Shown here: piece after piece, positions 1 to 64,000 of the stretch | Layout of the letters: each line of letters opens with the position of its first letter | Numbering within the stretch: the first letter of the stretch is position 1 | Source: Actinomycetota bacterium | GTDB taxonomy: Bacteria; Actinomycetota; Thermoleophilia; Solirubrobacterales; 70-9 | NCBI GenBank assembly: GCA_018268675.1 | Contig: JAFDWB010000069.1 | Coordinates: forward strand, 19,838-83,837 | Length of the DNA stretch: 64,000 bases | Direction: 5' to 3' | Position numbers and translations under genes: made by a program | The notes under the pieces: model-generated | What the model saw: only the letters and a program-made list of their open reading frames with translations | Databases searched by the model: none | Told to the model about the DNA's origin: nothing

Positions 1-103
1 CCGCGCCGGCGCCGGCCTTCCCCACCGCGAAGTCGGGGCCGCCCCGCTGATCGACATCGGCGTCCGCGATGCCCTGGCGCTGCGGCGGCGTCGCCGCGGC
101 TGA
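1..103 (+). CDS. 3' end of an unidentified CDS entering from the left edge (partial)
   Basis: Frame 2 is open from the window edge to TGA at 101-103, with G/C at almost every third codon position. Only about 33 aa are visible, so no family call is possible. Confidence 0.3.
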   Translation, partial: RAGAGLPHREVGAAPLIDIGVRDALALRRRRRG

Positions 104-196
104 GATGGTCGGGGCGGCGCAAGTCCCCGTCGGTCGGGTCAATAGCCTGGCGGCGATGCAAGTCGAGGCCCCCAAAGCCCGCGGCGGCTCCTGACC

Positions 197-2461
197 TTGG
201 CCGCCACCCTCTTCGCCGCGGCCGTCACCTGCATCGGGGCGCTGTTCCTCGGACAGGCCGCCCTGCGCCTTTCCGGCGCCAAGGAGTGGAACTGGCTGGC
301 GCCGATGGTCGGCATCTCGATCGGGATGCTCTTCGCCACCCCCACCAACCACATCCCCGGTCGCGCGCTGACGATGGCGATCCTCCTCGGGCTCCTGATC
401 GTGGCGGCGATGTTCTGGTGCCTGACCTCGCCCGCCCACACCCCTCCGGGGAAGGACCTGCTTGCCGCGGCACCGGTCGCGGCGCTGCTGATGGTGCCGT
501 TCCTGGCCGTCGACCGCGCGGGGATCCTGGGGACCGGGCTGAACAACGACATGTCGGTGCACCTGCTCTTCGCCGAAGGCTTCATCTCCGAAAGCGCCAC
601 CTTCACCCGAGCCCTGCCGCTGGACTATCCGCTCGGCCCCCACGCCACCGCGGCCCTGCTGACGAAAGGCCTCGGCATCGAAGCGCAGCAGGGGTTCACT
701 GGCTGGACGCTGGCGATCCCGATCCTCACCGCCTGGACCTCGTTGGCGGTGGCGCGCAAGGCCACCTGGATCGCGAAGCTGATCATCGCCACCGTGGTCG
801 GGCTCCCCTTCCTCGTCGCCGCCTACTACGGTCAGGGCGCCTTCAAGGAGATCACCCAAGCGGGGCTGGTCCTCGCCGCCGCGCTTTCCCTGGGCGGTTA
901 CGGGCCCCGCCTGGACCGGGGCCGCTGGGTCCCGTTCGCGCTGCTCGCGGGCGGAATGGTCTCCGTCTACTCGATCACCGGTCTGCCCTGGCCGTTGATC
1001 TTCCTCGGGATCTATGTGGCCGGGGCGCTGATCCGGTTCTCGCTCGCCCACGGCCTCCGGGAACTCCCGCGCCGGGTGCGAGCGGAGCTGGCACCGGTCG
1101 GGATCGGGATCGCGGTGCTGGTCGTCGCGCTGTTGCCCCAGGCCGACCGGATCGCCCACTTCATCTCGCTGCGCAGCAGCGTGAACGGGACCGGGATCGC
1201 GACCGGGGACCTCGGCAATCTCGTCGCGCCGCTGTCCCCGTGGGAGGCGTTCGGCGTCTGGGGCAACGCCGACTTCCGCTTCCCCGACGTGTCGGCGATC
1301 GGCGGCCCGATCTGGACTGCCGCGATCGTCGCGCTGGTCGTGATCGGGGCCATCTGGGCGGTCCGGCGGAAGCATTGGCTCTTGCCCGCGGCAGCCTTCA
1401 TGGGGATGGCGATCTGGTGGATCTCGAACCACTCCCAGTCCCCCTACGTGTCGGCGAAGGGGCTGGTCATCGCCTCGCCTCTGCTGCTCCTGATCGCGGT
1501 GCTGCCGCTCAGCGATCGGATATCCGGCACCTTCTGGCGGTGGGCGGGGGCCGTGGTCGGCATCGCCCTCGTCTTCGCGGTCGGTGCCTCGGACCTGCGG
1601 GCTTTGAAGATCAGTCCGGTCGGCCCGGTCGGCCATGCGCACGAACTGGAGTCCTTCCGGCCCACCCTCGCGGGCAAGCGCGTGCTCTTCCTCGGCGACG
1701 ACGACTTCGTCGATTGGGAGCTTGCGGGCGCCAAGGTCGTGCCGGTCATCTTCGGCGGCCTCGGACATATCCCGACCCGCCCGCAGAAGAAATGGGAACC
1801 CGGCCAACCGCTCGATTTCGACTCTGTCACCGCCGCCGTCCTGAACGACTTCGAATGGGTCCTGACCACCCGCGACGCCGCCGCGAGCGAACCGCCACCT
1901 CAGTTCCACCTCGTCCGCAGCACCGCCAACTTCGAGCTCTGGAAGCGGACCGGCGACGTCCAGGAAGTCTCCCTGCTGCAAGAGGGAGGGATGCCCGGCG
2001 CCATCCTGGACTGCTCCAAGCCGGCCGGAAGAGCGCTCGCCGCCGCACCGGGAATTGCCGCGATCAGGACCCCGCCGGTCGTCGAAACGGTCGAAAACGT
2101 CGGCGCCGAACAGACGGCGTCGGTCGCGATCAAGCTTCCGTCGGCGGGCGAATGGCAGCTGGAGACCCCCTACATCAGCTCGCTGCCGCTGATCGTCAGA
2201 GGCCCGGGACTTGATGCGACGCTGCCCGCGAATCTCGACCGCCAGGGTCCCCGTTGGCCGATCGGGAGCATCCGCACGTCGGGCCCCGAAACGGTGACCC
2301 TGGAACTGGAAGTCGAAGGGGCCACGCTCGCCCCGCCCAACTCGGGAGCCATCCTCGGCGCGATCGTGGCGACGAAGGTGGGCAGCGACCGGATCGTGCC
2401 GCTGGCGAGGGCGTGCGGGAAGTACGTCGACTGGTACCGCCGTGAGTCGAGCCACCCTTAG
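197..2461 (+). CDS. Polytopic integral membrane protein with a large C-terminal soluble domain (GT-C-like or polymerase-like candidate)
   Basis: 754-aa ORF. Roughly the first 480 aa are consecutive hydrophobic segments and the last ~270 aa are hydrophilic. It is the first gene of the glycan locus. The TTG start at 197 is uncertain. Confidence 0.6.
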   Translation: MAATLFAAAVTCIGALFLGQAALRLSGAKEWNWLAPMVGISIGMLFATPTNHIPGRALTMAILLGLLIVAAMFWCLTSPAHTPPGKDLLAAAPVAALLMVPFLAVDRAGILGTGLNNDMSVHLLFAEGFISESATFTRALPLDYPLGPHATAALLTKGLGIEAQQGFTGWTLAIPILTAWTSLAVARKATWIAKLIIATVVGLPFLVAAYYGQGAFKEITQAGLVLAAALSLGGYGPRLDRGRWVPFALLAGGMVSVYSITGLPWPLIFLGIYVAGALIRFSLAHGLRELPRRVRAELAPVGIGIAVLVVALLPQADRIAHFISLRSSVNGTGIATGDLGNLVAPLSPWEAFGVWGNADFRFPDVSAIGGPIWTAAIVALVVIGAIWAVRRKHWLLPAAAFMGMAIWWISNHSQSPYVSAKGLVIASPLLLLIAVLPLSDRISGTFWRWAGAVVGIALVFAVGASDLRALKISPVGPVGHAHELESFRPTLAGKRVLFLGDDDFVDWELAGAKVVPVIFGGLGHIPTRPQKKWEPGQPLDFDSVTAAVLNDFEWVLTTRDAAASEPPPQFHLVRSTANFELWKRTGDVQEVSLLQEGGMPGAILDCSKPAGRALAAAPGIAAIRTPPVVETVENVGAEQTASVAIKLPSAGEWQLETPYISSLPLIVRGPGLDATLPANLDRQGPRWPIGSIRTSGPETVTLELEVEGATLAPPNSGAILGAIVATKVGSDRIVPLARACGKYVDWYRRESSHP

Positions 2462-2464
2462 GCC

Positions 2465-3946
2465 GTGAGCCGGGACGACGTCCTCAACTCCGGCGAGGCC
2501 GGTGGCAAGGTCATCCGCGGCAGCGCCCTGCGGGTCGGCGCCAACGCCGCGGGCTTCGTGGTCGGGCTGGCGACGGCGGCGATCCTTCTGCGGCATCTCG
2601 GCGTCGATGATTCCGGTCGCTACGTCACCGTCCTCTCGCTGGTCGGCATCGCGGTCGCCGTCGTCGACACCGGGCTGAACCAGACCGGGAGCAGCTCGCT
2701 GGCGCGGCTGGCCCCTACCGAGCGGCGCGCGCTGCTCGCCAACATCCTCGGCCAGCGCCTCGTCGTCGCCCCGCTGGCGCTCGTGTTGCTGGTGGCCTTC
2801 GCGCTGGTGGTCGGCTACCCGAGCTCGATGGTCCTCGGGACGCTCCTGGCCGGTGCGGGCCTGATGACGATCGCGGTCGCCGACGCGCTGCTCTTGCCCT
2901 TGACCGTGCAGCTGCGCAACGGCGGCCTCGCCTTCGTCGATTTCCTGCGCCAGCTGGTGACCCTGACCGGGGTCGCGATCTTGGCCGCGGCCGGCGCCGC
3001 GCTGACGCCGTTCTTCGCCATCCAGATCGCGGTCGGGTTGGTCGTGCTCGCGGTCTCGCCCGCTCTCGTCGGCCGCCGCGAACTCGTCCGGCCGCGGTTC
3101 GAACGGGCCGCGCAGCGCGGTTTGTTCTCCATCGCGCTGCCGATCGCGGCGGCGCTGGCCCTCGGCCAGATCTACTTCCGCCTGGTGATCGTGCTGATGT
3201 CGCTGATCTCGACCAGCAAGCAGACCGGCTACTTCGGCGGCTCGCTGCGGGCGATGGAAGCGCTGATCGTGCTGCCGGTACTGGTCGCCAGCGTCGCCCT
3301 GCCGCTGCTCAGCGCCGCGGCGCGAGACGACCACGCGCGTCTGCGCTACGCGATCGAGGGGCTCGGCGAGGGTGCGGTGATCGCGGGCGTGTTCATCGTC
3401 CTGGTCACGATCCGCGCCGCCGAGCCGGTGATGGAAGCGATCGGCGGTCCCAGCTTCGGTCCGGCCGGCGACGTGCTGCGGATCCAGGTGGTCGCCCTCC
3501 TCTTCATCGCGCTCTACCAGATCTGGACCGTCTCGCTGATCGCCCTGGGGCGCCAGCACGAGCTGATCCTGACCAACGCCCTCGCCCTGGCGGGAATCGC
3601 CGTCTTCGCCGCGGCGCTGGTGCCGCCCCTGGGCGCCCGCGGCGGCGCGATCGCCAGCGTCCTCGGCGACGCCCTGCTCGCCTCGCTGATCTTCTGGCGG
3701 CTGCGACGCTCGATCACCGTCGTGATCCGCCTCGACTTCCTCTTGCGAGTGCTCGTGGCCGCGGCAGCGGCGCTGGTCCTCCTCCTCGTTCCCGGCCTGC
3801 CCGCCCTGCTCACCGCCGCCCTGATGGGGCTGGCCTTCGTCGTCGTCGGCCACCTGGTCCACATGGTCCCGCCCGAGGTGCTGGCCGCGATGCCCCTGCG
3901 CCGGGCCGCACCCTCCGGTGCTGGCCCGGGCACGCCGGGAGGTTGA
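2465..3946 (+). CDS. Polysaccharide biosynthesis protein, MOP/Wzx-type flippase family
   Basis: 493 aa, multi-TM throughout. The N-terminus (GKVIRGSALRVGANAAGFVVGLATAAILLRHLGVDDSGRYV) is typical of Wzx/MOP exporters. GTG start lies 4 nt after the upstream stop. Confidence 0.65.
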   Translation: MSRDDVLNSGEAGGKVIRGSALRVGANAAGFVVGLATAAILLRHLGVDDSGRYVTVLSLVGIAVAVVDTGLNQTGSSSLARLAPTERRALLANILGQRLVVAPLALVLLVAFALVVGYPSSMVLGTLLAGAGLMTIAVADALLLPLTVQLRNGGLAFVDFLRQLVTLTGVAILAAAGAALTPFFAIQIAVGLVVLAVSPALVGRRELVRPRFERAAQRGLFSIALPIAAALALGQIYFRLVIVLMSLISTSKQTGYFGGSLRAMEALIVLPVLVASVALPLLSAAARDDHARLRYAIEGLGEGAVIAGVFIVLVTIRAAEPVMEAIGGPSFGPAGDVLRIQVVALLFIALYQIWTVSLIALGRQHELILTNALALAGIAVFAAALVPPLGARGGAIASVLGDALLASLIFWRLRRSITVVIRLDFLLRVLVAAAAALVLLLVPGLPALLTAALMGLAFVVVGHLVHMVPPEVLAAMPLRRAAPSGAGPGTPGG

Positions 3947-5315
3947 GCGGATTGACTACCCTGCGGCCGTGACCTCCCCGCCTCCAGCGCTCGGCCGGGC
4001 GAAGGCGGCGCTCGGCCGCTCGGCGGAGCGTCTCGACCTGAGCCCCCCGTCGGCGATGCTGACCTCCGAGCGCGCCCGGGTCAGACGGCTCGGCAACTTC
4101 GCCTTCGCGATGCGGGGGGTCACCGGCATTCGACGGACCCGCTGGCTGCTCAACGTCCGCCAAGTGCCGCGGCCGCCGATCGAGCGCCGGGCACCGCAGC
4201 CGGTCGACGCGGTCGACCTCGCGATCGCCGAGCGCCTGATCGCTGCCCACCGCACGCCCTCGGCACCGGCGGCGGGCGAGAACATGTGGGCCTGGATCTC
4301 GGAGAACCGCCAGCGTGAGCTGGCCGAAAGGCTGGCGGGAGACGACCCTCGGGCCCTGGCGCAGCTACTCGTGGCGATGTTCCGCGAAGACTTCGTGCTC
4401 GGAATGGCGCAGGGTCCGCTGGTGTGGCGTGCCAACTCGCGCCTCGAGGATCAGGCCTGGGCGCTCAAGTCGGTCGACTCGCTGGTCTCGCTGGCCGAGG
4501 CGGCCGGGGTCGTCCCGGTCGAGAATCCGGAGCAGGGCGGCAGCGGCCTGGCGTTCCGCGGCGGGCTCGAGGGCCTTCTCACCGCGCTCGAGGAGGCCCT
4601 CGGCTTCCGGCTCGACTTCCCCGATGTCGGCGCCCAGAGCGGCCTGCTCGTCGACGGTCGTCTGATCACGCCCAGCACCCCCGACCAGGTCTACGCGGCG
4701 CTGCGACTGGACGATGCGATCCGCATCAACCTCGATACCGACTCGGCGGCCCACCCGCGCGTGACCGAGATCGGCGGCGGCTACGGCGCCCTCTGCTACT
4801 GGTTCCTCCAGCGCCGCCCCGGGGTCGCCTCCTACACGATCGTCGACCTGCCGCTGGTCAACGCGATCCAGGGCTACTTCCTCGCCCGCGCCCTGGGACC
4901 CGAGAACGTCTCCTTCCACGGCGAGGCTCCGAGCCTGGTGCGGATCCTGCCCGATCACGCCCTGGCCGAGGCGGCGGCCCCCTGCGACGCGGTCGTCAAC
5001 AAGGACAGCATGCCGGAGATGCCCCCAGAGGCGATGGTCGAGTACCTCGAGTGGGCGAAGAAGAACTGCCGCGGCGTCTTCTACAGCTACAACCAGGAGG
5101 CGGCGGGAGAGTTCCTCGGCGAGGCGCAGGGAGTGGTTCCCGCCGCGGTCGCCGAGCTGGGCGGGTTCGAACGGGTGCGTCGCGAGACCGCCTGGGTGAG
5201 GGTCGGATACGTGGAGGAGGTCTACCGCTGCATGGCCGCCGCGGAAGCGCGCGGCGAGCGCCCCCACGCGAGCCAGGCGAGTCCGCGACGGACGAGCGGG
5301 CCGCCTTCGGCGTAG
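3918..5315 (+). CDS. SAM-dependent methyltransferase-like protein (putative sugar O-methyltransferase)
   Basis: Glycine-rich motif VTEIGGGYGALCYWF followed by IVDLP and VVNKDSMPEM. Start is uncertain: GTG 3918 overlaps the flippase end, and GTG 3969 is in frame. Confidence 0.5.
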   Translation: MLARARREVERIDYPAAVTSPPPALGRAKAALGRSAERLDLSPPSAMLTSERARVRRLGNFAFAMRGVTGIRRTRWLLNVRQVPRPPIERRAPQPVDAVDLAIAERLIAAHRTPSAPAAGENMWAWISENRQRELAERLAGDDPRALAQLLVAMFREDFVLGMAQGPLVWRANSRLEDQAWALKSVDSLVSLAEAAGVVPVENPEQGGSGLAFRGGLEGLLTALEEALGFRLDFPDVGAQSGLLVDGRLITPSTPDQVYAALRLDDAIRINLDTDSAAHPRVTEIGGGYGALCYWFLQRRPGVASYTIVDLPLVNAIQGYFLARALGPENVSFHGEAPSLVRILPDHALAEAAAPCDAVVNKDSMPEMPPEAMVEYLEWAKKNCRGVFYSYNQEAAGEFLGEAQGVVPAAVAELGGFERVRRETAWVRVGYVEEVYRCMAAAEARGERPHASQASPRRTSGPPSA

Positions 5316-6013
5316 TGCCTGGTGCGGTTGTCGGCAAGCAATAGGTTCTCCTGCTCGCCGACCCGAAAGGTCCGGCTCTGGTGCCAGCGCTCGGGCGGAT
5401 ACGCCACCCCGTCGCGGCCGACCACCCGCACACCGAGGCCGCGGGCCAGAACCTGGCGGGTCAGGCCGGAACTGCCGCCCTCGAGCGCAACCGCCCCGAG
5501 CTTGTCGACCCCGAGCGGCCAGTCGAGCCCCAGCAGCACCTCTCGTTCGAGCGCGAAGCCATTCGTCCGCAGGTGCGGATTGGGGAACGGCTCGTGGCCC
5601 GGGCGAAGGCGCCGAAGCGGGCCCGGACGGACGGCGTTGGGGCTCTCCCAGGATCCGGTCGCCCCCACCATCCCGACCTCCGGGTCGCCAAGCGCCCGAT
5701 CCAGGAAGAGGAGCCAGTCCTCGGCGAGCAACTCGGTGGCGGTGTTGACGAAGCAGTAGCGCTCGGCTGCGACCAGGCCGACGATCGCCCGGTAGTGGTC
5801 GAGGTCCATCCCGGTGCCGAGCTCGACGATCTCGTGCGGGACGGCGGCGAAAGAGCGGTGCCACGGCTCGCGATCCCCGTCGGGACCGGCCAAGGCGACG
5901 ACCAGGTGGTGCTCGGTCCCGGCCGATCGCAGACGGTAGGAGGCGAGAAAGCGTTCGGCCATCTCGATTCCGTACGGCGTCCAGGCGAGGTAGACCAGAC
6001 AGAGCCCGCTCAT
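5222..6013 (-). CDS. Hypothetical protein, last gene of the GT2-DUF2304-methyltransferase operon
   Basis: 263-aa ORF with genome-typical codon bias. Its ATG overlaps the upstream stop as ATGA at 6010-6013. No family recognised. Confidence 0.5.
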   Translation of the reverse strand: MSGLCLVYLAWTPYGIEMAERFLASYRLRSAGTEHHLVVALAGPDGDREPWHRSFAAVPHEIVELGTGMDLDHYRAIVGLVAAERYCFVNTATELLAEDWLLFLDRALGDPEVGMVGATGSWESPNAVRPGPLRRLRPGHEPFPNPHLRTNGFALEREVLLGLDWPLGVDKLGAVALEGGSSGLTRQVLARGLGVRVVGRDGVAYPPERWHQSRTFRVGEQENLLLADNRTRHYAEGGPLVRRGLAWLAWGRSPRASAAAMQR

Positions 6014-6933
6014 CGCGGCTTTTCGAGCACCGCGTAGCAGCAGTCACCACCGGCGAAGTGGTCGACGAGGTAGACGAACGGCAGCAGTGGCAGGCTGATC
6101 GCGTAGGAGAGCCAAAGCTTCCAACCGGGCGTCCAACGGCCGGCGATCAGGAAGTGGATGCTGTACGCGGTCGAGATCGCGGTCGAGCTGGTCCCCACGT
6201 CGCGCACGCCGAGCCCGAACCGGGAAGCGATGCGCTCCAGGGCGCGGGGCGAAAAATGCTGTTGGTGGCGAGGCAGATCCAACGGAGCCCAGCGGCTCCG
6301 GTAGAGGCGCCGCTGCCAGCAGGCCCAGTTCGGCACTTCGATCGCCAGCAAGCCTCCCGGAGCGAGCCTGGACACCGCCCGCTCGACGGTCGGGACGGGG
6401 TCGACGATGTGCTCGAGGGCGTGCGCCATCGTGATCAGCTCGAAGCTTTCCTCCGGCCACGGGTCATCTTCGAGGGTTCCCTGGTGGACTCGGGCGCCCC
6501 GCCGCTCCGCCGCCGCGATGGCGGCGGCGCTCGGGTCGATGCCGAAGGTGGTCCAGCCGCGCTGGGCGAAGTCCGCCAGCAGAGCCCCCGCCCCGCAGCC
6601 GACGTCGAGGACCTTGCCCGCCTTCACGTCGGACAGCTCGAACGGGGGCCGGCGGTTGCGGCGAGCGGCACTGCGCTCCCGATAGCGGGCGCGCAGGCGG
6701 TGCAGCGGGCCGGCGGCGCCGGCGCCCGAGTGTTCGTAGTAGCCCTCGTAATAGCCCGCCGCGTAGTAGCGAGCGAGCTCGTCGTTGGTCAGCTGGGGGT
6801 CGGTGACCCCGAAGCAGCAGGCCGGGCATTCGACGATCGTGAAGGGCCCGTCGCCGGTGTCGAGGCGGTCATAGGCGGCATACGGGGTCGGGCGCAGGGG
6901 GCCGCCACAGATCGGACAGGAGGTCGGCTTCAC
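6010..6933 (-). CDS. Class I SAM-dependent methyltransferase with N-terminal zinc ribbon
   Basis: CPICGG...CPACC Cys pairs at the N-terminus, motif I VLDVGCGAGALLADF, and a later ITMAHALEHIVDP segment. Confidence 0.75.
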   Translation of the reverse strand: MKPTSCPICGGPLRPTPYAAYDRLDTGDGPFTIVECPACCFGVTDPQLTNDELARYYAAGYYEGYYEHSGAGAAGPLHRLRARYRERSAARRNRRPPFELSDVKAGKVLDVGCGAGALLADFAQRGWTTFGIDPSAAAIAAAERRGARVHQGTLEDDPWPEESFELITMAHALEHIVDPVPTVERAVSRLAPGGLLAIEVPNWACWQRRLYRSRWAPLDLPRHQQHFSPRALERIASRFGLGVRDVGTSSTAISTAYSIHFLIAGRWTPGWKLWLSYAISLPLLPFVYLVDHFAGGDCCYAVLEKPR

Positions 6934-6935
6934 CC

Positions 6936-7388
6936 TCAGCCTCTGCCGCGGGAGACGGAAGGAGTGGATTCTCCCTCGACGGGCTCGTCCTCGGATCGCT
7001 CGCGGTCAGGCTGCCCTCCCTCATCCTTCTCCAGCCTTTGCTGCAGCAACGCCAGCCGCTGAGCCAGGATCTTGTTCTGGTCGGAAAGGCGCGAGATGGC
7101 GATCGAGAAGTGGATCAGGAGGATGAGGACGAACAAGAAGCCGAGACCGAAGAGAGCCGCCGGAGGATAGTAGATGCCCACCGCGTGGGAAAAGGTCGTC
7201 AACAGACCCCGCCACAGCGCCAGCACGAGCAGGATCACGCCGGCCGCCAACCAGAGGAGCGCGTACCGCTCCATCAGGTGTTTGCGTCGCACGAGCTCGA
7301 AGATGACCAGGCAGACGAGCACCCCGAAGATGATCACCTCGAGCCTTTGGCCCAGGAAAGAGGAGATCTGGTTCGTCGCGAGGATCAT
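6936..7388 (-). CDS. DUF2304-family small membrane protein
   Basis: 150 aa. The hydrophobic N-terminal two-thirds (LEVIIFGVLVCLVIFELVRRKHLMERYALLWLAAGVILLVLALW) has the usual DUF2304 look, and it sits in the usual position directly after a GT2 gene. ATGA overlap at 7385-7388. Confidence 0.65.
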   Translation of the reverse strand: MILATNQISSFLGQRLEVIIFGVLVCLVIFELVRRKHLMERYALLWLAAGVILLVLALWRGLLTTFSHAVGIYYPPAALFGLGFLFVLILLIHFSIAISRLSDQNKILAQRLALLQQRLEKDEGGQPDRERSEDEPVEGESTPSVSRGRG

Positions 7389-8131
7389 CGGCTGCGCTCG
7401 GCGGCGGCGTCGGCGGCCTCACGTACCGGACGCGCCCGAAGCAGCGCGACGAGGACGGCGAGGAGCACCTTGATCATGTAGTAGACGGACTGGCTCGACG
7501 AGATCGCCGACTCCCCGGTCAAGCGCGGCGACATCACCACCGGTACCTCGGCGCTGCGCAGGCGGTGGGTGTGCATGAGGACGATCGCCTCCACCTCCGG
7601 GTAGTCGTTCGGGTAGTCGTTGGCGAACAGCTCGATCCCTCGCCGATCCGTCATCCGAAACCCTGAGGTGGGGTCGGTGATGCGCTGTCGGGTGACGAGC
7701 GACAAGAGCCAGGAAAAAAACCTGATCCCCACCCGCCGGGCAGCCGAGGAGCGGTAGCCGCCGGACACCGGCGCGAGGAAACGGGAACCGGTGACCATGT
7801 TGAGCCCGGCATCGTGATCGAGCCGCTCGAGCAGGGCGGAGATGAAGCTCGGGTCATGCTGGCCATCGCCGTCGACCTGGACCGCAATCTCGTAGTCGTT
7901 CTCCTCGGCATAGATGTAGCCCGCCTGCATCGCTCCCCCGATACCCAGGTTGAACGGCAACCGAAGCACCTCGGCCCCGGCCGCGGTGGCCAGTTCGCCG
8001 GTGCCGTCGGAGGAGCCGTCATCGATCACGAGCACGTCGAACTGCGGCGCTTGAGCCTGGATCGCCTCGATCGTCGCGGCGATCGCGCCGGCCTCGTTGT
8101 GTGCGGGCACGAGGGCGAGGTGGCGGCTCAT
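7385..8131 (-). CDS. Glycosyltransferase family 2 (polyprenyl-phosphate sugar synthase-like)
   Basis: LALVPAHNEAGAIAATIEAI...VLVIDDGSSDGT and a VQVDGDGQHDP (DxD-type) motif. Confidence 0.8.
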   Translation of the reverse strand: MSRHLALVPAHNEAGAIAATIEAIQAQAPQFDVLVIDDGSSDGTGELATAAGAEVLRLPFNLGIGGAMQAGYIYAEENDYEIAVQVDGDGQHDPSFISALLERLDHDAGLNMVTGSRFLAPVSGGYRSSAARRVGIRFFSWLLSLVTRQRITDPTSGFRMTDRRGIELFANDYPNDYPEVEAIVLMHTHRLRSAEVPVVMSPRLTGESAISSSQSVYYMIKVLLAVLVALLRARPVREAADAAAERSR

Positions 8132-8166
8132 GAGGCTCCAGCTTGCCAGGAATCGCGGCGGCGGGA

Positions 8167-9120
8167 TCAGCCGGAGCCAAGCCAGGCACGAGCACGCAGC
8201 AGGTCACCTTCGACGGCAAGCGATCGCCGGTCACGCAGTGCGCCGCGAAGGCGAAGGACGCCTTCGACCTTTCCGCGGAGGGTGGCGAGGAACCGGCGTC
8301 GGCGCGCCGCGCGAGCCAACGCCCCCACCTCGGCCACGGCGATCCGTGGCAGCGCGGCGGCGGGGACGAACCGAGCCTGGGTGACGATCCGGTTGCGGGC
8401 GACGAGGCGCGCGTTCTCGGCGCCGGGCCGCTCGAATCCCGCCTTCCAGGAGACGTTGCCGAGATGCCAGACGACCGCCTCGGGCACGTAGCTGAAGCGC
8501 CATCCCGCGATCTGCGCCCGCACATTCAGATCGACGTCCTCGTAGAAGGAGAAGAAGGTCTCGTCATACCCGCCGAGCCCGGAGAAGAGCTCGCGACGCA
8601 GAAGGCAGGCGGCGCCACAGACGCCGAAGATCTCGCGCGGGCGCAGCCACCGCGCGGCCTGGTCCTCCCCCGCCGCGGTCTCCAACGCGCGGCCGTCCCG
8701 CGTCAGCGCCATCCCGGCGCTGTAGAGACGGGCGCTGCCGGGGTCGCGGCCCGGCCCCTCCAGTTGGAGGATGCGCGGCTGCGTCCCGGCGAGGCCGGGG
8801 TCGTCGACAAGCGCTGCCGACAGCGCCGCGACACTCGTCGGCTCGAGCTCGGTGTCGGCGTTCAGCGGCATCACGAAGGGCGCCGAGGTACGCGCCGCGC
8901 CGAGGTTGACGGCGTGGGCGAAACCCATATTGCGCTCGAGGGTTACGTGAGCGATGCCGCGTTCGCGCAACAGGTCGACGGTCCGGTCGGCGGAGCCGTT
9001 GTCGACGGCCAACAGCTCGATCGGCATCTCCTGGGCGGCGATCGAGTCGAGCAGCCGCGGGAGGAGCGCGGCGGAGTTCCAGGTAGGTATGACAACCGCG
9101 ACCTTCGGCGGGACACTCAC
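8167..9120 (-). CDS. Glycosyltransferase family 2
   Basis: VAVVIPTWNSAALLPRLLDSI...LAVDNGSADRT. The start was moved to GTG 9120 because the ORF-track ATG at 9213 would leave only 6 bp to the divergent ABC gene. Confidence 0.7.
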   Translation of the reverse strand: MSVPPKVAVVIPTWNSAALLPRLLDSIAAQEMPIELLAVDNGSADRTVDLLRERGIAHVTLERNMGFAHAVNLGAARTSAPFVMPLNADTELEPTSVAALSAALVDDPGLAGTQPRILQLEGPGRDPGSARLYSAGMALTRDGRALETAAGEDQAARWLRPREIFGVCGAACLLRRELFSGLGGYDETFFSFYEDVDLNVRAQIAGWRFSYVPEAVVWHLGNVSWKAGFERPGAENARLVARNRIVTQARFVPAAALPRIAVAEVGALARAARRRRFLATLRGKVEGVLRLRGALRDRRSLAVEGDLLRARAWLGSG

Positions 9121-9219
9121 GAGCGGCAGCCTGACAGACCATGCCGCCGGCCCGGCCGCCAAGCGTCCCGGTAGCGTTACCCGAAGCGCACTGGGCCGAG
9201 AGCCCGTCCCCAAGCCACG

Positions 9220-10491
9220 ATGCCCGTCGAGAACGAACTGACGATCCAGCCCATTCCTTCAGCTCCGGGGCCAGACGCACCGCCCGCGATCCGGGTCAAA
9301 GACCTCCACAAGTCCTTCCGCATCCCGACGCAGCGGGTCGACTCGCTGAAAGAGCGCGCCGTGCACCCGTTCGCCACCCGCGAGCACCGTGAGCTGCACG
9401 CGCTGAACGGGATCTCCTTCGAGATCCGCCAGGGTGAGTTCTTCGGCATCGTCGGTCGCAACGGCTCGGGCAAGAGCACGCTGCTGAAGCTGCTGGCGAG
9501 CATCTACCGTGCCGACTCCGGATCGATCGAGATCGCCGGCCGACTCGCCCCCTTCATCGAGCTGGGCGTCGGCTTCAACCACGACCTGACCGCGCGTGAG
9601 AACGTCGTGCTCAACGGTGTGATGATGGGCCTGACGCCACGCGAGATGCGCCGCCGCCTCGACGCCGTGATCGACTTCGCCGAGCTGCGCGAGTTCGCCG
9701 ACCTGAAACTGAAGAACTACTCGTCGGGGATGATGGTGCGGCTCGCCTTCTCGGTGATGATGGAGGCCGACGCCGACGTGCTCCTGATCGACGAGGTGCT
9801 GGCGGTCGGTGACGCCTCCTTCCAGCAGAAGTGTGCCGATGCCTTCCACCAGATGAAAGCCGAAGGCAAGACGATCGTCCTGGTCACCCACGAGATGGGA
9901 GCCGTCGACGCCTACTGCCACCGCGCGATGCTGCTGAGCGACGGTGACATCAAGCACGCCGGCGACCCGGCCGAGGTAAGTCGTGAGTACCTGAAGCTGA
10001 ACTTTGCCAGCGAGCTCAACTCGGAGTTGGAAAAGACGATCCCGGCCGAGGAGAACGAGCCGGGCGAGGGTGCGGACCTGGCAGGCCTGCGGATCGTCGA
10101 CGAGGAGGGTGAGGAGACGCAGACCGTCGAGATGGGTGATCCGATCCATCTGGAGGCGGAAATCGAATTGCTGCGCCCCGTACCGGGACTGCACGTGGGC
10201 CTGGTCGTCGCCAACGCCGACGACGTCTCGATGTTCGAACTCAGCGTGCCCATCCGGTCCAAGGACGGCGACAACATCAAAGGCAGAAAGGTCACGGTTT
10301 CGGCAACGATCCAGAATCCGCTGTCGCCGGGCAGGCACTTCATCCACTGCGGGATCCAAAGCCCCTTCGGGGTCTCGGTCTTCAGGTCGAAAGCCGCGAC
10401 CTTCGTCGTCTTCGGCACCCATCCGTCGAAAGGCATCATCGCCCCCGAGCACGAGTACGAGTACGTCATCGAAGGCGAAGACGACCTTTGA
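9220..10491 (+). CDS. Polysaccharide/teichoic-acid-type ABC exporter ATP-binding protein (Wzt/TagH-like) with a ~170-aa C-terminal extension
   Basis: Walker A GRNGSGKSTLLK, signature YSSGMMVRLAF, Walker B LLIDEVLAVGD. The extra C-terminal domain (aa ~250-423) is predicted beta-rich. Confidence 0.85.
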   Translation: MPVENELTIQPIPSAPGPDAPPAIRVKDLHKSFRIPTQRVDSLKERAVHPFATREHRELHALNGISFEIRQGEFFGIVGRNGSGKSTLLKLLASIYRADSGSIEIAGRLAPFIELGVGFNHDLTARENVVLNGVMMGLTPREMRRRLDAVIDFAELREFADLKLKNYSSGMMVRLAFSVMMEADADVLLIDEVLAVGDASFQQKCADAFHQMKAEGKTIVLVTHEMGAVDAYCHRAMLLSDGDIKHAGDPAEVSREYLKLNFASELNSELEKTIPAEENEPGEGADLAGLRIVDEEGEETQTVEMGDPIHLEAEIELLRPVPGLHVGLVVANADDVSMFELSVPIRSKDGDNIKGRKVTVSATIQNPLSPGRHFIHCGIQSPFGVSVFRSKAATFVVFGTHPSKGIIAPEHEYEYVIEGEDDL

Positions 10492-11360
10492 GCGTCGACG
10501 CGCCCCCTACTCCGACCGCCGGACTGGGCCTCCAACGGGTCAGCGGCCCCTCGGCCCTGGGCGGTGGCCCGCGGCGATTCTTCGACCTGCTGTGGCTGAT
10601 GTCGGTGACCGAATTCAAGCGCGTCTACTTCGGCACCGTGCTCGGCTACCTCTGGTCCCTGATCCGCCCGCTGCTGCTCTTCAGCGTGCTGCTCCTCGTC
10701 TTCACCAAGGTGTTCCACGTCGGCGGGACGCTGGTCGAACACTACCCAGTGATGCTGCTGATGGGCATCGTCTTGTTCACCTTCTTCCAGGAAGCCACCT
10801 CCAATTCGGTGACCTCGGTGGTCGCCCAGGAGGGTGTCGTCCGCAAGACCCAGTTCCCGCGCCTGGTGATACCGCTGGCGACGGTCCTGACGGCGACCTT
10901 CAACCTGCTGCTGAACCTGATCGTGGTGCTGATCTTCGTGCTCGCCTTCGGGGTCTCACCAGTCTGGACCTGGCTCCTGTTCCCGATTGCTCTCCTCTTC
11001 CTCTTCGCCCTCACCGGCGCGGTGGCGATGGCGCTCTCGGTGCTCTACGTCCGCTTCCGCGACGTCGCGATCATCTGGACCGTCGTCGCCCAGGTGTTGC
11101 TCTACGTGACGCCGATCCTCTATCCGGTCAACGCGTTCAACAACCCGACCTACGAACGCCTCCTGATGATCAACCCGCTGGCCGTGATCTTCTCCTCGAT
11201 CCGCATCTGGGTCCTCCACGAAGCCGATGCACCGACCCCTGTGCACAGCGCCGGCGGTTGGCTCGGGCTCCTGCCCGCGGCGGCGATCTTCCTCGGCACG
11301 CTCGCCTACGGCGCCTGGATCTTCAGGCGAGAAGCGCCGCGCATCGCCGAGGAGCTATAA
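10488..11360 (+). CDS. ABC-2 type exporter permease (Wzm/TagG-like)
   Basis: LLWLMSVTEFKRVYFGTVLGYLWSLIRPLL entry motif plus six hydrophobic segments. The TTG start overlaps the ATPase stop (TTGA). Confidence 0.8.
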   Translation: MSVDAPPTPTAGLGLQRVSGPSALGGGPRRFFDLLWLMSVTEFKRVYFGTVLGYLWSLIRPLLLFSVLLLVFTKVFHVGGTLVEHYPVMLLMGIVLFTFFQEATSNSVTSVVAQEGVVRKTQFPRLVIPLATVLTATFNLLLNLIVVLIFVLAFGVSPVWTWLLFPIALLFLFALTGAVAMALSVLYVRFRDVAIIWTVVAQVLLYVTPILYPVNAFNNPTYERLLMINPLAVIFSSIRIWVLHEADAPTPVHSAGGWLGLLPAAAIFLGTLAYGAWIFRREAPRIAEEL

Positions 11361-11394
11361 GGGGCACGCCCCCGCCCTGGGTAGACTTGCGGGA

Positions 11395-11664
11395 ATGGTC
11401 GAGCAGACGAGACCGCTCCGGCTGGCCCAGCCGACGGACGATGCCGATCTGCGCGCCCGCCTCGCGGAGCGCGACGAGGAGATCCTCCGCCTGCGCGACC
11501 TCCTCATCACCCGCGACGCTGAACTCGGCGCTGCCAAGGGACGTCTGGCGATGATCGAACAGGGTTCTCAGCGACTCGGCGAAGCGGCCGCACGGGTGCC
11601 GATTCCGGGCGCGACCAGGATCCTCCAGATGATGATCCGCTTCGTCCAGCGCAGCCTCGGTTAG
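11395..11664 (+). CDS. Small predicted coiled-coil protein (89 aa)
   Basis: The ATG at 11395 is in frame with ORF 11227..11664. Heptad-like sequence LRARLAERDEEILRLRDLLITRDAELGAAKGRL. Its TAG shares one base with the GTG start of the next gene (TAGTG at 11662-11666). Confidence 0.4.
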   Translation: MVEQTRPLRLAQPTDDADLRARLAERDEEILRLRDLLITRDAELGAAKGRLAMIEQGSQRLGEAAARVPIPGATRILQMMIRFVQRSLG

Positions 11665-13328
11665 TGACGGCGCCCCGCTTCTCGATAGTCACGCCGGTGT
11701 ACCAGACTCCCGCGCCGGTCCTGCGGGACATGCTGCGCTCGGTTCTGCGCCAGAGCTTCGGTGACTGGGAGTTGTGTGTGGTCGACGACGCCTCGCCCGA
11801 CCTCGGCGTGCGGCGAATCGTCGAGTCGGTGGCGGCGATCGACCCGCGGGTGAAGCTCGGCGTCCGCGAGGTCAACGGCGGGATCGTCGACGCCTCGAAC
11901 GACGCCCTGGCGATGGCGACCGGCGAGTTCGTCGCCCTGCTCGACCACGACGACAAGCTCCACCCGGACGCACTGCGGATGGTCGATGCGGCAATCGGCG
12001 ATGACCACACCGTCGACTACGTCTACACCGACGAAGACAAGATCGACGAGAAGGGCCGCCACGCCGGCCCCTTCCTCAAGCCAGATTGGTCGCCGGATCG
12101 GTTCCGCACCCAGATGTACACCTGTCATCTGAGTGTGCTGCGACGTTCGCTGGTGGAGGAGGTCGGCGGCTTCGACGCGGAGTTCGAGGGAGCCCAGGAC
12201 TGGGATCTGGTGTTGCGCGTGACCGAGCGAGCCCGCACCGTTCGCCACGTGCCCCGGGTCCTGTACCACTGGCGCGGGATCGAAGGCTCCACCGCCGCGG
12301 CTCCGGAGGAAGGCGGCGGTGAAGCGGCGAAGCCGTGGGCATTCGAGGCCGGGACGCGGGCGATCCAGGCTCATTGCGATCGGACCGGCGTCGAGGCGCG
12401 CGCCGTGCGAGACGCCGAAGACCTCGGGGTCTACCACCTCGAGCCGGCCCTCCGATCCAACCCCGCGGTCAGCATCGTGATCCCGACCAACGGGCAACGT
12501 CGCGAGATCCGCTACCAGGAGGTGACGCTGGTCGAGCACTGCGTGCGCAGCATCATCACCGACTCGACCTACCCGAACTACGAGGTCGTCGTCGTCGTCG
12601 ACTCCGCGACCCCGAAAGCGACGATCTCCGCCCTGCAGGACATCGCGGGAGATCGGCTGGTGCTGGTGCCCTTCGACCGGACGTTCAACTTCGCCGCGAA
12701 GATCAACGCGGGCGCCGTCCGCGCCTCGGGTGAGCACCTGGTGCTGCTGAACGACGACATCGAGGTCTCCACCGACGACTGGATGGAGCGGATGGTGATG
12801 TATTCGTCGGTGCCCGAGATCGGCGCCGTCGGCGGACGCCTCCTGCTCGAAGACGGGCGGCTCCAGCACGGCGGCGTCGCGTTCGAAGGAGGTCTGCCCG
12901 GCCACCCGTACTACGGCTGGCCCGGCGATGCTCCCGGCTACGCCAACTCACTGAAGGTCGCCCGCAACCTGCTGGCCGTGACCGGCGCCTGCCTGATGAC
13001 GCCGCGCGACGTCTTCGACGAGGTCGGCGGCCTCGCGGTGACCTACCCGATCAACTACAACGACGTCGACTACTGCCTCAAGGTTCGCGAGTGCGGGCGG
13101 CGGGTCGTCTACGACCCCGATCTGGTCATGCACCACTTCGAGTCCTCGAGCCGTTCCTCGGATGTCGCCGATTGGGAGAAGGAGAAGCTGCTCGAACGCT
13201 GGCGCGGGGCGACCGATCCCGACCCCTACTCGAATCCCTACCTGCACCGCGAAATGCCTACCTTGGTGGCGGCGTTCGCCTGGGCTCGCCGTTCGCCGCG
13301 TCTACGGCTGCGGGCCGGCCGAATCTAG
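11664..13328 (+). CDS. Two-domain glycosyltransferase family 2
   Basis: Two GT2 signatures: FSIVTPVYQTP...CVVDDASPD and VSIVIPTNGQ...VVVVVDSATP, with LLDHDD and LNDDIE acidic motifs. Confidence 0.8.
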   Translation: MTAPRFSIVTPVYQTPAPVLRDMLRSVLRQSFGDWELCVVDDASPDLGVRRIVESVAAIDPRVKLGVREVNGGIVDASNDALAMATGEFVALLDHDDKLHPDALRMVDAAIGDDHTVDYVYTDEDKIDEKGRHAGPFLKPDWSPDRFRTQMYTCHLSVLRRSLVEEVGGFDAEFEGAQDWDLVLRVTERARTVRHVPRVLYHWRGIEGSTAAAPEEGGGEAAKPWAFEAGTRAIQAHCDRTGVEARAVRDAEDLGVYHLEPALRSNPAVSIVIPTNGQRREIRYQEVTLVEHCVRSIITDSTYPNYEVVVVVDSATPKATISALQDIAGDRLVLVPFDRTFNFAAKINAGAVRASGEHLVLLNDDIEVSTDDWMERMVMYSSVPEIGAVGGRLLLEDGRLQHGGVAFEGGLPGHPYYGWPGDAPGYANSLKVARNLLAVTGACLMTPRDVFDEVGGLAVTYPINYNDVDYCLKVRECGRRVVYDPDLVMHHFESSSRSSDVADWEKEKLLERWRGATDPDPYSNPYLHREMPTLVAAFAWARRSPRLRLRAGRI

Positions 13329-14653
13329 GTCCGGCCCAGCTCGGTGACCGCACGGCGGTCGGCGGCGACCAGCGCCTCGCGCATCACCGCGTCCTCGGCG
13401 GTTCCCGGCCGGCCGGCGGGCCGAGGGCCCGCCTCGCGGACCTGCTCGAGCAGCGCCTCGATCCGGTCGGTACGCGCCGCGACACTGGTCACGTCGCCCG
13501 CCCTGATCCCGGCCCGGGCGCGGGCGAGCAAATGCGGTTCGGCGTGCAGGCGGCGCAGGAGGTCGGCGAGATCGGGGGCGTCCCCGGGCTCGAACAGCCA
13601 GCCGTTCTCGCCCTCCCGGATCGCGTCCGGCAACGCCCCGATCCGGGAGGCGATCACCGGGATGCCGAGGGCGAAGGCCTCGCGGACGACGATCGAGTAG
13701 GTCTCCGGCACGACCGAGGGAACCACCACCACGTCGGCGTCGGCGAGGAGGACCGGAAGGTGCGCGGGATTGAAGCCGTTCGCGAGACGCAGGGTGAGGC
13801 CGGGGATGTTGTCGGCGGCCAGCTGCATTTCGCGCGCGAGCGGTGGCAGCGCGACACCATGGATCGTGTAGAAGGTGCGCGGCACCTTTGCCAGTCGCAG
13901 CGCCTCGACCACCGTCTCGAAGCCCTTGTGCTTGACCGTGACGCCGATCGAGGCGAGCCGGAGCGGGCCCCCCGGCGGATTCTCCTCGTGGAGGATCGGT
14001 CCGAACGGAGCGACCGCGTTCGGGACGATCTCGATCGTCCCGAAATCGCCTCGCTCCGTGGCGAATGAGTCGGCCACGTACCGGGAGGGGGCAAGCACGG
14101 CGTCGGCACTCCGCAGGGCCTCGCCGAAGCTGCGCGCCCGCAGCGCCCAGCGCAGCGCGGGGTCACGCTGGTCGCCGAAGCAATGGCGGGCACATGCCCG
14201 GCCGTTCTCCGGGCCTGCACAGGGCTCGCCGGAGCGACGCTCGAGGTGCGCCCGCGGACACTTGAAGTAGAAGTCGTGCAGCTCGACCATCACCGGGATC
14301 CCCCAGCGGTGGGCGACCTCGACGTAGCCGGGAGAGTGCCCGAGCAGATGGGTGACGAGGACGACGTCGGGCTCGAACTCGGTCAGGAGGCGCTCGAAGA
14401 TCCCCTCCTGCACCGGCTCGTAGACGGGAAAGCGTTCGAAGGTCGACCCCCCGCCGACCATCGTGACCACCGGGATCCCGTCCCGTACGTCCCGGCGCAG
14501 ATCGAGCGTGCGCGGAAGCTCGCTCGGATCACGGGTGAAGACCACCGCCTCGTGGCCCCGCCGGACCAACTCGCCGGCGACCTGCGCGGTCAGGCGCTCG
14601 ACCCCGGCCACGCCGAGCGGCGGGTATCCATGGCTGACCAGGAGCACCTTCAC
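13325..14653 (-). CDS. Glycosyltransferase family 4 (GT-B, Glycos_transf_1)
   Basis: VKVLLVSHGYPPLGVAGVERLTAQVAGELVRRGHEVVF-type N-terminus and an E..FALGIPVIASRIGALPD C-terminal motif. Start reassigned to GTG 14653, 10 nt after the upstream stop. Confidence 0.75.
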   Translation of the reverse strand: MKVLLVSHGYPPLGVAGVERLTAQVAGELVRRGHEAVVFTRDPSELPRTLDLRRDVRDGIPVVTMVGGGSTFERFPVYEPVQEGIFERLLTEFEPDVVLVTHLLGHSPGYVEVAHRWGIPVMVELHDFYFKCPRAHLERRSGEPCAGPENGRACARHCFGDQRDPALRWALRARSFGEALRSADAVLAPSRYVADSFATERGDFGTIEIVPNAVAPFGPILHEENPPGGPLRLASIGVTVKHKGFETVVEALRLAKVPRTFYTIHGVALPPLAREMQLAADNIPGLTLRLANGFNPAHLPVLLADADVVVVPSVVPETYSIVVREAFALGIPVIASRIGALPDAIREGENGWLFEPGDAPDLADLLRRLHAEPHLLARARAGIRAGDVTSVAARTDRIEALLEQVREAGPRPAGRPGTAEDAVMREALVAADRRAVTELGRT

Positions 14654-14663
14654 CGTCGGCGAC

Positions 14664-16697
14664 TCATCTCTCGCCGCGACGGCTGTTGGCGAGGAGCGAG
14701 AACGCGTCGACGACCTCGTCGGGGTAGTCGGCGTAGTGAACGCCGAGCCACTGGCCGGCGATCGCCGCGGCACGTCGCAGCGCGGCCTCCGTCCGCCACC
14801 CCTGCAACTCCTCGCCCTCCAGCGCAAGCTCCTCCTCCAGGTAGCGCCAGTCGCCCGCGATCAACCCCCGCACCAGCGCCGCGGCCTCGTCCTCGCCCAT
14901 CGAGCGGCCGTTGATCTCACGGTTCGCGATCCCGTCGTCGACGTTGCGCATGAAGCGGCGCCGCAGCGAGTAATCGTGCGAGTGGTAGACCTTCGACTCG
15001 GCCTCGTGCACGAGCGCCATCCCCGCCTCGAGGACCTCGCGCGCCCAGAGCAGGTCCTCGCCGATCGCGCGCACCGAGCGGAACGGGTACCGGCGCATCA
15101 CGTCGGCCCGCACCGCCGCGCTGACAGTGTGGAAATTGAGCAGTAACCGGCGCTGCTCGACCGGCATCGCCTCGTAGGCGTCCCAGTCGGCGATCCGCTT
15201 GACCAACCGCTCCGCGCCACCACTCACCTCGAGCTCGCCGTCACGGCGGGAGAGCAGGTCGGCGTCCGGGTAGGGCAGCACACGGCTGCTCGCGCCGGCG
15301 ACGCTGGGGTCGCCGTCGAGGGTCCGCAGCAGCGGCGCCAGCCAGTTGCGGTCGACCGGCCGGCTGCGTTCGTTGAGGAAGACGAGGATGTCGCCGCGGG
15401 CGTGCTCGGCCAGGAGATTGCGCGTCAGCCCGTGGTCGAACTCGGACGGGTCGATCGCGATCGCGGTCGCGTCGAACTCTTCGAGCACCGTGATCGTGGC
15501 GTCTCGCGAGGCCGAATCGACGCCGACGATCTCCATTTCTGCTTCGGCCTCCTGGGAGAGCAGGATCGGCAGCGTCGCGCGCAACGCCTCCTCGGCGTCC
15601 ATCAGCGGCATCAGGACCGAGACCCGGTGGCGCCCCGGGCCGCCGGAGAGTGCCTGGAAGCCTCCGCGCCTGAGGATCTCCGGGCTCCCCCCGGTGCGCC
15701 GCCGCCGTGGCTTGAACGACGGCAGCTCCATCAGCTCGCGCTGCGCGTCGAGGGCCGCCCGGGTGCGTCGCCCCTGCAGCTCGAGCACCTGCTCGGTACG
15801 AACCGAGAGCAGATGCTCGAGCGGGTCCTCGCCGGCCACGTCGCGGCTGACCGCGGCCAGGAGCGGCGAGATCGAGAGCCGAATCGGGTAGATCGAGCCG
15901 TACTCCACCACGATCATCCGATCTTCGAGGTAGTGCTTGTAGTCGTCGGGCTCGATCCGGTGGTGCCAACGCTCGGCGAAGAGCCTGCTGTTGTGCTCGA
16001 TGTGCCGGGTCTTGTCGTCGGCCCAGCGAGTGACGGACTCGAGGTGATACAGGACGCTCCGTGGGCAGTAAAGGGCACTCCGTCCCCGCTCACGCAGCTT
16101 GAGGCAGAGGTCGACGTCCTCGTAGCCATTGTGGAACGCGGTGTCGAACCCGCCCATGGCAGAGAAGTCCTCGCGGTGGACCAGCATGCAGGCAGCGGTC
16201 ACCGCGGTCACCTCGCGGCCCCGCTCGAGCGCCGGGTGGTCGCCGGGGAGGCCGGCATAGAGATGGTGCGGCCATAGGTCCTGTCCGATCACGACGCCGG
16301 CGTGCTGGATGGTCCCGTCGGGATAGAGCAGTTTGGAGCCGACGGCCGCCGCCTCCGGGTGCTCGGTCGCTTCCTCGATCAGCGCGTCGAGCCAGCCCGC
16401 GAGCGGCACCGTGTCGTTGTTGAGAAAGACGAAGAAGTCAGCGTCCTCGGCGGCCGCGGCGCCGTCGTTGCAGGCGACGGCAAAGCCGCCGTTCTCGGCC
16501 CGGCCAACCACTGTCAGCCGCTCGTCGTAGTCCTCGAAACGCTCTACCGTGCGGTCCGAGGAGGCGTCGTCGACGACCACCACCCGCAGATCGCAGGCAG
16601 TCGGTGGATGGGCGAAGATCGCCGCCAGGCAGGTGCTCACGAGGTGCGCCCCGTTGAAGGTGGGAATCACCACCGCGCACCTCGGCAGCGTGCTCAT
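14664..16697 (-). CDS. Multidomain glycosyltransferase (two GT2-like domains)
   Basis: CAVVIPTFNGAHLV...VVVVDDASSDRT and a second VSVLMPLMDAEEAL...VGVDSASRDAT. The ATG at 16697 lies 4 nt after the upstream TGA. Confidence 0.75.
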   Translation of the reverse strand: MSTLPRCAVVIPTFNGAHLVSTCLAAIFAHPPTACDLRVVVVDDASSDRTVERFEDYDERLTVVGRAENGGFAVACNDGAAAAEDADFFVFLNNDTVPLAGWLDALIEEATEHPEAAAVGSKLLYPDGTIQHAGVVIGQDLWPHHLYAGLPGDHPALERGREVTAVTAACMLVHREDFSAMGGFDTAFHNGYEDVDLCLKLRERGRSALYCPRSVLYHLESVTRWADDKTRHIEHNSRLFAERWHHRIEPDDYKHYLEDRMIVVEYGSIYPIRLSISPLLAAVSRDVAGEDPLEHLLSVRTEQVLELQGRRTRAALDAQRELMELPSFKPRRRRTGGSPEILRRGGFQALSGGPGRHRVSVLMPLMDAEEALRATLPILLSQEAEAEMEIVGVDSASRDATITVLEEFDATAIAIDPSEFDHGLTRNLLAEHARGDILVFLNERSRPVDRNWLAPLLRTLDGDPSVAGASSRVLPYPDADLLSRRDGELEVSGGAERLVKRIADWDAYEAMPVEQRRLLLNFHTVSAAVRADVMRRYPFRSVRAIGEDLLWAREVLEAGMALVHEAESKVYHSHDYSLRRRFMRNVDDGIANREINGRSMGEDEAAALVRGLIAGDWRYLEEELALEGEELQGWRTEAALRRAAAIAGQWLGVHYADYPDEVVDAFSLLANSRRGER

Positions 16698-16701
16698 CGG
16701 C

Positions 16702-17835
16702 TCAGGTGCCGGGCCTGTTGCGCTTCGCGACCTCGGCGGCGAAACCGGCCTCACGCCGGCGCCGGAGGAAGTGCATCCCCGGCATGTCTTTCAAGGCCGC
16801 GTAGAGACGAAACGGCGCGCTGGCACGGATCCGCTCGAGGCCGACCCTCGCGGCGACCAGCTCCTGGTTGACCTGGGCCATTTCCTCCTCGCGTCGGGCC
16901 GCGGTCCGGCGCAGCTCCTCCAGCTCGGCATCGCGCCGCAGCAGCTGGTCGTGGGCGTCGATCAGCGCCCGGCGGAGCTCGCCCTCGCGGCCGCCGATCT
17001 CGGCCAGGGCCTGCTCCAGCTCGGCGGTCCGCCCCGCGGCGAGTCGCAGCTCGGCCAGTTCGCGGAGCCGAGCCTGGATCTCGCGCAGACCCTCGCGCGC
17101 CATCGGCACGGCTTTGGCGACGAATTGGTAGGTGCGGGCATCGGGGTCGCGCTCCAATTCCTCGCGCAGCTCGATCGGGACCGCCTCGAAGTCGACCTCG
17201 ATCTCGGAGGCGTCGAGGTTGAGCTCATGGCGGTGCAGCTCGGCGAGGCCGAGCTCAGCTTCGTCAAGCAACTGCTCGAAGCTCTCGCGGGTGAAGAAGC
17301 GTAGGTGGGTCGAGTCCAGCAGCCCGATGTCGCCGTAGCGGAAGTGTCCGGCGAGCAGCGCCAGCCGCACGCTGCCGTGGGCGACGTTCGGGATCGAGAT
17401 CACGAAGGCGCCGTCGTCGGCGAGGTGGGGGCGAAGCTTGCCGAGGGTCGTAAGCGGATCGCGCAGATGCTCGAGCACATCGGCGGCGACGATCACGTCG
17501 AACTTCTCCGCGCTCAGCTCGGCGTCGAAATCGAGTTGATCGAGGTCGCCCACGATGACCCGCTCGCAGAACTGCGTGGCCCGCTCCGCCATCGCCGCGT
17601 CGAGCTCGATCCCGACCACCGTGCAGCCGCGGTCGATCATCGCCCGCGACATGTAGCCGGTGGCCGGGCCCAACTCGAGCACGCGCTTGCCCTCGCCGAC
17701 CATCCGCACGACATCGGCATGGACGCCGTCCGACGCGAGGTCGATGGGCTCGAAGTCGTAGCGCGGAGCGGACGAACGCTGCTCGGCGGAGGCATCGCTC
17801 ATTGGCGGGAGCCTAGCAACCACCCGAAGGGTCAT
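16702..17835 (-). CDS. Class I SAM-dependent methyltransferase fused to a long C-terminal coiled coil
   Basis: VLELGPATGYMSRAMIDRGCTVVGIELD motif I. The last ~150 aa are heptad-rich (LRELAELRLAAGRTAELEQALAEIGGREGELRRALIDAHDQLLRRDAELEELRR...). Confidence 0.7.
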   Translation of the reverse strand: MTLRVVARLPPMSDASAEQRSSAPRYDFEPIDLASDGVHADVVRMVGEGKRVLELGPATGYMSRAMIDRGCTVVGIELDAAMAERATQFCERVIVGDLDQLDFDAELSAEKFDVIVAADVLEHLRDPLTTLGKLRPHLADDGAFVISIPNVAHGSVRLALLAGHFRYGDIGLLDSTHLRFFTRESFEQLLDEAELGLAELHRHELNLDASEIEVDFEAVPIELREELERDPDARTYQFVAKAVPMAREGLREIQARLRELAELRLAAGRTAELEQALAEIGGREGELRRALIDAHDQLLRRDAELEELRRTAARREEEMAQVNQELVAARVGLERIRASAPFRLYAALKDMPGMHFLRRRREAGFAAEVAKRNRPGT

Positions 17836-17886
17836 TTCCGCTCCCGGAGCCGCCGGACGAGCGGTGGCGAGATCGACGACGGTCGA

Positions 17887-18909
17887 TCAGCGCCGCCGCA
17901 ACCAGAGTGCTCCCGGGCGGCGTCCGGGGACAAACGAGGGGATTGCCCGCGCCAGCCGATCGGGGTGCTCGACGGCAACGGCATTGGCCGGGATGAGCAC
18001 CTCGAAATCGCCGTTGAAGGCGAGGAAAGCCTGGATCAAGTACTGCTCGGCCCAGAAGTAGCCCATCGACTCGAACCACTCTCGCGGGTACTCCCATGGC
18101 AGAAAGATGTCGTGGAAATGGACGATTACTCCGGAGGCGAGCGTCGGCAGCACGTCGAGCACCACGTAGTTGACGTCGCTACCCAGCTTCACCGTGTGGG
18201 TGGTGTCGACGAAGAGGATGTCACCGTTCCCCAAGAGGGAGAAATCGTCCAGACCTACTTCGGTGGCCCCCTTCGGCGCGAACCGGGTCGGCGGCGGCGG
18301 ATCCTCCCCGAGGATCTGGGCACGCGGATAAGGGTCATAGGCGAGATGCTCGGTGGCGACCCCGTCGGCAGCGTTGCGCCGCGCCGCCTCGCCGATCAAG
18401 AGGGTGGTCATGCCGGAGCCGAGCTCGAGCACCCGCCGCGGCTTGCGCGCCCGCACCATCGCGTAGAGGAGCTCGGCGTCGACGGCGCCGTAGTTGGTGT
18501 TGTCGAGGAAGAACTCGCCCGGCGGTCGCGGGCCTGCGGCGGGGAAATCGAACTCGGCGACGTAGTCGGCCAATTCGCTCTCGATCAGCGCGATCGCGTC
18601 GTCGACGTTCAGCGCCACCCCGGCCAGCCTGTTGCGGCGGTCCCAGATGTCGTCCGGAAGTAGCGTCAGATCCGGGATCGGGCTGTAATAGTCGTGTCGG
18701 ACGATGTCATATGCCCCCTTCGGCACGATCTCGTATTCCGCGGTTTGAAACCGGCTCACGCTGCCCCTCGGGATCACCTCGGTGTTCGGATCCGGGCGCC
18801 CCGAACCCACCGGCACCAGCTCCAGGCCGTTGCGACGGGCGATCCCTTCGATCACCCGTCGGCCCAACCCGCGCACCTTCCGACCGAGGCCTCCGACCGC
18901 TCCCGCCAT
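17887..18909 (-). CDS. Class I SAM-dependent methyltransferase (Methyltransf_24-like)
   Basis: RRVLELGSGMTTLLIGEAA ... GDILFVDTTHTVKLGSDVNYVVLDVLPTL ... VHFHDIF. Confidence 0.6.
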   Translation of the reverse strand: MAGAVGGLGRKVRGLGRRVIEGIARRNGLELVPVGSGRPDPNTEVIPRGSVSRFQTAEYEIVPKGAYDIVRHDYYSPIPDLTLLPDDIWDRRNRLAGVALNVDDAIALIESELADYVAEFDFPAAGPRPPGEFFLDNTNYGAVDAELLYAMVRARKPRRVLELGSGMTTLLIGEAARRNAADGVATEHLAYDPYPRAQILGEDPPPPTRFAPKGATEVGLDDFSLLGNGDILFVDTTHTVKLGSDVNYVVLDVLPTLASGVIVHFHDIFLPWEYPREWFESMGYFWAEQYLIQAFLAFNGDFEVLIPANAVAVEHPDRLARAIPSFVPGRRPGALWLRRR

Positions 18910-18916
18910 CGGCGTG

Positions 18917-19672
18917 CTAGGCCGCCCGTCCCGTCCGCGGCTCCCGAATCTGGTAATCGCCGCGGCTCAGGACCTTCTCCAGCCACACATAGAGGACGAT
19001 GAACAGGTAGCGGCTGCCCATCTCTTTCATCTTCAGCTTCGCCTCGCCACTGGTGCGGTTCGTCCACGAGGTCGGGATGACGGCGAAGCTGTGGCCGCGG
19101 ACGATGGCCTTCAGGGGGAGCTCGACGGTGAGGTTGAAGTGCTTGGAGAGGAGCGGCTGGACGGTTTCGATGACCTCGCGGCGGTAGGCCTTGAAGGCGT
19201 TGGTGGTGTCGTTGTAGCGGTGGCGGAAGAGGACGCGGATGAACTGGTTGGCGAGGCGGTTGATGAAGAGCTTGAGAGGCGGGTAGTCGTGGATCTCGGC
19301 GCCGGGCATGAAGCGGGAGCCGAAGGCGCAGTCCCAGCCCTCTTCGAGCAGGCGCTGGTAGCGGACCAGGTCGCGGGGGTCGTCGGAGGCGTCGGCCATC
19401 ACGATCGCCACCGCGTCCCCCTCGAAGACGTCGAGACCCGCGCGGATCGCGTTGCCGAAACCACGTTCGTAGTGGGACCTGTGGACGCGGACGCGCGGAT
19501 TCTTGGCCCCCAGGGCGGCGATGACGGCTTCGGTCCCGTCTTCGGAATCGTCGTTGACGACCACGATCTCGTAGTCGATCTCGGCGGCCTCCAGAGTGGA
19601 CACCAGCCCTTCGACCGTCGCCCCGACCGATCCCTCCTCGTTCTGGGCCGGCATGACCACCGAGAGTCTCAT
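18917..19672 (-). CDS. Glycosyltransferase family 2 (polyprenyl-phosphate sugar synthase-like)
   Basis: MRLSVVMPAQNEEGSVGATV...IVVVNDDSEDGT and VMADASDDP. Start reassigned to ATG 19672, because the ORF-track N-terminal 130 aa run antisense through vapB. Confidence 0.8.
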   Translation of the reverse strand: MRLSVVMPAQNEEGSVGATVEGLVSTLEAAEIDYEIVVVNDDSEDGTEAVIAALGAKNPRVRVHRSHYERGFGNAIRAGLDVFEGDAVAIVMADASDDPRDLVRYQRLLEEGWDCAFGSRFMPGAEIHDYPPLKLFINRLANQFIRVLFRHRYNDTTNAFKAYRREVIETVQPLLSKHFNLTVELPLKAIVRGHSFAVIPTSWTNRTSGEAKLKMKEMGSRYLFIVLYVWLEKVLSRGDYQIREPRTGRAA

Positions 19673-19739
19673 CGCGGGGAAGCTATCGGACCGCAATGAG
19701 AGAACCACGGGTGGAGACCGCCTGGTGCCACTCGACGCG

Positions 19740-19769
19740 ATTGCTAGCATTGACGGCACTGATAGCAAT
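19740..19769. promoter_or_regulatory. Inverted repeat ATTGCTA-N16-TAGCAAT upstream of vapB (candidate autoregulatory operator)
   Basis: Perfect 7-bp arms at 19740-19746 and 19763-19769 in an unusually AT-rich patch that contains TTGACG (19750-19755). An AGGAGGA ribosome-binding site follows at 19772-19778. Confidence 0.4.
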
Positions 19770-19783
19770 GCAGGAGGAAGTCT

Positions 19784-20026
19784 GTGTCGGTGCTCACCGT
19801 CCGCAATCTCGATGACGACCTGAAGACCCGACTGCGGGTCAGGGCCGCTCAGCATGGTCGCTCGATGGAGGCCGAGGCGCGCGAGATCCTGCGTGCGTCG
19901 CTCTCTGATCACCAAGGCGGCAATGTCGGGACTTGGATCTATGAGCGGTTCGCAGGCCTCGGATTGGACGAGCTCGAACTCCCGCCCCGCACCGAGCTGA
20001 CGCGCGTGCCTGACCTCGGCCAGTGA
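19784..20026 (+). CDS. vapB: Type II antitoxin, VapB/FitA-like (ribbon-helix-helix type)
   Basis: 80 aa. MSVLTVRNLDDDLKTRLRVRAAQHGRSMEAEAREILR is the classic Arc/FitA-type antitoxin N-terminus. Strong RBS, and a GTGA overlap with the PIN gene. Confidence 0.75.
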   Translation: MSVLTVRNLDDDLKTRLRVRAAQHGRSMEAEAREILRASLSDHQGGNVGTWIYERFAGLGLDELELPPRTELTRVPDLGQ

Positions 20027-20442
20027 TCGTCCTGGACACGAATGTGATCTCGGAGCTGGCACGCCAGGGGCCGAGTGAGCGAGTCTTGGCGTGGGTCGAC
20101 AGCCAGGACAGGGTTGCGGTGACGGCGACGACCGCAGCCGAGTTGCTCTGCGGGATCGCGCGGCTGCCTGACGGCGCTCGGAAGTCCCGGCTCGAGGAGG
20201 CTATTCGGGAGATGATGGACGGCCCCCTGAGGGACGGGGTGCTCGCCTTCGATCGTGCCGCGGCCTCACACTACGCGGAGATCGTCGCCGATCGCGACAA
20301 GGCTGGTCGGCCGATCGCCATCGCCGACGCTCAGATCACCGCGATCTGTCGGTCGCGCGGAGCGCCGCTCGGGACCAGAAACGTACGCGACTTCGACGCG
20401 GTCGGAATCAAGGTGGTCAATCCTTGGGAGCAACCCGAGTAG
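20023..20442 (+). CDS. vapC: Type II toxin, PIN-domain ribonuclease VapC/FitB-like
   Basis: 139 aa. MIVLDTNVISEL (first acidic residue), a later DAQITAICRSRGAPLGTRNVRDF, and PIN length and architecture. Confidence 0.85.
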   Translation: MIVLDTNVISELARQGPSERVLAWVDSQDRVAVTATTAAELLCGIARLPDGARKSRLEEAIREMMDGPLRDGVLAFDRAAASHYAEIVADRDKAGRPIAIADAQITAICRSRGAPLGTRNVRDFDAVGIKVVNPWEQPE

Positions 20443-20472
20443 CCCCGCCTCCGATCGACGGGAGCGCCGACC

Positions 20473-21546
20473 TTACGCGGGCGCCGCCGTCCACCGCTCG
20501 ACGTTCTGCTCGTACATCTCCTGGAGGATCTCGTCGATCCCGTAGCGGAGGTTGAAGTTGGGGTAGTCGGCCTGGAAGGGGGCCAGGTCGGAGATCCACC
20601 AGCGGTGGTCGCCGATGCGGGGCTCCTCGCCCATCTCCCAGGAGAGGGTGTTGCCGGAGACGCGCTCGCAGACCTCGATCGCCTCCAGCATCGAGCAGTT
20701 GGAGAAGCGGCCGCCGCCGATGTTGTAGACGGCGTGGGCGCGGGGCGCCCTGCGGAACTCGTCGAAGGCGGCGATCAGGTCGGCGGAGTGGATGTTGTCG
20801 CGGACCTGCTTGCCCTCGTAGCCGAAGACGGTGTAATGGGTGCCGGTGACGGTGCACTTCATCAGGTAGGCGAGGAAGCCGTGCAGCTTGGCGCCGGCGT
20901 GCTGCGGACCGGTCAGGCAGCCGCCGCGGAAGCACACCGTGGGCATGTCGAAGTAGTACCCGTACTCCTGGACGAGCAGGTCGGCCGCCGCCTTGGAGAC
21001 GCCGAAGAGGGAGTGGGTCGAGGTGTCGATCGACATCGAGGTGTCGATGCCTTTGTAGTAAGGGTGGTCTTCCGGCAGCTCGAGCCGCTTCTCCTGAGAC
21101 AACAGCGGCAGCCGGTTAGGCGTGTCGCCGTACACCTTGTTGGTCGAGGTGAAGATGAAAGGCGCGTCGATCGCGTGCGCGCGCGCCGCCTCCAGCAGGT
21201 TCAGGGTGCCGTTCGCGTTCACCCCGAAGTCGGTCTGCGGCTCACTCGCGGCCCAGTCGTGGGACGGCTGCGCGGCGGTGTGGATGACCAGCTCGATCGA
21301 CCCCGCGTGCTCCCGGAAGATCCGCGTGATCTCGGCAGCGTCGCGGATGTCGACGTTCTCCCACTTGAAGCTCGCGTGCTCGTCGACCAGCCGCTGGGTG
21401 ACATGAGAAGTCGATGACTCCGGGCCGAAGAAGCGCGCCCGCATGTCGTTCTCGATCCCGACCACGTCGAAGCCCTGGCCGATGAAGTGATCGACGGCCT
21501 CGGAGCCGATCAGGCCTCCGGCCCCGGTGATGATTGCTACGGGCAC
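20473..21546 (-). CDS. NAD-dependent epimerase/dehydratase (extended SDR)
   Basis: [16 protein letters not shown] Rossmann motif and [11 protein letters not shown] catalytic YxxxK. Start reassigned to GTG 21546, preceded by GAAGGAG. Confidence 0.8.
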
Positions 21547-22643
21547 GTTCCTACTCCTTCCCCCCCCGCGGGGGTCTTGATCTCGAGCGCCGCGGCGATC
21601 CGGTCCTCGTCGGCGGCGACCCACTCGTGGATGTCGGCGAGCACCTTGTGGGCGTCGCGGCGCGGGCGCCACTCGTCGAGCTCAAAGAGCCTGGCACAGT
21701 CCGAAAGGTATATGGGCACGTCTCCTTGTCTGGTCTCCGCGACCGGGGAGATCGGGACCTCGTTGCCGGTCAGCTCCTGGCAGATCGCGGTCGTCTCCAG
21801 GAGCGAGAGGCTGCAGGCACGGCCGCCGCCGGCGTTCACGGTGCGGCCGTCCCACTTCGCCGGGTCGAGGAGCTGGCGCTCGACCAGGTCGACAAGATCC
21901 TCCACGTGGAGGAGATCGCGAACCTGCTTGCCATGCCCTCCGAACCCGATGTAGGAGAGCGGGTTGCGGAAGTGGTGGGCGAGCATCCAGTGGGTGAACA
22001 CCCCCTGGTCGACCTTTCCCATCTGCCAGGGCCCGGCGATCACGCCGAAGCGGTCGACCACCGCGGGGACGCCGAGCGAGGCGCGGTACTCCTCGACCAG
22101 GAGCTCGGCCGAGAGCTTGGTGGCGCCGTAGAGGGTGCGCGCGCCCTCGAGCGGGAAGTCCTCGGAGATCCCCGTCGGCGAGACGCCGCGGACCTCCTGC
22201 TCGGCCGCCAGCTCGAAGCGCGTCTCCGTCTCCTCCAGCCGCAAGCCGACCTGCGGCTCCACCGGGTAGACGCGGCTGGTCGAGAGGAAGACGAAGAAGG
22301 CCGAGCCGCGGCGCGCCAGCTCGAGGCAGTTGTAGGCGCCGGTGAGGTTGGTGTGGACGAGGTAGCCGGTGTCGCCGTCGACCCCGCTCATCACCGAGGG
22401 CTCGGCCGAGCACTCCACCAAGGCGTCGATCCGCGCCACCTTGGCGAGGTCCCCGGGCTCGCGCACGTCGCCCTCGACGAACTCGACCCCCGCCGCCGCC
22501 AGCCGCGGCAGGTTCAGCTTCGAGCCGCGCCGGTAGAGGTTGTCGAGCGCGACCACGTCCCAGTCGGGGTGGCGCTCTGCCAGCCCGACCGCGAGGTTCG
22601 AGCCGACGAAGCCGGCGCCGCCGGTGATCAGAAGGCGGTTCAT
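21537..22643 (-). CDS. NAD-dependent epimerase/dehydratase (extended SDR, CDP-paratose-2-epimerase-like)
   Basis: [18 protein letters not shown] Rossmann motif and [12 protein letters not shown] YxxxK. Confidence 0.8.
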
Positions 22644-22730
22644 CGGACCGGGACGCTAGCGCGGCATGCCAACGGAAGCCCCGCGACACACCGCCGGCGC
22701 CTCCTCCGCCCTCAATAGACTCGCCCGCCT

Positions 22731-24401
22731 ATGTCGACGAGCTGGGAGAGGCGGAACGCGCCGGTGCTTCTGCTCGGCGCCGCGCTCGTCGTCGCCGCGA
22801 TCACGCTTGCCGTCGCCGAGTGGCACGTCACCTACTTCCAGGACACCTGGTCCTTCCTGCTCGAACGCCAGGCGTTCAGCGCCGGCTCGTTCCTCGAACC
22901 GCACAACGAGCACATCGTCATCGTCCCGGTGGCGATCACGAAGGCGCTGCTGGCGATCTTCGGGATGACCTCGAACACCCCCGAACAGGTGGTGATGGGG
23001 ATCACCCTGCTGGCCGCCGCGACCCTCATCTTCGTCTATGCCCGCCGCCGGGTCGGGCCCTGGATGGCGCTCTTCGGCGCCGTGATCGTGCTCTTCCTCG
23101 GTTCCGCCTGGTGGACGCTCCTCTGGCCGTTCGAGAACGAGTTCACGCTGCCGCTGTGCTTCGGCCTCGGCGCGCTGCTGGTGCTGGAGCGGCGCGACAC
23201 GCGCGGCGACGTGCTCGGCTGCGCGCTGCTCTCGCTGGCGACCATCTCCGGCAGCCTCGGCATCTGCTTCGTCGCCGCGGCGTTCGTCGAGCTGCTCCTG
23301 GAACATCGCGAGCGGGGATGGCGGCGCGCCTACGTCTTCGCCATCCCGCTGCTGCTCTACGTCGCCTGGTACCTGGGCTGGGGGCACAAAGCCGAACACC
23401 ACCTCACGCTCGCAAACATCCTCACCGCCCCCGCCTACGTCGCCGAAGGCTTCGCGTCCTCGCTCAACGCGCTCACCGGGCTCGGCGCCGCCCCCCACGA
23501 ACCGACCGCGGCCGCCACCGACTGGGGCCCGGCGCTGTTGATCGCCGCGGTCGCCCTGATCATCCTCGGGCAGCTGCGGCGCCCCGGGGTCTCGAAAGGG
23601 CTCTGGATCATCCTCGCCGCCGGGGTCGGCTTCTGGCTGCTCGCCGGCATCAACTTCATCCCCGGCCGCGCCCCGTCCTCGGTCCGCTACATCTACCCCG
23701 GCGTCGTCTTCACCCTGCTGATCGCCGCCGAGCTGCTGCGGAAGTGGCCGCTGGGCCCACGCGGCCTCCTGATCGCCGCCTGCGCCACGGCGGCGATGGT
23801 CGGGCCCAACCTGGCGCAGTTCAAGGAAGGCCACCAGTTCCTGCAGGCACAGACCGTGATCACCCGCGCCGACCTGGCGGCGATCGAGATCGCCCGCGAC
23901 ACGGTCGCGCCGACCTTCGACCTCGCCTCCGAACAGATCGCCGGCTCACCGTCCCTGACGCCGATCTCGGCGGGTCCCTATCTGGAAGCGGTCGGCCGCT
24001 GGGGCTCCCCCGCCTACAGCCTCGCCGAACTCGAGGCGGCGCCGGAAGGGGGGCGCCACTGGGCCGACGTGGTCCTCTCCGAGGCCCTGCCGATCACCCA
24101 CGAAACCAAACCCGGGTTCAGCCTGCGGGCGCCGTCCGGGGTGGCCTGCGCGACGCTCCTGCCGGGCAAGGCGCCGAGCACGCAGGTCCCGCTGAAGCCG
24201 GGGACGACGGCGACGGTCGAAGTCGCCCGCGGCGCCCCCGCGGCGATCTCGCTGCGACGCTTCGCCCAGGACGAATTCCCGGTTGCCGTCGCGAGCGTCG
24301 AAGGCGGGACGACGACGACCGTCCAGATCCCCCGCGACCGGGCGCCGAACCCCTGGTACGCGCACGTCGAAGCCACCCAGACCGCCCGCGTCTGCAGCTG
24401 A
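22731..24401 (+). CDS. Polytopic membrane protein with C-terminal soluble domain (unknown; glycan-locus associated)
   Basis: 556 aa. About 11 hydrophobic segments are followed by ~170 hydrophilic aa. Transcribed divergently from the epimerase pair. Confidence 0.6.
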   Translation: MSTSWERRNAPVLLLGAALVVAAITLAVAEWHVTYFQDTWSFLLERQAFSAGSFLEPHNEHIVIVPVAITKALLAIFGMTSNTPEQVVMGITLLAAATLIFVYARRRVGPWMALFGAVIVLFLGSAWWTLLWPFENEFTLPLCFGLGALLVLERRDTRGDVLGCALLSLATISGSLGICFVAAAFVELLLEHRERGWRRAYVFAIPLLLYVAWYLGWGHKAEHHLTLANILTAPAYVAEGFASSLNALTGLGAAPHEPTAAATDWGPALLIAAVALIILGQLRRPGVSKGLWIILAAGVGFWLLAGINFIPGRAPSSVRYIYPGVVFTLLIAAELLRKWPLGPRGLLIAACATAAMVGPNLAQFKEGHQFLQAQTVITRADLAAIEIARDTVAPTFDLASEQIAGSPSLTPISAGPYLEAVGRWGSPAYSLAELEAAPEGGRHWADVVLSEALPITHETKPGFSLRAPSGVACATLLPGKAPSTQVPLKPGTTATVEVARGAPAAISLRRFAQDEFPVAVASVEGGTTTTVQIPRDRAPNPWYAHVEATQTARVCS

Positions 24402-24429
24402 GCCCGCGCCCGGCGAGGCGCGGTCCCGC

Positions 24430-25395
24430 TCAGGGAATCGCCTCCGACTCGACCGGTTCCTGCTCCGCCGTCAGCGTCTCGATGTTGGCGAGGGAGACCG
24501 CGCGGGTCTGGGAGAACAGCACGAAGAGGCTGATGAAGTTGCCGAGCGCGACCAGCGAGACGATCAGCGCGGCGAGCGCGACGTAGCTGGTCCAGCCGGG
24601 GATCGAGGAGGTGGTGAAGACCTTGAGGAAGACGACGACCGCGGCCAGCACCACCCCGAGGAGGCCGAAGGCGACGAAGGCGGCCAGCGCCCGGATCGCG
24701 ATCCGCTCGGTGAACGGCATCAGCATCCGCAGGCCGTGCATGGCGAGCTTGCCGTAGGTCATTTTCGACTCGCCCTGGTAGCGCACGCCGCGTTCGCAGG
24801 GCACGTAGACGACGGGCAGGTCGAGGGCGAGGATCGCCGAGGAGTAGGCGAGGTCGAAGGTCGGGTGGATCAGCACGCGCTTCGCCACCTTCCCGCGCAT
24901 CGCCGCGTAGTTGCCGGTCCGCACGGTGGCGCCGGTGAGCGCCCGGAAGAGGACCTTGAAGCCGCGGTAGAGCAGCTTGAACAGCGGCGGCTCGTGGCGT
25001 TTCGTGCGCAGCGCGAGGACGACGTGATGGCCCGGCGCCTCGCCCTCGTCGAGCGCGGCGAGGAGGCGCGGCAGGTCCTCGGGGCGGTCCTCGCCGTCGG
25101 CATCCATCGTCACCACCGCGTCGTCGTCGGCGATGCGGGGCAGCATCTTGCGCAGCGCGTAGACGATCCCCCGCTGGTGGCCGAGGTTGAACGGCGGCTG
25201 CAGGACGACCACGTCGCCGCAGGCGCGCAGGCCCTCGACCTCGGGGTCCTGGCCCGCGGTGTCGTCGATGACGACGAAGCGGACCGCGCCCCGCGCGGCC
25301 TCGGGCAGCGCGCCGAGCACCTCGAGCAGCCGCTCGCGGAGGACCCGGAAGGAGCCGGTGTCGCGGTAGACCGGGGTGACGACCCAGGTGGTCAT
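24430..25395 (-). CDS. GT2 polyprenyl-phosphate glycosyltransferase, GtrB/ArnC-like (two C-terminal TM helices)
   Basis: VVTPVYRDTGSFRVL...FVVIDDTAGQDP, TMDADGEDRPEDL, and C-terminal hydrophobic segments. Its ATG shares one base with the upstream stop (ATGA, 25395-25397). Confidence 0.8.
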   Translation of the reverse strand: MTTWVVTPVYRDTGSFRVLRERLLEVLGALPEAARGAVRFVVIDDTAGQDPEVEGLRACGDVVVLQPPFNLGHQRGIVYALRKMLPRIADDDAVVTMDADGEDRPEDLPRLLAALDEGEAPGHHVVLALRTKRHEPPLFKLLYRGFKVLFRALTGATVRTGNYAAMRGKVAKRVLIHPTFDLAYSSAILALDLPVVYVPCERGVRYQGESKMTYGKLAMHGLRMLMPFTERIAIRALAAFVAFGLLGVVLAAVVVFLKVFTTSSIPGWTSYVALAALIVSLVALGNFISLFVLFSQTRAVSLANIETLTAEQEPVESEAIP

Positions 25396-27323
25396 CAGCT
25401 CGCCCGGGCGGGTCCTTCACGGCGCAGCAGTTCGTATTCCCCCCACTTGCCGATCGGCCGGAAGCCGTGTTCGAGGTAGCGCACCAGCACCCCTTCGCCG
25501 AGTCCCCAGCTCGCGGCGAGCGCCCGGTTGCGGAGCAGGCAAAGGTCCTTGGTGCCTTCGGTCGCTTCGATCACCCGTTCCTGATGTTCTTCGTCGAAGA
25601 GTTTCTCCCAGGCGGTCGCCGTGAAGGACGGCGGTTCCTGTTCGGACCAAAGGTAGAAGCTGTCCATCCCCGGCTCCATCAAGGTCGCCGCACAGTCTCG
25701 CTTGATCGCGTGCGCAACGTCGGTGTAGAGCGTGACTTCTTCTTCGCTCCCGAGGCGCACTTCGCTCGCCCCCGGGAGGTGGAGCGGGTAGGCGGCGTCG
25801 TAGCCGGCGCGGGCCGTGTCGAGCGATTCGCGCAGGTAGACGTTGACGACGAACCAGGAGAGGGTCACCGCGACCACGACCCCGAAGCCGGCCAGGGCGA
25901 CGCGGTCCGGGCCCGCCTCGGTCGCGCGCGCCAGCCCGCGCACCCCGTTGGCGACGCAGAGCACCCCGGTCGGCACCAGGAGGAGGGCCGAGAGGAAGAC
26001 CTGGCTGCCCGCCACCGGGAAGGCGTGCAGGGACTGCAGGACGGCGAGCAGCGGCAGGAGGAGGCGGGCGAAGGAGGGCGAGGGCTCGGGGCCGGTGGTC
26101 GTCGCCACCAGCGCGACCCAGGCGAACGGCAGCATGCTGAGCGGGTAGCCGGCCAGCGAGCTCGAGTCGAAGGGCAAGAGCTGCCCGGGCACCGAGAGCG
26201 CCATCGTCACCCCGACCACGATCGCGAACAGCGACCAGATGCCGAGCCAGAGCGGGCTCGACTCGGCCCCGCCGCGCCGCCGCACCGCGTACCAGTAGGC
26301 GCAGGCGCCGCCGAGGCCGACGACGTCGAAGGCGTAGACGCGGCGCGAGAGTTCGAGCGCGATGGTGAAGGCGCTCCCCTGGCGCAGCGGCTGTTTGATC
26401 ACCCCGTCGATCAGCCCGTGCACGCTGGTGCCGGCGCCGAGGATCGCGACGCAGCAGACGACCGCGAGCACGAGGAAGCCGCCGAGGAGCCAGCGCAGGT
26501 CGGCGGCGGCGCGCCGGGCGGGCTCGCGGGCCCGCAGGACGAGGACGACGGCGAGCGCGCTGATCGCGACGTGGACGGCGTAGTGGCGCGCCCAGCCTTC
26601 GCCGATCTTGCCCAGCATCAGCAGGATCGGGATGGCGACGAAGAGGACCTCGATCCCGAGCCGGGGCCAGCGCCGCCGCCACAGGGTCGGGAAGCTGACG
26701 GCGCAGGCGAGCGCGACCGAGATGACGGCGAAGATGCCGACGTTGATCTTGACCAGGACGAGGGCGGCGAGCGCGGCGCCGAGCACGGCCATCGCGTAGG
26801 GCGACTCCCGCTCGCGGACGAAGCCGGCGATCAGGACGATCGCGGCCAGCAGCAGGGCGATCAGGCCGATCGGGTGCATCGGCTCGTTGGTGAGGACGTA
26901 GAGGGAGGAGAAGGCGAGCACCTGGGTCGCCAGCCCGAAGAGAAAGCTGCGGGTCAGCCGCCACATCCCGAGGCCGAAGAGCAGGCTGGACAACACCCAG
27001 ACGACCGTCGTCACCGTGCGTCCCGCGTCGTGGTCGACGGGGATGCCGAAGCTGGAGAAGATCCCGCCCCAGAACTCGTAGTAGAAGGGCCCGTACTGGC
27101 TGAAGACCCGGTCGTAGAGTTCGCCGTGGTTCACGAAGCCCTTCAGCGCGGTCAGCATGTAGCCCTCGTCGTCGTAGCTCGCGAACCCGGTGAACATCCG
27201 CGGGTGCGCGATCAGGACCGTGACCAGGGTCACCGCGGCGAAGCAGATGGCCGCGAGGGCGATGCGCAGGCGCCGATCCCCTCGCAGTGGCGCCGCCCAG
27301 GCGGCGAGGCGCTCGAGGTTCAC
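25395..27323 (-). CDS. Large polytopic membrane protein, GT-C-like candidate
   Basis: About 642 aa counted from GTG 27323 (GTGA overlap with the upstream stop). An acidic FASYDDEGYML motif follows TM1, where GT-C enzymes carry their catalytic loop. There are at least 12 hydrophobic segments and a C-terminal soluble domain. Confidence 0.6.
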   Translation of the reverse strand: MNLERLAAWAAPLRGDRRLRIALAAICFAAVTLVTVLIAHPRMFTGFASYDDEGYMLTALKGFVNHGELYDRVFSQYGPFYYEFWGGIFSSFGIPVDHDAGRTVTTVVWVLSSLLFGLGMWRLTRSFLFGLATQVLAFSSLYVLTNEPMHPIGLIALLLAAIVLIAGFVRERESPYAMAVLGAALAALVLVKINVGIFAVISVALACAVSFPTLWRRRWPRLGIEVLFVAIPILLMLGKIGEGWARHYAVHVAISALAVVLVLRAREPARRAAADLRWLLGGFLVLAVVCCVAILGAGTSVHGLIDGVIKQPLRQGSAFTIALELSRRVYAFDVVGLGGACAYWYAVRRRGGAESSPLWLGIWSLFAIVVGVTMALSVPGQLLPFDSSSLAGYPLSMLPFAWVALVATTTGPEPSPSFARLLLPLLAVLQSLHAFPVAGSQVFLSALLLVPTGVLCVANGVRGLARATEAGPDRVALAGFGVVVAVTLSWFVVNVYLRESLDTARAGYDAAYPLHLPGASEVRLGSEEEVTLYTDVAHAIKRDCAATLMEPGMDSFYLWSEQEPPSFTATAWEKLFDEEHQERVIEATEGTKDLCLLRNRALAASWGLGEGVLVRYLEHGFRPIGKWGEYELLRREGPARAS

Positions 27324-28045
27324 GACCTGCGCAACACCGCGAAGAGCGACGTGCCGGCGGGCCAGAGGCGGCGCATGGCCCGCGACGCGCTGGCGACCTG
27401 GTAGAGCGTCTCGTTCAGCGGATCGGGGAGGTCCGGGAACTCGGCGTCGTCGCCGGCGTCGGCGGCACCGGCGCGCTCGCGCAGCCGCCGCCACCAGCCG
27501 AGCGGGATCAGCTCCGGGAAGAGATAGGAGCGCTCGACGATCTCGAAGCCGGAGAGCTCGGCGGCGCTCGCCAGCGAGGCCTTCGTGTAGCGGCGGTGGT
27601 GGCCGAGGAGGACGTCCCAGTTGGACCAGAGCGAGGGCATCGCCGGGACGGTCAGCAGGAGCACGGTGCCGGGGTCCGATTTCCGCGCCAGATCGGCGAG
27701 GAAGCCGCGATCGTCCTCGATGTGCTCGAGCACGTCGAGCATGGTCAGGACGGCGGCGCCGCGATAGTCGCCCTCGCGGCGGTTGGCGGCGGCGCCGAAA
27801 CGCTCGACCAGGCCTTCTTCCAGGCCCTCGATCGGCTCGACGAACCCGTAGCGCGCATCGGGGCGGCGCGCGGCGAGGAAATCGCCGAGGAAGCCGGGCC
27901 CGGCGCCGACGTCGACGAGGTCGAACGGGCCCGCGGGGAGCTTCGACTCGACCAGCTCCCAGCGGACGCGGTTCCAGAAGAAGTCCCGCGAGCGCTCGAG
28001 CTGGCGGTTGAGGTGGTCCTCCAGTGGCTCGGCCAAGGCGCCCAC
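27320..28045 (-). CDS. Class I SAM-dependent methyltransferase
   Basis: DLVDVGAGPGFLGDFLA motif I and LDVLEHIEDDRGFL. Start reassigned to GTG 28045, because the ORF-track N-terminus overlaps the divergent PPTase gene. Confidence 0.7.
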   Translation of the reverse strand: MGALAEPLEDHLNRQLERSRDFFWNRVRWELVESKLPAGPFDLVDVGAGPGFLGDFLAARRPDARYGFVEPIEGLEEGLVERFGAAANRREGDYRGAAVLTMLDVLEHIEDDRGFLADLARKSDPGTVLLLTVPAMPSLWSNWDVLLGHHRRYTKASLASAAELSGFEIVERSYLFPELIPLGWWRRLRERAGAADAGDDAEFPDLPDPLNETLYQVASASRAMRRLWPAGTSLFAVLRRS

Positions 28046-28103
28046 GCTAGCGGACGCTCCACCTGCCAGGATTTGAGCCGCCCTCCGCCCGCGCGATCGA
28101 TCG

Positions 28104-28664
28104 ATGCCCACCCGTCCGGAACTTCCCGCCCACGACGAGGTCCACGTCTGGCGGATCGAGCTCGGCGGCGGCGATCGCCGGGGCGGCGCGCGGCGCGCGC
28201 GCGGCGAGATCCTGGCGGCATACCTCGAGGGCGCGGACGAGGCGGAGCTCACCCTGGACCCGAACGGGAAGCCGCGCCTCGCGCGGGAGCCCGGGCGCCT
28301 CTCCTTCAACCTCTCGCACTCCGGCGACCTGGCGCTGCTCGCGATCGCGCCGGGCGGGGTCGAGGTCGGCATCGACGTCGAGCGCCTGCGCCCGCGGCGA
28401 GACCTGGCCCGGCTGGCGCGCCGCTGGCTCCCGGCGGCGGACGCGGACGCCGTCGCCGCGGCCGAGGACCCCGACCGCGAGCGCGTCTTCTACGCTGCCT
28501 GGACCCGCCACGAGGCCCGCGTCAAGTGCGCCGGCACCGGCCTCGCCGGACCGGCACCGGGCCCCGAGGTCCTCGCCCGGCCGCTCGAGATCGACGACGG
28601 CTACGCAGCAGCGGTGGCGGTCACGAGCGTCACCACGCCCGGCATCTCGCTCAGGCGGTGGTGA
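28104..28664 (+). CDS. 4'-phosphopantetheinyl transferase, Sfp type
   Basis: NGKPRL, FNLSHSGDLALLA, VGIDVERL and FYAAWTRHEARVKC match the Sfp/EntD motif series. Confidence 0.8.
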   Translation: MPTRPELPAHDEVHVWRIELGGGDRRGGARRARGEILAAYLEGADEAELTLDPNGKPRLAREPGRLSFNLSHSGDLALLAIAPGGVEVGIDVERLRPRRDLARLARRWLPAADADAVAAAEDPDRERVFYAAWTRHEARVKCAGTGLAGPAPGPEVLARPLEIDDGYAAAVAVTSVTTPGISLRRW

Positions 28665-28701
28665 AGGGGCACCGGCTGGCGCCTCGGAGCTGGCGCCGGG
28701 C

Positions 28702-28745
28702 CGGTTGGTGAGTTGACCCCGCTGGGGTGTGGTCAACTCACCAAC
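28702..28745. repeat. Perfect 16-bp-stem hairpin (GGTTGGTGAGTTGACC / GGTCAACTCACCAACC, 12-nt loop)
   Basis: Read directly from the sequence. Lies 38 nt after the PPTase stop. No T-tract follows. Confidence 0.6.
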
Positions 28746-28844
28746 CGTCCAGGGTTTTCAGGGATGGGCACGGTGTTCGAGGCCTTTCGCATGGGAGCGC
28801 GTGACGAAGTGCGCGGCCTCGGTGCGTCTTCCGTCCGCGGTCTG

Positions 28845-28893
28845 GGTTGATGGGCCGAAAACCGCTGATATGGAGCGCTTTTCGGCCCATCAA
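28845..28893. repeat. Palindromic element family A, copy 1 (intergenic)
   Basis: GTTGATGGGCCGAAAA-CCGCTGATATGGAGCGC-TTTTCGGCCCATCAAC. 45 of 49 nt are identical to the copy at 57490-57538. Confidence 0.8.
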
Positions 28894-28977
28894 CGTCGGG
28901 GGGGGCGCGGAAGGCGCAGACGCTTGGTGATTTGAGGGCGCCAGGGCCCACACAACTCAGCAAGCGACGGGGACCCC

Positions 28978-28993
28978 CGTCACGGAACCGTGA
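28978..28993. repeat. Palindrome family D, copy 1 (GTCACG-GAAC-CGTGAC)
   Basis: 16-mer with 6-bp arms. The second copy at 53735-53750 differs only in one spacer base, and both are followed by YTCT...GTCAC. Confidence 0.6.
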
Positions 28994-29106
28994 CTTCTCC
29001 TGCCTTCCGTCACATCTCACCCGCCACATGAGCCGCGGCCCTCAACCCGCAACCCATCGCGGCCAGCGGCCCTCCGCGGCCGGCCGCCGTCCCTGCGGCT
29101 GCGCCC

Positions 29107-30291
29107 CTACGGGTGCGTCTTGCCGTGCGTGATCTGGACGAAGGCGCGCCAGGCGGGCTTTGCCTTGAACCCCTTGCCGGCCTTGAAGAAGCCGACCGAG
29201 TCGCAGAAGGCGCAGGAATCGGGCAGGTCCTTCCAGGAGAACCAGTAGACCTGCTTCAGGTCGAGGCGGGCGCGGTTCTGAAGCAGATAGGCGTAGGCGC
29301 TCTTCAGTTCTTCCACCTGGCCTTGGATCCCGTGCTCGAAGGCGTTGACGTGGAAGTCGTTCTGCGAGCCCCAGCCCATCTCGGTGACGTAGAGCGGCAC
29401 GCGATCGTGGCTCTTCACCGTCACTTCGTGCACTTCTTCGACGATTTCTTCGAGCTGTTCGGTGTCGATCGCGTAGGGGTGCAGCGCGACGCCGTCGAAG
29501 TAGCTCTTGATCCCCTTCACCTTGTACAGGGCTTCGAGGAACTTGGCGGCGTACATGCCTCTGGTGCCCTTCGGCGAGGGCCGGCCGAAGAGGCCGGTGA
29601 GGACCACCTTCGCGCCCGGCTCGGCCGCTTTGATCACCGGCGTCGAGAGCTTCAGCAGGCGCGCGTAGTCGGGCGGGCTGACCGGATAGGCGAAGTAGAA
29701 GAAGTTGGCCTCGTTCCAGACCTGCCAGGTCTTGATCGGCAGCGGCTTGGCGATCGGTTTCAGATTCGCGCCTTCGATTTCGTAGATCGGGCCCCGCGCC
29801 GCCTTTTCCTTTTCTTCGCGGATCTTCGCGGGCGAGTGTTCGACCCAGAACTGACCACCAGGCCCGTAGCGTTCGACCGCGGCCTTGAGGAACGCCGTGT
29901 AGGCGGTGCGCTGGGCGGCGTTGCCGATCGGCAGCGTCGTTTCCTTGCGCGCCAGCCACTTCGGCGTCGCGATCACGAAGGGCAGGACCGAGAGCCCCTG
30001 CCGGGCCGCTTCTTCGACCACCGGGTCGAACGCCCCCCAGTCGTAGCCGCCCTTCTTGGTCGGCTGGACCGCGGCCCAGACCAGCGGTGCCCGGATCGCT
30101 TCGATCCCACCCGCCTTCATGTACTTGGCGTCCTTTTCGGTCACCGGCGTCTGCGGCACGATGCCGAAGAAGCCCTTCGGCGGGCGCGGGGTCGCCGCCG
30201 CCGCGGCGAGGGTCGTCGACTCCTGCGCGAGGAGGAAGACGCCGCCGACGAGGGCCAGCGTGAGCATGGCTGCGGAGAGCAGTCGCCTCAA
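29107..30291 (-). CDS. Secreted glycoside hydrolase, clan GH-A ((beta/alpha)8) type
   Basis: Signal peptide MRRLLSAAMLTLALVGGVFLLA. WQVWNEANFFYF (acid/base NE) and YVTEMGW (nucleophile E) are spaced as in GH5/GH39-like enzymes. Confidence 0.7.
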   Translation of the reverse strand: MRRLLSAAMLTLALVGGVFLLAQESTTLAAAAATPRPPKGFFGIVPQTPVTEKDAKYMKAGGIEAIRAPLVWAAVQPTKKGGYDWGAFDPVVEEAARQGLSVLPFVIATPKWLARKETTLPIGNAAQRTAYTAFLKAAVERYGPGGQFWVEHSPAKIREEKEKAARGPIYEIEGANLKPIAKPLPIKTWQVWNEANFFYFAYPVSPPDYARLLKLSTPVIKAAEPGAKVVLTGLFGRPSPKGTRGMYAAKFLEALYKVKGIKSYFDGVALHPYAIDTEQLEEIVEEVHEVTVKSHDRVPLYVTEMGWGSQNDFHVNAFEHGIQGQVEELKSAYAYLLQNRARLDLKQVYWFSWKDLPDSCAFCDSVGFFKAGKGFKAKPAWRAFVQITHGKTHP

Positions 30292-30398
30292 AGGAGTTGG
30301 ACAGGGTAGCGGGATGGCGAGAAGTTCACAGGCACGTGAAAGCGGTCAGGGACCCGAGCAGTCTTGAACACCGCCTCCCTGAAGATGTATCGGTCCTG

Positions 30399-30929
30399 TC
30401 ACCGATCTGGCACGGGGGCGGGCGTCGCGGCCGCGGCCTTCGCGTAGGCGGCCTTCGCCGCGGCGAGGGTGACGGTCGAGCCGACGACGCCCGCGGCGAG
30501 CGCGAGGAGCGCCGTGCCCGCGCCGCTCTCCTCGATCCCGAGCGCGCCGTCGACCGAGAGCGGGCCGGGGCCGCCGTCGACGATCAGGAGCAGCGCCGCG
30601 ATGATCGTCAGGTTGAACTCGTAGCCGCCCTCGCTGGTCCAGAAGCCGTTCTTCCAGTGGACGGTGCGGATCGCGGTCGTCATCGTCGCGATCAGCGAGG
30701 TCGCCGCCGCCGGGGTGAAGGCGCCGAGCGCGATCCCGGTGCCGCCGAGCGTCTCCGAGAGCGCCGCCGCGTAGGCATTGCCGCGGGCCGGCGCCAGCCC
30801 GAGCGAGTCCATCATCCCGGTCGTCCCCTCGATCCCCGGGCCGCCGAACCAGCCGCGCAGCTTCTGCGTGCCGTGGCCGATGAACATCCCGCCGATGACG
30901 AGGCGGGCGAGCAGACGTCCGAGCTTCAT
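30399..30929 (-). CDS. DoxX family membrane protein
   Basis: MKLGRLLARLVIGGMFIGHGTQKL... with four hydrophobic segments. Start set to ATG 30929 with a GGAGG about 8 nt upstream. The ORF-track N-terminal 150 aa are Arg/Pro-rich and not credible. Confidence 0.75.
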   Translation of the reverse strand: MKLGRLLARLVIGGMFIGHGTQKLRGWFGGPGIEGTTGMMDSLGLAPARGNAYAAALSETLGGTGIALGAFTPAAATSLIATMTTAIRTVHWKNGFWTSEGGYEFNLTIIAALLLIVDGGPGPLSVDGALGIEESGAGTALLALAAGVVGSTVTLAAAKAAYAKAAAATPAPVPDR

Positions 30930-30987
30930 GCGAGTACCTCCGAGGAAAGGAGACAGGGAGATGGTTGAGCCGGGAGGGCCGCGGCCC

Positions 30988-33378
30988 TCAGCCCGGCGCC
31001 AGCTCCAGTACCCGCCACGGCCCCTCGCCGCACATCGGCTGCGTCTCCCCCGCGTTCCAGCGCTCCTGGAGGTCGGCGTAGTGCGGGCTCGCCGGGTGGC
31101 CGGACTCGCCGCTGAACATCTGCCAGCACGAGCGGTCGGGGTCGGTCGGGTCGGCGACCATCCGCCAACTCGGCGCCCAGACCGCGCGGTAGGGATCGTT
31201 CGGGTCGTAGGCGATCTGGCAGACCGTCTCCTGCGCGCCCCCCGCCCGCACCCGGCGGTTGAGCAGCCGGCGCAGGACCGGGTTGGCGCCGCCGAGCGCG
31301 TGCGGGAACTCCATCGCGTGGACGTCGCCCCAGCGCCAGGCGTCCGGCTCGGGGCCGAAGCGGTCGGTGAGGTCGTCGAGGGCACCCGCCAGCGCCTCGA
31401 CCACGAGGTCCTCCCACGGCCGCCCGACGAGCCCCTCGTCGGCTTCCTCCCAGAGGCTCATCAGGTGGGAATGCCAGCGCCACGGCGAGGTGATGTGGGC
31501 GCTGAAGCCATTGTCGGCGCGGTCGAGCCAGCGCTCGCAGAGGTCGCGGTCGCCGATCGCCGCCCGCGCCACCTCGCGGGCGAGCCGCAGGATGAAGGCC
31601 TGGTAGATCGTCCCGGCGACGGTGTCGACGTCGAGCCCGCCGTCCCAGGCGCGCAGCCGCTCGGTCGCCGCGCGCTCGCGCTGCCCCGGCGGGTGGAGGC
31701 GCGAGAGCCGCCGCGCCGCCTCGAGCCCGGGCAGCGACAGCACGTCGGTCTGCATCGCGGCGAAGAAGTCGAGGTCGTGCTTCTCGCGCTCCTCCAGCAG
31801 CTCCTCGATCCGCCGCGCGCGGTAGCCGTCGAGCCATTCGGAGGTGATGTGGTGCGGATAATCGTCGCCGACGATCCGGTTGTTGGCGGTGACCAGGTAG
31901 CCGGACTCGGGGTCGACGACCTCCGGCAGCTCCGCGTACGGGACCGTCCCCTCCCACTCGAACTCGCCGGTCCAGCCTGGCTTCGGCAGGTCGGCGACGC
32001 CGCCGCGGCGGCGCGGCAGGCGGCCGATCAGCTTGTAGCCGATCGAGCCGTGGCGGTCGGCCCAGATCATGTTCGAGGGCGGCGAGGTGTGACCCTCGAG
32101 GCGGGCGACGAGGTCGGGGCCGGACTCCGCCTCGAGCTGGTCGAACATGCCGTCGAAGGCGGTCGGTTCGCGCAGGGCCGTCCAGGCGAGGGCCAGCGGC
32201 TCGGCGTCGTCGGCGCCGAGCGCCTCGTTGACGATCGGCCCGTGGTGGGTCTCGCGCACCTCCAGCACCTCGGGGGCGCGCCCCTTGACGGCGATCTCCT
32301 CGCGCCGCGTCGCCAGCGGCAGCCACTCGCCCTCGAAGAGATAACGGTCGCCGTCGACCCGCTCGACGAACAGGTCCTGGACATCGGCCATCACGTTGGT
32401 GATCGTCCAGCAGACGTCGTTGCCCTGTCCCATGTAGATGCCGGGCATGCCGGGCAGCGTGGCGCCGCGGAGGAAGCGCTCGCCGCGCCGCAGCTCCATC
32501 TCCTCCCAGATCGCGGGCATGCTCGGTGGCAGGTGCGGGTCGCCGGCGATCAGCGGCATGCCGGTGACCGAACGCGCGCCGGACACCGCCCAGTTGTTGG
32601 AGCCGCTCGCCTCGGTGGCGAGGCCGAGGGCGCGCCGCACCGCGTCGATCTGCTCGACCAGCGGCAGGCCGACCCCGTTCCAGGGCGTCTGGTCGACGAC
32701 CGGGTTGTCGCGCGGGTAGGCGGGGTCGAGGCGCGCGGTCAGCTCCGGGCCGAGCTCCCGCACCATGTCGGCGCGCAGCAGCTCCCGCTCCCAGTTGGTG
32801 CAGAGGCCGAAGGCGAGCAGCTTGCCGAGGCAGAGGATGTCGACCGGCGTCCACGGCTCCCAGGCGAGCCGCAGCAACTGCATCTCGAACGGCGGCGCCT
32901 TGGCCGCGGCGGCGCCGGCGTTCACCCCGGCGCAGAACCGCTCCAGCCGCTCGCGCAGCTCCGGCTCCAGCTCCTCGGCCTCGCGCTCGGCGATCCGGCG
33001 GATCCCCAGCGTCCGCATCAGCCGGTCGACCGGCAGCGTCTCCGCGCCCGCGAACTCCGACAGCCGCCCGCTCACCACCCGCTGGTAGAAGTGCATCTGC
33101 CAGAGCCGATCTTGCGCGTGGACGAACCCCTGCGCGAAGTGCACGTCGGCGGCCTCCCGCGCCTCGATGTGGGGAACGCCCCAGCGGTCGCGCCGCACCG
33201 TCACCGCCCCGCGCAAGCCCGGCACCTCGAGGCGCCCGCTCACCCGCGGCAGCGCCCGCCGCGCCAGCCGCTGCCAGGCGATCCCGACCGAGGCCGCCGC
33301 GGCCCCCACCCCCGCCGCGCCCGCCAGCAGCCCCACCGTGCCCACTCGCCTCACGCCCGTCCCCAACATGCCGAGCAT
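30988..33378 (-). CDS. Penicillin acylase family protein (Ntn hydrolase, peptidase S45; possible acyl-homoserine-lactone or beta-lactam acylase)
   Basis: GSNNWAVSGARSVTGMPLIAGDPHL contains the processing-site nucleophile Ser. N-terminal TM/signal segment. Start taken as ATG 33378 (MLGMLGTGV...). Confidence 0.85.
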   Translation of the reverse strand: MLGMLGTGVRRVGTVGLLAGAAGVGAAAASVGIAWQRLARRALPRVSGRLEVPGLRGAVTVRRDRWGVPHIEAREAADVHFAQGFVHAQDRLWQMHFYQRVVSGRLSEFAGAETLPVDRLMRTLGIRRIAEREAEELEPELRERLERFCAGVNAGAAAAKAPPFEMQLLRLAWEPWTPVDILCLGKLLAFGLCTNWERELLRADMVRELGPELTARLDPAYPRDNPVVDQTPWNGVGLPLVEQIDAVRRALGLATEASGSNNWAVSGARSVTGMPLIAGDPHLPPSMPAIWEEMELRRGERFLRGATLPGMPGIYMGQGNDVCWTITNVMADVQDLFVERVDGDRYLFEGEWLPLATRREEIAVKGRAPEVLEVRETHHGPIVNEALGADDAEPLALAWTALREPTAFDGMFDQLEAESGPDLVARLEGHTSPPSNMIWADRHGSIGYKLIGRLPRRRGGVADLPKPGWTGEFEWEGTVPYAELPEVVDPESGYLVTANNRIVGDDYPHHITSEWLDGYRARRIEELLEEREKHDLDFFAAMQTDVLSLPGLEAARRLSRLHPPGQRERAATERLRAWDGGLDVDTVAGTIYQAFILRLAREVARAAIGDRDLCERWLDRADNGFSAHITSPWRWHSHLMSLWEEADEGLVGRPWEDLVVEALAGALDDLTDRFGPEPDAWRWGDVHAMEFPHALGGANPVLRRLLNRRVRAGGAQETVCQIAYDPNDPYRAVWAPSWRMVADPTDPDRSCWQMFSGESGHPASPHYADLQERWNAGETQPMCGEGPWRVLELAPG

Positions 33379-33523
33379 CTTCCCAGACCTGGCCGGCCGG
33401 CCAATACCGCCAGGATCATGCAGAAGTTCAAGCATCTTGGAAGCGGCCGAAACTTCCCCGACCGGGAGGAGTTTCACCAGCATCGACGGCCGCTGCGGCC
33501 GTCCCGGACAAAGGAAGTGGACG

Positions 33524-35026
33524 ATGGACAGGGTCAGGAGGACCGCCCTCGCGGCGGCGATGATCTGTGCCTGCATGGCGGTGATCGCGAGCGGCGCGAT
33601 CGCGAAGCCGGCGGGCAAGGCGAACACTGCGAGCGGCAAGAGCGCGCGCTCGGGCCGACTCGACAGGAGCTTCGGCGAAGGCGGCAAGGTGACGGCGGCC
33701 TTCCCGGCCGGGAACACGGGCTCGACCGCGCCGAAGTACACGCTGCCGTTCGAATTCACCCCGGGGCACCTGGAGATGGCGCCGGCCCCGGGCGGCAAGG
33801 TCGTGGTCGCGGGGGCGACGAAGGTCGTCCGCTACCTCGCCGACGGCAAGCCCGACCCGAGCTTCGGCAACGGCGGCACCGCCAACGTGCCGAACCCGCC
33901 GGGCTACGCGTTCGTCCTCGCGGGCGTCGCGGTGGACTCCCAGGGACGGGTCGTTCTCGCCGGCCTGGCGCGGCCGCTGCCCGCGAGCTCGGCGCCCGAC
34001 CCGCTGCTGAGCTCGGCCGTGGTCATGCGCCTCAACGCCGACGGCACCCCCGACTCGGGGTTCGGCAACGGCGGGACCGTGCTCACCGACTTCGGCCTCG
34101 GCGCCCCGAAGGCGCCGGGCGGCCCGTACCTCGGCGCTTCGGTCGGGCTCCGCGACGTCGTCATCGGCCCCAACGACCTGCCGGTGGTGAGCGGCGCCTA
34201 CGTGACCGAAGTCGGGACCAGCAGGGGGTCGGCCGAATCGGAAGGCTTCGTCGCCCGGCTGACCGAAACCGGCGCTCTCGACCAGAGCTTCGGTGAAAAG
34301 GGCCTGCGGAAGATCGCCAGCATCTCCAGCTTCGGGCAGCTCGTCTCGCGGCCGGTTGGCTTCCTCGCGCTCGGCGAACAGTCGCAGCAGCCCTACCTGC
34401 AGCTGACCGGCTTCGCCGCCGGCGGCAACCTCGACACCGGTTTCGGCTCCTTCGGGTTCCGCGCGCTCGCGGGCGAAGCGGCGCCGACGCTCGCGGTCGC
34501 GCCGTCGGGCAAGGTGCTGCTCCTCGGCCCGCCCCGGTGGCACCACGTCTACCGCCCCAAGAAGGTGAAGGACGCAGAAACCGGCAAGATCGTCACCAAG
34601 AAGGTGCGGACCTGGATCGGCGAGCAGACGGTCCAACGGCTGCTGCCGAGCGGTGCGGGCGACCCGAGCTTCGGCCGCTCGGGCGCGGTCACCTATAACG
34701 ACCCGAAGCCAGGCTCCTACACGGCGATCGCGGTCGACGCCAAGGAACGGATCTACCTGGCGGGCCGCATCGGCAAGCACGCAGGCAGCTCGCGGAAGGG
34801 CCAGCAGAGGACCAACTTCCTCCTCGCCCGGACCAAGCCGAACGGCTCCCCGGACCGTTCGTTCGGCCACGCCGCCACGGTGAGCACCGACTTCGGTGCC
34901 CGCGCCAACGCGTTCGCGACCCAGGTGATGCTCGACCCGAAGGGCCGCATCCTGGTCGGCGGCGGGATCGAGTCCCCGCAGCTCGAAAGCGGTGGCGGCT
35001 TCGCCATCGCCCGGTACCTGCCCTAG
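33524..35026 (+). CDS. Secreted delta-60 repeat (beta-propeller) protein
   Basis: Signal peptide, then at least seven repeats of the SFG(N/E)GG(T/K)V motif (SFGEGGKV, SFGNGGTA, GFGNGGTV, SFGEKGLR, GFGSFGFR, SFGRSGAV, SFGHAATV). ATG 33524 has an AAGGAAG RBS. Confidence 0.75.
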   Translation: MDRVRRTALAAAMICACMAVIASGAIAKPAGKANTASGKSARSGRLDRSFGEGGKVTAAFPAGNTGSTAPKYTLPFEFTPGHLEMAPAPGGKVVVAGATKVVRYLADGKPDPSFGNGGTANVPNPPGYAFVLAGVAVDSQGRVVLAGLARPLPASSAPDPLLSSAVVMRLNADGTPDSGFGNGGTVLTDFGLGAPKAPGGPYLGASVGLRDVVIGPNDLPVVSGAYVTEVGTSRGSAESEGFVARLTETGALDQSFGEKGLRKIASISSFGQLVSRPVGFLALGEQSQQPYLQLTGFAAGGNLDTGFGSFGFRALAGEAAPTLAVAPSGKVLLLGPPRWHHVYRPKKVKDAETGKIVTKKVRTWIGEQTVQRLLPSGAGDPSFGRSGAVTYNDPKPGSYTAIAVDAKERIYLAGRIGKHAGSSRKGQQRTNFLLARTKPNGSPDRSFGHAATVSTDFGARANAFATQVMLDPKGRILVGGGIESPQLESGGGFAIARYLP

Positions 35027-35028
35027 GT

Positions 35029-35070
35029 AATCAACAAGGTCTAATCAACCAGGTCTACTCCACCAGGTCA
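35029..35070. repeat. Three tandem imperfect 14-nt direct repeats (AATCAACAAGGTCT / AATCAACCAGGTCT / ACTCCACCAGGTCA)
   Basis: Units 1-2 fill the whole spacer between two convergent stop codons (TAG 35024-35026 and CTA 35055-35057). Unit 3 is inside the MBL gene end. Confidence 0.6.
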
Positions 35071-35831
35071 GGAGGGAGGCGCGCCTCGGAAGCGAGTTTT
35101 TCGAGGTGCGCCTCCATCGCCATCGCCGCCATCGGCAGGAGCTCGGGGGGGACGTCGTCCCAGACGATGAGGAGGAGGGCGGAGCGGGAACGCTCGCCGG
35201 TGGAGAGGGCGGCGAGGAGCCTCCGCTCCCTCTCCAGCCGGTGATCGATGTACTCGGCGAGCTTCGCGCTCGGGTCGGTGATCCACGGGCCATGGCCGGG
35301 GCACATCAGGCTGAGGGCCTCGGCGGCGAGCAGGGAGAGCGAGTCGAGGAAGGCGACGAGGGAGTCGCCGCCGGGCGGGACGATGGTGGAGCCGAGGCCG
35401 AGGACGAGGTCGCCGCAGAAGCAGACGCCGTCGGCGGTGAGGAAGACGACGTGATCGGCGGCGTGGCCGGGGGTGGCGAGGGCGCGCAGGTCGCCGTGGC
35501 GCTCGCCACCGGTCGGCCGGACGACCGGCGCGCCGAGGAGGTCGGCACCCGCGAGGTGGTCCTCGTGGGAGTGGGTGACGAGGACCGTGCCGATGCCGCC
35601 GCGTGCCGCCGCCGCGGCGCGGATCGCCTCCAGGTGGACCGGGTCCTCGCTGCCGGGGTCGATCACCGCGCAGGGGTCGGCGCCGTAGACGTAGGTATTG
35701 GTCCCTTCCAGCGTCATCGGCCCCGGATTGGGCGCGACGATCCGCAGGATCTCCGGGTGCCCCGGCGCCGCCTCAGCCACGCGCTCCACACCCGCTGTCG
35801 CCCCCGACGCTTGTCTTCGTATCGAGGACAA
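35055..35831 (-). CDS. MBL-fold metallo-hydrolase
   Basis: VLVTHSHEDHLAGA (HxHxDH) and later PGH and GDL metal-ligand motifs. Confidence 0.8.
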   Translation of the reverse strand: MSSIRRQASGATAGVERVAEAAPGHPEILRIVAPNPGPMTLEGTNTYVYGADPCAVIDPGSEDPVHLEAIRAAAAARGGIGTVLVTHSHEDHLAGADLLGAPVVRPTGGERHGDLRALATPGHAADHVVFLTADGVCFCGDLVLGLGSTIVPPGGDSLVAFLDSLSLLAAEALSLMCPGHGPWITDPSAKLAEYIDHRLERERRLLAALSTGERSRSALLLIVWDDVPPELLPMAAMAMEAHLEKLASEARLPPDLVE

Positions 35832-35858
35832 GCGTCGAGGAGCCTGCCGTCGCCGGGC

Positions 35859-37910
35859 TCAGGCCTCGACCTCTTTGGCGATCGCGGCGCGGGCGTCGGC
35901 GGGCTCGAGCACGACCAGGTCGCCGGCGCCGCGCAGGATCTCGCGCACCAGCCAGGCCTTGCCCGCGTAGGGGAGCTCGACCACGACGGCGCCGTCGGCG
36001 AGCTCCTCGACCACGGTCCGCTCCTCGCGCAGCCAGCGCGCCCGCTCGGGCGAGACCCACACCCGCGCCACCTCGGCGGCGGGCACCTCGCCGTGCGTCA
36101 TCCAGCCCTCGACGCGGGCGAATTCCTCGATCTCGGGGCGCGGCTGGAAGGTTGCCTCGGTCGGCGCCGCCTCCTTGATCCGGTCGAGCTTGAAGTGGCG
36201 GACGCCGTCCTTCTTCAGGTCGTAGGCCTCGACGTACCAGCCCTCGCGACCGTTCTGCAGGCGGTAGGGCTCGATCTGGCGCGTGGTCAGCTCGTCCTCG
36301 TTCTCCTTGTAGTAGGAGAGCTCCAACACCGTCGAGTCGGCGATCGCCTGGTTCAGGAGCCGCGCCACGCTGGCGTCGCCGCCGCCCGCGGGGACGATCT
36401 CGAGCCCCTCCTCGGAGGGGTCGTGGCCGAGCGCCTTGACGATTTTCTCGCGCGCCTTCTCCAGGTTCGACTGCGGCAGGTGGTCGCCGAAGAGGTCGAT
36501 CGCGGCGACCAGCGCCTTCGCCTCCAGCGGCAGCAGGCGCGCCGGGCGGGCGAAGTTGTCCCCGTAGGGCTCCGAGTCGACCTCGATCTCGTCGCCGAGG
36601 ATTTCGGCGTAGAGCACGTAGGTGCCGCCGCCGAAGTTGACGACGTTCAGCAGCTCGATGTCCTCGCGCAACTCGTCCTCGGTCAGTTCGAGGCGGGCGC
36701 GCAGGTCGGCGACCGCGAGGCGTTCGCCCGCTTTCGCCGCTTCGATCAGCATCCCGGCGAGGGTGACGAGGCGGGCGAAGCGCTCCGGCCGGATCGCCGC
36801 GTCGCCGCGCCCGTTGGAGCGCGAGCGGCGGGGCTGGTCGCGCAGCGGCCGGTCGACGATCTCGGCGGCCTCGAAGCCGTTCTCGTGGCGGTCGCGGAGC
36901 AGCGCCAGGCGCGCGTCTGCCTCCTCGCGCAGGTCGTCGGGCGCCAGCACCCGCGCGTTGGCGCGCCAGCGCAGCACCCAGGCGATCAGCTCGCGCTGAG
37001 ACGCGTAATCGGTTTCGAAGATCTTCCCCTTGCCGGGCGCCTTGTCGCCCGACTTGGCGTCGCGGATCTCCCCGTAGGCGCCGAAGTCGCGCTCGATCAG
37101 CCAGGCGATCCGCTCGCGGATCCAGATCTTGGCGCGGCCCTGGGTCTCCCCCAGCTGCCAGTCGGCGCGGCTGCCGTAGTCGCGGCGGTCGAAGTCCTCG
37201 GGCGGCGAGAAGTCGTGCTCGGCCTTGGTCGCGTAGCCGACCTTGCCCTGGATGCGGGAGAGGCGGAAGACGCGCACCGCGTCGCGCTCGTGCGCGTGGC
37301 CGATCAGGTAAAACTGCCCGCCGCGGAAGACCAGGTGGTAGGGGTCGACCTTGCGCTTCGCGGTCTCGCCCCGCTCCATCGTGAAGTAGGTGAACTCGAT
37401 CGTCTTGCGGCGCGAGATCGCGGTCTCGATCTTCGAGAGCCGCTGGGAGAGGTCGCGGCCGCCGGCGCTCGCGGTCATCGCCATCTCGACCGGGGCCCGC
37501 TCGCCCTCCGCCAGCGGGTTCGGATGGCCCCAGGCCACCTGCTGCAGGGCGAGCCGCAGCGGCTCTGCATAGGCAAAGCCGCCGTCGGTGAGCAAGAGCA
37601 GCGCGGTCGAGAGCGCCGCCAGCTCGTCGTCGGAGAAGGAGATCGCGTCGAGGTAGAAGTTCTCCGGCGGCAGCGAGTAGAGCTCGGCCTCGAAGAACCC
37701 CTCGCCCGGCTTCTCCACGCCCAGCTGGATGCCGAGGCTCTCCAGCTCGGCCCGGTCCGCGTAGAAGCGCCGCGCGAAGGCGTCGTCGTTCATGTCGCTA
37801 TATCCCTCGACCTCACGCTTGATCTCGAGGGCCGATACCGGCCTCCCCTGAGCCATCAGGAACGAGATCAACGAGAGCTGTCGAATCAGCTTCTCGGTGT
37901 CCTTTGCCAC
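35859..37910 (-). CDS. Single-chain PafB-PafC-like transcriptional regulator (two HTH-WYL modules)
   Basis: Module 1: KLIRQLSLISFLMAQGRPVSALEI ... VDPYHLVFRGGQFYLIGH. Module 2: RFARLVTLAGMLIEA ... IEPYRLQNGREGWYVEAYD. GTG 37910 is preferred over the ORF-track start at 37946, which overlaps the divergent gene. Confidence 0.7.
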   Translation of the reverse strand: MAKDTEKLIRQLSLISFLMAQGRPVSALEIKREVEGYSDMNDDAFARRFYADRAELESLGIQLGVEKPGEGFFEAELYSLPPENFYLDAISFSDDELAALSTALLLLTDGGFAYAEPLRLALQQVAWGHPNPLAEGERAPVEMAMTASAGGRDLSQRLSKIETAISRRKTIEFTYFTMERGETAKRKVDPYHLVFRGGQFYLIGHAHERDAVRVFRLSRIQGKVGYATKAEHDFSPPEDFDRRDYGSRADWQLGETQGRAKIWIRERIAWLIERDFGAYGEIRDAKSGDKAPGKGKIFETDYASQRELIAWVLRWRANARVLAPDDLREEADARLALLRDRHENGFEAAEIVDRPLRDQPRRSRSNGRGDAAIRPERFARLVTLAGMLIEAAKAGERLAVADLRARLELTEDELREDIELLNVVNFGGGTYVLYAEILGDEIEVDSEPYGDNFARPARLLPLEAKALVAAIDLFGDHLPQSNLEKAREKIVKALGHDPSEEGLEIVPAGGGDASVARLLNQAIADSTVLELSYYKENEDELTTRQIEPYRLQNGREGWYVEAYDLKKDGVRHFKLDRIKEAAPTEATFQPRPEIEEFARVEGWMTHGEVPAAEVARVWVSPERARWLREERTVVEELADGAVVVELPYAGKAWLVREILRGAGDLVVLEPADARAAIAKEVEA

Positions 37911-37939
37911 TGGTGCCCAGGATAGTCTGCGCGCGCTGA

Positions 37940-38185
37940 ATGGCACTCCTGCTCGCGCCCCTCCGCTGGCTGACTTCCTCGATTATCCGGCTCGCGCTCT
38001 TCGCCGGGTTGCTCTTCCTCGTCTATTTGTTGCTGCTCAAGCCCGCATTCGACAGCGGCGAGAAGACCCTCCGCGAAGGCCTCCACACGATCGAGCGGAA
38101 GGCGAACCCGGCCCGCCTCGCCCACTGCATCGAACGGGCCGGCGGCGACCTCGCGAAGACGGAACGCTGCGCGCGACTGTTCTAG
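37940..38185 (+). CDS. Small membrane-anchored protein, paralog 1 (81 aa)
   Basis: One TM (IIRLALFAGLLFLVYLLLL), then KP and a C-terminal NPARLAHCIERAGGDLAKTERC motif shared with the next ORF. Confidence 0.5.
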   Translation: MALLLAPLRWLTSSIIRLALFAGLLFLVYLLLLKPAFDSGEKTLREGLHTIERKANPARLAHCIERAGGDLAKTERCARLF

Positions 38186-38205
38186 CGGGTTAGGCTGGCG
38201 CCGGA

Positions 38206-38574
38206 ATGGAATGGCTGACCAACCTGTTCGGCAACCTGACCTCCGGGGTGATCCGGCTGGCGGTCACGGTCGGGATCCTCGCGGCGGTCTACTTCTTCAT
38301 CGTCAAGCCGATCCTCCACACGACCGAAAAGACGGTCGAAAGCACCAACAAGGCGGTGGAACACTCGTTCAACCAGACGACGGTCGACACGAAGGCGATC
38401 GAAGCAAAGGTCAACAAGACGATCGAAGAAGTCAACCGCCAGGTCCAGGGTCAGGTCAGGCGCTCGTTCCACGCCGCCAAGGCCAACGGCAATCCGGAAA
38501 AGCTGCTCCACTGCATCCAGCGGGCGAACGGGAACGTCCACCGGATCGAACGCTGTTCCCGGCGTTACCAGTGA
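38206..38574 (+). CDS. Small membrane-anchored protein, paralog 2 (122 aa)
   Basis: LTSGVIRLAVTVGILAAVYFFIVKP ... NPEKLLHCIQRANGNVHRIERC. Same architecture as 37940..38185, with a ~40-aa Lys/Thr/Asn-rich insertion. Confidence 0.55.
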   Translation: MEWLTNLFGNLTSGVIRLAVTVGILAAVYFFIVKPILHTTEKTVESTNKAVEHSFNQTTVDTKAIEAKVNKTIEEVNRQVQGQVRRSFHAAKANGNPEKLLHCIQRANGNVHRIERCSRRYQ

Positions 38575-38586
38575 CGCGTTGACGCG

Positions 38587-39660
38587 TCAGGCGGCGCGCT
38601 CGGAGAACCAGGCGGAGCCGGAGAGGGCGCGGTCGAAGCCGGACCAGGACTCGCCCTCGGGGAGCTGGCGCTCGAGCCGGTCGAAGGAGCCGAGGCGGCC
38701 GCCGAGGTTGTCGATCATGTGGACGAGGACGGCCTCGCGGGTGGCGGGGGTGACCGGCGAGCCGTGCTCGAGCGAGCCGTGGTGGCTGAGGATGATGTGG
38801 AGGACGCACTGGGCGAGCCGCGGGTCGAAGCCGGGGATGTCCTCGATCGCGCGGCGCACCGTGTAGTAGCCGAGCGGGATCTCGCCCTGGAGGCGGCCGG
38901 CGTCGGTGAGGTCGATCGCCAGCGGGTCGTCGTTGTAGGCGAGCAGCTTGCCGATGTCGTGCAGGAGCGCGCCGGTCACGGCGATGTCGCGGTCGATCCC
39001 GGGGAAGAAGTTGGCCGCGGCGGAGACCGCCTGGGCGACCGAGAGCGTGTGCTCGAGCAGCCCGTGCCGGTAGGCCTGGTGGAAGGTCTTGGCGGCCGGG
39101 GCGTCGCGGAAGCGGTTCCAGGTCTCGGAGTCGGGGGCGAAGAAGAGGTCGAGGAGCTCGCGCAGCTCGACGTTGCGAACGGTCTCCAGCAGGTCGCGCA
39201 GATCGGCCTCGAGTCGCTCCGCCGAGACCTCCGAGGGGACCGCGAGGTCGTTCAGCTCGTACTCGCCGTCCTCGGCGGCGCGCAGCTCGGTGACCTTGAT
39301 CTTCGCCCCCCACCGTTCCGAGGTCTCGAAGACGCCGCTGACGTGGATCGGCGTGCCGGTGCCGCAGAGGGCGTAGCGGACCTCGGCGTCGTCCCAGCAG
39401 ACCGCCTCCGCCGTGCCGGTCGCGTCGCCGACGGTCATCCGCAGCCACGGCTCGCCGTTGCGCTTGCGCCGCAGCTCACGGCCGCGGACCGCGTAGACGC
39501 CCCGCACCCGCTGCCCGTCCTCGAGGTCGCGGATGGCGACGCGGGCGGTGGTCGTCGCCTCGACAGGCGTGGGCACAGCCTCGGGAGCGGGCACCGGCTC
39601 CACCGGGGCGAAGGCGGGCTCACCGGCAAAAAGGCTGTCCATCCGCGTCTGCTCAGCCAT
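38587..39660 (-). CDS. OB-fold plus HD-domain phosphohydrolase (YhaM-like 3'-5' exoribonuclease family)
   Basis: N-terminal OB-like region (VRGVYAVRGRELRRKRNGEPWLRMTVGDATG). HD domain with HQAYRHGLLEHTL and GALLHDIGK. The ATG at 39660 is preceded by GGGAG. Confidence 0.7.
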   Translation of the reverse strand: MAEQTRMDSLFAGEPAFAPVEPVPAPEAVPTPVEATTTARVAIRDLEDGQRVRGVYAVRGRELRRKRNGEPWLRMTVGDATGTAEAVCWDDAEVRYALCGTGTPIHVSGVFETSERWGAKIKVTELRAAEDGEYELNDLAVPSEVSAERLEADLRDLLETVRNVELRELLDLFFAPDSETWNRFRDAPAAKTFHQAYRHGLLEHTLSVAQAVSAAANFFPGIDRDIAVTGALLHDIGKLLAYNDDPLAIDLTDAGRLQGEIPLGYYTVRRAIEDIPGFDPRLAQCVLHIILSHHGSLEHGSPVTPATREAVLVHMIDNLGGRLGSFDRLERQLPEGESWSGFDRALSGSAWFSERAA

Positions 39661-39726
39661 CTCCCGACCCAAGGTAGAGAGCGAACCGGACGCTTGTTGT
39701 AACGACTTCCGCTCGGAGCGTGCTCC

Positions 39727-39753
39727 GAAAAGACCCGCAAAGAGCGTCTTTTC
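39727..39753 (-). terminator. Hairpin GAAAAGAC-N11-GTCTTTTC at the stop codon of the fluoride operon (weak terminator candidate)
   Basis: 8-bp stem read directly from the sequence. The A/U-rich stem arms could function in either direction. There is no separate U-tract. Confidence 0.35.
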
Positions 39754-40759
39754 ACGCCAGCGTGATCGCCCGTCGCACCGGCTGCGCGTAGACGACGTCG
39801 TCCTCGCAGGCGAGTGACCGAGCCAGTTCGAGCCAGCGCCCGGCACGGTCGGGAGCGTCGACCACTTCGACCGCGACCGGCACGTCGCGCCGCAACGCGA
39901 GCACCCGGTCCCCGTGCGGCTCCCCCTCCCCGCGATACCCCCAGACCCCGCGCAACGCGGTCGCCCCCGCCGCGCCCTCACGCCGCAGCTGGTGGACGAG
40001 CTCGAGGTAGACGGGATGCCTGGAGCGGGCCGCGACCTCGGAGGTCACCAGCGTGACCCGCGTCGCCTCGCCGTGGAGACATACTCTCGTATAGCGAGAG
40101 TAAGTCTCCACGCCCTCCACGGTGACGAGGTGCGCCGCGCCGTCGACCTCTCCAAGCGCCGCCTCGACCGCTGCCCGGTTCCCCACCCCCACCGTCATCG
40201 CGGGCACGCCGCGATTCCCCGCGACGAACCGGGCCCGCCGCCGCTCCCCCTCGAGCACCCCGTCCACCCCGAGCACCACGGTCGCCGCCGCCGCCCGATG
40301 CCGCCGAAGCGCCGCCACTGCCCCGAGGTGCGGCGCCGTCGGCCCCGTCCGCGGCCCCCACACCGTCACCTTCACCAAGTCCGGCCCCCCATCACCAATC
40401 GCGCCCTCCGCCGCACCCCCCGTCCCTTCCCCGTCTTCGACCCCCTCCACCACGATCAGCCCCTCCGCCGCGATCCCTCGCACCTCCTCCACCAGCCCTT
40501 CGACCACCCCCGGCTCCCCCACCGCGACCGCGACCAGCGGCGCGTCTTCCGACAGCGACAGCAGCCGGTCGGTCCGCAGCCGGTGCTTGGCGCCGAACCC
40601 CTCGACCGCCCGCACCAGCGCCGCCGCCCGTACCCCACGCCGCGCGCACGCGTCCATCACCGCGGACTCGAGCGGCCCGTCGCCGTCGCGGTCGCGCTCG
40701 CCGAAGTGGAAGCGCATCTGCAGGAGCGCGTCGCGCGCGTCGCCGCCCCCGCCCATCAC
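39752..40759 (-). CDS. Triple tandem DUF190 (PII-like fold) protein
   Basis: Three ~95-aa repeats, each with the DUF190 pattern (hydrophobic strand, ..A..G..GAT.LR...G.G...H......L....P). Example, repeat 3: VTLVTSEVAARSRHPVYLELVHQLRREGAAGATALRGVWGYRGEGEPHGDRVLALRRDVPVAVEVVD. Its start overlaps the crcB stop. Confidence 0.7.
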   Translation of the reverse strand: MMGGGGDARDALLQMRFHFGERDRDGDGPLESAVMDACARRGVRAAALVRAVEGFGAKHRLRTDRLLSLSEDAPLVAVAVGEPGVVEGLVEEVRGIAAEGLIVVEGVEDGEGTGGAAEGAIGDGGPDLVKVTVWGPRTGPTAPHLGAVAALRRHRAAAATVVLGVDGVLEGERRRARFVAGNRGVPAMTVGVGNRAAVEAALGEVDGAAHLVTVEGVETYSRYTRVCLHGEATRVTLVTSEVAARSRHPVYLELVHQLRREGAAGATALRGVWGYRGEGEPHGDRVLALRRDVPVAVEVVDAPDRAGRWLELARSLACEDDVVYAQPVRRAITLA

Positions 40760-41121
40760 AGCAGTCCCCCGAGCCAGTGCCCCAGCGCCACCGCCACGAG
40801 GCCCGCCACCAGCGACACCGCGAGGTTCAGCCAGAGGATGCGGGCGTCGCCGTCCTCCCCCGCCCGGTGGGACTCCAGCATCCAGGTCGAGAACGTGGTG
40901 TAGGTGCCGACCCCGCCGCCGGCGACGATCGTGTAGGCGGTGCCGGAGAGCGCCGCGCCGGCGAGGGCGCCGAGCACCGCCGCGCCGCTCAGGTTGACCG
41001 CCAGCGTCCCGAACGGGAAGTCGGCGTCGAGGCGCGTCGCGACGCTGCTGTCGACGAGGAAGCGGGCGATCGCCATCGCCCCGCCGAGCGCCCCGACCGC
41101 GACCCAGGCGAGCGCCGTCAC
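40756..41121 (-). CDS. crcB: Fluoride channel CrcB/Fluc, subunit 2
   Basis: FPFGTLAVNLSGAAVLG and GVGTYTTFSTWMLE motifs. GTG 41121 forms a GTGA overlap with the upstream crcB stop. Confidence 0.8.
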   Translation of the reverse strand: MTALAWVAVGALGGAMAIARFLVDSSVATRLDADFPFGTLAVNLSGAAVLGALAGAALSGTAYTIVAGGGVGTYTTFSTWMLESHRAGEDGDARILWLNLAVSLVAGLVAVALGHWLGGLL

Positions 41122-41525
41122 CGCAGCACCCGCGCCCGTCGCGTGGCCACCGTCCCCAGGTGGACGCAGGCGAAGCCGCCGACGATCGTCGCCGCCGCGT
41201 AGCCCACCGCCAGCCCCAGGCAGCCTTCTTCGAGCATCGTGAAGAGCTCCAGCTGCAAGGTCGAGAAGGTCGTCAGCGCGCCGCACACCCCGGTGCCGAG
41301 GAACGGGCGCCGGTAGGTCGACGGCGGCAGTCGCTCCCCCAGCCGCGTCACGAACCACCCGAGCAGCGCCGCGCCGACCAGGTTCACGGCGAAGGTCGCC
41401 CACGGCCACGCGCCCGCCCCGTGCGGCAGCGCCTGCGACAGCCCGACCCGCCCCAGCGCCCCGATCACGCCACCCGCGTAGATCGCGCCCAACTCCCGGC
41501 GATCGAATCGTCTCTGTGTCACCAC
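41118..41525 (-). CDS. crcB: Fluoride channel CrcB/Fluc, subunit 1
   Basis: WATFAVNLVGAALLG and GVCGALTTFSTLQLE motifs. GTG start lies 7 nt after AGGAGG. Confidence 0.8.
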   Translation of the reverse strand: MVTQRRFDRRELGAIYAGGVIGALGRVGLSQALPHGAGAWPWATFAVNLVGAALLGWFVTRLGERLPPSTYRRPFLGTGVCGALTTFSTLQLELFTMLEEGCLGLAVGYAAATIVGGFACVHLGTVATRRARVLR

Positions 41526-41553
41526 CGCAGCCTCCTACGCGCCGTCTCGACGT

Positions 41554-41606
41554 CGGTAGGAGCCATCAGCGGTCGCGCCGCGGTTATGGAGCGAGCCCCA
41601 TCGCTC
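41554..41606 (-). promoter_or_regulatory. Fluoride riboswitch (crcB RNA motif) aptamer
   Basis: The minus strand reads GAGCGAUGGGGCUCGCUCCAUAACCGCGGCGCGACCGCUGAUGGCUCCUACCG. This aligns position for position with the known aptamer pattern GGGCGAUGAGGCCCGCCCAAACUGCCC...GGGCUGAUGGCCUCUAC. It sits directly upstream of two crcB genes. Confidence 0.85.
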
Positions 41607-41672
41607 GGGTCAGGAGGCGAACCTTACCCAAGGTCGAAGGGTTACCGAGCAAACCACCTCGAGGAGGCAGAG

Positions 41673-42350
41673 ATGTTGCGCGCAGTCCTACGGCGGCTCA
41701 CCTACGCGAACGTGATCGCGACCCTGGCGCTGTTTCTCGCCCTGGGCGGCGGCGCCGTGTGGGCGGCGAACCGCACGGCGGCCAAGATCGGCACCGGCAA
41801 GCTGAAGCCGAACGCGGTCACGGCGGGGAAGATCAAGGCCAACGCGGTCACCCAGTCGAAAATCCGCGACAACGCGGTGACCAACGCGAAGCTCCGCGAA
41901 GGCGCGGTGAACCTGTCGAAGATCGCCGCCGGGACGAACGTGATCGCGACCGCGACGAGCGCGCCGATCGCGGTCGACGGGGCGAGCGCCGTCGCCGTCA
42001 GCTTCAACGGGCCGCTCACCTTCACGCCCGCGGCCGGGAGCGTCTACATGATGAGCATCGAAGTGCGCGGCACCAATCTCGGCCGCTCCGGCAGCGAACC
42101 GTGCCGGGTCCAGGTCGTGCCGCTGGTCAACGGGGCCGAATGGGGCGGCGGCGCGCCGCTCGTCCTCAGCGCCTTCGCGCCGACCGCGGAAGCGCCATCG
42201 GGCACGATCCCGGCGGCGGGCCAGACCAGCCCGGTCGGCCTTACCGCGAGCGGCGCGACGCAGACGATCGGCGCCAGGCTGATCGGCGGCCCGCGCTGCT
42301 CGTCGTCCTCCTCGGTGACCGTCGGGGTCGCCGTCACGCAGCTGAAATAG
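41673..42350 (+). CDS. Membrane-anchored or secreted protein with short N-terminal NAVT repeats
   Basis: The ATG at 41673 follows GAGGAGG. Signal/anchor ANVIATLALFLALGGGAVWA, then KLKPNAVTAGKIKANAVTQSKIRDNAVTNAKLREGAVNLSKI. No family recognised. Confidence 0.55.
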   Translation: MLRAVLRRLTYANVIATLALFLALGGGAVWAANRTAAKIGTGKLKPNAVTAGKIKANAVTQSKIRDNAVTNAKLREGAVNLSKIAAGTNVIATATSAPIAVDGASAVAVSFNGPLTFTPAAGSVYMMSIEVRGTNLGRSGSEPCRVQVVPLVNGAEWGGGAPLVLSAFAPTAEAPSGTIPAAGQTSPVGLTASGATQTIGARLIGGPRCSSSSSVTVGVAVTQLK

Positions 42351-42407
42351 GGGGGCCCGCAGGGGCACCAGCCGGGCCGGCGATCCGCCTTCACTAATCT
42401 TCCGTAA

Positions 42408-43337
42408 GTGGACCGGATCGTCGCCTGGCACTTCACCGACCCGGGGTGCCCCTGGGCCTACTCCTCGCGCCCCGCGATCGCGCGGCTGCGCTGGCGCTTC
42501 GGCGACCAGCTCGACTGGCGCCTGATCGTCATCGGGCTGAGCGAGTCGGCCGAGCGCTACGAGCGGCGCGGCTACACGCCGGGGCGCATGGCGGCCGGGC
42601 TGCGCGAGTTCGAGCGGCGCTTCGGGATGCCCTTCGGCAGCGGCGTGAAGCCGCGGATGGCGCCGACCTCGCGCGCCTGCCGGGCAATCGTCGCCGCTCG
42701 CGAGGAGTCGATGGAGCTCGGCTATGCGGCCCTGCGCGCGATCCAGCTGATGCAGTTCACGACCACCGGGCTGCTCGACGACGACGCGGCGCTGCGCGGC
42801 GCGCTGGCGAAGGTCGACGGGCTCGACGCGGCGGCGATCGTCGCCCGCATCGACGAGCCGGAGATCATCGCCCTCTACGAGGAAGACAAGACGCGGACCC
42901 GCTCCGCCGAGGGGCGGCCGACCCACGTCCAGAATCGCCACGCCGAATCCGACGGGCCGGTCCGCTACACCGCACCCTCGGTGATCTTCGAGGCGCCGGA
43001 CGGCCGCTGGCTCGAGGTCGGCGGCTTCCAGCCCTTCGAGTCCTACGACACCGCGCTCGCCAACCTCGACGGCTCGCTGGAGCGCCGCTCCGCCCCGCGC
43101 CGCGCCGCCGACGCCGTGCTCGCCTACCCGATCGGCCTGACCACCGCCGAGGTCGCCGCGATCATGCGCGCCTCCGACCTCGACGACCCCGATATCCGGG
43201 CCGCCGAAGCCGGGCTGATCGCCGCCGTCGACTCCGGCGAGCTGCTCTGCGAACCGGCCGGCTCCGACGCCCTCTGGCGCCCCGCGTCCCCGATCGGCCC
43301 GCCAGGCGAGCCGGACGTGCTGGACGCCGTCGCGTAG
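42408..43337 (+). CDS. DsbA-family thioredoxin-fold protein
   Basis: The N-terminus WHFTDPGCPWAYSSRP (CPWA) is typical of DsbA/FrnE-like proteins. GTG 42408 lies 7 nt after TAATCT, so the transcript may be leaderless. Confidence 0.7.
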   Translation: MDRIVAWHFTDPGCPWAYSSRPAIARLRWRFGDQLDWRLIVIGLSESAERYERRGYTPGRMAAGLREFERRFGMPFGSGVKPRMAPTSRACRAIVAAREESMELGYAALRAIQLMQFTTTGLLDDDAALRGALAKVDGLDAAAIVARIDEPEIIALYEEDKTRTRSAEGRPTHVQNRHAESDGPVRYTAPSVIFEAPDGRWLEVGGFQPFESYDTALANLDGSLERRSAPRRAADAVLAYPIGLTTAEVAAIMRASDLDDPDIRAAEAGLIAAVDSGELLCEPAGSDALWRPASPIGPPGEPDVLDAVA

Positions 43338-43346
43338 CCGGGGGCG

Positions 43347-43661
43347 CTACCCCGGCAGGCCGAAGTCGCCGCGGCGGTCGGCGGGGACCAGAGGGAGGAA
43401 CTCGGGGTGCTCGCCGATGTAGTCGGCGACGAAGGAGCAGAAGGGCATGACCTCGAGCTCCTCGGCCGCGGCGTCGCGGAGCGCCTGGTCGATCATCCGG
43501 CCGGCGATGCCTTGGCCTTTGTGGGGGGCGAAGGTTTCGGTGTGGGTGAAGGAGACGATCCCGGGCTGCTTGACGTAGTCGGCGATCGCGATCGTCTCCC
43601 CGTCGAGGTGGGTCTCGTAGCGCGACTGCTCCTTGTCGTCGAGGATCTCCGGGGCGCTCAC
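43347..43661 (-). CDS. Small GNAT-like acetyltransferase-fold protein (YjdJ/Acetyltransf_CG type)
   Basis: SRYETHLDGETIAIADY...SFTHTETFAPHKGQGIAGRMIDQAL...VMPFCSFV. Start moved to GTG 43661 (GTGA overlap with the upstream stop). Confidence 0.65.
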   Translation of the reverse strand: MSAPEILDDKEQSRYETHLDGETIAIADYVKQPGIVSFTHTETFAPHKGQGIAGRMIDQALRDAAAEELEVMPFCSFVADYIGEHPEFLPLVPADRRGDFGLPG

Positions 43662-44470
43662 CCGGCCCCCAGCCACTCGGAGACCTGACCGCCCCCGCGC
43701 AGGCCCGCGAGGTCGCCCTCCTCGAGCATCCGCGCGGCCACCGCGGCCATCGCCTCGACCGCGACCCAGGCGAGCGAGCCGCCGACGCTGATCCGCCGTG
43801 CCCCCGCCGCGGCGATCTCGGCCACCGACAAGGACGGCCGCGCCAGCACGTTCACCGGCCGGGCTACCGCCGCCGTGACCGCCCGGATCTGCTCAGCGTC
43901 GGCGAGGCCCGGCGCGTAGAGGACGTCGGCACCCGCCGCCTCGTAGGCCTGCAGGCGCGCGATCGTGTCGTCGAGGTCGGGGTTGCCGCGGATGTGGTTC
44001 TCGGCCCGCGCCGTGAGCAGGAACGGGAACGGCTGCTCGCGCGCCGCCGCGGCCGCGGCGGCGATCCGCTCGGCCGCGTGGCCGATGTCGTAGATCCCGG
44101 CGGCGGCGTCCCAGTCCTCGATCGAGCCGCCCACCGCGCCCACCGCCGCCACCGCTTCGATCGCCCGCGCCGCCTGCTCGGGCGCCCCGCCGTAGCCGTT
44201 CTCGAGGTCGACCGAGACGGGCAGGTCGCACGCCTCGACCAGTGTCTTCACGTGCTCGAGCACCTCGTCCAGCGTCACCCGCCCGTCGGCGCGGCCGAGA
44301 GTGAAGGCGAAGCCGCTCGAGGTCGTCGCCAGCGCCTCGAAGCCGAGCGCCTCGAGCACGCGCGCGCTGCCCCCGTCCCACGGGTTCGGGATCAGGAAGC
44401 AGGGACCCTCGTGCAGCTCGGCGAACCGGCGGCCGCGCTCCTCCTGGCTCGGGGGCTCCGTGCGCTCCAT
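43658..44470 (-). CDS. Isocitrate lyase/PEP mutase family protein
   Basis: FLIPNPWDGGSARVLEALGFEALATTSSGFA and VSVDLENGYG motifs. ATG 44470 (MERTEPP...). Confidence 0.8.
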   Translation of the reverse strand: MERTEPPSQEERGRRFAELHEGPCFLIPNPWDGGSARVLEALGFEALATTSSGFAFTLGRADGRVTLDEVLEHVKTLVEACDLPVSVDLENGYGGAPEQAARAIEAVAAVGAVGGSIEDWDAAAGIYDIGHAAERIAAAAAAAREQPFPFLLTARAENHIRGNPDLDDTIARLQAYEAAGADVLYAPGLADAEQIRAVTAAVARPVNVLARPSLSVAEIAAAGARRISVGGSLAWVAVEAMAAVAARMLEEGDLAGLRGGGQVSEWLGAG

Positions 44471-44486
44471 ATATAGGGACGGTAGC

Positions 44487-45236
44487 TCAGTGCCGGTAGA
44501 GCATCCGGCCGCCGAGCAGTTCGGTGACCGTGACGAGACGCAGACCACGCGCCTCGAGCCCTTCGACGATGCCGGGGAGCGCCCCCACCGTCTGCGGGTG
44601 ACGGCCGCCGTCGTGGAGGAGGACGATCGAGCCGGGCCGCGCCAGGCGCAGGACCCGGGCGCGGATCGCCGCGACGCCGGGGTGGTGGTCGTCGTGGGAG
44701 TCGAGCGTCCAGAGCACGATCCCGAGACCGTTGGCCCGCGCCGCCGCTCCCTCCTTGCGGTCGAGTTCGCCGAACGGCGGCCGGAAGAGACACGGGGTGA
44801 AGCCGGTGGCGGCGCGGATCGCCGCCTGCGTCGAGGCGAGCTCGGCCTGCCCGGGGTCGACCGGGTGGTGGTAGGAGTGGTTGCCGATCTCGTCGCCGAA
44901 GGCGAGGATCTGGCGCATCAGCGCTTCGTTGCCGCGCACGTGGCGGCCCTCCTCGAAGAAGGTGGCGCGGGCCCCGAGGCGATGGAGCGTGGCGAGGATC
45001 GGCGGGGTCTGGGTGGGGCTCGGGCCGTCGTCGAAGGTGAGCGCGACCTCGTTCCCCGCCACCGGCTCCTGCCTGACGATCGCGCCGGGTCGCGCCGTGC
45101 AGCCGACCGGCTCTTCGCCGGCCCCGACCACGGTGCCCCCGTCGAACCCGCCACGCGCCGCCGCCGGGACCGCCGCGAGCGCCAGGCAGAGGAGAAGCGC
45201 CGCGCGACCGACCCGAGCCATGGCGACATGATGCAA
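44487..45236 (-). CDS. Polysaccharide deacetylase (NodB homology) family protein, secreted
   Basis: Signal peptide, then VALTFDDGPSP (TFDD metal/catalytic motif), GNHSYHH and LLHDGG. Confidence 0.8.
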   Translation of the reverse strand: MHHVAMARVGRAALLLCLALAAVPAAARGGFDGGTVVGAGEEPVGCTARPGAIVRQEPVAGNEVALTFDDGPSPTQTPPILATLHRLGARATFFEEGRHVRGNEALMRQILAFGDEIGNHSYHHPVDPGQAELASTQAAIRAATGFTPCLFRPPFGELDRKEGAAARANGLGIVLWTLDSHDDHHPGVAAIRARVLRLARPGSIVLLHDGGRHPQTVGALPGIVEGLEARGLRLVTVTELLGGRMLYRH

Positions 45237-45303
45237 CGTCGGCGTCCCGACGAGCGTGCCGCGGTCGGCGGTGACGGGGGAGCCGACAAGGCGGCGCGAA
45301 CGA

Positions 45304-45376
45304 TGGCGAGGGGCGGACTCGAACCGCCGACACCGCGATTTTCAGTCGCGTGCTCTACCAGCTGAGCTACCTCGCC
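45304..45376 (-). tRNA. tRNA-Phe: tRNA-Phe (anticodon GAA)
   Basis: The minus strand GGCGAGGTAGCTCAGCTGGTAGAGCACGCGACTGAAAATCGCGGTGTCGGCGGTTCGAGTCCGCCCCTCGCCA folds as a 73-nt cloverleaf: 7-bp acceptor stem, GAA in a CTGAAAA loop, and a TTCGAGT T-loop. CCA is not encoded. Confidence 0.95.
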
Positions 45377-45427
45377 GCGGCGGGCAATGGTACCGGGGAA
45401 GCGGGGGTCGGCTCCTTCCCCCGCAGC

Positions 45428-48400
45428 TCAGCGGCTCCCCCGCCCGCCTCGCCTCGGCCTGCCCGATTTCTTGCAGCGGACGGCGACCGGCGGCTTGAAG
45501 GCCCGCACCTTCGCGTTCTGACCGGTGAAGCGGACAAGCGCGCGGCGCCGGGCCTTCGGCGCGTGGCAGAGGTCTTCGGAGTTTTCGAGCAGGCCGTACT
45601 TCTTACCGCCCTTCATCTCGAGGACGAAGCGGCTGACGGGTGCGTCCGGCACGACTTCGAAGGTGTTGCGAATGCCCTTGTTGGCCCCGCTGTCGACTTT
45701 GCCGGCCAGCAGGATACGGATCTGGCCGTTCAGTTCGGCGACCAGCGCGGGCAGCTTGTAGCCGTACCCGCCGACCAGGTAGACGTTGCCTTCGAGCGGC
45801 GCTTCCAGCAGCGGCGTCCACGCTCTCGCCCGGCCGTAGATCGTGCTCGACGGGCAGTTGCCGGCCAGCAGCACCGGCTTGGTGCAGGCCTTGTTCAGGT
45901 TGGCCTGGTCGAGGAACTCCCCGCGGGGCAGGTTCACCTGCGCGCGGGCGATCGCGGCTTCGCCGGGCTTTGCCGTCACCACCGCCTTCAGCGCCGGATG
46001 GCCGCGCCGCCCGGTGGCACCCTTCAGCCGGAGCTTCAGGCCGGGCTTGAACGCCAGCGCGCCGCAGTTGCCGACCTGGAAGCGACTCGAGGGACCGGCG
46101 CTGCCGCCGTCGAGCCCGCCGAGCTGCGAGCTCACCGCCATCGGGTTGCAGCTGGTCGGGTTGAGGCTGAAGTCCTGGCGGTCGATCTTGATCTCGAGCG
46201 AGCGCAGCTGCAGCGGAATCCCCTTGAGGATGTGGGGGATCTCTTCCGCGCGCGCGGTGATCTGCGCCGTCCTCGGATCGACGAACAGCGGCGCCCGGAC
46301 GACGACGTCGCCGAGGTCGAAGGGGCCGGCGACGGCCGGGGTGACCACCACCGCGCTCAGCGGCGCGCCGCCGTAGGGGCCGGCGAGGTAGACCGCCCCA
46401 CCGACGTGGATCGGTTCCGGCCCGACCCCGGCGGCGGTGTCGACGGTGCCGATCCGGGCGGCCGCCGGACAGCTCGGGTCGGCCTGCTCGGTCTTGCCGC
46501 TCTTCCCCCGCGCGGCGGCGATCGCGGCGTCGGGGCAGTACGGGATCCCGGCGAGCCTCGCGGTGAGCCCGGCGGGCAGGGAGAAGTCGAGGCGCGTGAG
46601 TTCCTGTTCGCCGTCGTTGCGGGAGAGCCTGATCACCAGCGGCGCGTAGGCACCGGCCTGGGTGACGGTCGTGCCCGCTTCGAATCCGGGCGAGAACGGC
46701 AGCGCCCCCGCGCTGGTGACACAGGCACCGCCTCCGGCCCCGCTGGTGATCCGGAACCCGTCTTCTTCGACCGGCGCCGCTTCGGCCGGCGAGTCGGATT
46801 CCGCCGACCAAGGGGTCAGCGCGCCGGTGCTCCTGTAGGTGCCGCAGAGCGCGGGCGTGGCGAGCTGCGAGCGGGGCCCGCCGCCGCGGAAGTGCAACGT
46901 CAGGTCTTCGAAGGGCACCTGCGGGTTGTCGTCGAAGGTCGCCGTGAGCTGACCCGAGCCGGGGTCGGCCCTCACCTCGCCGGGCAGCTTCAGGGTGACG
47001 CCGAAACGCTTGCTTTCGACCACCAGGTAGAGGGCGATCAGGCTGCCGAAGGGGTTTTCGTCCTGGGCGGCCAGGTAGATCGTCCCGTGCAGTTCCGCTT
47101 CCAGCAGCGGCGTCGAGATGTCGACGGTGCCGATCCGCGAGGCTTCGGGGCAGCTCACCGGCTTTTCGTCGAAGCGCATCGGGTTCGGCATCGGGAAGCC
47201 GGAGCCGCGGTACCCGATCTCGGCCTCGCTGCACGCCGCGAGCCCGGCGGCGGCCGACGGGTTGAGGGTGAGGCCGGGAGGCAAGGTGACGACGGTCTTC
47301 TTCAGGTCGGAGCTCGCGAGCCGGCTCGGATCGGTGAGTCCGCGCTGGGGGATGTGCAGATGGGCGGTCGCGGCGGTCCCGCTCGAGGCCTGGCTCGATT
47401 CCGGCTGCAGGGAGAGCGTCGGCACTTCCTGCATCGGTTCCGGACCCTGGCCGACCCAGGCTTCGGTCAGCCCACCGCAACCGGTCACCGCCGGCTGGCC
47501 GGCGCTCGCTTCGTCTTCGATTGCGTTCGGATCGGGGTTCGCCCAGCTGTTCGTCTGCAAGGTCGCCACCGGCCCCCGCCCGGCCGCCGCTTCTTCGCGC
47601 TGCAGGGAGCAGTCGGTCGGGTTCCGCAGAAATGCCATGCCGGACGCGGCGGCGGGGAAGCCTTCCAGCGTGGTGAGGGTGCCGTAAATCAGTTCCGCCG
47701 TGGGCAGGTTGGTGCTGCCGACGGTGACGCCGAAATCCTCCGCCGCGCGCAGGGAGCCGAGCAGGCTGACGTTGGCGAAGTTGAGGATGTTCGCCGTGAA
47801 CTCGGCGGCGGTGCCGATGGCCGGCACGTCGTTGAAGATCGGGGAGGGCGGAATGTAGGGGCCTCCGAAGCCGGCCGAGGTGTAGGCCGTTTTCGCGATG
47901 TAAGCGGCCCCCACCATCGACGCGGCCACGGTGCAGAGAGGCGATTCGACCCCCGCCCCCGCGCTGAGCGCCTCCTGGGGACAACGTTTCTCGGTCACCA
48001 TCGGGTCGCCGACGAAGCCCGGCGGGAGCCTGACGTTCGCCGTGCGCACGGCGCCCGCGGGAACGATCTGCGTCCCGTCGGAGCCGATGACCGTGTTCAG
48101 CCAGAAAGCTGTCGAGGCGGTGGCAGGGTGGGCACCCGCACGGAGCTCCGGCTTGCCCTCGGCGTCGAACGCGCCGGCCCAGAAGGCGGCGATGCCGGGC
48201 CCGGCGGGAGTCGCGGAGACCACCAGCCGCGCGAGATCGGACTCGGCTTCCGCGCCGCCCCCGGTCACAGTCACCGGCAAGGTCGAGTGCCCGCTCGCCC
48301 GGGGTCCGTCGACCGTCAGCGGAACCCTGAACGTCGGCGCACTTTCCTCACCCGGAACGACGCCCGAATAGGAACAGACGAGGACGGTGCCTTCCGCGGC

Positions 48401-49024
48401 GGCGGGACAGTTCCACCCTTCTTCACCCACGGGACGACTTTCGATACCGGTCGGGAGCGGACCCAACGAAACGGTGAGCGCCGGGATCGCATCCGCGGAC
48501 GCCCCGCCGACATTGGTCACGCTGACCGCGAGACTGCCGCCTTCGAAGGATTCGGCGCCCGCCACCGAGGTGGAAACGGTGACCGTCGAGCCGCCGCCCT
48601 GCAGGCCGCTTTGATCGGGGACAAGTTCAGGTACATCGTGACCCGCCAGCCCGCCGCCGAAGCTCACGAAGTACGGATTTTCCCCGCCGGGATTGCCCGG
48701 TCCGCCGGTTACGGTGAGCCTGCCGCCTACCGCGGCGATCGCGGGGACGGCGTCCAACGCCGACTCGATCGCGCCGGGACCGGAGTCGTAGGCGAGCGGG
48801 GCGGTCGACTCGCCTTCGAAGGCAAGTGTGAACGTGCCGCCGGAAGCATCGACGGCAACCCGCTGCACCTCCTTCGTGACCGGGGGAAGATTGGTGGGAC
48901 CGGTGGCGGCGAGCACCCTCCAGGCCGGTGCGGCTACCTGGGCCCCGGCGACAGGCGGGACGGTGAGGGCAAGCGCGACGACTGTGGTCGCGAGCAGCAG
49001 GCTGATCGTGGTTCGCCCGGTCAC
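45428..49024 (-). CDS. Very large secreted protein (1198 aa) with internally repeated Cys-containing modules and a basic C-terminal tail
   Basis: Signal peptide ISLLLATTVVALALTVPPVAGA. Three recurring modules resemble CP..(S/A)RIGTVD...(V/I)YLA...PF. The C-terminus is KKSGRPRRGGRGSR. The GTG start overlaps the upstream stop (GTGA, 49021-49024). Confidence 0.7.
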   Translation of the reverse strand: MTGRTTISLLLATTVVALALTVPPVAGAQVAAPAWRVLAATGPTNLPPVTKEVQRVAVDASGGTFTLAFEGESTAPLAYDSGPGAIESALDAVPAIAAVGGRLTVTGGPGNPGGENPYFVSFGGGLAGHDVPELVPDQSGLQGGGSTVTVSTSVAGAESFEGGSLAVSVTNVGGASADAIPALTVSLGPLPTGIESRPVGEEGWNCPAAAEGTVLVCSYSGVVPGEESAPTFRVPLTVDGPRASGHSTLPVTVTGGGAEAESDLARLVVSATPAGPGIAAFWAGAFDAEGKPELRAGAHPATASTAFWLNTVIGSDGTQIVPAGAVRTANVRLPPGFVGDPMVTEKRCPQEALSAGAGVESPLCTVAASMVGAAYIAKTAYTSAGFGGPYIPPSPIFNDVPAIGTAAEFTANILNFANVSLLGSLRAAEDFGVTVGSTNLPTAELIYGTLTTLEGFPAAASGMAFLRNPTDCSLQREEAAAGRGPVATLQTNSWANPDPNAIEDEASAGQPAVTGCGGLTEAWVGQGPEPMQEVPTLSLQPESSQASSGTAATAHLHIPQRGLTDPSRLASSDLKKTVVTLPPGLTLNPSAAAGLAACSEAEIGYRGSGFPMPNPMRFDEKPVSCPEASRIGTVDISTPLLEAELHGTIYLAAQDENPFGSLIALYLVVESKRFGVTLKLPGEVRADPGSGQLTATFDDNPQVPFEDLTLHFRGGGPRSQLATPALCGTYRSTGALTPWSAESDSPAEAAPVEEDGFRITSGAGGGACVTSAGALPFSPGFEAGTTVTQAGAYAPLVIRLSRNDGEQELTRLDFSLPAGLTARLAGIPYCPDAAIAAARGKSGKTEQADPSCPAAARIGTVDTAAGVGPEPIHVGGAVYLAGPYGGAPLSAVVVTPAVAGPFDLGDVVVRAPLFVDPRTAQITARAEEIPHILKGIPLQLRSLEIKIDRQDFSLNPTSCNPMAVSSQLGGLDGGSAGPSSRFQVGNCGALAFKPGLKLRLKGATGRRGHPALKAVVTAKPGEAAIARAQVNLPRGEFLDQANLNKACTKPVLLAGNCPSSTIYGRARAWTPLLEAPLEGNVYLVGGYGYKLPALVAELNGQIRILLAGKVDSGANKGIRNTFEVVPDAPVSRFVLEMKGGKKYGLLENSEDLCHAPKARRRALVRFTGQNAKVRAFKPPVAVRCKKSGRPRRGGRGSR

Positions 49025-52000
49025 CTTGCCGCCCTCCCGTTCGCGCTCGATCGATCCGCCGTGCCGCCCGGCTTGCTCGCGTGCTTCTTGCCGTGGCGCC
49101 TGGCCCGGCTCGGCTTTCGCTTATGCCCTTTTGGCTTGTGCTTCTTGACCGGCGGATTGCTCGGACCGTTGAAGGTGGAGGTCGCCGCGCCCGCCTGGTC
49201 CGGCACGGCCGATCGGCTGCCGTTGCACAGCCCTTCGACCCCAGCATCGCATGGAGGGGACGGCGCGAGCGGTTCAGGGAATCCGCCGCCGACCCGCGCG
49301 TCGTAGACGTCCCAGCCTTCGTTCCGGTCGCTTCCGACCAGCGCCTGCGGGGTCGCGAAGTAGACATCGCCTCCACCGGCGCTCGCCCCGCCGAAGAAGT
49401 TGGCGGAAGGCCTATTGCCACCGACTCTGCCGCCGCTGGGCACTCCGGCGGGTTCGGTGGCGATCAACGACACCTGCCCGTCCTCCCACTGAAAGAGGTT
49501 GCGCCGTCCTTCGACCGCCCCGATGGCGAGGGGATCGAACGAGTAGAAATAGAGGCGCTTCCCGTCATCGCTGAGGATCGTCGGCTGGATCGTCCTGTCT
49601 TCGGCATCCGTCAACTGAGCGTCGATGAGCGGGGTGAGCTTCCTCGCCGAGTAGGGCGCCTCTCCATCGCGCCGGCACGAGGCGCAGACGGTCCTGCCGT
49701 CGGCCGCGGAAAATAGGTAGACCATCGTCACTCCTCCGGGGACCCCGAGCGACGATTCGAATACGAACCTCTTGCCGTCCGGAGTCGCGCGCGAGGTCCA
49801 ATTGCCTCGAGTGCCGACCAAGGCGGAGGAGTCGAGGACCCCGGCTTCGGTCGCTTCGGCGGCGATCGGAGCGACGAAGTGGATCCCCCCGGCGTGGGCG
49901 AGGAAGATGTTGTACGTGCCGGCGTCGAGGTTTGCTCGTTCGCTTCGCCCCACCCCACCGAGGCGGCCGCGCGCGGCGAAGTAGACATAGCTCCCGTCTT
50001 CGGAGGCGTCTAGGACCCCGACCACTCCCGCCCCCTTGGCATCGGTGGTGTCGGGCGAGAGATCGGTCAAGCGTTCGCCGGCAGGAGCTGCAGCGTCGTA
50101 TTCGTAGAGGTCACAACCGGCGCCGGAGATGTCGCCCGGAGTTCCGGCGGGTGCGTTGGAGCAGCTTGTGGCCCCGGAGCTCGAGCCGTTGGCCGCCAGC
50201 CCGTAGCGGGCGGTGAAGAAGACGCGGGTGCCGTCGGCGGAGGCGGTCCAGTAGCGCGAGTCACCTTCGTTCGGCGTCGCGGTCTCCGACTGGGAGACGT
50301 CGACCGCGGGGGCGGTGCCCGCAAGCTCGGCCGGGTCTTCGCCGTCGCGGAGGAAGATCGCCGGCCACCCGCGGTCGCCGCCGAGGCGACTGATCGCGGT
50401 GAAGACGGTGTGCGACCCGTCCGCGGAGACCGCGTGCCAATAGTCGGTCGACGCCTTGGCACCGATCGGCGGGACCGGGTTGTCGGGCAGCTGTGGCAGC
50501 GCCCCCGGCACGGATTCGGCCGGTACCGGTTCCCCTGCGCCTCCCGGACCGGGGATGAGCGCCACGTTCCTGATCACACCCCGGTCCCATTCGTAAAGCT
50601 GGAAACTGGACGCGGTGGAAGGGATCCCCGGGTAGCGGTACATGGTGCGGAACACGACCCGCCGGCAGTCGGGCGACATCCCCAAGACCAGGTATTCACC
50701 TTGGAGCAGCATCCCCCCGGTGGAGAAGACTTCCGAGGGTGTCGGAGGACCCACCGGAGGCAAGCTTGTGATCAGCTGGTAGGAGCCGGTCGCGTTGTCA
50801 CGCCGGTACAGGTTGGACCCGCCGGCTTCGACAGCCGTGGCCGGAGCGTCGGCAAGGAGAGGCGCGGAGCTGGCGACGATCGCGCACCCGAGATCGGGAG
50901 AGAGCACTTTGACGCCGCTGTTCCGAGCACCTACGAAGCGCTTCGGGGCGACGAGCGTCGGCGGGGTCACCTGTTCCGACAGCCATCCCCCGGCGCCGCG
51001 GCGAGCCAGATAGACCGCCTCGTCGCCCGAGGTGGCCTCCGGGTACCCGAGTTCGACCACGTAGGCCAACGCGGAGCTCGTCGAGGCGGCCTGAAACTGG
51101 GGCTCGGCCCGGCCGACCAGGGGTTTTCCGGGTTTGGCCAGTGGCCCCCTTTCCGGCGGTGAGACCAACTCGAGGCAGCGCCCGTCGGTCAGGCCGCAGG
51201 AGTCGAGCGTTTCGAAGGTCTGATCGGGCCCCGCGGCCTCCCCGCCTTCGGAGCTGACCGCCGTGACCCGGTAGTGGTAGCGGGTGGCAGAGCTCAGGCC
51301 GCTGATCTGACCGCTCACCACGGTCGGTCCTTGATTGCTACCGATGGTGCCGCTCGCGGCGACGTGCCCGTACGCGCTCGTCGGTCCCCATTCGATCCGG
51401 TAGGAGGTGTCCGCGCCGCGCGGATCGATTGTCCCTTCGAGCGTCGCGGAGTTTTCGGTTGCGTCGCGGGCGAGTGTTTCGGGAAACCGCGGCGGACCGA
51501 CCGTGCTGAAGGTGAGCGTTTCCCCCCGCAAGGTGCCGAGCGCGTTGGTGGCGCTGAGGCGGTACTTGTAGTCCTTGTTCGACTGTAGGTGGGTCAGCGA
51601 AAGGCCGACGGCGTGCGTGGAGGAGTCCGGAGGTATCTGGGACGCACCGGGTTCGCAGTCGGCTTCATGTCCGAAGCCCGACGCGGCGGCCAGGCCGTAT
51701 TCAAACCGACAGCCGGTGTACTGCCGCCCTTCCGGCTGCAGCGTGCCGCTCAGCGTGGCGCTTTCCGCCCGCACCGCGGTCGCGGCGCCGGTGGTCGGGA
51801 TCGACAGCGCCGGGCCGAAGGCCTTGACCGTCCCGGTGCTCCCGTCGGGGACATAGACCCGATCGCCGGAGGGACTCACGGCGACCCCGAAAGAGTTCCC
51901 GATTTCGCCTGCGCCGAAGGCGTAGGCCGGTTTACCGGCCGAGTCGTAGACGGCGACTTCTTCGCCGCGGTTGACGACTAGGGAGTCGTCGGAAGGGTCC

Positions 52001-52734
52001 ACCGCGATCGTCGAGCCGACCGCGTCGACGACGGCTGCCGCCGTAGCCTCGATTCCTTCGAGCCGAAAGGCACCGCCGCTGAACGCCGCCTCGTAGACGG
52101 TGCCGAGCGAATCTGCGCCGACGTTGCAGGTCCGTTCCGAGACGACCGAGGTGCGGGCGGGCTGTCCACTGGGCGGATTGGACGCGGGGACATATTCGAC
52201 CACCGAAGGGTAGACGCCGACGAAGAGGTGCCCGGCCGGATCGGTGGCGACGCCGCACGTCTCCCCGCCGGTTTCCAGTTCGCCGAGCGCGCTGCCGTCA
52301 GCGGCGTAGACCTGCAAGCCGGAAAAAGAGTTGTTGGCGACGTAGATATCGCCCGCGGTGCCCCCGGGGGACCCGGGCGGCGCGACCGCGACCTGGTTTT
52401 CCGAGCCCGATCCCGCCCCGCCGACGTTTTCGATCACGTTGGCGCCCAGCCCGCTGAAATCGACCGGCTGACCGGCGGCATCGAACTTGTACACCCTGCC
52501 CGCGCCGATGTCGTAGACGTAGACATCCCCCGACCCCCGATCGACCGCGACGCTCTCCGGGCCGACGAAGGATTCCGAGCCGCCCGTGCCGTCCGGGCCG
52601 AACGAGACGCCCGAGAAGATCCTGGTCTGAGCGGCGGATGCCGAGGTCGGCACCGCCGCGAGCAACAAGCCGACGGCGAGCAGCGTCGATGCGAACCATC
52701 CCATTCCGCCGTGCCCGCACGACCTTCCGCCCAT
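49021..52734 (-). CDS. Very large secreted protein (1237 aa) with NHL-like, FN3-like and TolB/PD40-like beta-propeller repeats and a basic tail
   Basis: Signal peptide. An NHL-like segment (GDVYVYD, GDIYVAN). An FN3-like segment (TAVRAESATLSGTLQPEGRQYTGCRFEYG). Repeated (S/T)(A/P/D/E)DG...(V/Y)F motifs (SADGSHTVF, SADGTRVFF, SEDGSYVYF, TPDGKRFVF, SDDGKRLYF). C-terminal KKHKPKGHKRKPSRARRHGKKH. An alternative start exists at ATG 52704. Confidence 0.75.
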   Translation of the reverse strand: MGGRSCGHGGMGWFASTLLAVGLLLAAVPTSASAAQTRIFSGVSFGPDGTGGSESFVGPESVAVDRGSGDVYVYDIGAGRVYKFDAAGQPVDFSGLGANVIENVGGAGSGSENQVAVAPPGSPGGTAGDIYVANNSFSGLQVYAADGSALGELETGGETCGVATDPAGHLFVGVYPSVVEYVPASNPPSGQPARTSVVSERTCNVGADSLGTVYEAAFSGGAFRLEGIEATAAAVVDAVGSTIAVDPSDDSLVVNRGEEVAVYDSAGKPAYAFGAGEIGNSFGVAVSPSGDRVYVPDGSTGTVKAFGPALSIPTTGAATAVRAESATLSGTLQPEGRQYTGCRFEYGLAAASGFGHEADCEPGASQIPPDSSTHAVGLSLTHLQSNKDYKYRLSATNALGTLRGETLTFSTVGPPRFPETLARDATENSATLEGTIDPRGADTSYRIEWGPTSAYGHVAASGTIGSNQGPTVVSGQISGLSSATRYHYRVTAVSSEGGEAAGPDQTFETLDSCGLTDGRCLELVSPPERGPLAKPGKPLVGRAEPQFQAASTSSALAYVVELGYPEATSGDEAVYLARRGAGGWLSEQVTPPTLVAPKRFVGARNSGVKVLSPDLGCAIVASSAPLLADAPATAVEAGGSNLYRRDNATGSYQLITSLPPVGPPTPSEVFSTGGMLLQGEYLVLGMSPDCRRVVFRTMYRYPGIPSTASSFQLYEWDRGVIRNVALIPGPGGAGEPVPAESVPGALPQLPDNPVPPIGAKASTDYWHAVSADGSHTVFTAISRLGGDRGWPAIFLRDGEDPAELAGTAPAVDVSQSETATPNEGDSRYWTASADGTRVFFTARYGLAANGSSSGATSCSNAPAGTPGDISGAGCDLYEYDAAAPAGERLTDLSPDTTDAKGAGVVGVLDASEDGSYVYFAARGRLGGVGRSERANLDAGTYNIFLAHAGGIHFVAPIAAEATEAGVLDSSALVGTRGNWTSRATPDGKRFVFESSLGVPGGVTMVYLFSAADGRTVCASCRRDGEAPYSARKLTPLIDAQLTDAEDRTIQPTILSDDGKRLYFYSFDPLAIGAVEGRRNLFQWEDGQVSLIATEPAGVPSGGRVGGNRPSANFFGGASAGGGDVYFATPQALVGSDRNEGWDVYDARVGGGFPEPLAPSPPCDAGVEGLCNGSRSAVPDQAGAATSTFNGPSNPPVKKHKPKGHKRKPSRARRHGKKHASKPGGTADRSSANGRAAR

Positions 52735-52912
52735 GCTGCCCTACCCCTTTCGTCTGCGCTCGGTGCGGCCCGCAGGTCACCACCGCGCCTCACGTCAGAC
52801 GCTGACCAGCCCTGCCGTGACCAGTGTGGGCGGACTATCGATGACTGGCGCACAAAGGACTATGGACGTTTTCTGAATCACACACTCGTAGGGAATTGGA
52901 CACACCTACAGA

Positions 52913-52946
52913 CGCAAAACGGGGCCGCGTACGCACACGCGGCCCC
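52913..52946 (-). terminator. Rho-independent terminator after the small secreted-protein gene
   Basis: The minus strand has GGGGCCGCGU-GUGCGU-ACGCGGCCCC (10-bp GC stem) followed by GUUUUG, beginning 25 nt after the stop at 52971. Confidence 0.7.
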
Positions 52947-52970
52947 GCCTTACCGTTGACGCCCGCTCAA

Positions 52971-53516
52971 CTAGTCAACTTTTACCACGCCGTTGGCATC
53001 CGACAGGGCGAAGTCGCCGCTGAAGGTACCGGAGACTCCACCGGTCACTGGCCCTTCCACGTGGACGCTGCTCGCACCGCTGGTGTAGGTCACCGTCGAG
53101 CTGGAGGTTGCCGTGACGAACCCTTTGGCCGTGAGCACTTCGAAATCGAACACCGCCGTCTTTTCCGTCGGCGTGAGCGTGATCGATGTGAGTGTCGGCT
53201 TGACTTCGGTTGAGCTTCCCCCGAACGTGCATTCTTTCGCTTTGTCGTTGGCGCCGTCCATTTCGACTTCGACCAGGCTTCCCGTGTTCGCCTTGACTTT
53301 GCCGTGGACTTCGACGTGTTTGCACACGAGTTCTTCCGTTCCGAGTTTCGTCACCGCGTTCGTGCTTGTGCCGGTGATTGTGGTCCCTACCGCGACCGAT
53401 CCTTTCGGATCTGTCAGCTGCGGGGCCGCGCTCGCGATCGCCGGCAGCGCCGCGAACGCCATCGCCAGCAGGCCGATCACCAGCCCGAGGCCGAGCGGCT
53501 TCCTGATGATGAGCAT
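52971..53516 (-). CDS. Small secreted Thr/Val/Gly-rich protein (181 aa), unknown family
   Basis: Strong AAGGAGGA RBS. Signal peptide LGLGLVIGLLAMAFAALPAIASA. The mature part is beta-strand-like (TVTYTSGASSVHVEGPVTGGVSGTF). Visibly lower GC than its neighbours. Confidence 0.7.
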   Translation of the reverse strand: MLIIRKPLGLGLVIGLLAMAFAALPAIASAAPQLTDPKGSVAVGTTITGTSTNAVTKLGTEELVCKHVEVHGKVKANTGSLVEVEMDGANDKAKECTFGGSSTEVKPTLTSITLTPTEKTAVFDFEVLTAKGFVTATSSSTVTYTSGASSVHVEGPVTGGVSGTFSGDFALSDANGVVKVD

Positions 53517-53557
53517 GTCATCCTCCTTGTTCGGCGGGCATCTGCCCGCCCGGTTGC

Positions 53558-53601
53558 GCGCCGGGACCTCGGTGCGGTTCGATCAGCGGAGGTCCCGGCG
53601 C
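53558..53601 (-). promoter_or_regulatory. 13-bp-stem hairpin in the 5' leader of the small secreted-protein gene
   Basis: GCGCCGGGACCTC-N18-GAGGTCCCGGCGC is perfect. A second hairpin, GGCGGG-CATCTG-CCCGCC (53533-53550), lies 5 nt upstream of the RBS. Confidence 0.4.
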
Positions 53602-53734
53602 CTTTCGCTTGCTTATAGCCGGGACTCCCGCGCCACCGCAACGCTCCGCGCGCATTTCTTTTCGTATGCGAAACGAACCGGAGTGTGTTCGGGGACGTTA
53701 TCCCTGCAAGGCGCGCCGTGAGGGTGTGGAAAGG

Positions 53735-53750
53735 GTCACGAAACCGTGAC
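53735..53750. repeat. Palindrome family D, copy 2 (GTCACG-AAAC-CGTGAC)
   Basis: Lies immediately after the stop (53756) of the wHTH regulator gene and about 220 nt upstream of the small secreted-protein ATG. Matches 28978-28993. Confidence 0.6.
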
Positions 53751-53755
53751 CTCTG

Positions 53756-54781
53756 TCACCCCGATGGCGGCACCGGACGATAGAGCGCCTCGTGCAGACC
53801 GCGGAGAGTCGCTTCGCCGAGCACCCGGTCGCCGCCAAGGTGAAGCGCCCTCGGGCGGGCGTCGATCACTCCCCGCAGCCAGGCGTCGACATCACCGCGG
53901 ATCCACCCGTCCGGAGCCACAGGCGGGGCGCCCCCGTGGCTGGACGTGACCCGCCCTTCCGCCACCCGGGCCCAGACCGCGCAGGCACGCGGGGCGGGCG
54001 GATCCGACCCGCCTTCGACGGTGAAGGCGCAGACACCCTCTACCCCGACCGGCGCGCGGGCCAGGGGCAGGCACGCGAGCAGGCCGATCGCGCCGTCGCT
54101 CGCGCCCACCGGTTCGGCTGTGGAACCCAGGTGGCGCCGTTCCCAGTAGGCGATCGCCGCGAGCCAGGCGATCGCCCGCCGCGCCCAGACCGTGAGCACG
54201 TAGCGCGGCACCCGCCCACCGTCGTCGACGGCTCTCACCAGCCCCGCCCCCTCCAGCCGCCGCAGCATCCGCTTCGCCTTCTGCCGCCCCAGCCCCGGGA
54301 TCGTCGCGATCAGCTCGGCCCTGGTGCGCGGCCGCTGGAGGAGATGCTGGACCAGCGACAGCTCCCATCCGTCGCCGAGCGCGGCGAACGCCCGCCACGC
54401 CCCGTCGCTCTCGGGCCGCAGCGGTCTCCCAGGGTGCACTGTCAGCCAGGACGCGGCCAGCGCCCCCACCCCGAGCAGGTCCTCCCCCGCCGCGGTGAGT
54501 CGAAACTCGCCCGCCCCATTCCCGTCCTCCGGCCCCCGCGCGACCGCCCCGAACGCCTCGAGCTGGTCGAGATGTTCCCGCAGAGTCGTGTCGGATTCGA
54601 GCATCAACCCGGCGCAAAGATCGCCGAGCCTCCTCGGCCCCGCGCTCAGCGTCTCCAGGGCCGCCCGACTGAGTTCAGGCCGCAGGAGGCGCAGCCCGAT
54701 GCCGGCCGAGGGGATCGGCGGTTCCGGAATCGTGATCATTCGGCTCCCCCGGGCTGGATCTTCGATTGCCGATGGCGACAC
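53756..54781 (-). CDS. Putative transcriptional regulator with two winged-helix (HxlR/MarR-like) modules and a C-terminal SCP2-like region
   Basis: Module 1: LETLSAGPRRLGDLCAGL...LREHLDQLEAFGAV. Module 2: LVQHLLQRPRTRAELIATIPGLGRQKAKRMLRRLEGAGLV. This is a weak by-eye call and the start is uncertain (M1 or M15). Confidence 0.5.
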   Translation of the reverse strand: MSPSAIEDPARGSRMITIPEPPIPSAGIGLRLLRPELSRAALETLSAGPRRLGDLCAGLMLESDTTLREHLDQLEAFGAVARGPEDGNGAGEFRLTAAGEDLLGVGALAASWLTVHPGRPLRPESDGAWRAFAALGDGWELSLVQHLLQRPRTRAELIATIPGLGRQKAKRMLRRLEGAGLVRAVDDGGRVPRYVLTVWARRAIAWLAAIAYWERRHLGSTAEPVGASDGAIGLLACLPLARAPVGVEGVCAFTVEGGSDPPAPRACAVWARVAEGRVTSSHGGAPPVAPDGWIRGDVDAWLRGVIDARPRALHLGGDRVLGEATLRGLHEALYRPVPPSG

Positions 54782-54844
54782 CGACGACTGCTCCCCAGCC
54801 CTCGTCGCGGCGGCGCCTCCCTGTGCGTCGAGACTCGCACGGAT

Positions 54845-54873
54845 GAGTGTACGCCAGACACTCAGGTTTTTTT
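54845..54873 (+). terminator. Terminator-like hairpin plus T7 tract with no upstream plus-strand gene
   Basis: GAGTGT-ACGCCAG-ACACTC-AGG-TTTTTTT. This is the longest T run seen in the window, and it lies between two minus-strand genes. Confidence 0.4.
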
Positions 54874-54921
54874 ACGCCAATTGGTCCGCCATGCTCGCGA
54901 GCCACGTCACGGCGCTCGCGG

Positions 54922-56220
54922 TCACCCCGCCTCGGCCTCGGCCCCGATCGCCGCCACCGCCGCGTCGGCCCCGACGATCGGCGCCAACGTCAGGAACGCC
55001 GCCCGGCTCGCCGCCGCCGGCAGCAGCTCCCGACGTCCCTGGACGACATGCCGGTGGGCGACGCTCCAGACCGAACCGACGATCGCTTCCGCCACCAGCG
55101 GGCTGGGCCGCCGGCCGGCCGGCGCGCGGCGCACGAGAGTGTCAGCGAAGCCGCGCAAGATCGCGTTGAGACGCGCGGCCCCGGCGGGCCGCGCCGCAAA
55201 GGCGTCGAGGAACGCGGCCCGCGCCAGCGCGCCATCCCAGGCGAGCCTGCGAAAGAGCGCATCGACCGCCCGGCAGACCCCGGCCGCCCAGCTGGAGGCG
55301 GCCTCGCCCTCGCGCACCGCCGCCGCCAGCGCGTCGGCGCTCAGCCACTCGAGCGCCACCAGGAAGCACGCCCGCGTGTCCTCGAACTCGGCCCGGAAGG
55401 CGACTTCGGCGACCCCCGCTTCGTCGGCGACGTGCGCGGGCGAGAGAGCCTCGTAGCCCCCGCGGGCGATGATCGTCGCGGTCGCCTCGAGCAGGCGCAT
55501 CCGGACGGTTTCCTCCCGTTCGGCGCCCCGCGGACCGCCCGGCGCCCCGGCCTGCCGACCCCGACCGACGGGCAGTCGCGCGCCGGCGGCGGTCCGGTAG
55601 GCGAGAAGCCAGTCCTTCAGCTCGGCGCCGCCTGCCGCGATCGCCTCGGGTCGGCCCTCCGAGAAGCGGGCGCGGGCGACGAACCAGATGCCGCCGACCA
55701 GCCCGCGGACGATCGCCGGCGGGATCGCCCCGCCGTCCGGCGCCTGGGCCAGGCTCGCCGCGATCATCCGCGCGAACAGCGCTTCAGCCCGCTCGATCCG
55801 CTCGCAGGCGACCGGCGTCGCGGCAAGGACCTCGATCAGGGCGAGCCGGGACGGGCCGGGGCGGTCGACCAGCTCCGCCGCGAACGCGTCGAAGGCGCGG
55901 CAGAGCCCGTCGTCCCAGTCGCCCGCCTCGGCGCCCGGCTCGCCGCGATAGGCGGCCGAGATCCGGCCCATCGCGTGTTGGACGACGACGTCATAGGTCG
56001 CGTAGAAGCACTCCTCCTTGCTGCCGAAGTGCGCGTAGAGCGCCTTCGTCGACACCCCGGCCAAGCCGACCAGCTCGCGCGCTGTCGTCGCCGCGTAGCC
56101 GTGCCGCGCGCACGCTTCGATCATCGCCGCGTGCAGCCGCGCGCGCTGGTGACCCGCGACCGCCTTCCGCGACGCGTTCCGCCGCGGCACCAGTTTCGGG
56201 AATAAGGCCTCTGCCTCCAC
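54922..56220 (-). CDS. TetR-family regulator of double length (two TetR-like modules)
   Basis: Module 1: LHAAMIEACARHGYAATTARELVGLAGVSTKALYAHFGSKEECF. Module 2: LLEATATIIARGGYEALSPAHVADEAGVAEVAFRAEFEDTRACF. GTG 56220 is preceded by GGGGGAGGGG. The upstream ~630 aa of ORF 54922..58113 are rejected. Confidence 0.75.
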   Translation of the reverse strand: MEAEALFPKLVPRRNASRKAVAGHQRARLHAAMIEACARHGYAATTARELVGLAGVSTKALYAHFGSKEECFYATYDVVVQHAMGRISAAYRGEPGAEAGDWDDGLCRAFDAFAAELVDRPGPSRLALIEVLAATPVACERIERAEALFARMIAASLAQAPDGGAIPPAIVRGLVGGIWFVARARFSEGRPEAIAAGGAELKDWLLAYRTAAGARLPVGRGRQAGAPGGPRGAEREETVRMRLLEATATIIARGGYEALSPAHVADEAGVAEVAFRAEFEDTRACFLVALEWLSADALAAAVREGEAASSWAAGVCRAVDALFRRLAWDGALARAAFLDAFAARPAGAARLNAILRGFADTLVRRAPAGRRPSPLVAEAIVGSVWSVAHRHVVQGRRELLPAAASRAAFLTLAPIVGADAAVAAIGAEAEAG

Positions 56221-56257
56221 TTCGTCCCCTCCCCCCAAAGAGGTAGCTCCCGACTCC

Positions 56258-56274
56258 CGCGATTCCCAATCGCG
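56258..56274. promoter_or_regulatory. Palindrome CGCGATT-CCC-AATCGCG in the TetR/GH15 divergent spacer (candidate TetR operator)
   Basis: Perfect 7-bp arms, 38 nt upstream of the TetR start and 73 nt upstream of the GH15-like start. Confidence 0.4.
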
Positions 56275-56346
56275 ACCGAGATGTTTTGTCTGCGCCCGGA
56301 GCATACAGCCGGCGTCGCCGGCCGCGGGTCGAGCGGTCCGCGGTGA

Positions 56347-58071
56347 TTGCATGCGGGCGTGCGAATCGCCCGCGCCGCCGCCCTCTGCACCCTCGTCGTC
56401 GCGATCGGCGTCGTGCTCGTCTCGGGCGGCTCCGACAGTGGCCCGCGCACGCCCCCGGCGCTCCCGGGCCTGCCGCCGCCTTTTCTCGGCACCGCGGTGA
56501 GCGGGGACGGGGGGCTGACCGCAGCGGTCGACGCCTACGGCAACGTGGTCGACCTGCGGGCGCCGGGACCGGCGGGCGCGCCGCTGATCCACAACCCCTC
56601 CGCCCGCCAGGCCGCCGGGACGGTACCCGCCGACACGGGGATCGTCCCCTATGTGCGGCTCGGTGGCGGCGAGGCGCGGGCGATGTGGCGGGCCGACTCG
56701 GTGTCTCAGCGCTACCTGCCGGGGACGAACGTGGTGCGGACGGTCGCCCGGTTCGGCCGCGCGCGCGTGGTGATGACGGTGGCCGCGGCGGGCGGCTCCC
56801 TCGCGATGGTGATCCGCGCCGCGGCGGCGACAGGGATCGCGACCTCCTCCGTCACCCTCGACCTGGCCCCGACGATCCGCTGCGCTCGCGAAAGACGGGC
56901 CGGGCAGGTCGACCTCCTCTGTGGCCCGAGGAACGGCGGGCCGCCGACGCTTCATCGCCATCTGCGTCCGAGCGGCGGGGCCGTGGCGCGGGCGTGCCGG
57001 CAGGTGGTTCGGACCGCGACCGGGGAGGCACGAGGCTGGCTCGGGCGATCGACGGCGCTCGGGTCCGGCGCACCGCGGTGGGCGCGGGCGCTCTACCGGC
57101 GCTCGCTGCTGACGGTCCACGCGCTGACCTCGCGCCGCACCGGCGCGGTCGCGGCCGGAGCGCGCGACGGCTGGGCCTACGTCTGGCCCCGCGACGCCGC
57201 CACCGCCGCGCTCGCCCTCGAGGCGTCCGGCCACGGCGCCGAAGCCCGCCATGTCGCGCGCTTCCTCACCGGCCTCGACCTTGCCGCCGCGGCGCGCTTC
57301 ACCGAAACCGGCGCCCCGGTCCCGGGCCGTCCTGCCCAAGGCGACGCGGCCGGCTGGGTCGCCATCGCCGGCCGCGCCACCGGAGTCCCGCCTCCCGACC
57401 GTCCCTTCGCCTGGCGCAACCGCGCCGACTACCAGGAGTCCACCCCCGGCACCTACCTCGGCAACGCCCTCGCCGCCACAGGCTCCCACGTTGACGGGCC
57501 GAAAACCGCTGACATAGAGCACTTTTCGGCCCATCAACATGGAGGTGCGGGCGAGATCGCGCGCGAATTCGGTACCTCGCGGGGCCTCGTGCGGAGCGCC
57601 GGCGACCCGGGCTCCGGCCTCGACTCCGCCGCCGCCTGGGCAGTGCGCCCGTTCAGAGTCCCGCCCCTCTACCCCGCCGCCGCGAAGACCCTCCAAGCCC
57701 TCGTCAGCCAAGGCACCAGATTCGGGATCACCCCCGGCGAAGGCTGGACCGGCGGCCACGACCCCTGGTCCGCCCCGACCGCCTGGAGCGCCTGGGCCCT
57801 GGCGGGTCTCTCGGCCGCGCCGGAGAGGGCCGGCGGGAGGGGGCCTCAACCGAACCTCCCCGCAGTTCGTGAGGGCGAGGCCCCCTCCCGTCGGCCCCCT
57901 GGCCCGCGCCAAGAAGCCATTGCCCTCCTCCAAGACCTCCGCCGCGCCGCGACCCCCGCGGGCGACCTCCCCGAGCGCGTCGGCGTCCACACCGGGATCC
58001 CGACCTCGACCACGCCGCTGCTCTGGTCGAGCGCCTTCACCGTCCTCGCCCTGCGTGAACTCTGGCCCTGA
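56347..58071 (+). CDS. Glycoside hydrolase family 15-like (glucoamylase/trehalase-type) protein with N-terminal anchor, carrying two palindromic-element inserts in frame
   Basis: GWAYVWPRDAATAALALEASGH (the GH15 W-x-RD region), DPWSAPTAWSAWALAGL and TPLLWSSAFTVLALRELW. Start is either TTG 56347 or GTG 56359. Confidence 0.7.
   Translation: MHAGVRIARAAALCTLVVAIGVVLVSGGSDSGPRTPPALPGLPPPFLGTAVSGDGGLTAAVDAYGNVVDLRAPGPAGAPLIHNPSARQAAGTVPADTGIVPYVRLGGGEARAMWRADSVSQRYLPGTNVVRTVARFGRARVVMTVAAAGGSLAMVIRAAAATGIATSSVTLDLAPTIRCARERRAGQVDLLCGPRNGGPPTLHRHLRPSGGAVARACRQVVRTATGEARGWLGRSTALGSGAPRWARALYRRSLLTVHALTSRRTGAVAAGARDGWAYVWPRDAATAALALEASGHGAEARHVARFLTGLDLAAAARFTETGAPVPGRPAQGDAAGWVAIAGRATGVPPPDRPFAWRNRADYQESTPGTYLGNALAATGSHVDGPKTADIEHFSAHQHGGAGEIAREFGTSRGLVRSAGDPGSGLDSAAAWAVRPFRVPPLYPAAAKTLQALVSQGTRFGITPGEGWTGGHDPWSAPTAWSAWALAGLSAAPERAGGRGPQPNLPAVREGEAPSRRPPGPRQEAIALLQDLRRAATPAGDLPERVGVHTGIPTSTTPLLWSSAFTVLALRELWP
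57490..57538. repeat. Palindromic element family A, copy 2 (inside the GH15-like ORF)
   Basis: GTTGACGGGCCGAAAA-CCGCTGACATAGAGCAC-TTTTCGGCCCATCAAC, translated in frame as VDGPKTADIEHFSAHQ. Confidence 0.8.
57835..57889. repeat. Palindromic element family B, copy 1 (inside the GH15-like ORF)
   Basis: GGGAGGGGGCCTC-AACCGAACCTCCCCGCAGTTCGTGAGGGC-GAGGCCCCCTCCC, with a perfect 13-bp stem. Confidence 0.8.
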
Positions 58072-58115
58072 CCGGCCCAGCGCAGGAGGACCCCGCCGCC
58101 TGGCAGGCTTCACGG

Positions 58116-58640
58116 ATGCGCGTCAGGCCGGCCCGCGGTGACGACGCGGCCGAGCTCGGCCGCGCGCTGAAGGTCGTCGTCGAGGAAGACTGGCTGGCGC
58201 TCGAGCCACCGATGACCGCGGCCGAGCTGGCGGCGGGGCTCCGCACGCGCCTCGACGAGGGACAGAAGCTCCTCGCCCTCGAAGACGACGACGGCGCGTC
58301 CGCGGGGGAGGGCCCGCTCGTCGGTCTGATCAACCTCCGCCCCACCCGCATCGACGGGGTCTGGTCGATCGGCCTCTGGATCCTCCCCGGCCATCGGGGC
58401 AAGGGCGCCGGACGACTGTTGGTGGACGCCGCGATCGAGGCCCGCCCGCCCGGCGTCCACAAGATCGAGCTCGAGGTCTGGCCCGAGAACGAGGCCGCGA
58501 TCCGCCTCTACGAACGCGCCGGCTTCCAGCGCGAGGGCCTGCGCCGCGACCATTACCGCCGCCGCGACGGCCGCCTCCGCTCCTCGGTGATCATGGCCCG
58601 CCTTTTCCCCGACGGCACGCCGCCGCCCCCCGACAAGTGA
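58116..58640 (+). CDS. GNAT family N-acetyltransferase
   Basis: WILPGHRGKGAGRLLVDAAI (acetyl-CoA Q/RxxGxG/A motif) and ENEAAIRLYERAGFQREG. Confidence 0.8.
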   Translation: MRVRPARGDDAAELGRALKVVVEEDWLALEPPMTAAELAAGLRTRLDEGQKLLALEDDDGASAGEGPLVGLINLRPTRIDGVWSIGLWILPGHRGKGAGRLLVDAAIEARPPGVHKIELEVWPENEAAIRLYERAGFQREGLRRDHYRRRDGRLRSSVIMARLFPDGTPPPPDK

Positions 58641-58683
58641 GTTCGCAGAAACCCGCGGTATGCGCGGGAAAGTGCGAACGCGC
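58641..58683 (+). repeat. Hairpin element family C, copy 1 (starts at the first base after the GNAT stop codon)
   Basis: GTTCGCAGAAACCCGCGGTATGCGCGGGAAAGTGCGAACGCGC, with outer stem GTTCGCA/TGCGAAC and inner stem CCCGCG/CGCGGG. Confidence 0.75.
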
Positions 58684-58721
58684 TCGGGGCCGGGCCCGGG
58701 ATCGCGGCGACGTCGCCGGGG

Positions 58722-59285
58722 TCAAAGCTCGGCGAGCGCCAGCGTCACGGCCTCCTCGGCCGTCTCGGCCTGGATGACCCCCGGCGCGCCCTCCATACGG
58801 TCGCTCCCGACCAGACCCCAGCTCCGAAGCGCGACGACGGTCCGCCCCAGCGACCGCGCGTGCCCGATCTCCGACAGCGTCCCCCACTCGCCGCCGATCG
58901 CGATCACGACCTCTCCCGACCCGACCACCGCCAGGTTCCGCGCCTGCCCGATCCCCGTCGCCACCACGTGCGTGCAATCCGAATTCGCCTCCCCCAGATC
59001 ACTCCCCGGCAGCACCCCGACAACTTCGCCACCCGCCGCAGCCGCCCCCCGAGCCACAGCCGCCATCACGCCCCCGCGCCCCCCACAAACCACCGTCACG
59101 CCAACTTCCCCCAACCGCTGCCCGACCTCCTCCGCAAGCCCCCAAATCTCGGAGCCCTCGACAGCCCCACCCGCCCCGATGACGGCGACCTGCCGCCCAC
59201 GCCGATAGGCCCGGCGTGAGGGACCCCCGAACGAACCTCCCCGCAGTTCGTGAGAGAGGGGGTCCCTCACGCCGGGCCCCAGCAC
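58722..59285 (-). CDS. TIGR00725-family (SLOG/LOG-like Rossmann) protein
   Basis: RQVAVIGAGG..., VVCGGRGGVMAAVARGA and VIAIGGEWGTLSEIGHA. The N-terminal ~25 aa are encoded by repeat element B copy 2. An alternative start exists at GTG 59270. Confidence 0.65.
   Translation of the reverse strand: MLGPGVRDPLSHELRGGSFGGPSRRAYRRGRQVAVIGAGGAVEGSEIWGLAEEVGQRLGEVGVTVVCGGRGGVMAAVARGAAAAGGEVVGVLPGSDLGEANSDCTHVVATGIGQARNLAVVGSGEVVIAIGGEWGTLSEIGHARSLGRTVVALRSWGLVGSDRMEGAPGVIQAETAEEAVTLALAEL
59216..59270. repeat. Palindromic element family B, copy 2
   Basis: GTGAGGGACCCCC-GAACGAACCTCCCCGCAGTTCGTGAGAGA-GGGGGTCCCTCAC. It has the same 22-nt loop core as copy 1, but the stem differs at four positions, and each difference is compensated on the other arm. 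Confidence 0.8.
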
Positions 59286-59295
59286 GCCGGTCCCC

Positions 59296-61590
59296 TCACG
59301 CCGCTCTCCGTACGGCCCGAGCCCTCTGCATCCGCCCCATCAACTCCAGCGCCCCCGCCTTATGCAGCGGTTCGTTGAGGTTCCCGCACTTCGGACTCTG
59401 CACACAGCTCGGACACCCGCTCTCGCACGGACACTCGGCGATCAACCGCTCGGCGTCCCCCACCAACCGCTCGAACTCCTGGAACCCCCGCCTGGTGATC
59501 CCCACCCCGCCCGGGTGCCCGTCGTAGATGAAGATCGTCGCGCGGCCGGTCTGGAAGTGGACGTTGGTGGAGAGCCCGCCGATGTCCCAGCGGTCGCACA
59601 TCGCGATCAGCGGCAGCACCGCGATCTGCGAGTGCTCGGTCGCGTGCAGCGCCCCCAGCAGCACCTCGGGCGGCAGCGCGCCGAAGTTCCCCTCCGGCAG
59701 CACATACCAGAGCGCCTGGGTGACGAAGCTCTGCTCGGGCAGCTCCAGGGCGACGATGTCGATCGGCTCGTTGTCGGCGATCGAGACCCGCTGGAAGGCG
59801 ATCACCTGCTCGGTCACCGACACCTCGCCGAAGCTCAGCTGCACCCCCGCCACCTCGCGCTGCTCGTGGATGCGCTCGATGTAGATGTCGGTCTCCTTCT
59901 TCGGCCGCGTGTACCAGTCGCCGTCGAAGCGCGAGACCAGCGCCCGCCGCTCCCGCACGTCGAGCTGCTCCACCTCATACGAGCGCCCCAGGTGCAGGTA
60001 GACCGCCCCCGGGTGGATCGTCGTGAACGCGCGCTCCGCCTCGACCAGCCCGAGCATCTCTCCCGACTCCCGCTCGATCACCGCCACCGAATCCGCCGAG
60101 GCCGAGCGCAGCGGGATTCGCGAGGCGACGAACTCGCCCCGCCGCGGCGCCAGCCCGCCGCCCGCCCGCCGCAGCTCCCCCGCCTCCAGCAGCCGCTCCA
60201 CCCGCTCCCGCCACCCGGGCCCGAAGAACTCCTCGTCGGCCTCGCCCAGCGGCAGCTCGTAGGCCGCCGCGACCAGGTGGCGCATCGCGATCTGCTCGTT
60301 GCCGTGGTCGAGGATCGCCGCCTCCACCGGCCGCCCGAGGAACTCCTCCGGGTGGCGGCAGAAGAACTGGTCGAGGGCGTCCTGCCCGGCCACGTAGACC
60401 GCCAGCCCGCGTCGGCGCCGCCCTGCCCGCCCCCACATCTGCCGCAGCGACGCCACCGTCCCCGGGAAGGTGACGCAGATCGCCGCGTCGAGCTCCCCGA
60501 CGTCGATCCCCAGCTCGAGCGCGTCCGTCGCCACCACCGCCAGCAGCTCCCCGCGCGCCAGCCGGTCCTCGATCTCGCGCCGCTGCTGGGGCGTGTAGCC
60601 GCCGCGGTAGGGGGCGATCAGGCGCGCCAGCTCCGGCCGCCCCCGCCGCTCCAGGTTTTCTCGCGCGAAGCGCTGGATCAGCTCGATCCCGCGCCGCGAT
60701 TTGAGGAAGCAGATCGTCCGCACCCCGTGGGTGACGAGCTCCGCCAGCAGGTCCGCCGCCTCGGCCAGCGCCGAGCGCCGCGTCCCGGTCGCCTTGTCGA
60801 TCAGCGGCGGGTTCCACATCGCGACCTCACGCCCCGCCCGCGGCGCGCCGTCGTCGTCGATCAGGCAGAACGAGGTGCCGACCAGCCGCTCGGCCAGCTC
60901 CGCCGGGTTGGCGATCGTCGCCGAGGCGAGCAGGAAGCGGGGTTCGGACCCGTAGGCGCGGGCGACCCGCCGCAGCCGCCGCAGCACGTTGGCGACGTGG
61001 GACCCGAAGACGCCGCGATAGGTGTGGGCCTCGTCGACCACCACCCACTCGAGGTTGGCGAAGAAGTCGCCCCACTTCTTGTGGCTGGGGAGGATCCCGA
61101 CGTGCAGCATGTCGGGGTTGGTGAGGATCAGGTTCGATTTGCGGCGGATCGCCGGGCGCTCCTCACGCGGCGTGTCGCCATCGTAGATCGCCTGCCGCAA
61201 CCCCGGCGGCCGCAGCTGGGCGAGCTTGCGCGCCTGGTCCTGGGCGAGCGCCTTGGTCGGGTAGAGGTAGAGCGCCCGCGCCTTCGGCCGGCGCGCGATC
61301 CCGTCGAGCACCGGCAGGTTGAAGGCGAGGCTCTTGCCCGAGGCGGTGCCGCTGGTGACGATCAGGTCGGCGCGCGGGGCCGTCTCCCAGGCGCGCAGCT
61401 GGTGCGAGTAGAGCGCCTCTATCCCGGCCCGCCGCAGCGCCGCGACCAGCTCCGGCGCGAGCCCGTCGGGCAGCGGCACCGGCTTCGCGCCGCGGTCGGG
61501 CTCCGCGGTCTCGGCGACGATCCGCCCGTCCCGCCGCGCCGGCGAGATCGCCACCCCCCACTGCGTGTCAATGATCGACGAGCGCGCCAT
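59296..61590 (-). CDS. DEAH-box helicase with C-terminal DUF1998 zinc domain (MrfA/YprA family)
   Basis: Motif I TSGTASGKSLAF, motif II VVVDEAHTYRG, and a C-terminal CPCESGCPSCVQSPKCGN four-Cys cluster. ATG 61590 (GGGGGAGGG upstream) is preferred to the ORF-track GTG 61620, which lies inside repeat C copy 2. Confidence 0.85.
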   Translation of the reverse strand: MARSSIIDTQWGVAISPARRDGRIVAETAEPDRGAKPVPLPDGLAPELVAALRRAGIEALYSHQLRAWETAPRADLIVTSGTASGKSLAFNLPVLDGIARRPKARALYLYPTKALAQDQARKLAQLRPPGLRQAIYDGDTPREERPAIRRKSNLILTNPDMLHVGILPSHKKWGDFFANLEWVVVDEAHTYRGVFGSHVANVLRRLRRVARAYGSEPRFLLASATIANPAELAERLVGTSFCLIDDDGAPRAGREVAMWNPPLIDKATGTRRSALAEAADLLAELVTHGVRTICFLKSRRGIELIQRFARENLERRGRPELARLIAPYRGGYTPQQRREIEDRLARGELLAVVATDALELGIDVGELDAAICVTFPGTVASLRQMWGRAGRRRRGLAVYVAGQDALDQFFCRHPEEFLGRPVEAAILDHGNEQIAMRHLVAAAYELPLGEADEEFFGPGWRERVERLLEAGELRRAGGGLAPRRGEFVASRIPLRSASADSVAVIERESGEMLGLVEAERAFTTIHPGAVYLHLGRSYEVEQLDVRERRALVSRFDGDWYTRPKKETDIYIERIHEQREVAGVQLSFGEVSVTEQVIAFQRVSIADNEPIDIVALELPEQSFVTQALWYVLPEGNFGALPPEVLLGALHATEHSQIAVLPLIAMCDRWDIGGLSTNVHFQTGRATIFIYDGHPGGVGITRRGFQEFERLVGDAERLIAECPCESGCPSCVQSPKCGNLNEPLHKAGALELMGRMQRARAVRRAA

Positions 61591-61608
61591 CAACCCCGCC
61601 CTCCCCCG

Positions 61609-61651
61609 GCGCGTTCGCACTTTGCGGCGCTATCCGCGGGTTTCTGCGAAC
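61609..61651 (-). repeat. Hairpin element family C, copy 2 (between the DHPS-family gene and the helicase gene)
   Basis: The minus strand reads GTTCGCAGAAACCCGCGGATAGCGCCGCAAAGTGCGAACGCGC. The first 18 and last 15 nt are identical to copy 1. Confidence 0.75.
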
Positions 61652-61685
61652 GCGCCGCGCGGCCGGCGCGCGACCGTCGCGCCGC

Positions 61686-62564
61686 TCAGCCACCCCGGAC
61701 CACCGTCCCGGCGAGGCGCATCGCCTGCAGCGAGGAGCGGTCGTGGATGCGGAGGATGTCGGCGCCCTCGCGCACCGCGAGCGTCACCGCGGCGACCGTC
61801 CCCCACTCGCGCTCGCCCGCAGGCCACCGCTCCTCCCAGGACCCGGCGAGCACCGCGCCGACGAAGTCCTTGCGCGACAGCGACACGTAGAGCGGCAGCC
61901 CCAGCGCGCGCAGCTCGCCGAGGCGCCGCATCACCTCGAGGTCCTGCTCCGGCGAGAGGTCGAAGTCGAGCCCCGGGTCGATCGCGATCTGCTCGTCGCG
62001 CACCCCCAGCTCCCGCATCCGCTCCACCCTCCCCTCGAACCAGGCGACCATGTGGTCGACGGTGTCGTCGTACTCCCGCCACGGCCGGTCGACCCGCGGC
62101 GGCCCCTCGATGTGCATCAAGACATAGCCGCACCCGCGCGCCGCGACCAGCTCGAACATCTCGTCGCACCCACCGGAGATGTCGTTGACGCAGGCCGCGC
62201 CCGCGTCGAGCGCGCGCCGCGCCACCTCGACCTGGAAGGTATCGGCCGAGACCGGGACCCGTCCCCCCGCCGCGCCGTCCTCCCCGTCGTCGGCACCGAT
62301 CTCGAGCGCCGCCATCCCGGCAATCGCCGGCAGCAGCGCCGCGCACTCGTCCTCGACCCCCACCGGCGGTCCGCTCCGCGCCGCCACCGCCCCCACGTCA
62401 AGCATGTCGAAGCCCGCCTCCACGAGCCCGATCCCGTCCGCGATCGCCTGCTCCGGGGTGCCGCTCCGTGCCCCCTCGAACATCGAGTCGATGGTCACGT
62501 TGACGATCCCCGCCCCCACCGGCCGGGCCAGGTCCAGAGTCAGATCACCGAGTCGCCACTCCAT
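61686..62564 (-). CDS. folP: Dihydropteroate synthase family (pterin-binding) protein; could be a FolP2-like paralog
   Basis: GIVNVTIDSMF, VPVSADTF, CVNDISGG, YVLMHIEG, IAIDPGLDF and VSLSRKDFVG follow the DHPS motif order, with some atypical residues. ATG 62564. The upstream ~460 aa of ORF 61686..63947 are rejected. Confidence 0.75.
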   Translation of the reverse strand: MEWRLGDLTLDLARPVGAGIVNVTIDSMFEGARSGTPEQAIADGIGLVEAGFDMLDVGAVAARSGPPVGVEDECAALLPAIAGMAALEIGADDGEDGAAGGRVPVSADTFQVEVARRALDAGAACVNDISGGCDEMFELVAARGCGYVLMHIEGPPRVDRPWREYDDTVDHMVAWFEGRVERMRELGVRDEQIAIDPGLDFDLSPEQDLEVMRRLGELRALGLPLYVSLSRKDFVGAVLAGSWEERWPAGEREWGTVAAVTLAVREGADILRIHDRSSLQAMRLAGTVVRGG

Positions 62565-62588
62565 CGTCGCTACGGTAGCGGGCGGCCG

Positions 62589-63404
62589 ATGTCGCTTCGC
62601 TGCGTATACACCGACCTCGACGGGACCCTCCTCGGGCGGGGAGGGGCGCTCTTCCTCGATCGCGAGGGGAACTTCTCGATGTCGCAGGCGCGCGCGCTCG
62701 AGGCGTGCGCCCGGGCCGGGGTCGAGGTCGTGATCATGTCCGGCCGCCGCGAGCCCCAGGTCCACGAGGCCGCCCGCCTGATGGGCCAGGGCTCCTACAT
62801 CTTCGAGGCGGGCTGCGCCTTCACCATGGACGGCGAGACGACGCTCCTCACCGGCGAGCTCCAGCCCGACGAATACGAGGGCACGGTCTACGAACAGATC
62901 GAGCGCCGCGGCATCCCGCAGATGCTCTTCGATCACTTCGGCGGCCGGCTCGAGTACCACTCGCCCTGGCACCACGGCCGCGTCCACTCCCACCTCTTCC
63001 GCGGCAAGGTCGACGTCGACGAGGCCAACGCCTTGCTCGGCGAGCACGGCGACGACGACCTCCGCTTCCTCGACAACGGCGCGATCGGCACGCCGATGGC
63101 GACCGTCGACGGCCAGACCCACGCCTACCACCTGGTGCCCCACACGGTCTCCAAGGCGGGCGCGGTCGCCGCCCACGCGCGCGCCCGCGGCTTCGCCCCC
63201 GACGAGTGCATCGGGGTCGGCGACTCGGTCGAGGACCTCGAGGTCGCCGCCGCGGTCGGCCGCTTCTTCGTCGTCGCCAACGGCCCCGACGGGGACCCCG
63301 GCCTGCGCTCCTACCTGCCGCAGTTCGGCAACGTCAGCGTCACCGAGGGCACCAACGGCGACGGCTTCTACGAGGCGGTCGTCTCGGCGCTGATGGCGCG
63401 CTGA
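62589..63404 (+). CDS. HAD-superfamily hydrolase (Cof/IIB-like)
   Basis: The N-terminus CVYTDLDGTLLG (DxDxT), VVIMSGRR, and GVGDSVEDLEVAA (GDxxxD). Confidence 0.8.
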   Translation: MSLRCVYTDLDGTLLGRGGALFLDREGNFSMSQARALEACARAGVEVVIMSGRREPQVHEAARLMGQGSYIFEAGCAFTMDGETTLLTGELQPDEYEGTVYEQIERRGIPQMLFDHFGGRLEYHSPWHHGRVHSHLFRGKVDVDEANALLGEHGDDDLRFLDNGAIGTPMATVDGQTHAYHLVPHTVSKAGAVAAHARARGFAPDECIGVGDSVEDLEVAAAVGRFFVVANGPDGDPGLRSYLPQFGNVSVTEGTNGDGFYEAVVSALMAR

Positions 63405-64000
63405 GCGCCGCCCGCCTCGGCGGCGGCGATCCGCGGCGCCGCCGGGTTGAGCAGCGGGCCGAGCTCGCGGGGCGGCGCCTCGGGCCGCACCGCCAGCGTT
63501 TCGGCGCGCCGCCGCGGCCGCTTCACCCGCCAGTACTCCGCGCCGAAGTAGGAGCCGAGGACGAGCGCCGCCGCCAGCACCTGGGCGGTCAGCCCCTCGA
63601 CCGTCGGGAAGACCGCGAACCAGAGCCCGATCCAGCCGGGGATCGCGAGCGCCACCGTCGTTTCCGGCAACCAGCCGGCGAGCTGCATCTCCTGCACCGA
63701 CTCGCCGACCATGACGATCAGCACGATGCCGAGCATCACCCCGGTCAGCACCAGCATCTTCTTGTAAGGCATGTGGCGGTGGGCGAGGAAGGTGACGACG
63801 CCGACCGCGGCGGTCAGCGAGAGGCCGATCGCGACGCCCTCGAGCACCGTCCCGGCGCCGTAGGTGAGCCGCAGGTTCTGGAGGAAGAGGACGACCTCGA
63901 AGCCCTCGCGGTAGACCGAGGTGACGCCGAGGATGATCAGGCCCCACATCGTCGCCCGCCGGCTGTCCACGCCGGACCGGGAGAGGATCTTCTTCTTGTG
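63368..64000 (-). CDS. FTR1-family iron permease (5'-truncated by the window edge)
   Basis: YREGFEVVLFL (REGxE motif) and several TM segments. The frame stays open upstream of the ORF-track GTG 63970 to base 64000 (HKKKILSRSG...). Confidence 0.7.
   Translation of the reverse strand, partial: HKKKILSRSGVDSRRATMWGLIILGVTSVYREGFEVVLFLQNLRLTYGAGTVLEGVAIGLSLTAAVGVVTFLAHRHMPYKKMLVLTGVMLGIVLIVMVGESVQEMQLAGWLPETTVALAIPGWIGLWFAVFPTVEGLTAQVLAAALVLGSYFGAEYWRVKRPRRRAETLAVRPEAPPRELGPLLNPAAPRIAAAEAGGAQRAISAETTAS

Follow-up and report, generated by a model that had tools for sequence, protein, structure and literature searches.

A functional GH15-like gene in the stretch of Solirubrobacterales DNA analysed here (64,000 nt; the window) contains two palindromes that are read through in frame. 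Element A is one unit of a 49-bp family that probably spreads in Solirubrobacterales, and element B, of low copy number, was probably copied from a hairpin at a second site, B2. The gene and its hairpins are located as follows.

56347–58071, plus strand: GH15-like host gene, 574 aa, TTG start
56894–56948, plus strand: site of a third intragenic hairpin (hairpin C), the complementarity of which has decayed in this window
57490–57538, no strand assigned: element A, one 49-nt unit (6+10+17+10+6 nt), translated as residues 382–397, VDGPKTADIEHFSAHQ
57824–57900, plus strand: element B1, arms of 24 nt that are 92% complementary, loop of 29 nt with the core CGAACCTCCCCGCAGTTCGTGAG, translated as residues 493–518

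The product of the host gene includes an N-terminal membrane or signal segment followed by a beta-sandwich domain and an (alpha/alpha)6-type domain, and is identical to NCBI protein P0001, a hypothetical protein from an 'Actinobacteria bacterium' MAG that is given a GTG start four codons in. PF00723 (Pfam) matches it with 24.2 bits (cut-off 22) and covers residues 246–307 only, the score for NCBIfam TIGR01577 is far under the cut-off of that family, and a profile search of PDB sequences with the protein gave no match. An AlphaFold2 model built from 133 sequences was of moderate confidence (pLDDT 66, pTM 0.74), an earlier one from 33 close orthologues (pLDDT 48.7) being too poor for use. The best Foldseek match of the model was the GH15 glucodextranase 1UG9 (E 1.8e-8, TM 0.46), followed by dextran dextrinase 9JU0 and then by GH94 cellobiose phosphorylases, and at this level of model confidence the predicted fold combines a beta-sandwich with an (alpha/alpha)6 barrel as expected for GH15. 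Both inserts fall in segments of the model with pLDDT <50 between predicted helices, and may occupy loops at the protein surface.

A total of 2360 homologues of the host protein were found, mostly in Solirubrobacterales MAGs. Full-length orthologues, hundreds in number and taken from independently assembled genomes, share about 60 invariant residues, and E364, E465 and E543 are invariant in the alignment of the orthologues. The mean GC content at the three codon positions is 0.75/0.66/0.88, and GC3 in the host frame remains at 0.76–0.96 along the entire gene. The frame is unchanged before, between and after the elements, and orthologues align to both flanks of element A and of element B, which bears out the initial annotation of the locus as one open frame across two different palindromic elements. 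The gene body is under purifying selection, with a dN/dS of 0.26–0.36 versus 0.4–1.2 in the codons of the elements, and this speaks against a pseudogene, the outcome that would have overturned the initial annotation. As judged by these patterns, the ORF is a genuine, functional gene. An artefact of annotation, or a pseudogene in decay that has stayed open by chance in a high-GC genome, is extremely improbable. Such DNA does yield long spurious ORFs, many of which overlap this locus, and the Pfam score barely above the cut-off and the missing PDB match would fit that explanation; however, the full-length orthologues with their invariant residues, the codon-position GC pattern throughout the gene, the dN/dS values and the predicted GH15-type fold all speak against it, as does the presence of the same element A in frame in PurQ, LeuRS and MurE.

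Codon 382 begins at 57490, the first position of element A, and pairing reaches beyond the unit to 57486–57542 (arms of 25 nt, 84% complementary). The predicted RNA fold has an energy of -33.9 kcal/mol (z -5.1) in the sense and -43.8 kcal/mol (z -8.0) in the antisense orientation. The window includes one further copy.

28846–28894, no strand assigned: second element A copy, in an intergenic region of ~400 nt; RNA fold -38.6 kcal/mol, z -7.5

Neither the full A pattern nor the full B pattern was present in 100 shuffles of the window. When 119 copies were aligned, the conserved block was exactly 49 nt long, with the palindromic, sharp-ended consensus GTTGAY-GGGCCGAAAA-17 nt-TTTTCGGCCC-RTCAAC and a hypervariable hairpin tip that is found in both orientations. 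The 49-nt element originally delimited at 57490–57538 is exactly one unit of this family. Matches were found in at least 114 genome stretches; at least 101 of these come from Solirubrobacterales-type MAGs (about 30 genomes, in which the element is present in several copies). The family is apparently specific to Solirubrobacterales and was undescribed before. Most copies are intergenic, and some immediately precede a start codon or follow a stop codon.

At least 16 of the 105 testable A copies (at least 15%) lie in frame within genes, and the other 89 were not called in-frame genic. The fraction is a lower bound since the strict GC3 test misses true genic copies, including the one in the GH15-like gene, because the GC2 of this gene is high, and the genic calls for loci L082, L119, L153 and L189 may be chance open frames or gene junctions. 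NCBIfam names PabB, LeuRS, DnaE2, biotin carboxylase and MurE as hosts; further ones are an MptB-like transferase (mannosyltransferase) and PurQ, the latter named by the source records together with Pfam domains. PurQ orthologues ~90% identical to each other comprise 209–210 aa without and 222–229 aa with the insert. The element is translated in all three frames, giving VDGPK..FSAHQ, LMGRK..FRPIN and RWAEN..FGPST. The consensus GTTGATGG would read as a TGA stop in the last of these frames, where the genic copies have GTCGATGG or GTTGGTGG instead. Peptides that span the insert junctions would be ..GSHVDGPKTADIEHFSAHQHGG.. and, for PurQ, ..VDGPKTQAGVEFSAHQ...

Region A is empty in orthologues P0035, P0053, P0081, P0117 and others, and region B measures 129 nt in all distant orthologues, which is the ancestral state. 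The A and B peptides (VDGPK..FSAHQ and RDPRTNLPAVRE) occur in GH15 orthologues only where the nucleotide palindromes are present, so that the comparison with orthologues called for by the initial annotation came out in its favour: where the palindromes are missing (region B of 129 nt, region A empty), the peptides are missing too. Its suggestion that residues ~382–400 and ~495–520 may be lineage-specific inserts holds in that both are absent from palindrome-free orthologues and that B is derived; it falls short at site A, which has seen a turnover of several families and is no single lineage-specific insertion. At least three dispersed palindrome families with different arms occupy this site in different clades, each of them with copies elsewhere in the respective genomes too, and on the orthologue tree at least 11–14 gains and losses of hairpins are inferred. 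Site A is a place of frequent gain, loss and replacement of palindromes. Weak hairpins of the 'AIRHLYGAK' type at this site (score 6–9) were rejected as candidates, being no better than chance matches in the hairpin-free region B; they are at most decayed relics. Most orthologues have the site filled, even those of only 50% identity, which could mean that a hairpin is selected at this position.

The second site of element B and the genes next to it are located downstream of the host gene.

58116–58640, plus strand: GNAT-type acetyltransferase gene, between B1 and B2 (synteny by tblastn)
59208–59278, plus strand: element B2, between the stop codon of the helicase gene (minus strand) and a SLOG/LDcluster4-like gene
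59296–61620, minus strand: DEAD/Helicase_C/MZB helicase gene, stop codon 59296–59298

Element B had been delimited at 57835–57889 (55 nt). A palindrome is indeed present there inside the ORF, but it is larger, extending over 57824–57900 with arms of 24 nt, and its fold has an energy of -68 kcal/mol (z -5.6). B2, 1.3 kb downstream, has the same loop core as B1 on a different, fully complementary stem. Filled B alleles exceed the 129 nt of the empty state by 60 to 117 nt (by 90 nt in this window). The position of B2 is kept in 13 other loci, some of which have a GH15 gene without B; in orthologous loci such as L002 the last codons and the stop codon of the helicase gene lie within the outer B2 arm, and in this window the stop codon is found 18 nt past B2, where the B2 right arm is partially repeated. 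B2 is thus probably ancestral, and B1 would have been copied from it. In the B stem 97% of the cells are paired and 17 of the 21 pairs have changed on both sides, a covariation reached by 0 of 500 shuffles, while the 29-nt loop is nearly invariant. The outer stems differ among orthologues yet are perfectly complementary, and the stem types of B1 and B2 are swapped between the sites in different genomes. In P0081, B1 is in reverse orientation. Loop variants are genome-specific and common to B1 and B2, even in the case of an inverted B1. The CGAAC-N9-GTTCG core of the loop was considered as a LexA/SOS box, and this was dropped because the spacing in the actinobacterial box is N4, not N9. As only one extra B copy was found in 844 kb, B is a low-copy hairpin, for which 'mobile element' may be the wrong word.

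Hairpin C has perfect arms of 22–24 nt in many orthologues, where it encodes RRAxQLDLxC..GRxVPPV. It is confined to the GH15-like gene, where it codes for a conserved segment of the protein, its left arm being ordinary conserved coding sequence. A pure selfish-insertion model fails to explain it.

The hairpins could also be selected cis-acting structures of the gene and its operon neighbours, involved in RNA stability, processing or translational pausing of a secreted enzyme, or acting at the DNA level; they would then not be selfish insertions, and their translation would be incidental. The occupancy of all three sites in orthologues down to 50% identity would be expected in that case, as would the covarying B stem with its nearly invariant loop, the joint variation of the B1 and B2 loops irrespective of orientation, suggestive of a factor that reads the loop, the restriction of hairpin C to one gene and the fixed position of B2 at the helicase/SLOG gene junction. 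Such an explanation is nevertheless rather unlikely. More than 100 unrelated loci, most of them intergenic, share identical 16-nt A arms, which are also present in unrelated housekeeping genes; many orthologues lack A, B or C and show no signs of gene decay, and the gains and losses on the tree count against it as well. Nor did the elements match any Rfam family: at the gathering threshold the window contained only tRNA and a fluoride riboswitch, located elsewhere than the elements, and an E-value search around the elements returned only sub-threshold miRNA-hairpin look-alikes.

The initial annotation supposed that extra bases, for example target-site duplications, had kept the frame at each insertion; neither such duplications nor regular extra bases were found. 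At none of the boundary offsets tested was a direct repeat of 3–5 nt enriched among the 119 A copies. The sole boundary excess was a weak AT dinucleotide at the edge of the 49-nt unit (23/119), for which a direct repeat and an extension of the palindrome read alike. A 49-nt unit with a 2-nt duplication would amount to 17 codons, and P0035 and the window differ by exactly 17 aa, but the differences in PurQ and other GH15 alleles are 13–19 aa and this candidate was rejected; net length changes versus empty alleles are irregular multiples of three. Within the 1.9 Mb of DNA examined there were no solo A arms, no longer parent element and no parent IS with the same ends as A, and inspection by eye of the sequence between six neighbouring pairs of A copies revealed no transposase-like or RAYT-like ORF.

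The lack of a target-site duplication, transposase and parent element would also be consistent with palindromes that are made and kept perfect by template switching or fold-back synthesis together with gene conversion. Hairpin C and the outer B stems would then have been generated in situ, and compensatory changes would be no evidence of selection. This process would account for the perfect complementarity of outer B stems that vary between orthologues, for a hairpin C that occurs only in this gene with ordinary coding sequence as its left arm, and for the concerted evolution of B1 and B2 with stem types swapped across genomes. In-situ generation cannot, however, account for more than 100 unrelated sites that carry one and the same 49-nt unit with identical arms. 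The mutational process could explain the maintenance but not the origin of the A family, and the explanation is on the whole rather unlikely.

According to the preferred explanation, a spreading A family and a B hairpin copied from B2, the A family would spread, or be copied by conversion, to many genomic sites. Copies that arrive in tolerant protein loops, in a stop-free frame and orientation, would persist as inserts of ~14–19 residues rich in Gly, Pro, Lys and Ser, and gene-breaking copies would be purged by selection. Element B would have entered the GH15 loop in one sub-lineage as a second copy of the hairpin at the helicase/SLOG junction; loss, inversion and homogenisation with the neighbouring copy would have followed. 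In A as well as in B, conservation applies to the hairpin rather than to the peptide, the arms changing compensatorily and the encoded residues evolving almost neutrally. The elements are presumably mobile and may affect expression, as perfect RNA stems of 20–24 bp would be expected to act as RNase III substrates and ribosome obstacles. A further, quite improbable, interpretation is that B, and perhaps C, is a structured cis element, the invariant 29-nt loop of which, on a covarying 21–24-bp stem, is read by a trans-acting protein or RNA, while A is mobilised by undescribed machinery that leaves no target-site duplication or transposase signature and repeatedly targets the same protein loops. 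If so, the joint variation of the B1 and B2 loops would reflect co-evolution with the factor, and Solirubrobacterales would use such elements within coding regions to couple expression of a secreted glycosidase to the neighbouring helicase/SLOG operon.

The Rickettsia palindromic elements (RPEs; Ogata et al. 2000, 2002, summarised in PMC10969869 and PMC3733652), named in the initial annotation as the closest analogy, measure ~100–150 bp (~150 bp according to PMC10969869) and come from an alphaproteobacterium that is AT-rich and obligately intracellular. The analogy is well founded for A, which is likewise dispersed and in frame in unrelated genes: both are dispersed palindromes with a sizeable fraction of copies in frame in unrelated functional housekeeping genes, a conserved peptide and no transposase known, and in both the peptides are apparently added in tolerated loops. 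Element A differs in its size of 49 bp, presumably also in its sequence, and in its host, a free-living soil Actinomycetota with 70% GC. It also differs in its hypervariable tip, present in both orientations, and in that the same loop has hosted several families. Differing thus in size and taxon, A works like an RPE and is not a member of the described RPE families. Element B, with its single extra copy, lacks the dispersal of RPEs.

Several bacteria outside the rickettsiae are already known to carry REP-like repeats within genes (Di Nocera et al. 2013, PMC3733652). The GTAG/CGTC-tagged REPs are stem-loop repeats, mostly extragenic, some of which overlap stop codons and a minority of which lie in ORFs, including replication/repair genes (PMC3733652). 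The A family resembles them as a predominantly extragenic set of short stem-loop repeats near gene ends with a minority inside ORFs. However, it has no GTAG or CGTC tag (the consensus of the 119 copies being GTTGAT..ATCAAC), its stems are 16–20 bp rather than 5–13 bp, its copies are single units instead of head-to-head dimers, and no RAYT association was seen when ORFs between neighbouring copies were inspected by eye. Actinobacteria are not mentioned in that REP survey (PMC3733652), and no literature on palindromic repeats in Solirubrobacterales was found. The earlier suggestion that such insertions were undescribed in this kind of organism thus stands for Solirubrobacterales, and is narrowed by the intragenic REP-like repeats known elsewhere.

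MITEs (Correia, ERIC, Nezha and others) have terminal inverted repeats, no coding capacity of their own and occasional in-frame host fusions (PMC10969869). Element A shares these three properties, but no target-site duplication was found for it, no parent IS in the 1.9 Mb has its ends, and with 49 bp it lies at the lower size limit of MITEs or under it. The closest parallel to hairpin C and the B arms, as long perfect inverted repeats in coding sequence, is apparently provided by the mitochondrial genes of nematomorphs, for which coding palindromes of up to 284 bp with both arms translated are reported (PMC6649704); these belong to an animal organelle and, as far as that account goes, are not known as dispersed or common to intergenic sites.

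What is new is the A family and the phylum, with an unusual turnover at one site, the phenomenon itself being already known. One consequence concerns annotation, as the motifs VDGPK..FSAHQ, LMGRK..FRPIN and WAEN..FGPST in Solirubrobacterales proteomes are repeat-derived. A puzzle is posed by hairpins of -34 to -68 kcal/mol that persist in translated mRNA, with co-evolving arms and no visible transposition signature. In-frame palindromic repeats have long been seen as a peculiarity of Rickettsia, together with scattered intragenic REPs of a few Gram-negative bacteria. The 49-bp A unit, found in essential enzymes (PurQ, LeuRS, MurE, PabB, DnaE2) of free-living high-GC soil Actinomycetota, provides a second, independent and much better-sampled system, with hundreds of MAG orthologues and with filled and empty sites, for the tolerance and recruitment by proteins of loops encoded by selfish DNA.

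The presence of the GH15-like ORF (56347..58071, plus strand, 574 aa) was confirmed, and a protein identical to its product exists at NCBI, from an MAG contig of 89 kb. The match to PF00723 (GH15) in Pfam is barely over threshold, and an AlphaFold2 model built from a 133-sequence alignment (pTM 0.74) has the GH15 glucodextranase 1UG9 as its best Foldseek match (E 1.8e-8), followed by dextran dextrinase (9JU0) and then GH94 cellobiose phosphorylases. The 2360 homologues come almost entirely from Solirubrobacterales or 'Actinobacteria' MAGs. By codon position (1/2/3) its GC content is 0.75/0.66/0.88, with GC3 high in one unchanged frame upstream of, between and downstream of two palindromic elements, A and B. 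Six pairwise comparisons of element-bearing orthologues gave dN/dS of 0.26-0.36 for the gene body and 0.4-1.2 for codons inside the elements. The gene is genuine and under selection; the homologues, codon-position GC, dN/dS and GH15-type model exclude a pseudogene or artefact, in keeping with its initial annotation as an intact frame. Further length-variable sites occur in orthologues (alignment A1 columns 165-200, 240-260, 290-350 and 495-505), where some (among P0021, P0072, P0006, P0035 and P0005) carry long Gly/Arg/Pro/Ala-rich inserts.

Hairpins and RNA features in the window
57490-57538: element A, near-perfect palindrome GTTGACGGGCCGAAAA / TTTTCGGCCCATCAAC with 17-nt tip, pairing extendable to 57486-57542
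57824-57847 and 57877-57900: arms of element B (copy B1), 24 nt, 92% complementary, 29-nt loop
28846-28894: second copy of A, in an intergenic region of ~400 nt
59208-59278: second copy of B (B2), at a conserved helicase/SLOG gene junction
28696-28753: extra strong hairpin, 23-nt arms CCGGGCCGGTTGGTGAGTTGACC / GGTCAACTCACCAACCGTCCAGG, 91% complementary
41550-41614, minus strand: fluoride riboswitch RF01734, 41.2 bits, unrelated to the palindromes
45304-45376, minus strand: tRNA-Phe(GAA) gene, unrelated to the palindromes

Each element thus has one extra copy in the window. The position first assigned to A was exact; B was correctly placed inside the ORF, but its extent had been drawn too small, as the arms reach 57824-57900. 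In the host protein, A is read as VDGPKTADIEHFSAHQ, codon 382 starting at 57490, and B spans residues 493-518. Predicted folds (-33.9 kcal/mol sense and -43.8 antisense for in-gene A, -68 kcal/mol for B) are much stronger than those of shuffled controls (z -5 to -8). In-gene A (57480-57548) is weaker as sense RNA, with A-C mismatches, and stronger as antisense, with G-U pairs, a gap that could be chance or a clue to the relevant strand. The hairpin at 28696-28753 lies at an ORF end ~90 nt upstream of the intergenic A copy; related long hairpins of GTGAGTTCGCA type are carried by three orthologous loci (L005, L011 and L015), and these are probably additional palindrome families.

To compare proteins and DNA, 80 orthologous loci were fetched from metagenomes. 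The stretch from DPWSAPTAWS to TTPLLWS, taken as region B, measures 129 nt in practically every distant orthologue as well as in a few close relatives (L007, L009, L013), all of which encode ..AWALAGLGDRxSAL.. without a hairpin. Alleles with B measure 189-246 nt (+60 to +117 nt); B is therefore a derived insertion. Site A is empty in P0035, P0053, P0081, P0117, L004-6, L010, L017 and others, and the VDGPK..FSAHQ peptide is always accompanied by the nucleotide palindrome. No compared orthologue had the A or B peptide without its palindrome; the orthologue pattern named beforehand as refuting the insertions was thus not observed. In the better AlphaFold2 model, A falls within a long low-confidence stretch (355-423) and B within 496-513, flanked by helices 475-494 and 520-534. 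These positions are compatible with loop insertions, at moderate model confidence. The finding is real, and the initial interpretation, in-frame insertion of palindromes, was essentially right.

The A family was scanned with the pattern GGGCCGAAAA-N(8-28)-TTTTCGGCCC, using one genome per species. At least 114 stretches matched, at least 101 of them from ~30 Solirubrobacterales-type MAGs, where a genome has several; among the matches listed, 13 in other phyla differ in loop length and resemble ordinary terminators. The conserved block, defined over 119 copies, spans exactly 49 nt (GTTGAY, GGGCCGAAAA, 17 nt, TTTTCGGCCC, RTCAAC), beyond which information content falls sharply. The 17-nt tip is hypervariable, mostly self-complementary about a CTATAT/ATATAG centre, and found in both orientations. 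Target-site duplications, which had been suggested as one possible source of the extra bases that keep the frame, were found neither at these 119 copies nor on comparing empty and filled alleles of B. The only excess at the A boundary is a weak AT on each side, where direct and inverted repeats are indistinguishable. Neither solo arms nor longer elements with A ends occurred in 1.9 Mb, and inspection by eye of the ORFs between six pairs of neighbouring copies showed none that was transposase-like.

A conservative coding test places at least 16 of 105 A copies in frame within ORFs, with all three frames in use. Host genes, named per NCBIfam, include aminodeoxychorismate synthase, LeuRS, error-prone DnaE2, biotin carboxylase, MurE and an MptB-like mannosyltransferase. 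PurQ orthologues ~90% identical have 209-210 aa without the insert (..DLLDGERTLSIP..) versus 222-229 aa with it (..DLLAVDGPKTQAGVEFSAHQQVLSIP..). In the frame where the consensus GTTGATGG gives a TGA stop, genic copies have GTCGATGG or GTTGGTGG instead, a signature of the selection for open-frame survivors that had been postulated. A PabB fusion protein (L088:1232-3511) contains two segments derived from A: its inter-domain linker has ..ENQADSQVFGPSTTG.., its chorismate-binding domain ..DVDGPKNHDIGGFSAHQ.. In the PurQ of L101 the PVDGPS preceding the insert resembles a partial duplicate of the A left arm. Both cases suggest that hits recurred or that parts were duplicated.

In GH15 clades further removed, the site A loop holds palindromes with other arms, one being GACGTGTCTGAG...CATATATG...CTCAGACAC (peptide DVSEFSRHIWGESSDTP) and another GCCGACGGGACGAAA...TCGTCCCGTCGGC (peptide DGTK..LYG.KSSRR). 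Both families are also present outside the GH15 gene in their own genomes. Their common centre, CTATATGG, falls in different reading frames, so the likeness is at the nucleotide and not the protein level. Neighbour joining and parsimony on 133 orthologues gave at least 14 element gains or losses at site A and ~41 family-state changes, a crude reconstruction since states were called by regular expressions on an NJ tree. Tip orientations are opposed in L001 and L014. Site A, a hot spot, has been repeatedly hit, converted or flipped rather than filled once.

Element B is low-copy. A fuzzy loop-core search of 844 kb of other Solirubrobacterales DNA found one further copy, the only B-type hairpin found outside the GH15/helicase locus (L164:6926-7006, minus strand); its contig, from a pasture-soil Solirubrobacterales MAG, also has two A copies. 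B2 is syntenic, with a DEAD/Helicase_C/MZB helicase stop codon on one side and an SLOG/LDcluster4-like gene on the other, and is kept even in genomes with a B-free GH15 gene; B2 is thus taken as ancestral and B1 as its derivative. By the same crude parsimony, B1 was gained or lost at least 11 times; in filled alleles it stands in place of ~12 native nucleotides, the D-R-x-S codons. The loop core GAACCTCC..GC.GTTCGTGA hardly varies among 22 copies, while the outer stem has two-sided changes in 17 of 21 pairs with 97% of cells paired; 0 of 500 shuffles matched the covariation values, and slid controls were only 41-55% paired. Loop variants are genome-specific and common to B1 and B2 (A/A in the window, T/T in L002, L008 and L010, G/G in L011), L195 having the variant CCACGC and an inverted B1. 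Stem types are exchanged between sites across genomes, the window B1 matching the L010 B2 and vice versa. Such concordance speaks for gene conversion between the two sites, for recopying from one to the other, or for co-evolution with a loop-reading factor. The B2 right arm is partly repeated (59258-59302; GGTCCCTCACGCCG at 59261-59274, GGTCCCCTCACGCCG at 59288-59302), and the helicase stop codon (59296-59298) lies inside the second repeat; in L002 the last helicase codons (VRRAA*) are encoded by the hairpin's own outer arm. On the minus strand, the SLOG-like gene's reading frame is open across B2 from a GTG at 59285, so that translation might take in B2 too and lengthen that protein at its N-terminus.

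A third hairpin, C, occurs in many GH15 orthologues (L002:10536-10591, L005:10542-10597, L008:10536-10591 and ~20 other loci), with 22-24-nt, often perfect arms within codons for RRAxQLDLxC..GRxVPPV. Its arms covary from orthologue to orthologue, complementarity has decayed in the window (56894-56948), and another clade has a different 18-nt-arm hairpin at this site (CGGACGCAGTTGTCCCCG gtatg CGGGGACAACTGCGTCCG). No copy outside the GH15-like gene was found in 1.9 Mb. Hairpin C is unaccounted for by a pure 'selfish insertion' model. It leaves room for two rival readings, selection for intragenic structure and the mutational upkeep of palindromes through template switching. It is improbable that B and C form a class of their own, new among structured elements within genes.

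Rickettsia palindromic elements are palindromes scattered over the genome, many of which sit in frame inside housekeeping genes (PMC10969869, PMC3733652), and intragenic REPs are known from Opitutus, Thioalkalivibrio and others (PMC3733652). A behaves like both, and the analogy originally drawn with the Rickettsia elements was apt. The A unit is 49 bp, whereas Rickettsia palindromic elements are ~150 bp; A is without the GTAG or CGTC tag of REPs; no target-site duplication was found for it; and its phylum is a different one. A is thus a member of neither family. No report of palindromic repeats in Solirubrobacterales was found in the literature searched. What is new is the A family itself and its host phylum, together with the range of essential genes in which A has inserted. 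Also new are the finding that different palindrome families have repeatedly occupied a single protein loop, and B as a separate, low-copy hairpin whose loop is conserved and whose stem covaries, probably copied from the junction of a neighbouring operon.

Follow-up and report, generated by a model that had tools for sequence, protein, structure and literature searches.

The window (the whole 64,000-nt stretch of DNA analysed here) carries two copies of a 67-nt hairpin element, both in contact with protein-coding sequence. Copy 1 (57829-57895, plus strand) lies in frame within a 574-aa ORF (56347-58071, plus strand), called GH15-like on the basis of a weak match to PF00723 (24 bits), and reads there as ...GGRGPQPNLPAVREGEAPS... 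in a variable linker near the C-terminus. The same ORF also holds a hairpin of another kind, "family A" (57486-57542), unrelated to the 67-nt element. Copy 2 (59210-59276, plus strand) is found between the stop codon (59298-59296) of a minus-strand MrfA/TIGR03817-type DEAD/DEAH helicase gene (59296-61593) and the conserved domain of a 187-aa SLOG cluster-4/TIGR00725 ORF (58722-59285, minus strand). The helicase stop is 19 nt from the 3' arm of copy 2, a position just past the stop of a converging gene that is typical of the family. The first ~30 codons of the SLOG/TIGR00725 ORF cross copy 2, starting from GTG 59285, which is the sole in-frame start codon ahead of the conserved domain, and the family profile begins only at residue 32. 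The initial annotation had described copy 1 as translated on the plus strand inside the GH15-like gene, and copy 2 as following the helicase stop and encoding the N-terminus of the minus-strand TIGR00725 ORF; both placements are correct. It had also asked whether TIGR00725 orthologues lack the N-terminal extension, and an orthologue from an empty site indeed begins MRRQVAVIGAGG, with the extension absent. In both genes the peptide derived from the element would be a tolerated by-product of in-frame insertion.

Copy 1 consists of a 5' arm (57829-57847), a loop (57848-57876) and a 3' arm (57877-57895), and scores 80.3 bits with a covariance model of the family; the corresponding parts of copy 2 are 59210-59228, 59229-59257 and 59258-59276, with 90.8 bits. 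The conserved loop core of copy 1, CGAACCTCCCCGCAGTTCG-TGAG (57851-57873, plus strand), comprises the mini-stem CGAAC/GTTCG as well as AACCTCC and TGAG, which are both invariant, and the core of copy 2 (59232-59254, plus strand) has the same sequence. The hairpins had been delimited earlier at 57835-57889 and 59216-59270, with 29-nt loops. Both are present and the structures are stronger than claimed: pairing of copy 1 extends outward to 24-nt arms (57824-57847 and 57877-57900) that are 92% complementary, and copy 2 pairs perfectly out to 59208-59278 (arms 59208-59228 and 59258-59278, 21 nt, 100%), with 29 nt between the arms in each case. The reported identity of the 22-nt core, GAACCTCCCCGCAGTTCGTGAG, is exact; it occurs exactly twice in the window, with up to three mismatches allowed, for an expectation of 0.00 in shuffled sequences. 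Likewise, four positions differ between the 13-nt inner arms, each with its complementary change on the opposite arm, as can be read directly off the two copies. The two hairpins fold with energies of -64.0 and -60.3 kcal/mol (z = -4.9 and -9.2), about as well as when read on the other strand. When a covariance model built from 111 family members was run on the window, copies 1 and 2 were the only two matches, the next ones (26 bits or less) being unrelated hairpins.

More than 130 copies were recovered from Solirubrobacterales genomes, at a density of about one per 25-30 kb. The sequence scan gave over 116 stretches among the matches listed, almost all from Solirubrobacterales MAGs, the covariance model gave 127 matches in 0.74 Mb, and viral contigs had zero copies; a soil Solirubrobacterales genome is likely to carry some 100-200 copies. 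The element is 67 nt long and is made of a 19-bp stem, a 29-nt loop with a 5-bp mini-hairpin (consensus GAR-CGAACCTCCnnGCnGTTCG-TGAGnGA) and a C-run in the 3' flank. Stem positions 1-19 are 97% Watson-Crick, and beyond position 20 pairing collapses, so that the stem has a sharp end at 19-20 bp in almost every copy. In the flanks of 107 copies (-12 to -1 and +1 to +12), the 5' side is purine-rich and the 3' side is CCCY, with no other signal; read on the minus strand, the flank is pyrimidine/C-rich and has no T-run. At gathering thresholds, Rfam 15 recognised only a tRNA and a fluoride riboswitch in the window and left the element unmatched, and in E-value mode it returned just miRNA-precursor look-alikes of 28 bits or less, for thresholds of 52-100. 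Literature searches, both for palindromic repeats of Solirubrobacterales and for the core sequence on either strand in DNA or RNA letters, gave no match. Many bacteria carry dispersed palindromic repeats; the present family, having neither an Rfam model nor a literature match, is previously undescribed. A mini-ORF (M-T-L-N-E-P-P-R-S-S-stop) running from the 5' arm was judged incidental, its start codon being present in a minority of copies.

The initial annotation had also proposed that the pairing is conserved and the stem sequence is not. Across 111 copies, 19 of the 19 stem pairs change on both sides. Compensated cells numbered 638, compared with 139 ± 9.5 in shuffles, none of 500 shuffles reaching the observed value, and the covariation score was 0.68, versus 0.16 in shuffles and 0.11-0.14 in slid registers. 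The claim extends to the whole family, and neither of the outcomes that were to count against it, stems mutating without compensation or a family restricted to these two copies, is borne out. The path of the changes is unusual. Wobble pairs are nearly absent, with 15 G.U and 17 A.C among 2147 stem cells; counted on the transcribed strand, G.U (10) and A.C (5) do not differ significantly, in a comparison that is underpowered. Transversion-type changes, for which there is no route through G.U, make up 40-54% of the double changes. Many copies stay at one site across species, and there the stem outpaces its flanks yet remains Watson-Crick: identity at orthologous sites is 0.75-0.77 for the stem, 0.84 for the flanks and 0.98 for the fixed loop positions, with 526 double changes versus 84 mismatched cells. 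Because of this scarcity of wobble, the transversion-type changes, the fast stems and the parity of sense and antisense copies (below), covariation alone is no proof of a selected RNA structure.

The loop behaves differently from the stem. Among copies that were not selected through the search pattern, variation is confined to 3-4 apical bases, and neither CGAA-CCTCC nor GTTCG-TGAG changes. Sister types show matched substitutions in the mini-stem (GGAAC/GTTCC, GGAGC/GCTCC), and the loop base at -1 covaries with the N of TGAGNGA (G:C 24, C:G 19, G:T 15, T:G never). A 5'-GA lies opposite a 3'-GA, and the mini-stem and a 4-nt bulge adjoin them. TGAG.G is at least 97% conserved in sense and antisense copies alike.

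Several features would fit an element acting in cis in the 3' region of mRNAs, for example by blocking 3'-exonucleases or stabilising the transcript, as a site of processing or as a hairpin bound by a protein. Elements often stand directly after stop codons, the hairpin is very stable whichever strand is read, and the A.C mismatches that are frequent on the plus strand at stem positions 20-22 are G.U pairs on the minus strand. The mini-stem covariation would fit too. The tandem GA/GA arrangement with its bulge and the -1/N covariation could equally be read as an RNA tertiary motif, and the apical mini-hairpin with the GA/GA-plus-bulge internal loop perhaps forms a specific, kink-turn-like fold. 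In a kink-turn, a C-stem, a 3-nt bulge, tandem sheared G.A/A.G pairs and an NC-stem are bound by L7Ae-type proteins; the GA/GA, 4-nt bulge and mini-stem of the element are a resemblance only, and on one strand only. It may also be that the AACCUCC loop mimics an anti-Shine-Dalgarno sequence, like the C-rich loops of Gram-positive small RNAs. However, 45 copies are in sense and 39 in antisense orientation to the adjacent gene with identical loop conservation, although the two strands show entirely different loops. G.U is no commoner than A.C, half of the double changes have no possible wobble path, no Rfam family matches, neither strand has a T-run, and copies also occur within operons and ORFs. 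We thus regard a cis-acting RNA element as rather unlikely. An intrinsic (Rho-independent) terminator was rejected, since there is no U-tract (the plus-strand 3' flank is CCCY and the minus strand has no T-run) and actinobacterial (mycobacterial) RNA polymerase did not terminate at hairpins devoid of a U-tract (PMC3993855). An analogy to a repeated family of mycobacterial terminators was also dropped, as that paper does not describe such a family.

Conservation that is indifferent to orientation could also denote a double-stranded DNA site, either an operator-like CGAAC-N9-GTTCG bound by a sequence-specific factor or a signal of the DNA-uptake type under molecular drive. The palindromic half-sites are visible directly in the sequence, copies are found in coding regions in tolerated frames, and the CGAAC/GTTCG half-sites equal those of the Gram-positive/actinobacterial LexA box, CGAAC-N4-GTTCG. 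The spacing here is 9 (or 8) and not 4, though, and in sister types the two half-sites change together as paired bases do. A duplex site would have no need of 19-bp complementary arms, which are nevertheless kept in more than 95% of copies. DUS/USS uptake signals are far denser than one per ~30 kb, and the family is far too sparse for such a role. This explanation appears very improbable.

Most copies are intergenic, and they lie directly past stop codons in either orientation or in frame within genes, the in-frame cases including GH15-like, SLOG, AlkZ-like and GNAT genes. Filled and empty orthologous alleles differ in length by 60, 63 or 69 nt, all in frame. Empty orthologous sites were found for both window copies, at the helicase-SLOG junction and in the GH15-like gene, where the orthologues at loci L117 and L119 lack the segment and the one at L118 has it. 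In the AlkZ-like gene, filled alleles exceed empty ones by exactly 60 nt, and the two kinds intermingle in the tree. The coexistence of filled and empty orthologous sites indicates that the element is, or was, inserted and lost. No stem was common to two non-orthologous loci, and hence nothing points to a recent jump of the complete element.

With classical MITEs the element shares its small size, a non-autonomous nature, presence/absence polymorphism at orthologous sites, a capacity to form hairpins and a location near gene ends. It differs from them by the absence of a target-site duplication (no 3-6-nt direct repeats flank it, whether the boundary is taken as it stands or moved by 1-3 nt), and no parent insertion sequence was seen. 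Common terminal inverted repeats of the MITE type are also absent: the outer arms differ among all non-orthologous copies and therefore cannot be transposase-binding terminal repeats. Close pairs of copies are always inverted, but a composite element is unsupported, the spacers of head-to-head pairs being unrelated or ordinary coding sequence; in the pairs at L009 and L087 the intervening ORFs encode a lipoprotein-like protein and an AlkZ-like glycosylase, and no transposase. In-frame insertion into unrelated protein genes, with translation as an extra peptide, is reminiscent of the Rickettsia palindromic elements (RPEs). These are ~100-150 bp long, with conservation over the whole length and in the encoded peptide, whereas the present element is 67 nt, resides in Actinomycetota, is mostly intergenic, and has only a recurring loop-encoded peptide (e.g. 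RTSPQFVREG, PNLPAVRE), in several frames and on both strands. As size and host differ, the comparison with RPEs is an analogy only.

REP/REPIN sequences also share several traits with the element, being present as hundreds of short hairpin repeats, at gene ends, in both orientations, vertically persistent and with compensatory changes; their working model, the recognition of a folded single-stranded DNA hairpin, is like the one favoured below. A REP is defined as a 20-50-nt palindrome with a conserved stem and a short loop, preceded by a conserved 5' tetranucleotide, usually GTAG, and the cognate transposase is a single-copy Y1 (HUH) enzyme whose gene is often flanked by repeats. A genuine REP/REPIN system moved by a RAYT (TnpA-REP) would account for the high copy number, the mostly extragenic hairpins at gene ends in both orientations, the inverted close pairs and the compensatory hairpin changes, which have been noted in REPINs (PMC3116915). 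Yet neither GTAG nor any other conserved 5' tetranucleotide was present on either strand of 107 copies, and the architecture is another one (67 nt, with a variable 19-bp stem and a conserved 29-nt loop). The pattern of conservation is reversed, as REPs and REPINs keep their ends and vary the middle, and in-frame intragenic copies are frequent here. A RAYT-like gene near the copies, which the initial annotation had suggested looking for, did not appear: tblastn over 0.96 Mb around ~130 copies gave no Y1/HUH transposase ORF with E<0.3, a weak test with three Y1 transposase queries. A genuine RAYT-driven system is accordingly improbable in our judgement, and strongly so.

The hairpin origins of HUH Rep proteins (gemini-, circo- and nanoviruses) and the attC sites of integrons are single-stranded DNA hairpins of which the structure and a few loop or extrahelical bases are read. 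In the HUH Rep origins, the loop motif is invariant and the stem varies with compensation. Origins and attC sites occur at one or few sites per replicon beside the rep or integrase gene, whereas the present element occupies ~100-200 chromosomal sites and has no linked gene.

Taken together, we favour, with moderate confidence, the reading of these hairpins as old, lineage-specific, dispersed palindromic DNA elements, REP/MITE-like and insertion-polymorphic, with a putative loop reader and a stem that is probably template-switched. The initial annotation had seen in them the signature of either an RNA motif or a DNA hairpin recognised through its loop; the second option is the one retained, and an RNA motif on one strand is disfavoured. 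The loop would most likely be read on DNA, because its position-by-position conservation ignores the direction of transcription, probably as a folded single-stranded hairpin bound by a putative trans-acting protein, with a transposase-like enzyme or a host factor as candidates. We infer this DNA-level reading from orientation independence alone, and hairpin extrusion in vivo is putative. The stem need only pair, and either arm may be recopied from the other during replication or repair, by template switching or quasipalindrome correction. Such recopying is the best explanation for the strict complementarity, the lack of wobble intermediates, the transversion-type double changes and the near-neutral rate. 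Selection against broken hairpins may add to it, and in very large populations strong selection could look like concerted evolution of the arms.

Template switching is a documented maker and keeper of perfect hairpins and of multi-base compensatory changes (PMC8794818). It accounts for perfect stems, for transversion-type compensation that bypasses wobble and for nearby inverted copies. It is a mutational mechanism and not an element family, and the position-specific conservation of the loop is unexplained by it alone. This bears on the possibility that the hairpins are functionless by-products, made and kept as palindromes by template switching and with a loop kept alike only by gene conversion between the numerous copies or by recent shared ancestry. 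The roughly neutral rate of the stem, with very few mismatches, would fit, as would the motif GGCGTG(A)GG, which clusters around copy 2 in direct and inverted orientation. Against this stand the invariant loop positions, which within one genome are interleaved with freely varying ones (-1, N, the apical NN..N), a mark of position-specific purifying selection and not of conversion tracts. The loop is also the same in many species while stems at those sites have diverged by ~25%, the stem end is sharp, and the arms are not generally copied from nearby flanks (no enrichment of the outer arms as copies of nearby flank in 106 copies). A purely neutral origin seems improbable. In one strong case (L117) and two weak ones, one arm may be flanking sequence that was there before and the other an inverted copy of it. 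This hints at a variant of the host-maintained system proposed below, in which insertion would build part of the stem by inverted copying of the target flank; we keep this variant as speculative, because L117 is accounted for just as well by a deletion between direct repeats.

The family comes from a barely studied soil order and reverses the usual pattern, the loop being conserved and the stem free. Each of the 19 pairs can be traced through over 100 loci, and through orthologous sites in many species, almost without wobble intermediates. With its fixed loop and freely changing, almost always perfectly paired stem, it is an unusually clean natural case of compensatory evolution, and a natural data set on how both sides of a helix change together that is able to separate selection for pairing from arm-to-arm copying. 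It also calls for caution, since covariation of the type scored by R-scape can overwhelmingly back a structured RNA in a case where it is probably DNA that is constrained. In practice, real genes gain N-terminal extensions, internal linkers or replaced C-termini from the elements, which will mislead gene callers in these genomes. A more ambitious proposal, which we hold as tentative and unlikely, is a host-maintained, genome-wide system in which a putative Solirubrobacterales-specific protein would bind the invariant apical module of extruded DNA hairpins at ~100-200 gene ends and stems would be continually re-templated from the opposite arm. If true, the family would not be a decaying selfish repeat, and it would give a first large natural array whose "compensatory evolution" demonstrably comes from template switching and not from stepwise selection.

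A test for replication-strand bias gave two weak effects, one relative to local GC skew (p about 0.03), which the favoured reading does not explain, and one relative to gene strand (p = 0.07); they may be one effect and were given no weight. Finally, several other hairpin families in the same genomes have the same architecture, a long variable stem and a conserved mini-hairpin loop, which suggests a general mechanism.

The two hairpins of the window, which the initial annotation had described as sharing a loop core, are real and stronger than first stated, with longer arms. In copy 1 the arms are 24 nt long (57824-57847 and 57877-57900) and 92% complementary, and in copy 2 they are 21 nt long (59208-59228 and 59258-59278) and perfectly complementary; 29 nt separate the arms in each. 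Both fold at -60 to -64 kcal/mol (z = -4 to -9), the two strands being about equal. The identical 22-nt core occurs at these two sites only in the window when up to 3 mismatches are allowed, against 0.00 expected, and each of the 4 differences within the inner 13 bp of the stem is matched on the opposite arm. These hairpins belong to a much larger family that has not been described before (family B): nothing like it was found in Rfam or in the literature searched, and viral contigs contained no copies.

The family was scanned for with the 19-mer CGAACCTCCCCGCAGTTCG against one genome per species. This sequence was recovered in at least 116 stretches and, among the matches listed, almost all were Solirubrobacterales MAGs; one match in a Bauldia genome is due to chance, the hairpin being absent. 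When 113 copies are placed in one common register, Watson-Crick pairs make up 97% at stem positions 1-19, and pairing falls to 67%, 38% and 52% at positions 20, 21 and 22, so that the unit is 67 nt long (19 + 29 + 19), corresponding to 57829-57895 and 59210-59276 in the window. A covariance model built from a 111-copy alignment recovered 127 true copies, about 27 of them non-seed, over 0.74 Mb of loci from other genomes (L-numbers below), and copies 1 and 2 as sole matches in the window. The density of about 1 copy per 25-30 kb is in line with 2 per 64-kb window and extrapolates, roughly, to the order of 100-200 copies per genome.

The loop of family B reads GAR-CGAACCTCCCCGCAGTTCG-TGAGNGA, with 99-100% conservation at the positions that the search pattern did not cover (TGAG, G). 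The non-seed copies reveal the real pattern of constraint: variation is confined to three or four apical bases (CC/CT/AC/AT/C-, and A/T/C), CGAA-CCTCC and GTTCG-TGAG being invariant. Sister types carry a mini-stem altered by paired substitutions (GGAAC/GTTCC, GGAGC/GCTCC). Loop base -1, one of the freely varying positions, covaries with the N of TGAGNGA (G:C 24, C:G 19, G:T 15, A:A 41, A:G 12). Since invariant and varying positions are interleaved, and different loop variants occur side by side within one genome, the loop appears to be under position-specific purifying selection rather than homogenized by gene conversion among copies.

Stem covariation was assessed by aligning 111 distinct copies without gaps and comparing them with 500 shuffles. 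Paired cells amounted to 98.6% versus 72.1% in shuffles, and compensated cells to 638 versus 139 ± 9.5, a value reached by 0/500 shuffles; the covariation score was 0.68, versus 0.16 in shuffles and 0.11-0.14 in slid registers. Each of the 19 stem pairs shows changes in both partners, which bears out the proposal that the pairing and not the stem sequence is conserved. Mismatches across the 19 bp are few (G.U 15, A.C 17, other 31, of 2147 cells). Flips and other transversion-type exchanges, for which a route through a wobble pair is impossible, account for 40% of double changes among nearest orthologues and 54% across the whole family.

Common flanking sequence defined 28 locus groups, representing orthologous sites in different species. 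Over 135 orthologous pairs, identity was 0.75-0.77 in the stem, 0.84 in the flank and 0.98 at fixed loop positions, with 526 double-sided changes versus 84 mismatched cells. If compensation relied on selection alone, it would be expected to lag far behind neutral change; the stem evolves at least at the rate of its mostly coding flanks and yet stays perfect, which argues that the two arms change in concert. Replication template switching is documented as a source of perfect stems and of compensatory changes spanning several bases (PMC8794818), and we infer that it operates here. The reading that we favour, at about even odds, is that family B is a REP/MITE-like DNA hairpin that is old and insertion-polymorphic, with a loop that would be read by a putative protein and a stem that would be kept perfect by arm-to-arm copying.

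Family B lies directly 3' of a stop codon. An opposite-strand gene ends 2-30 nt past the 3' arm for 43 copies; for about 30-40, a same-strand gene ends just before or within the element, and nine of these genes take their TGA stop codon from the loop. In ten cases an ORF runs through the entire element. A classical terminator was ruled out, as no T-run follows the hairpin on either strand, mycobacterial RNA polymerase failed to terminate at hairpins lacking a U-tract (PMC3993855), and copies are also found inside ORFs and within operons. The main rival explanation is a cis-acting RNA element; the initial annotation had offered an RNA motif beside a DNA hairpin on the strength of the conserved pairing. 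Relative to the adjacent gene, 45 copies are sense and 39 antisense, with TGAG.G at least 97% conserved in either class; because the loop on one strand is wholly different from that on the other, this parity is hard to reconcile with a one-strand RNA function, and we consider such an element unlikely. The excess of G.U on the transcribed strand, as deduced from gene context, was not significant (10 G.U versus 5 A.C).

Insertion polymorphism at orthologous sites was seen for both window copies. Among relatives of the helicase (85-92% identity) gene order is unchanged, and the helicase-SLOG junction holds the element in the window and in L117, where the element has a GCTG loop variant and is read through in frame from the original GTG, as an insertion of 69 nt. 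Copy 2 had been proposed to supply the N-terminus of the SLOG (TIGR00725) protein, and an orthologue without this extension does exist: the L118 site is empty, and its SLOG start is a GTG overlapping the helicase stop, encoding MRRQVAVIGAGG. In the window no in-frame start codon separates copy 2 from the SLOG domain, so the protein must begin at GTG 59285 (or GTG 59270) and bear an extension of some 30 residues that the element encodes. The same junction carries a sister-type element in L120 (6275-6375) and an unrelated hairpin with stem GCTCCGCTGTTCCTT in L119 (6290-6370); this intergenic spot is a hotspot of hairpin turnover. In the GH15-like gene, the element sits in a variable linker in the window and L118 and is absent from L117 and L119, the window gene being 63 nt longer than that of L117. 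The conserved AlkZ-like glycosylase gene has a mid-gene element in five species; filled alleles exceed empty ones by exactly 60 nt, and the two are interleaved in a tree, indicating that the element is gained and lost, or exchanged by recombination, over evolutionary time. No stem common to two non-orthologous loci was found, so that nothing points to recent transposition.

REP elements are palindromes of 20-50 nt with a conserved GTAG on their 5' side, and a RAYT recognises them in the form of single-stranded DNA. In REPINs, the ends are conserved and the middle is variable and compensated (PMC3116915). Family B lacks GTAG and differs in size and conservation pattern. No Y1 transposase was seen near its copies, though this test was weak. 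A classical MITE was ruled out, since no target-site duplication flanks the copies and the arms are not common to them. Rickettsia palindromic elements likewise insert in frame into genes, although this is an analogy only.

Two further features stand out. The first is the orientation of neighbouring pairs no more than 700 nt apart, which are head-to-head (-,+) in 14/14 cases from about seven independent loci (L041; L030; L007; L061/L112/L076; L066/L059/L108; L009; L063/L071/L087/L123). Their G-rich 5' arms face one another with CCC flanks outward, and the spacers are unrelated across loci, some being plain coding sequence; pairs more than 700 nt apart show every orientation. The second is L117, where one arm is the helicase's own 3' end and its inverted copy stands on the other side, which hints that stems can take in flanking sequence; tested in general, arms were not found to derive from the flanks. 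Within window positions 59200-59300, GGCGTG(A)GG is found where the helicase stops, within the spacer, in both arms of copy 2 (in inverted form in one of them) and again just past the element, and only once at the empty L118 site. This pile-up resembles the outcome of recurrent local slippage or template switching.

Other hairpins occur in the window and in the other genomes. Family A (57486-57542 and 28846-28894; GTTGATGGGCCGAAAACCGCT, 7-nt loop, AGCGCTTTTCGGCCCATCAAC) has, in contrast to family B, nearly identical stems in both copies. One copy is in frame in the GH15-like ORF (56347-58071), in a segment missing from orthologues L119 and L120. This ORF has a coding-potential score that is weak for its length (16.7 over 570 codons, codon-position model) and a marginal Pfam match; bearing two different hairpin insertions, the gene may be evolving fast or decaying. 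A third family forms a nested hairpin, GAGTTCGCA-GAAA-CCCGCGG-TAT-GCGCGGG-AAAG-TGCGAAC, with one copy between the converging GNAT and SLOG genes (58641-58690, +), a second exact 17-mer just upstream of the helicase (61635-61651, -) and others at L030:159, L055:5472 and L103:3593. Further families in the same genomes (L040, L042, L090 and L092, with loop CGGACCTACCCGCAGGTGCGTCCG; L036/L082; L027/L036/L051/L055) combine, as family B does, a stem of about 19 bp varying with compensation and a conserved loop with a 5-bp mini-stem, which suggests that this architecture is a general class and not a single family. At Rfam gathering thresholds, the window yielded nothing beyond a fluoride riboswitch (41550-41614, minus strand, 41.2 bits, threshold 34) and a tRNA gene (45304-45376, minus strand). 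Two strong hairpins unrelated to family B lie at 28696-28753 (23-nt arms, 91%, 12-nt loop) and 40072-40112 (18-nt arms, 94%, 5-nt loop).
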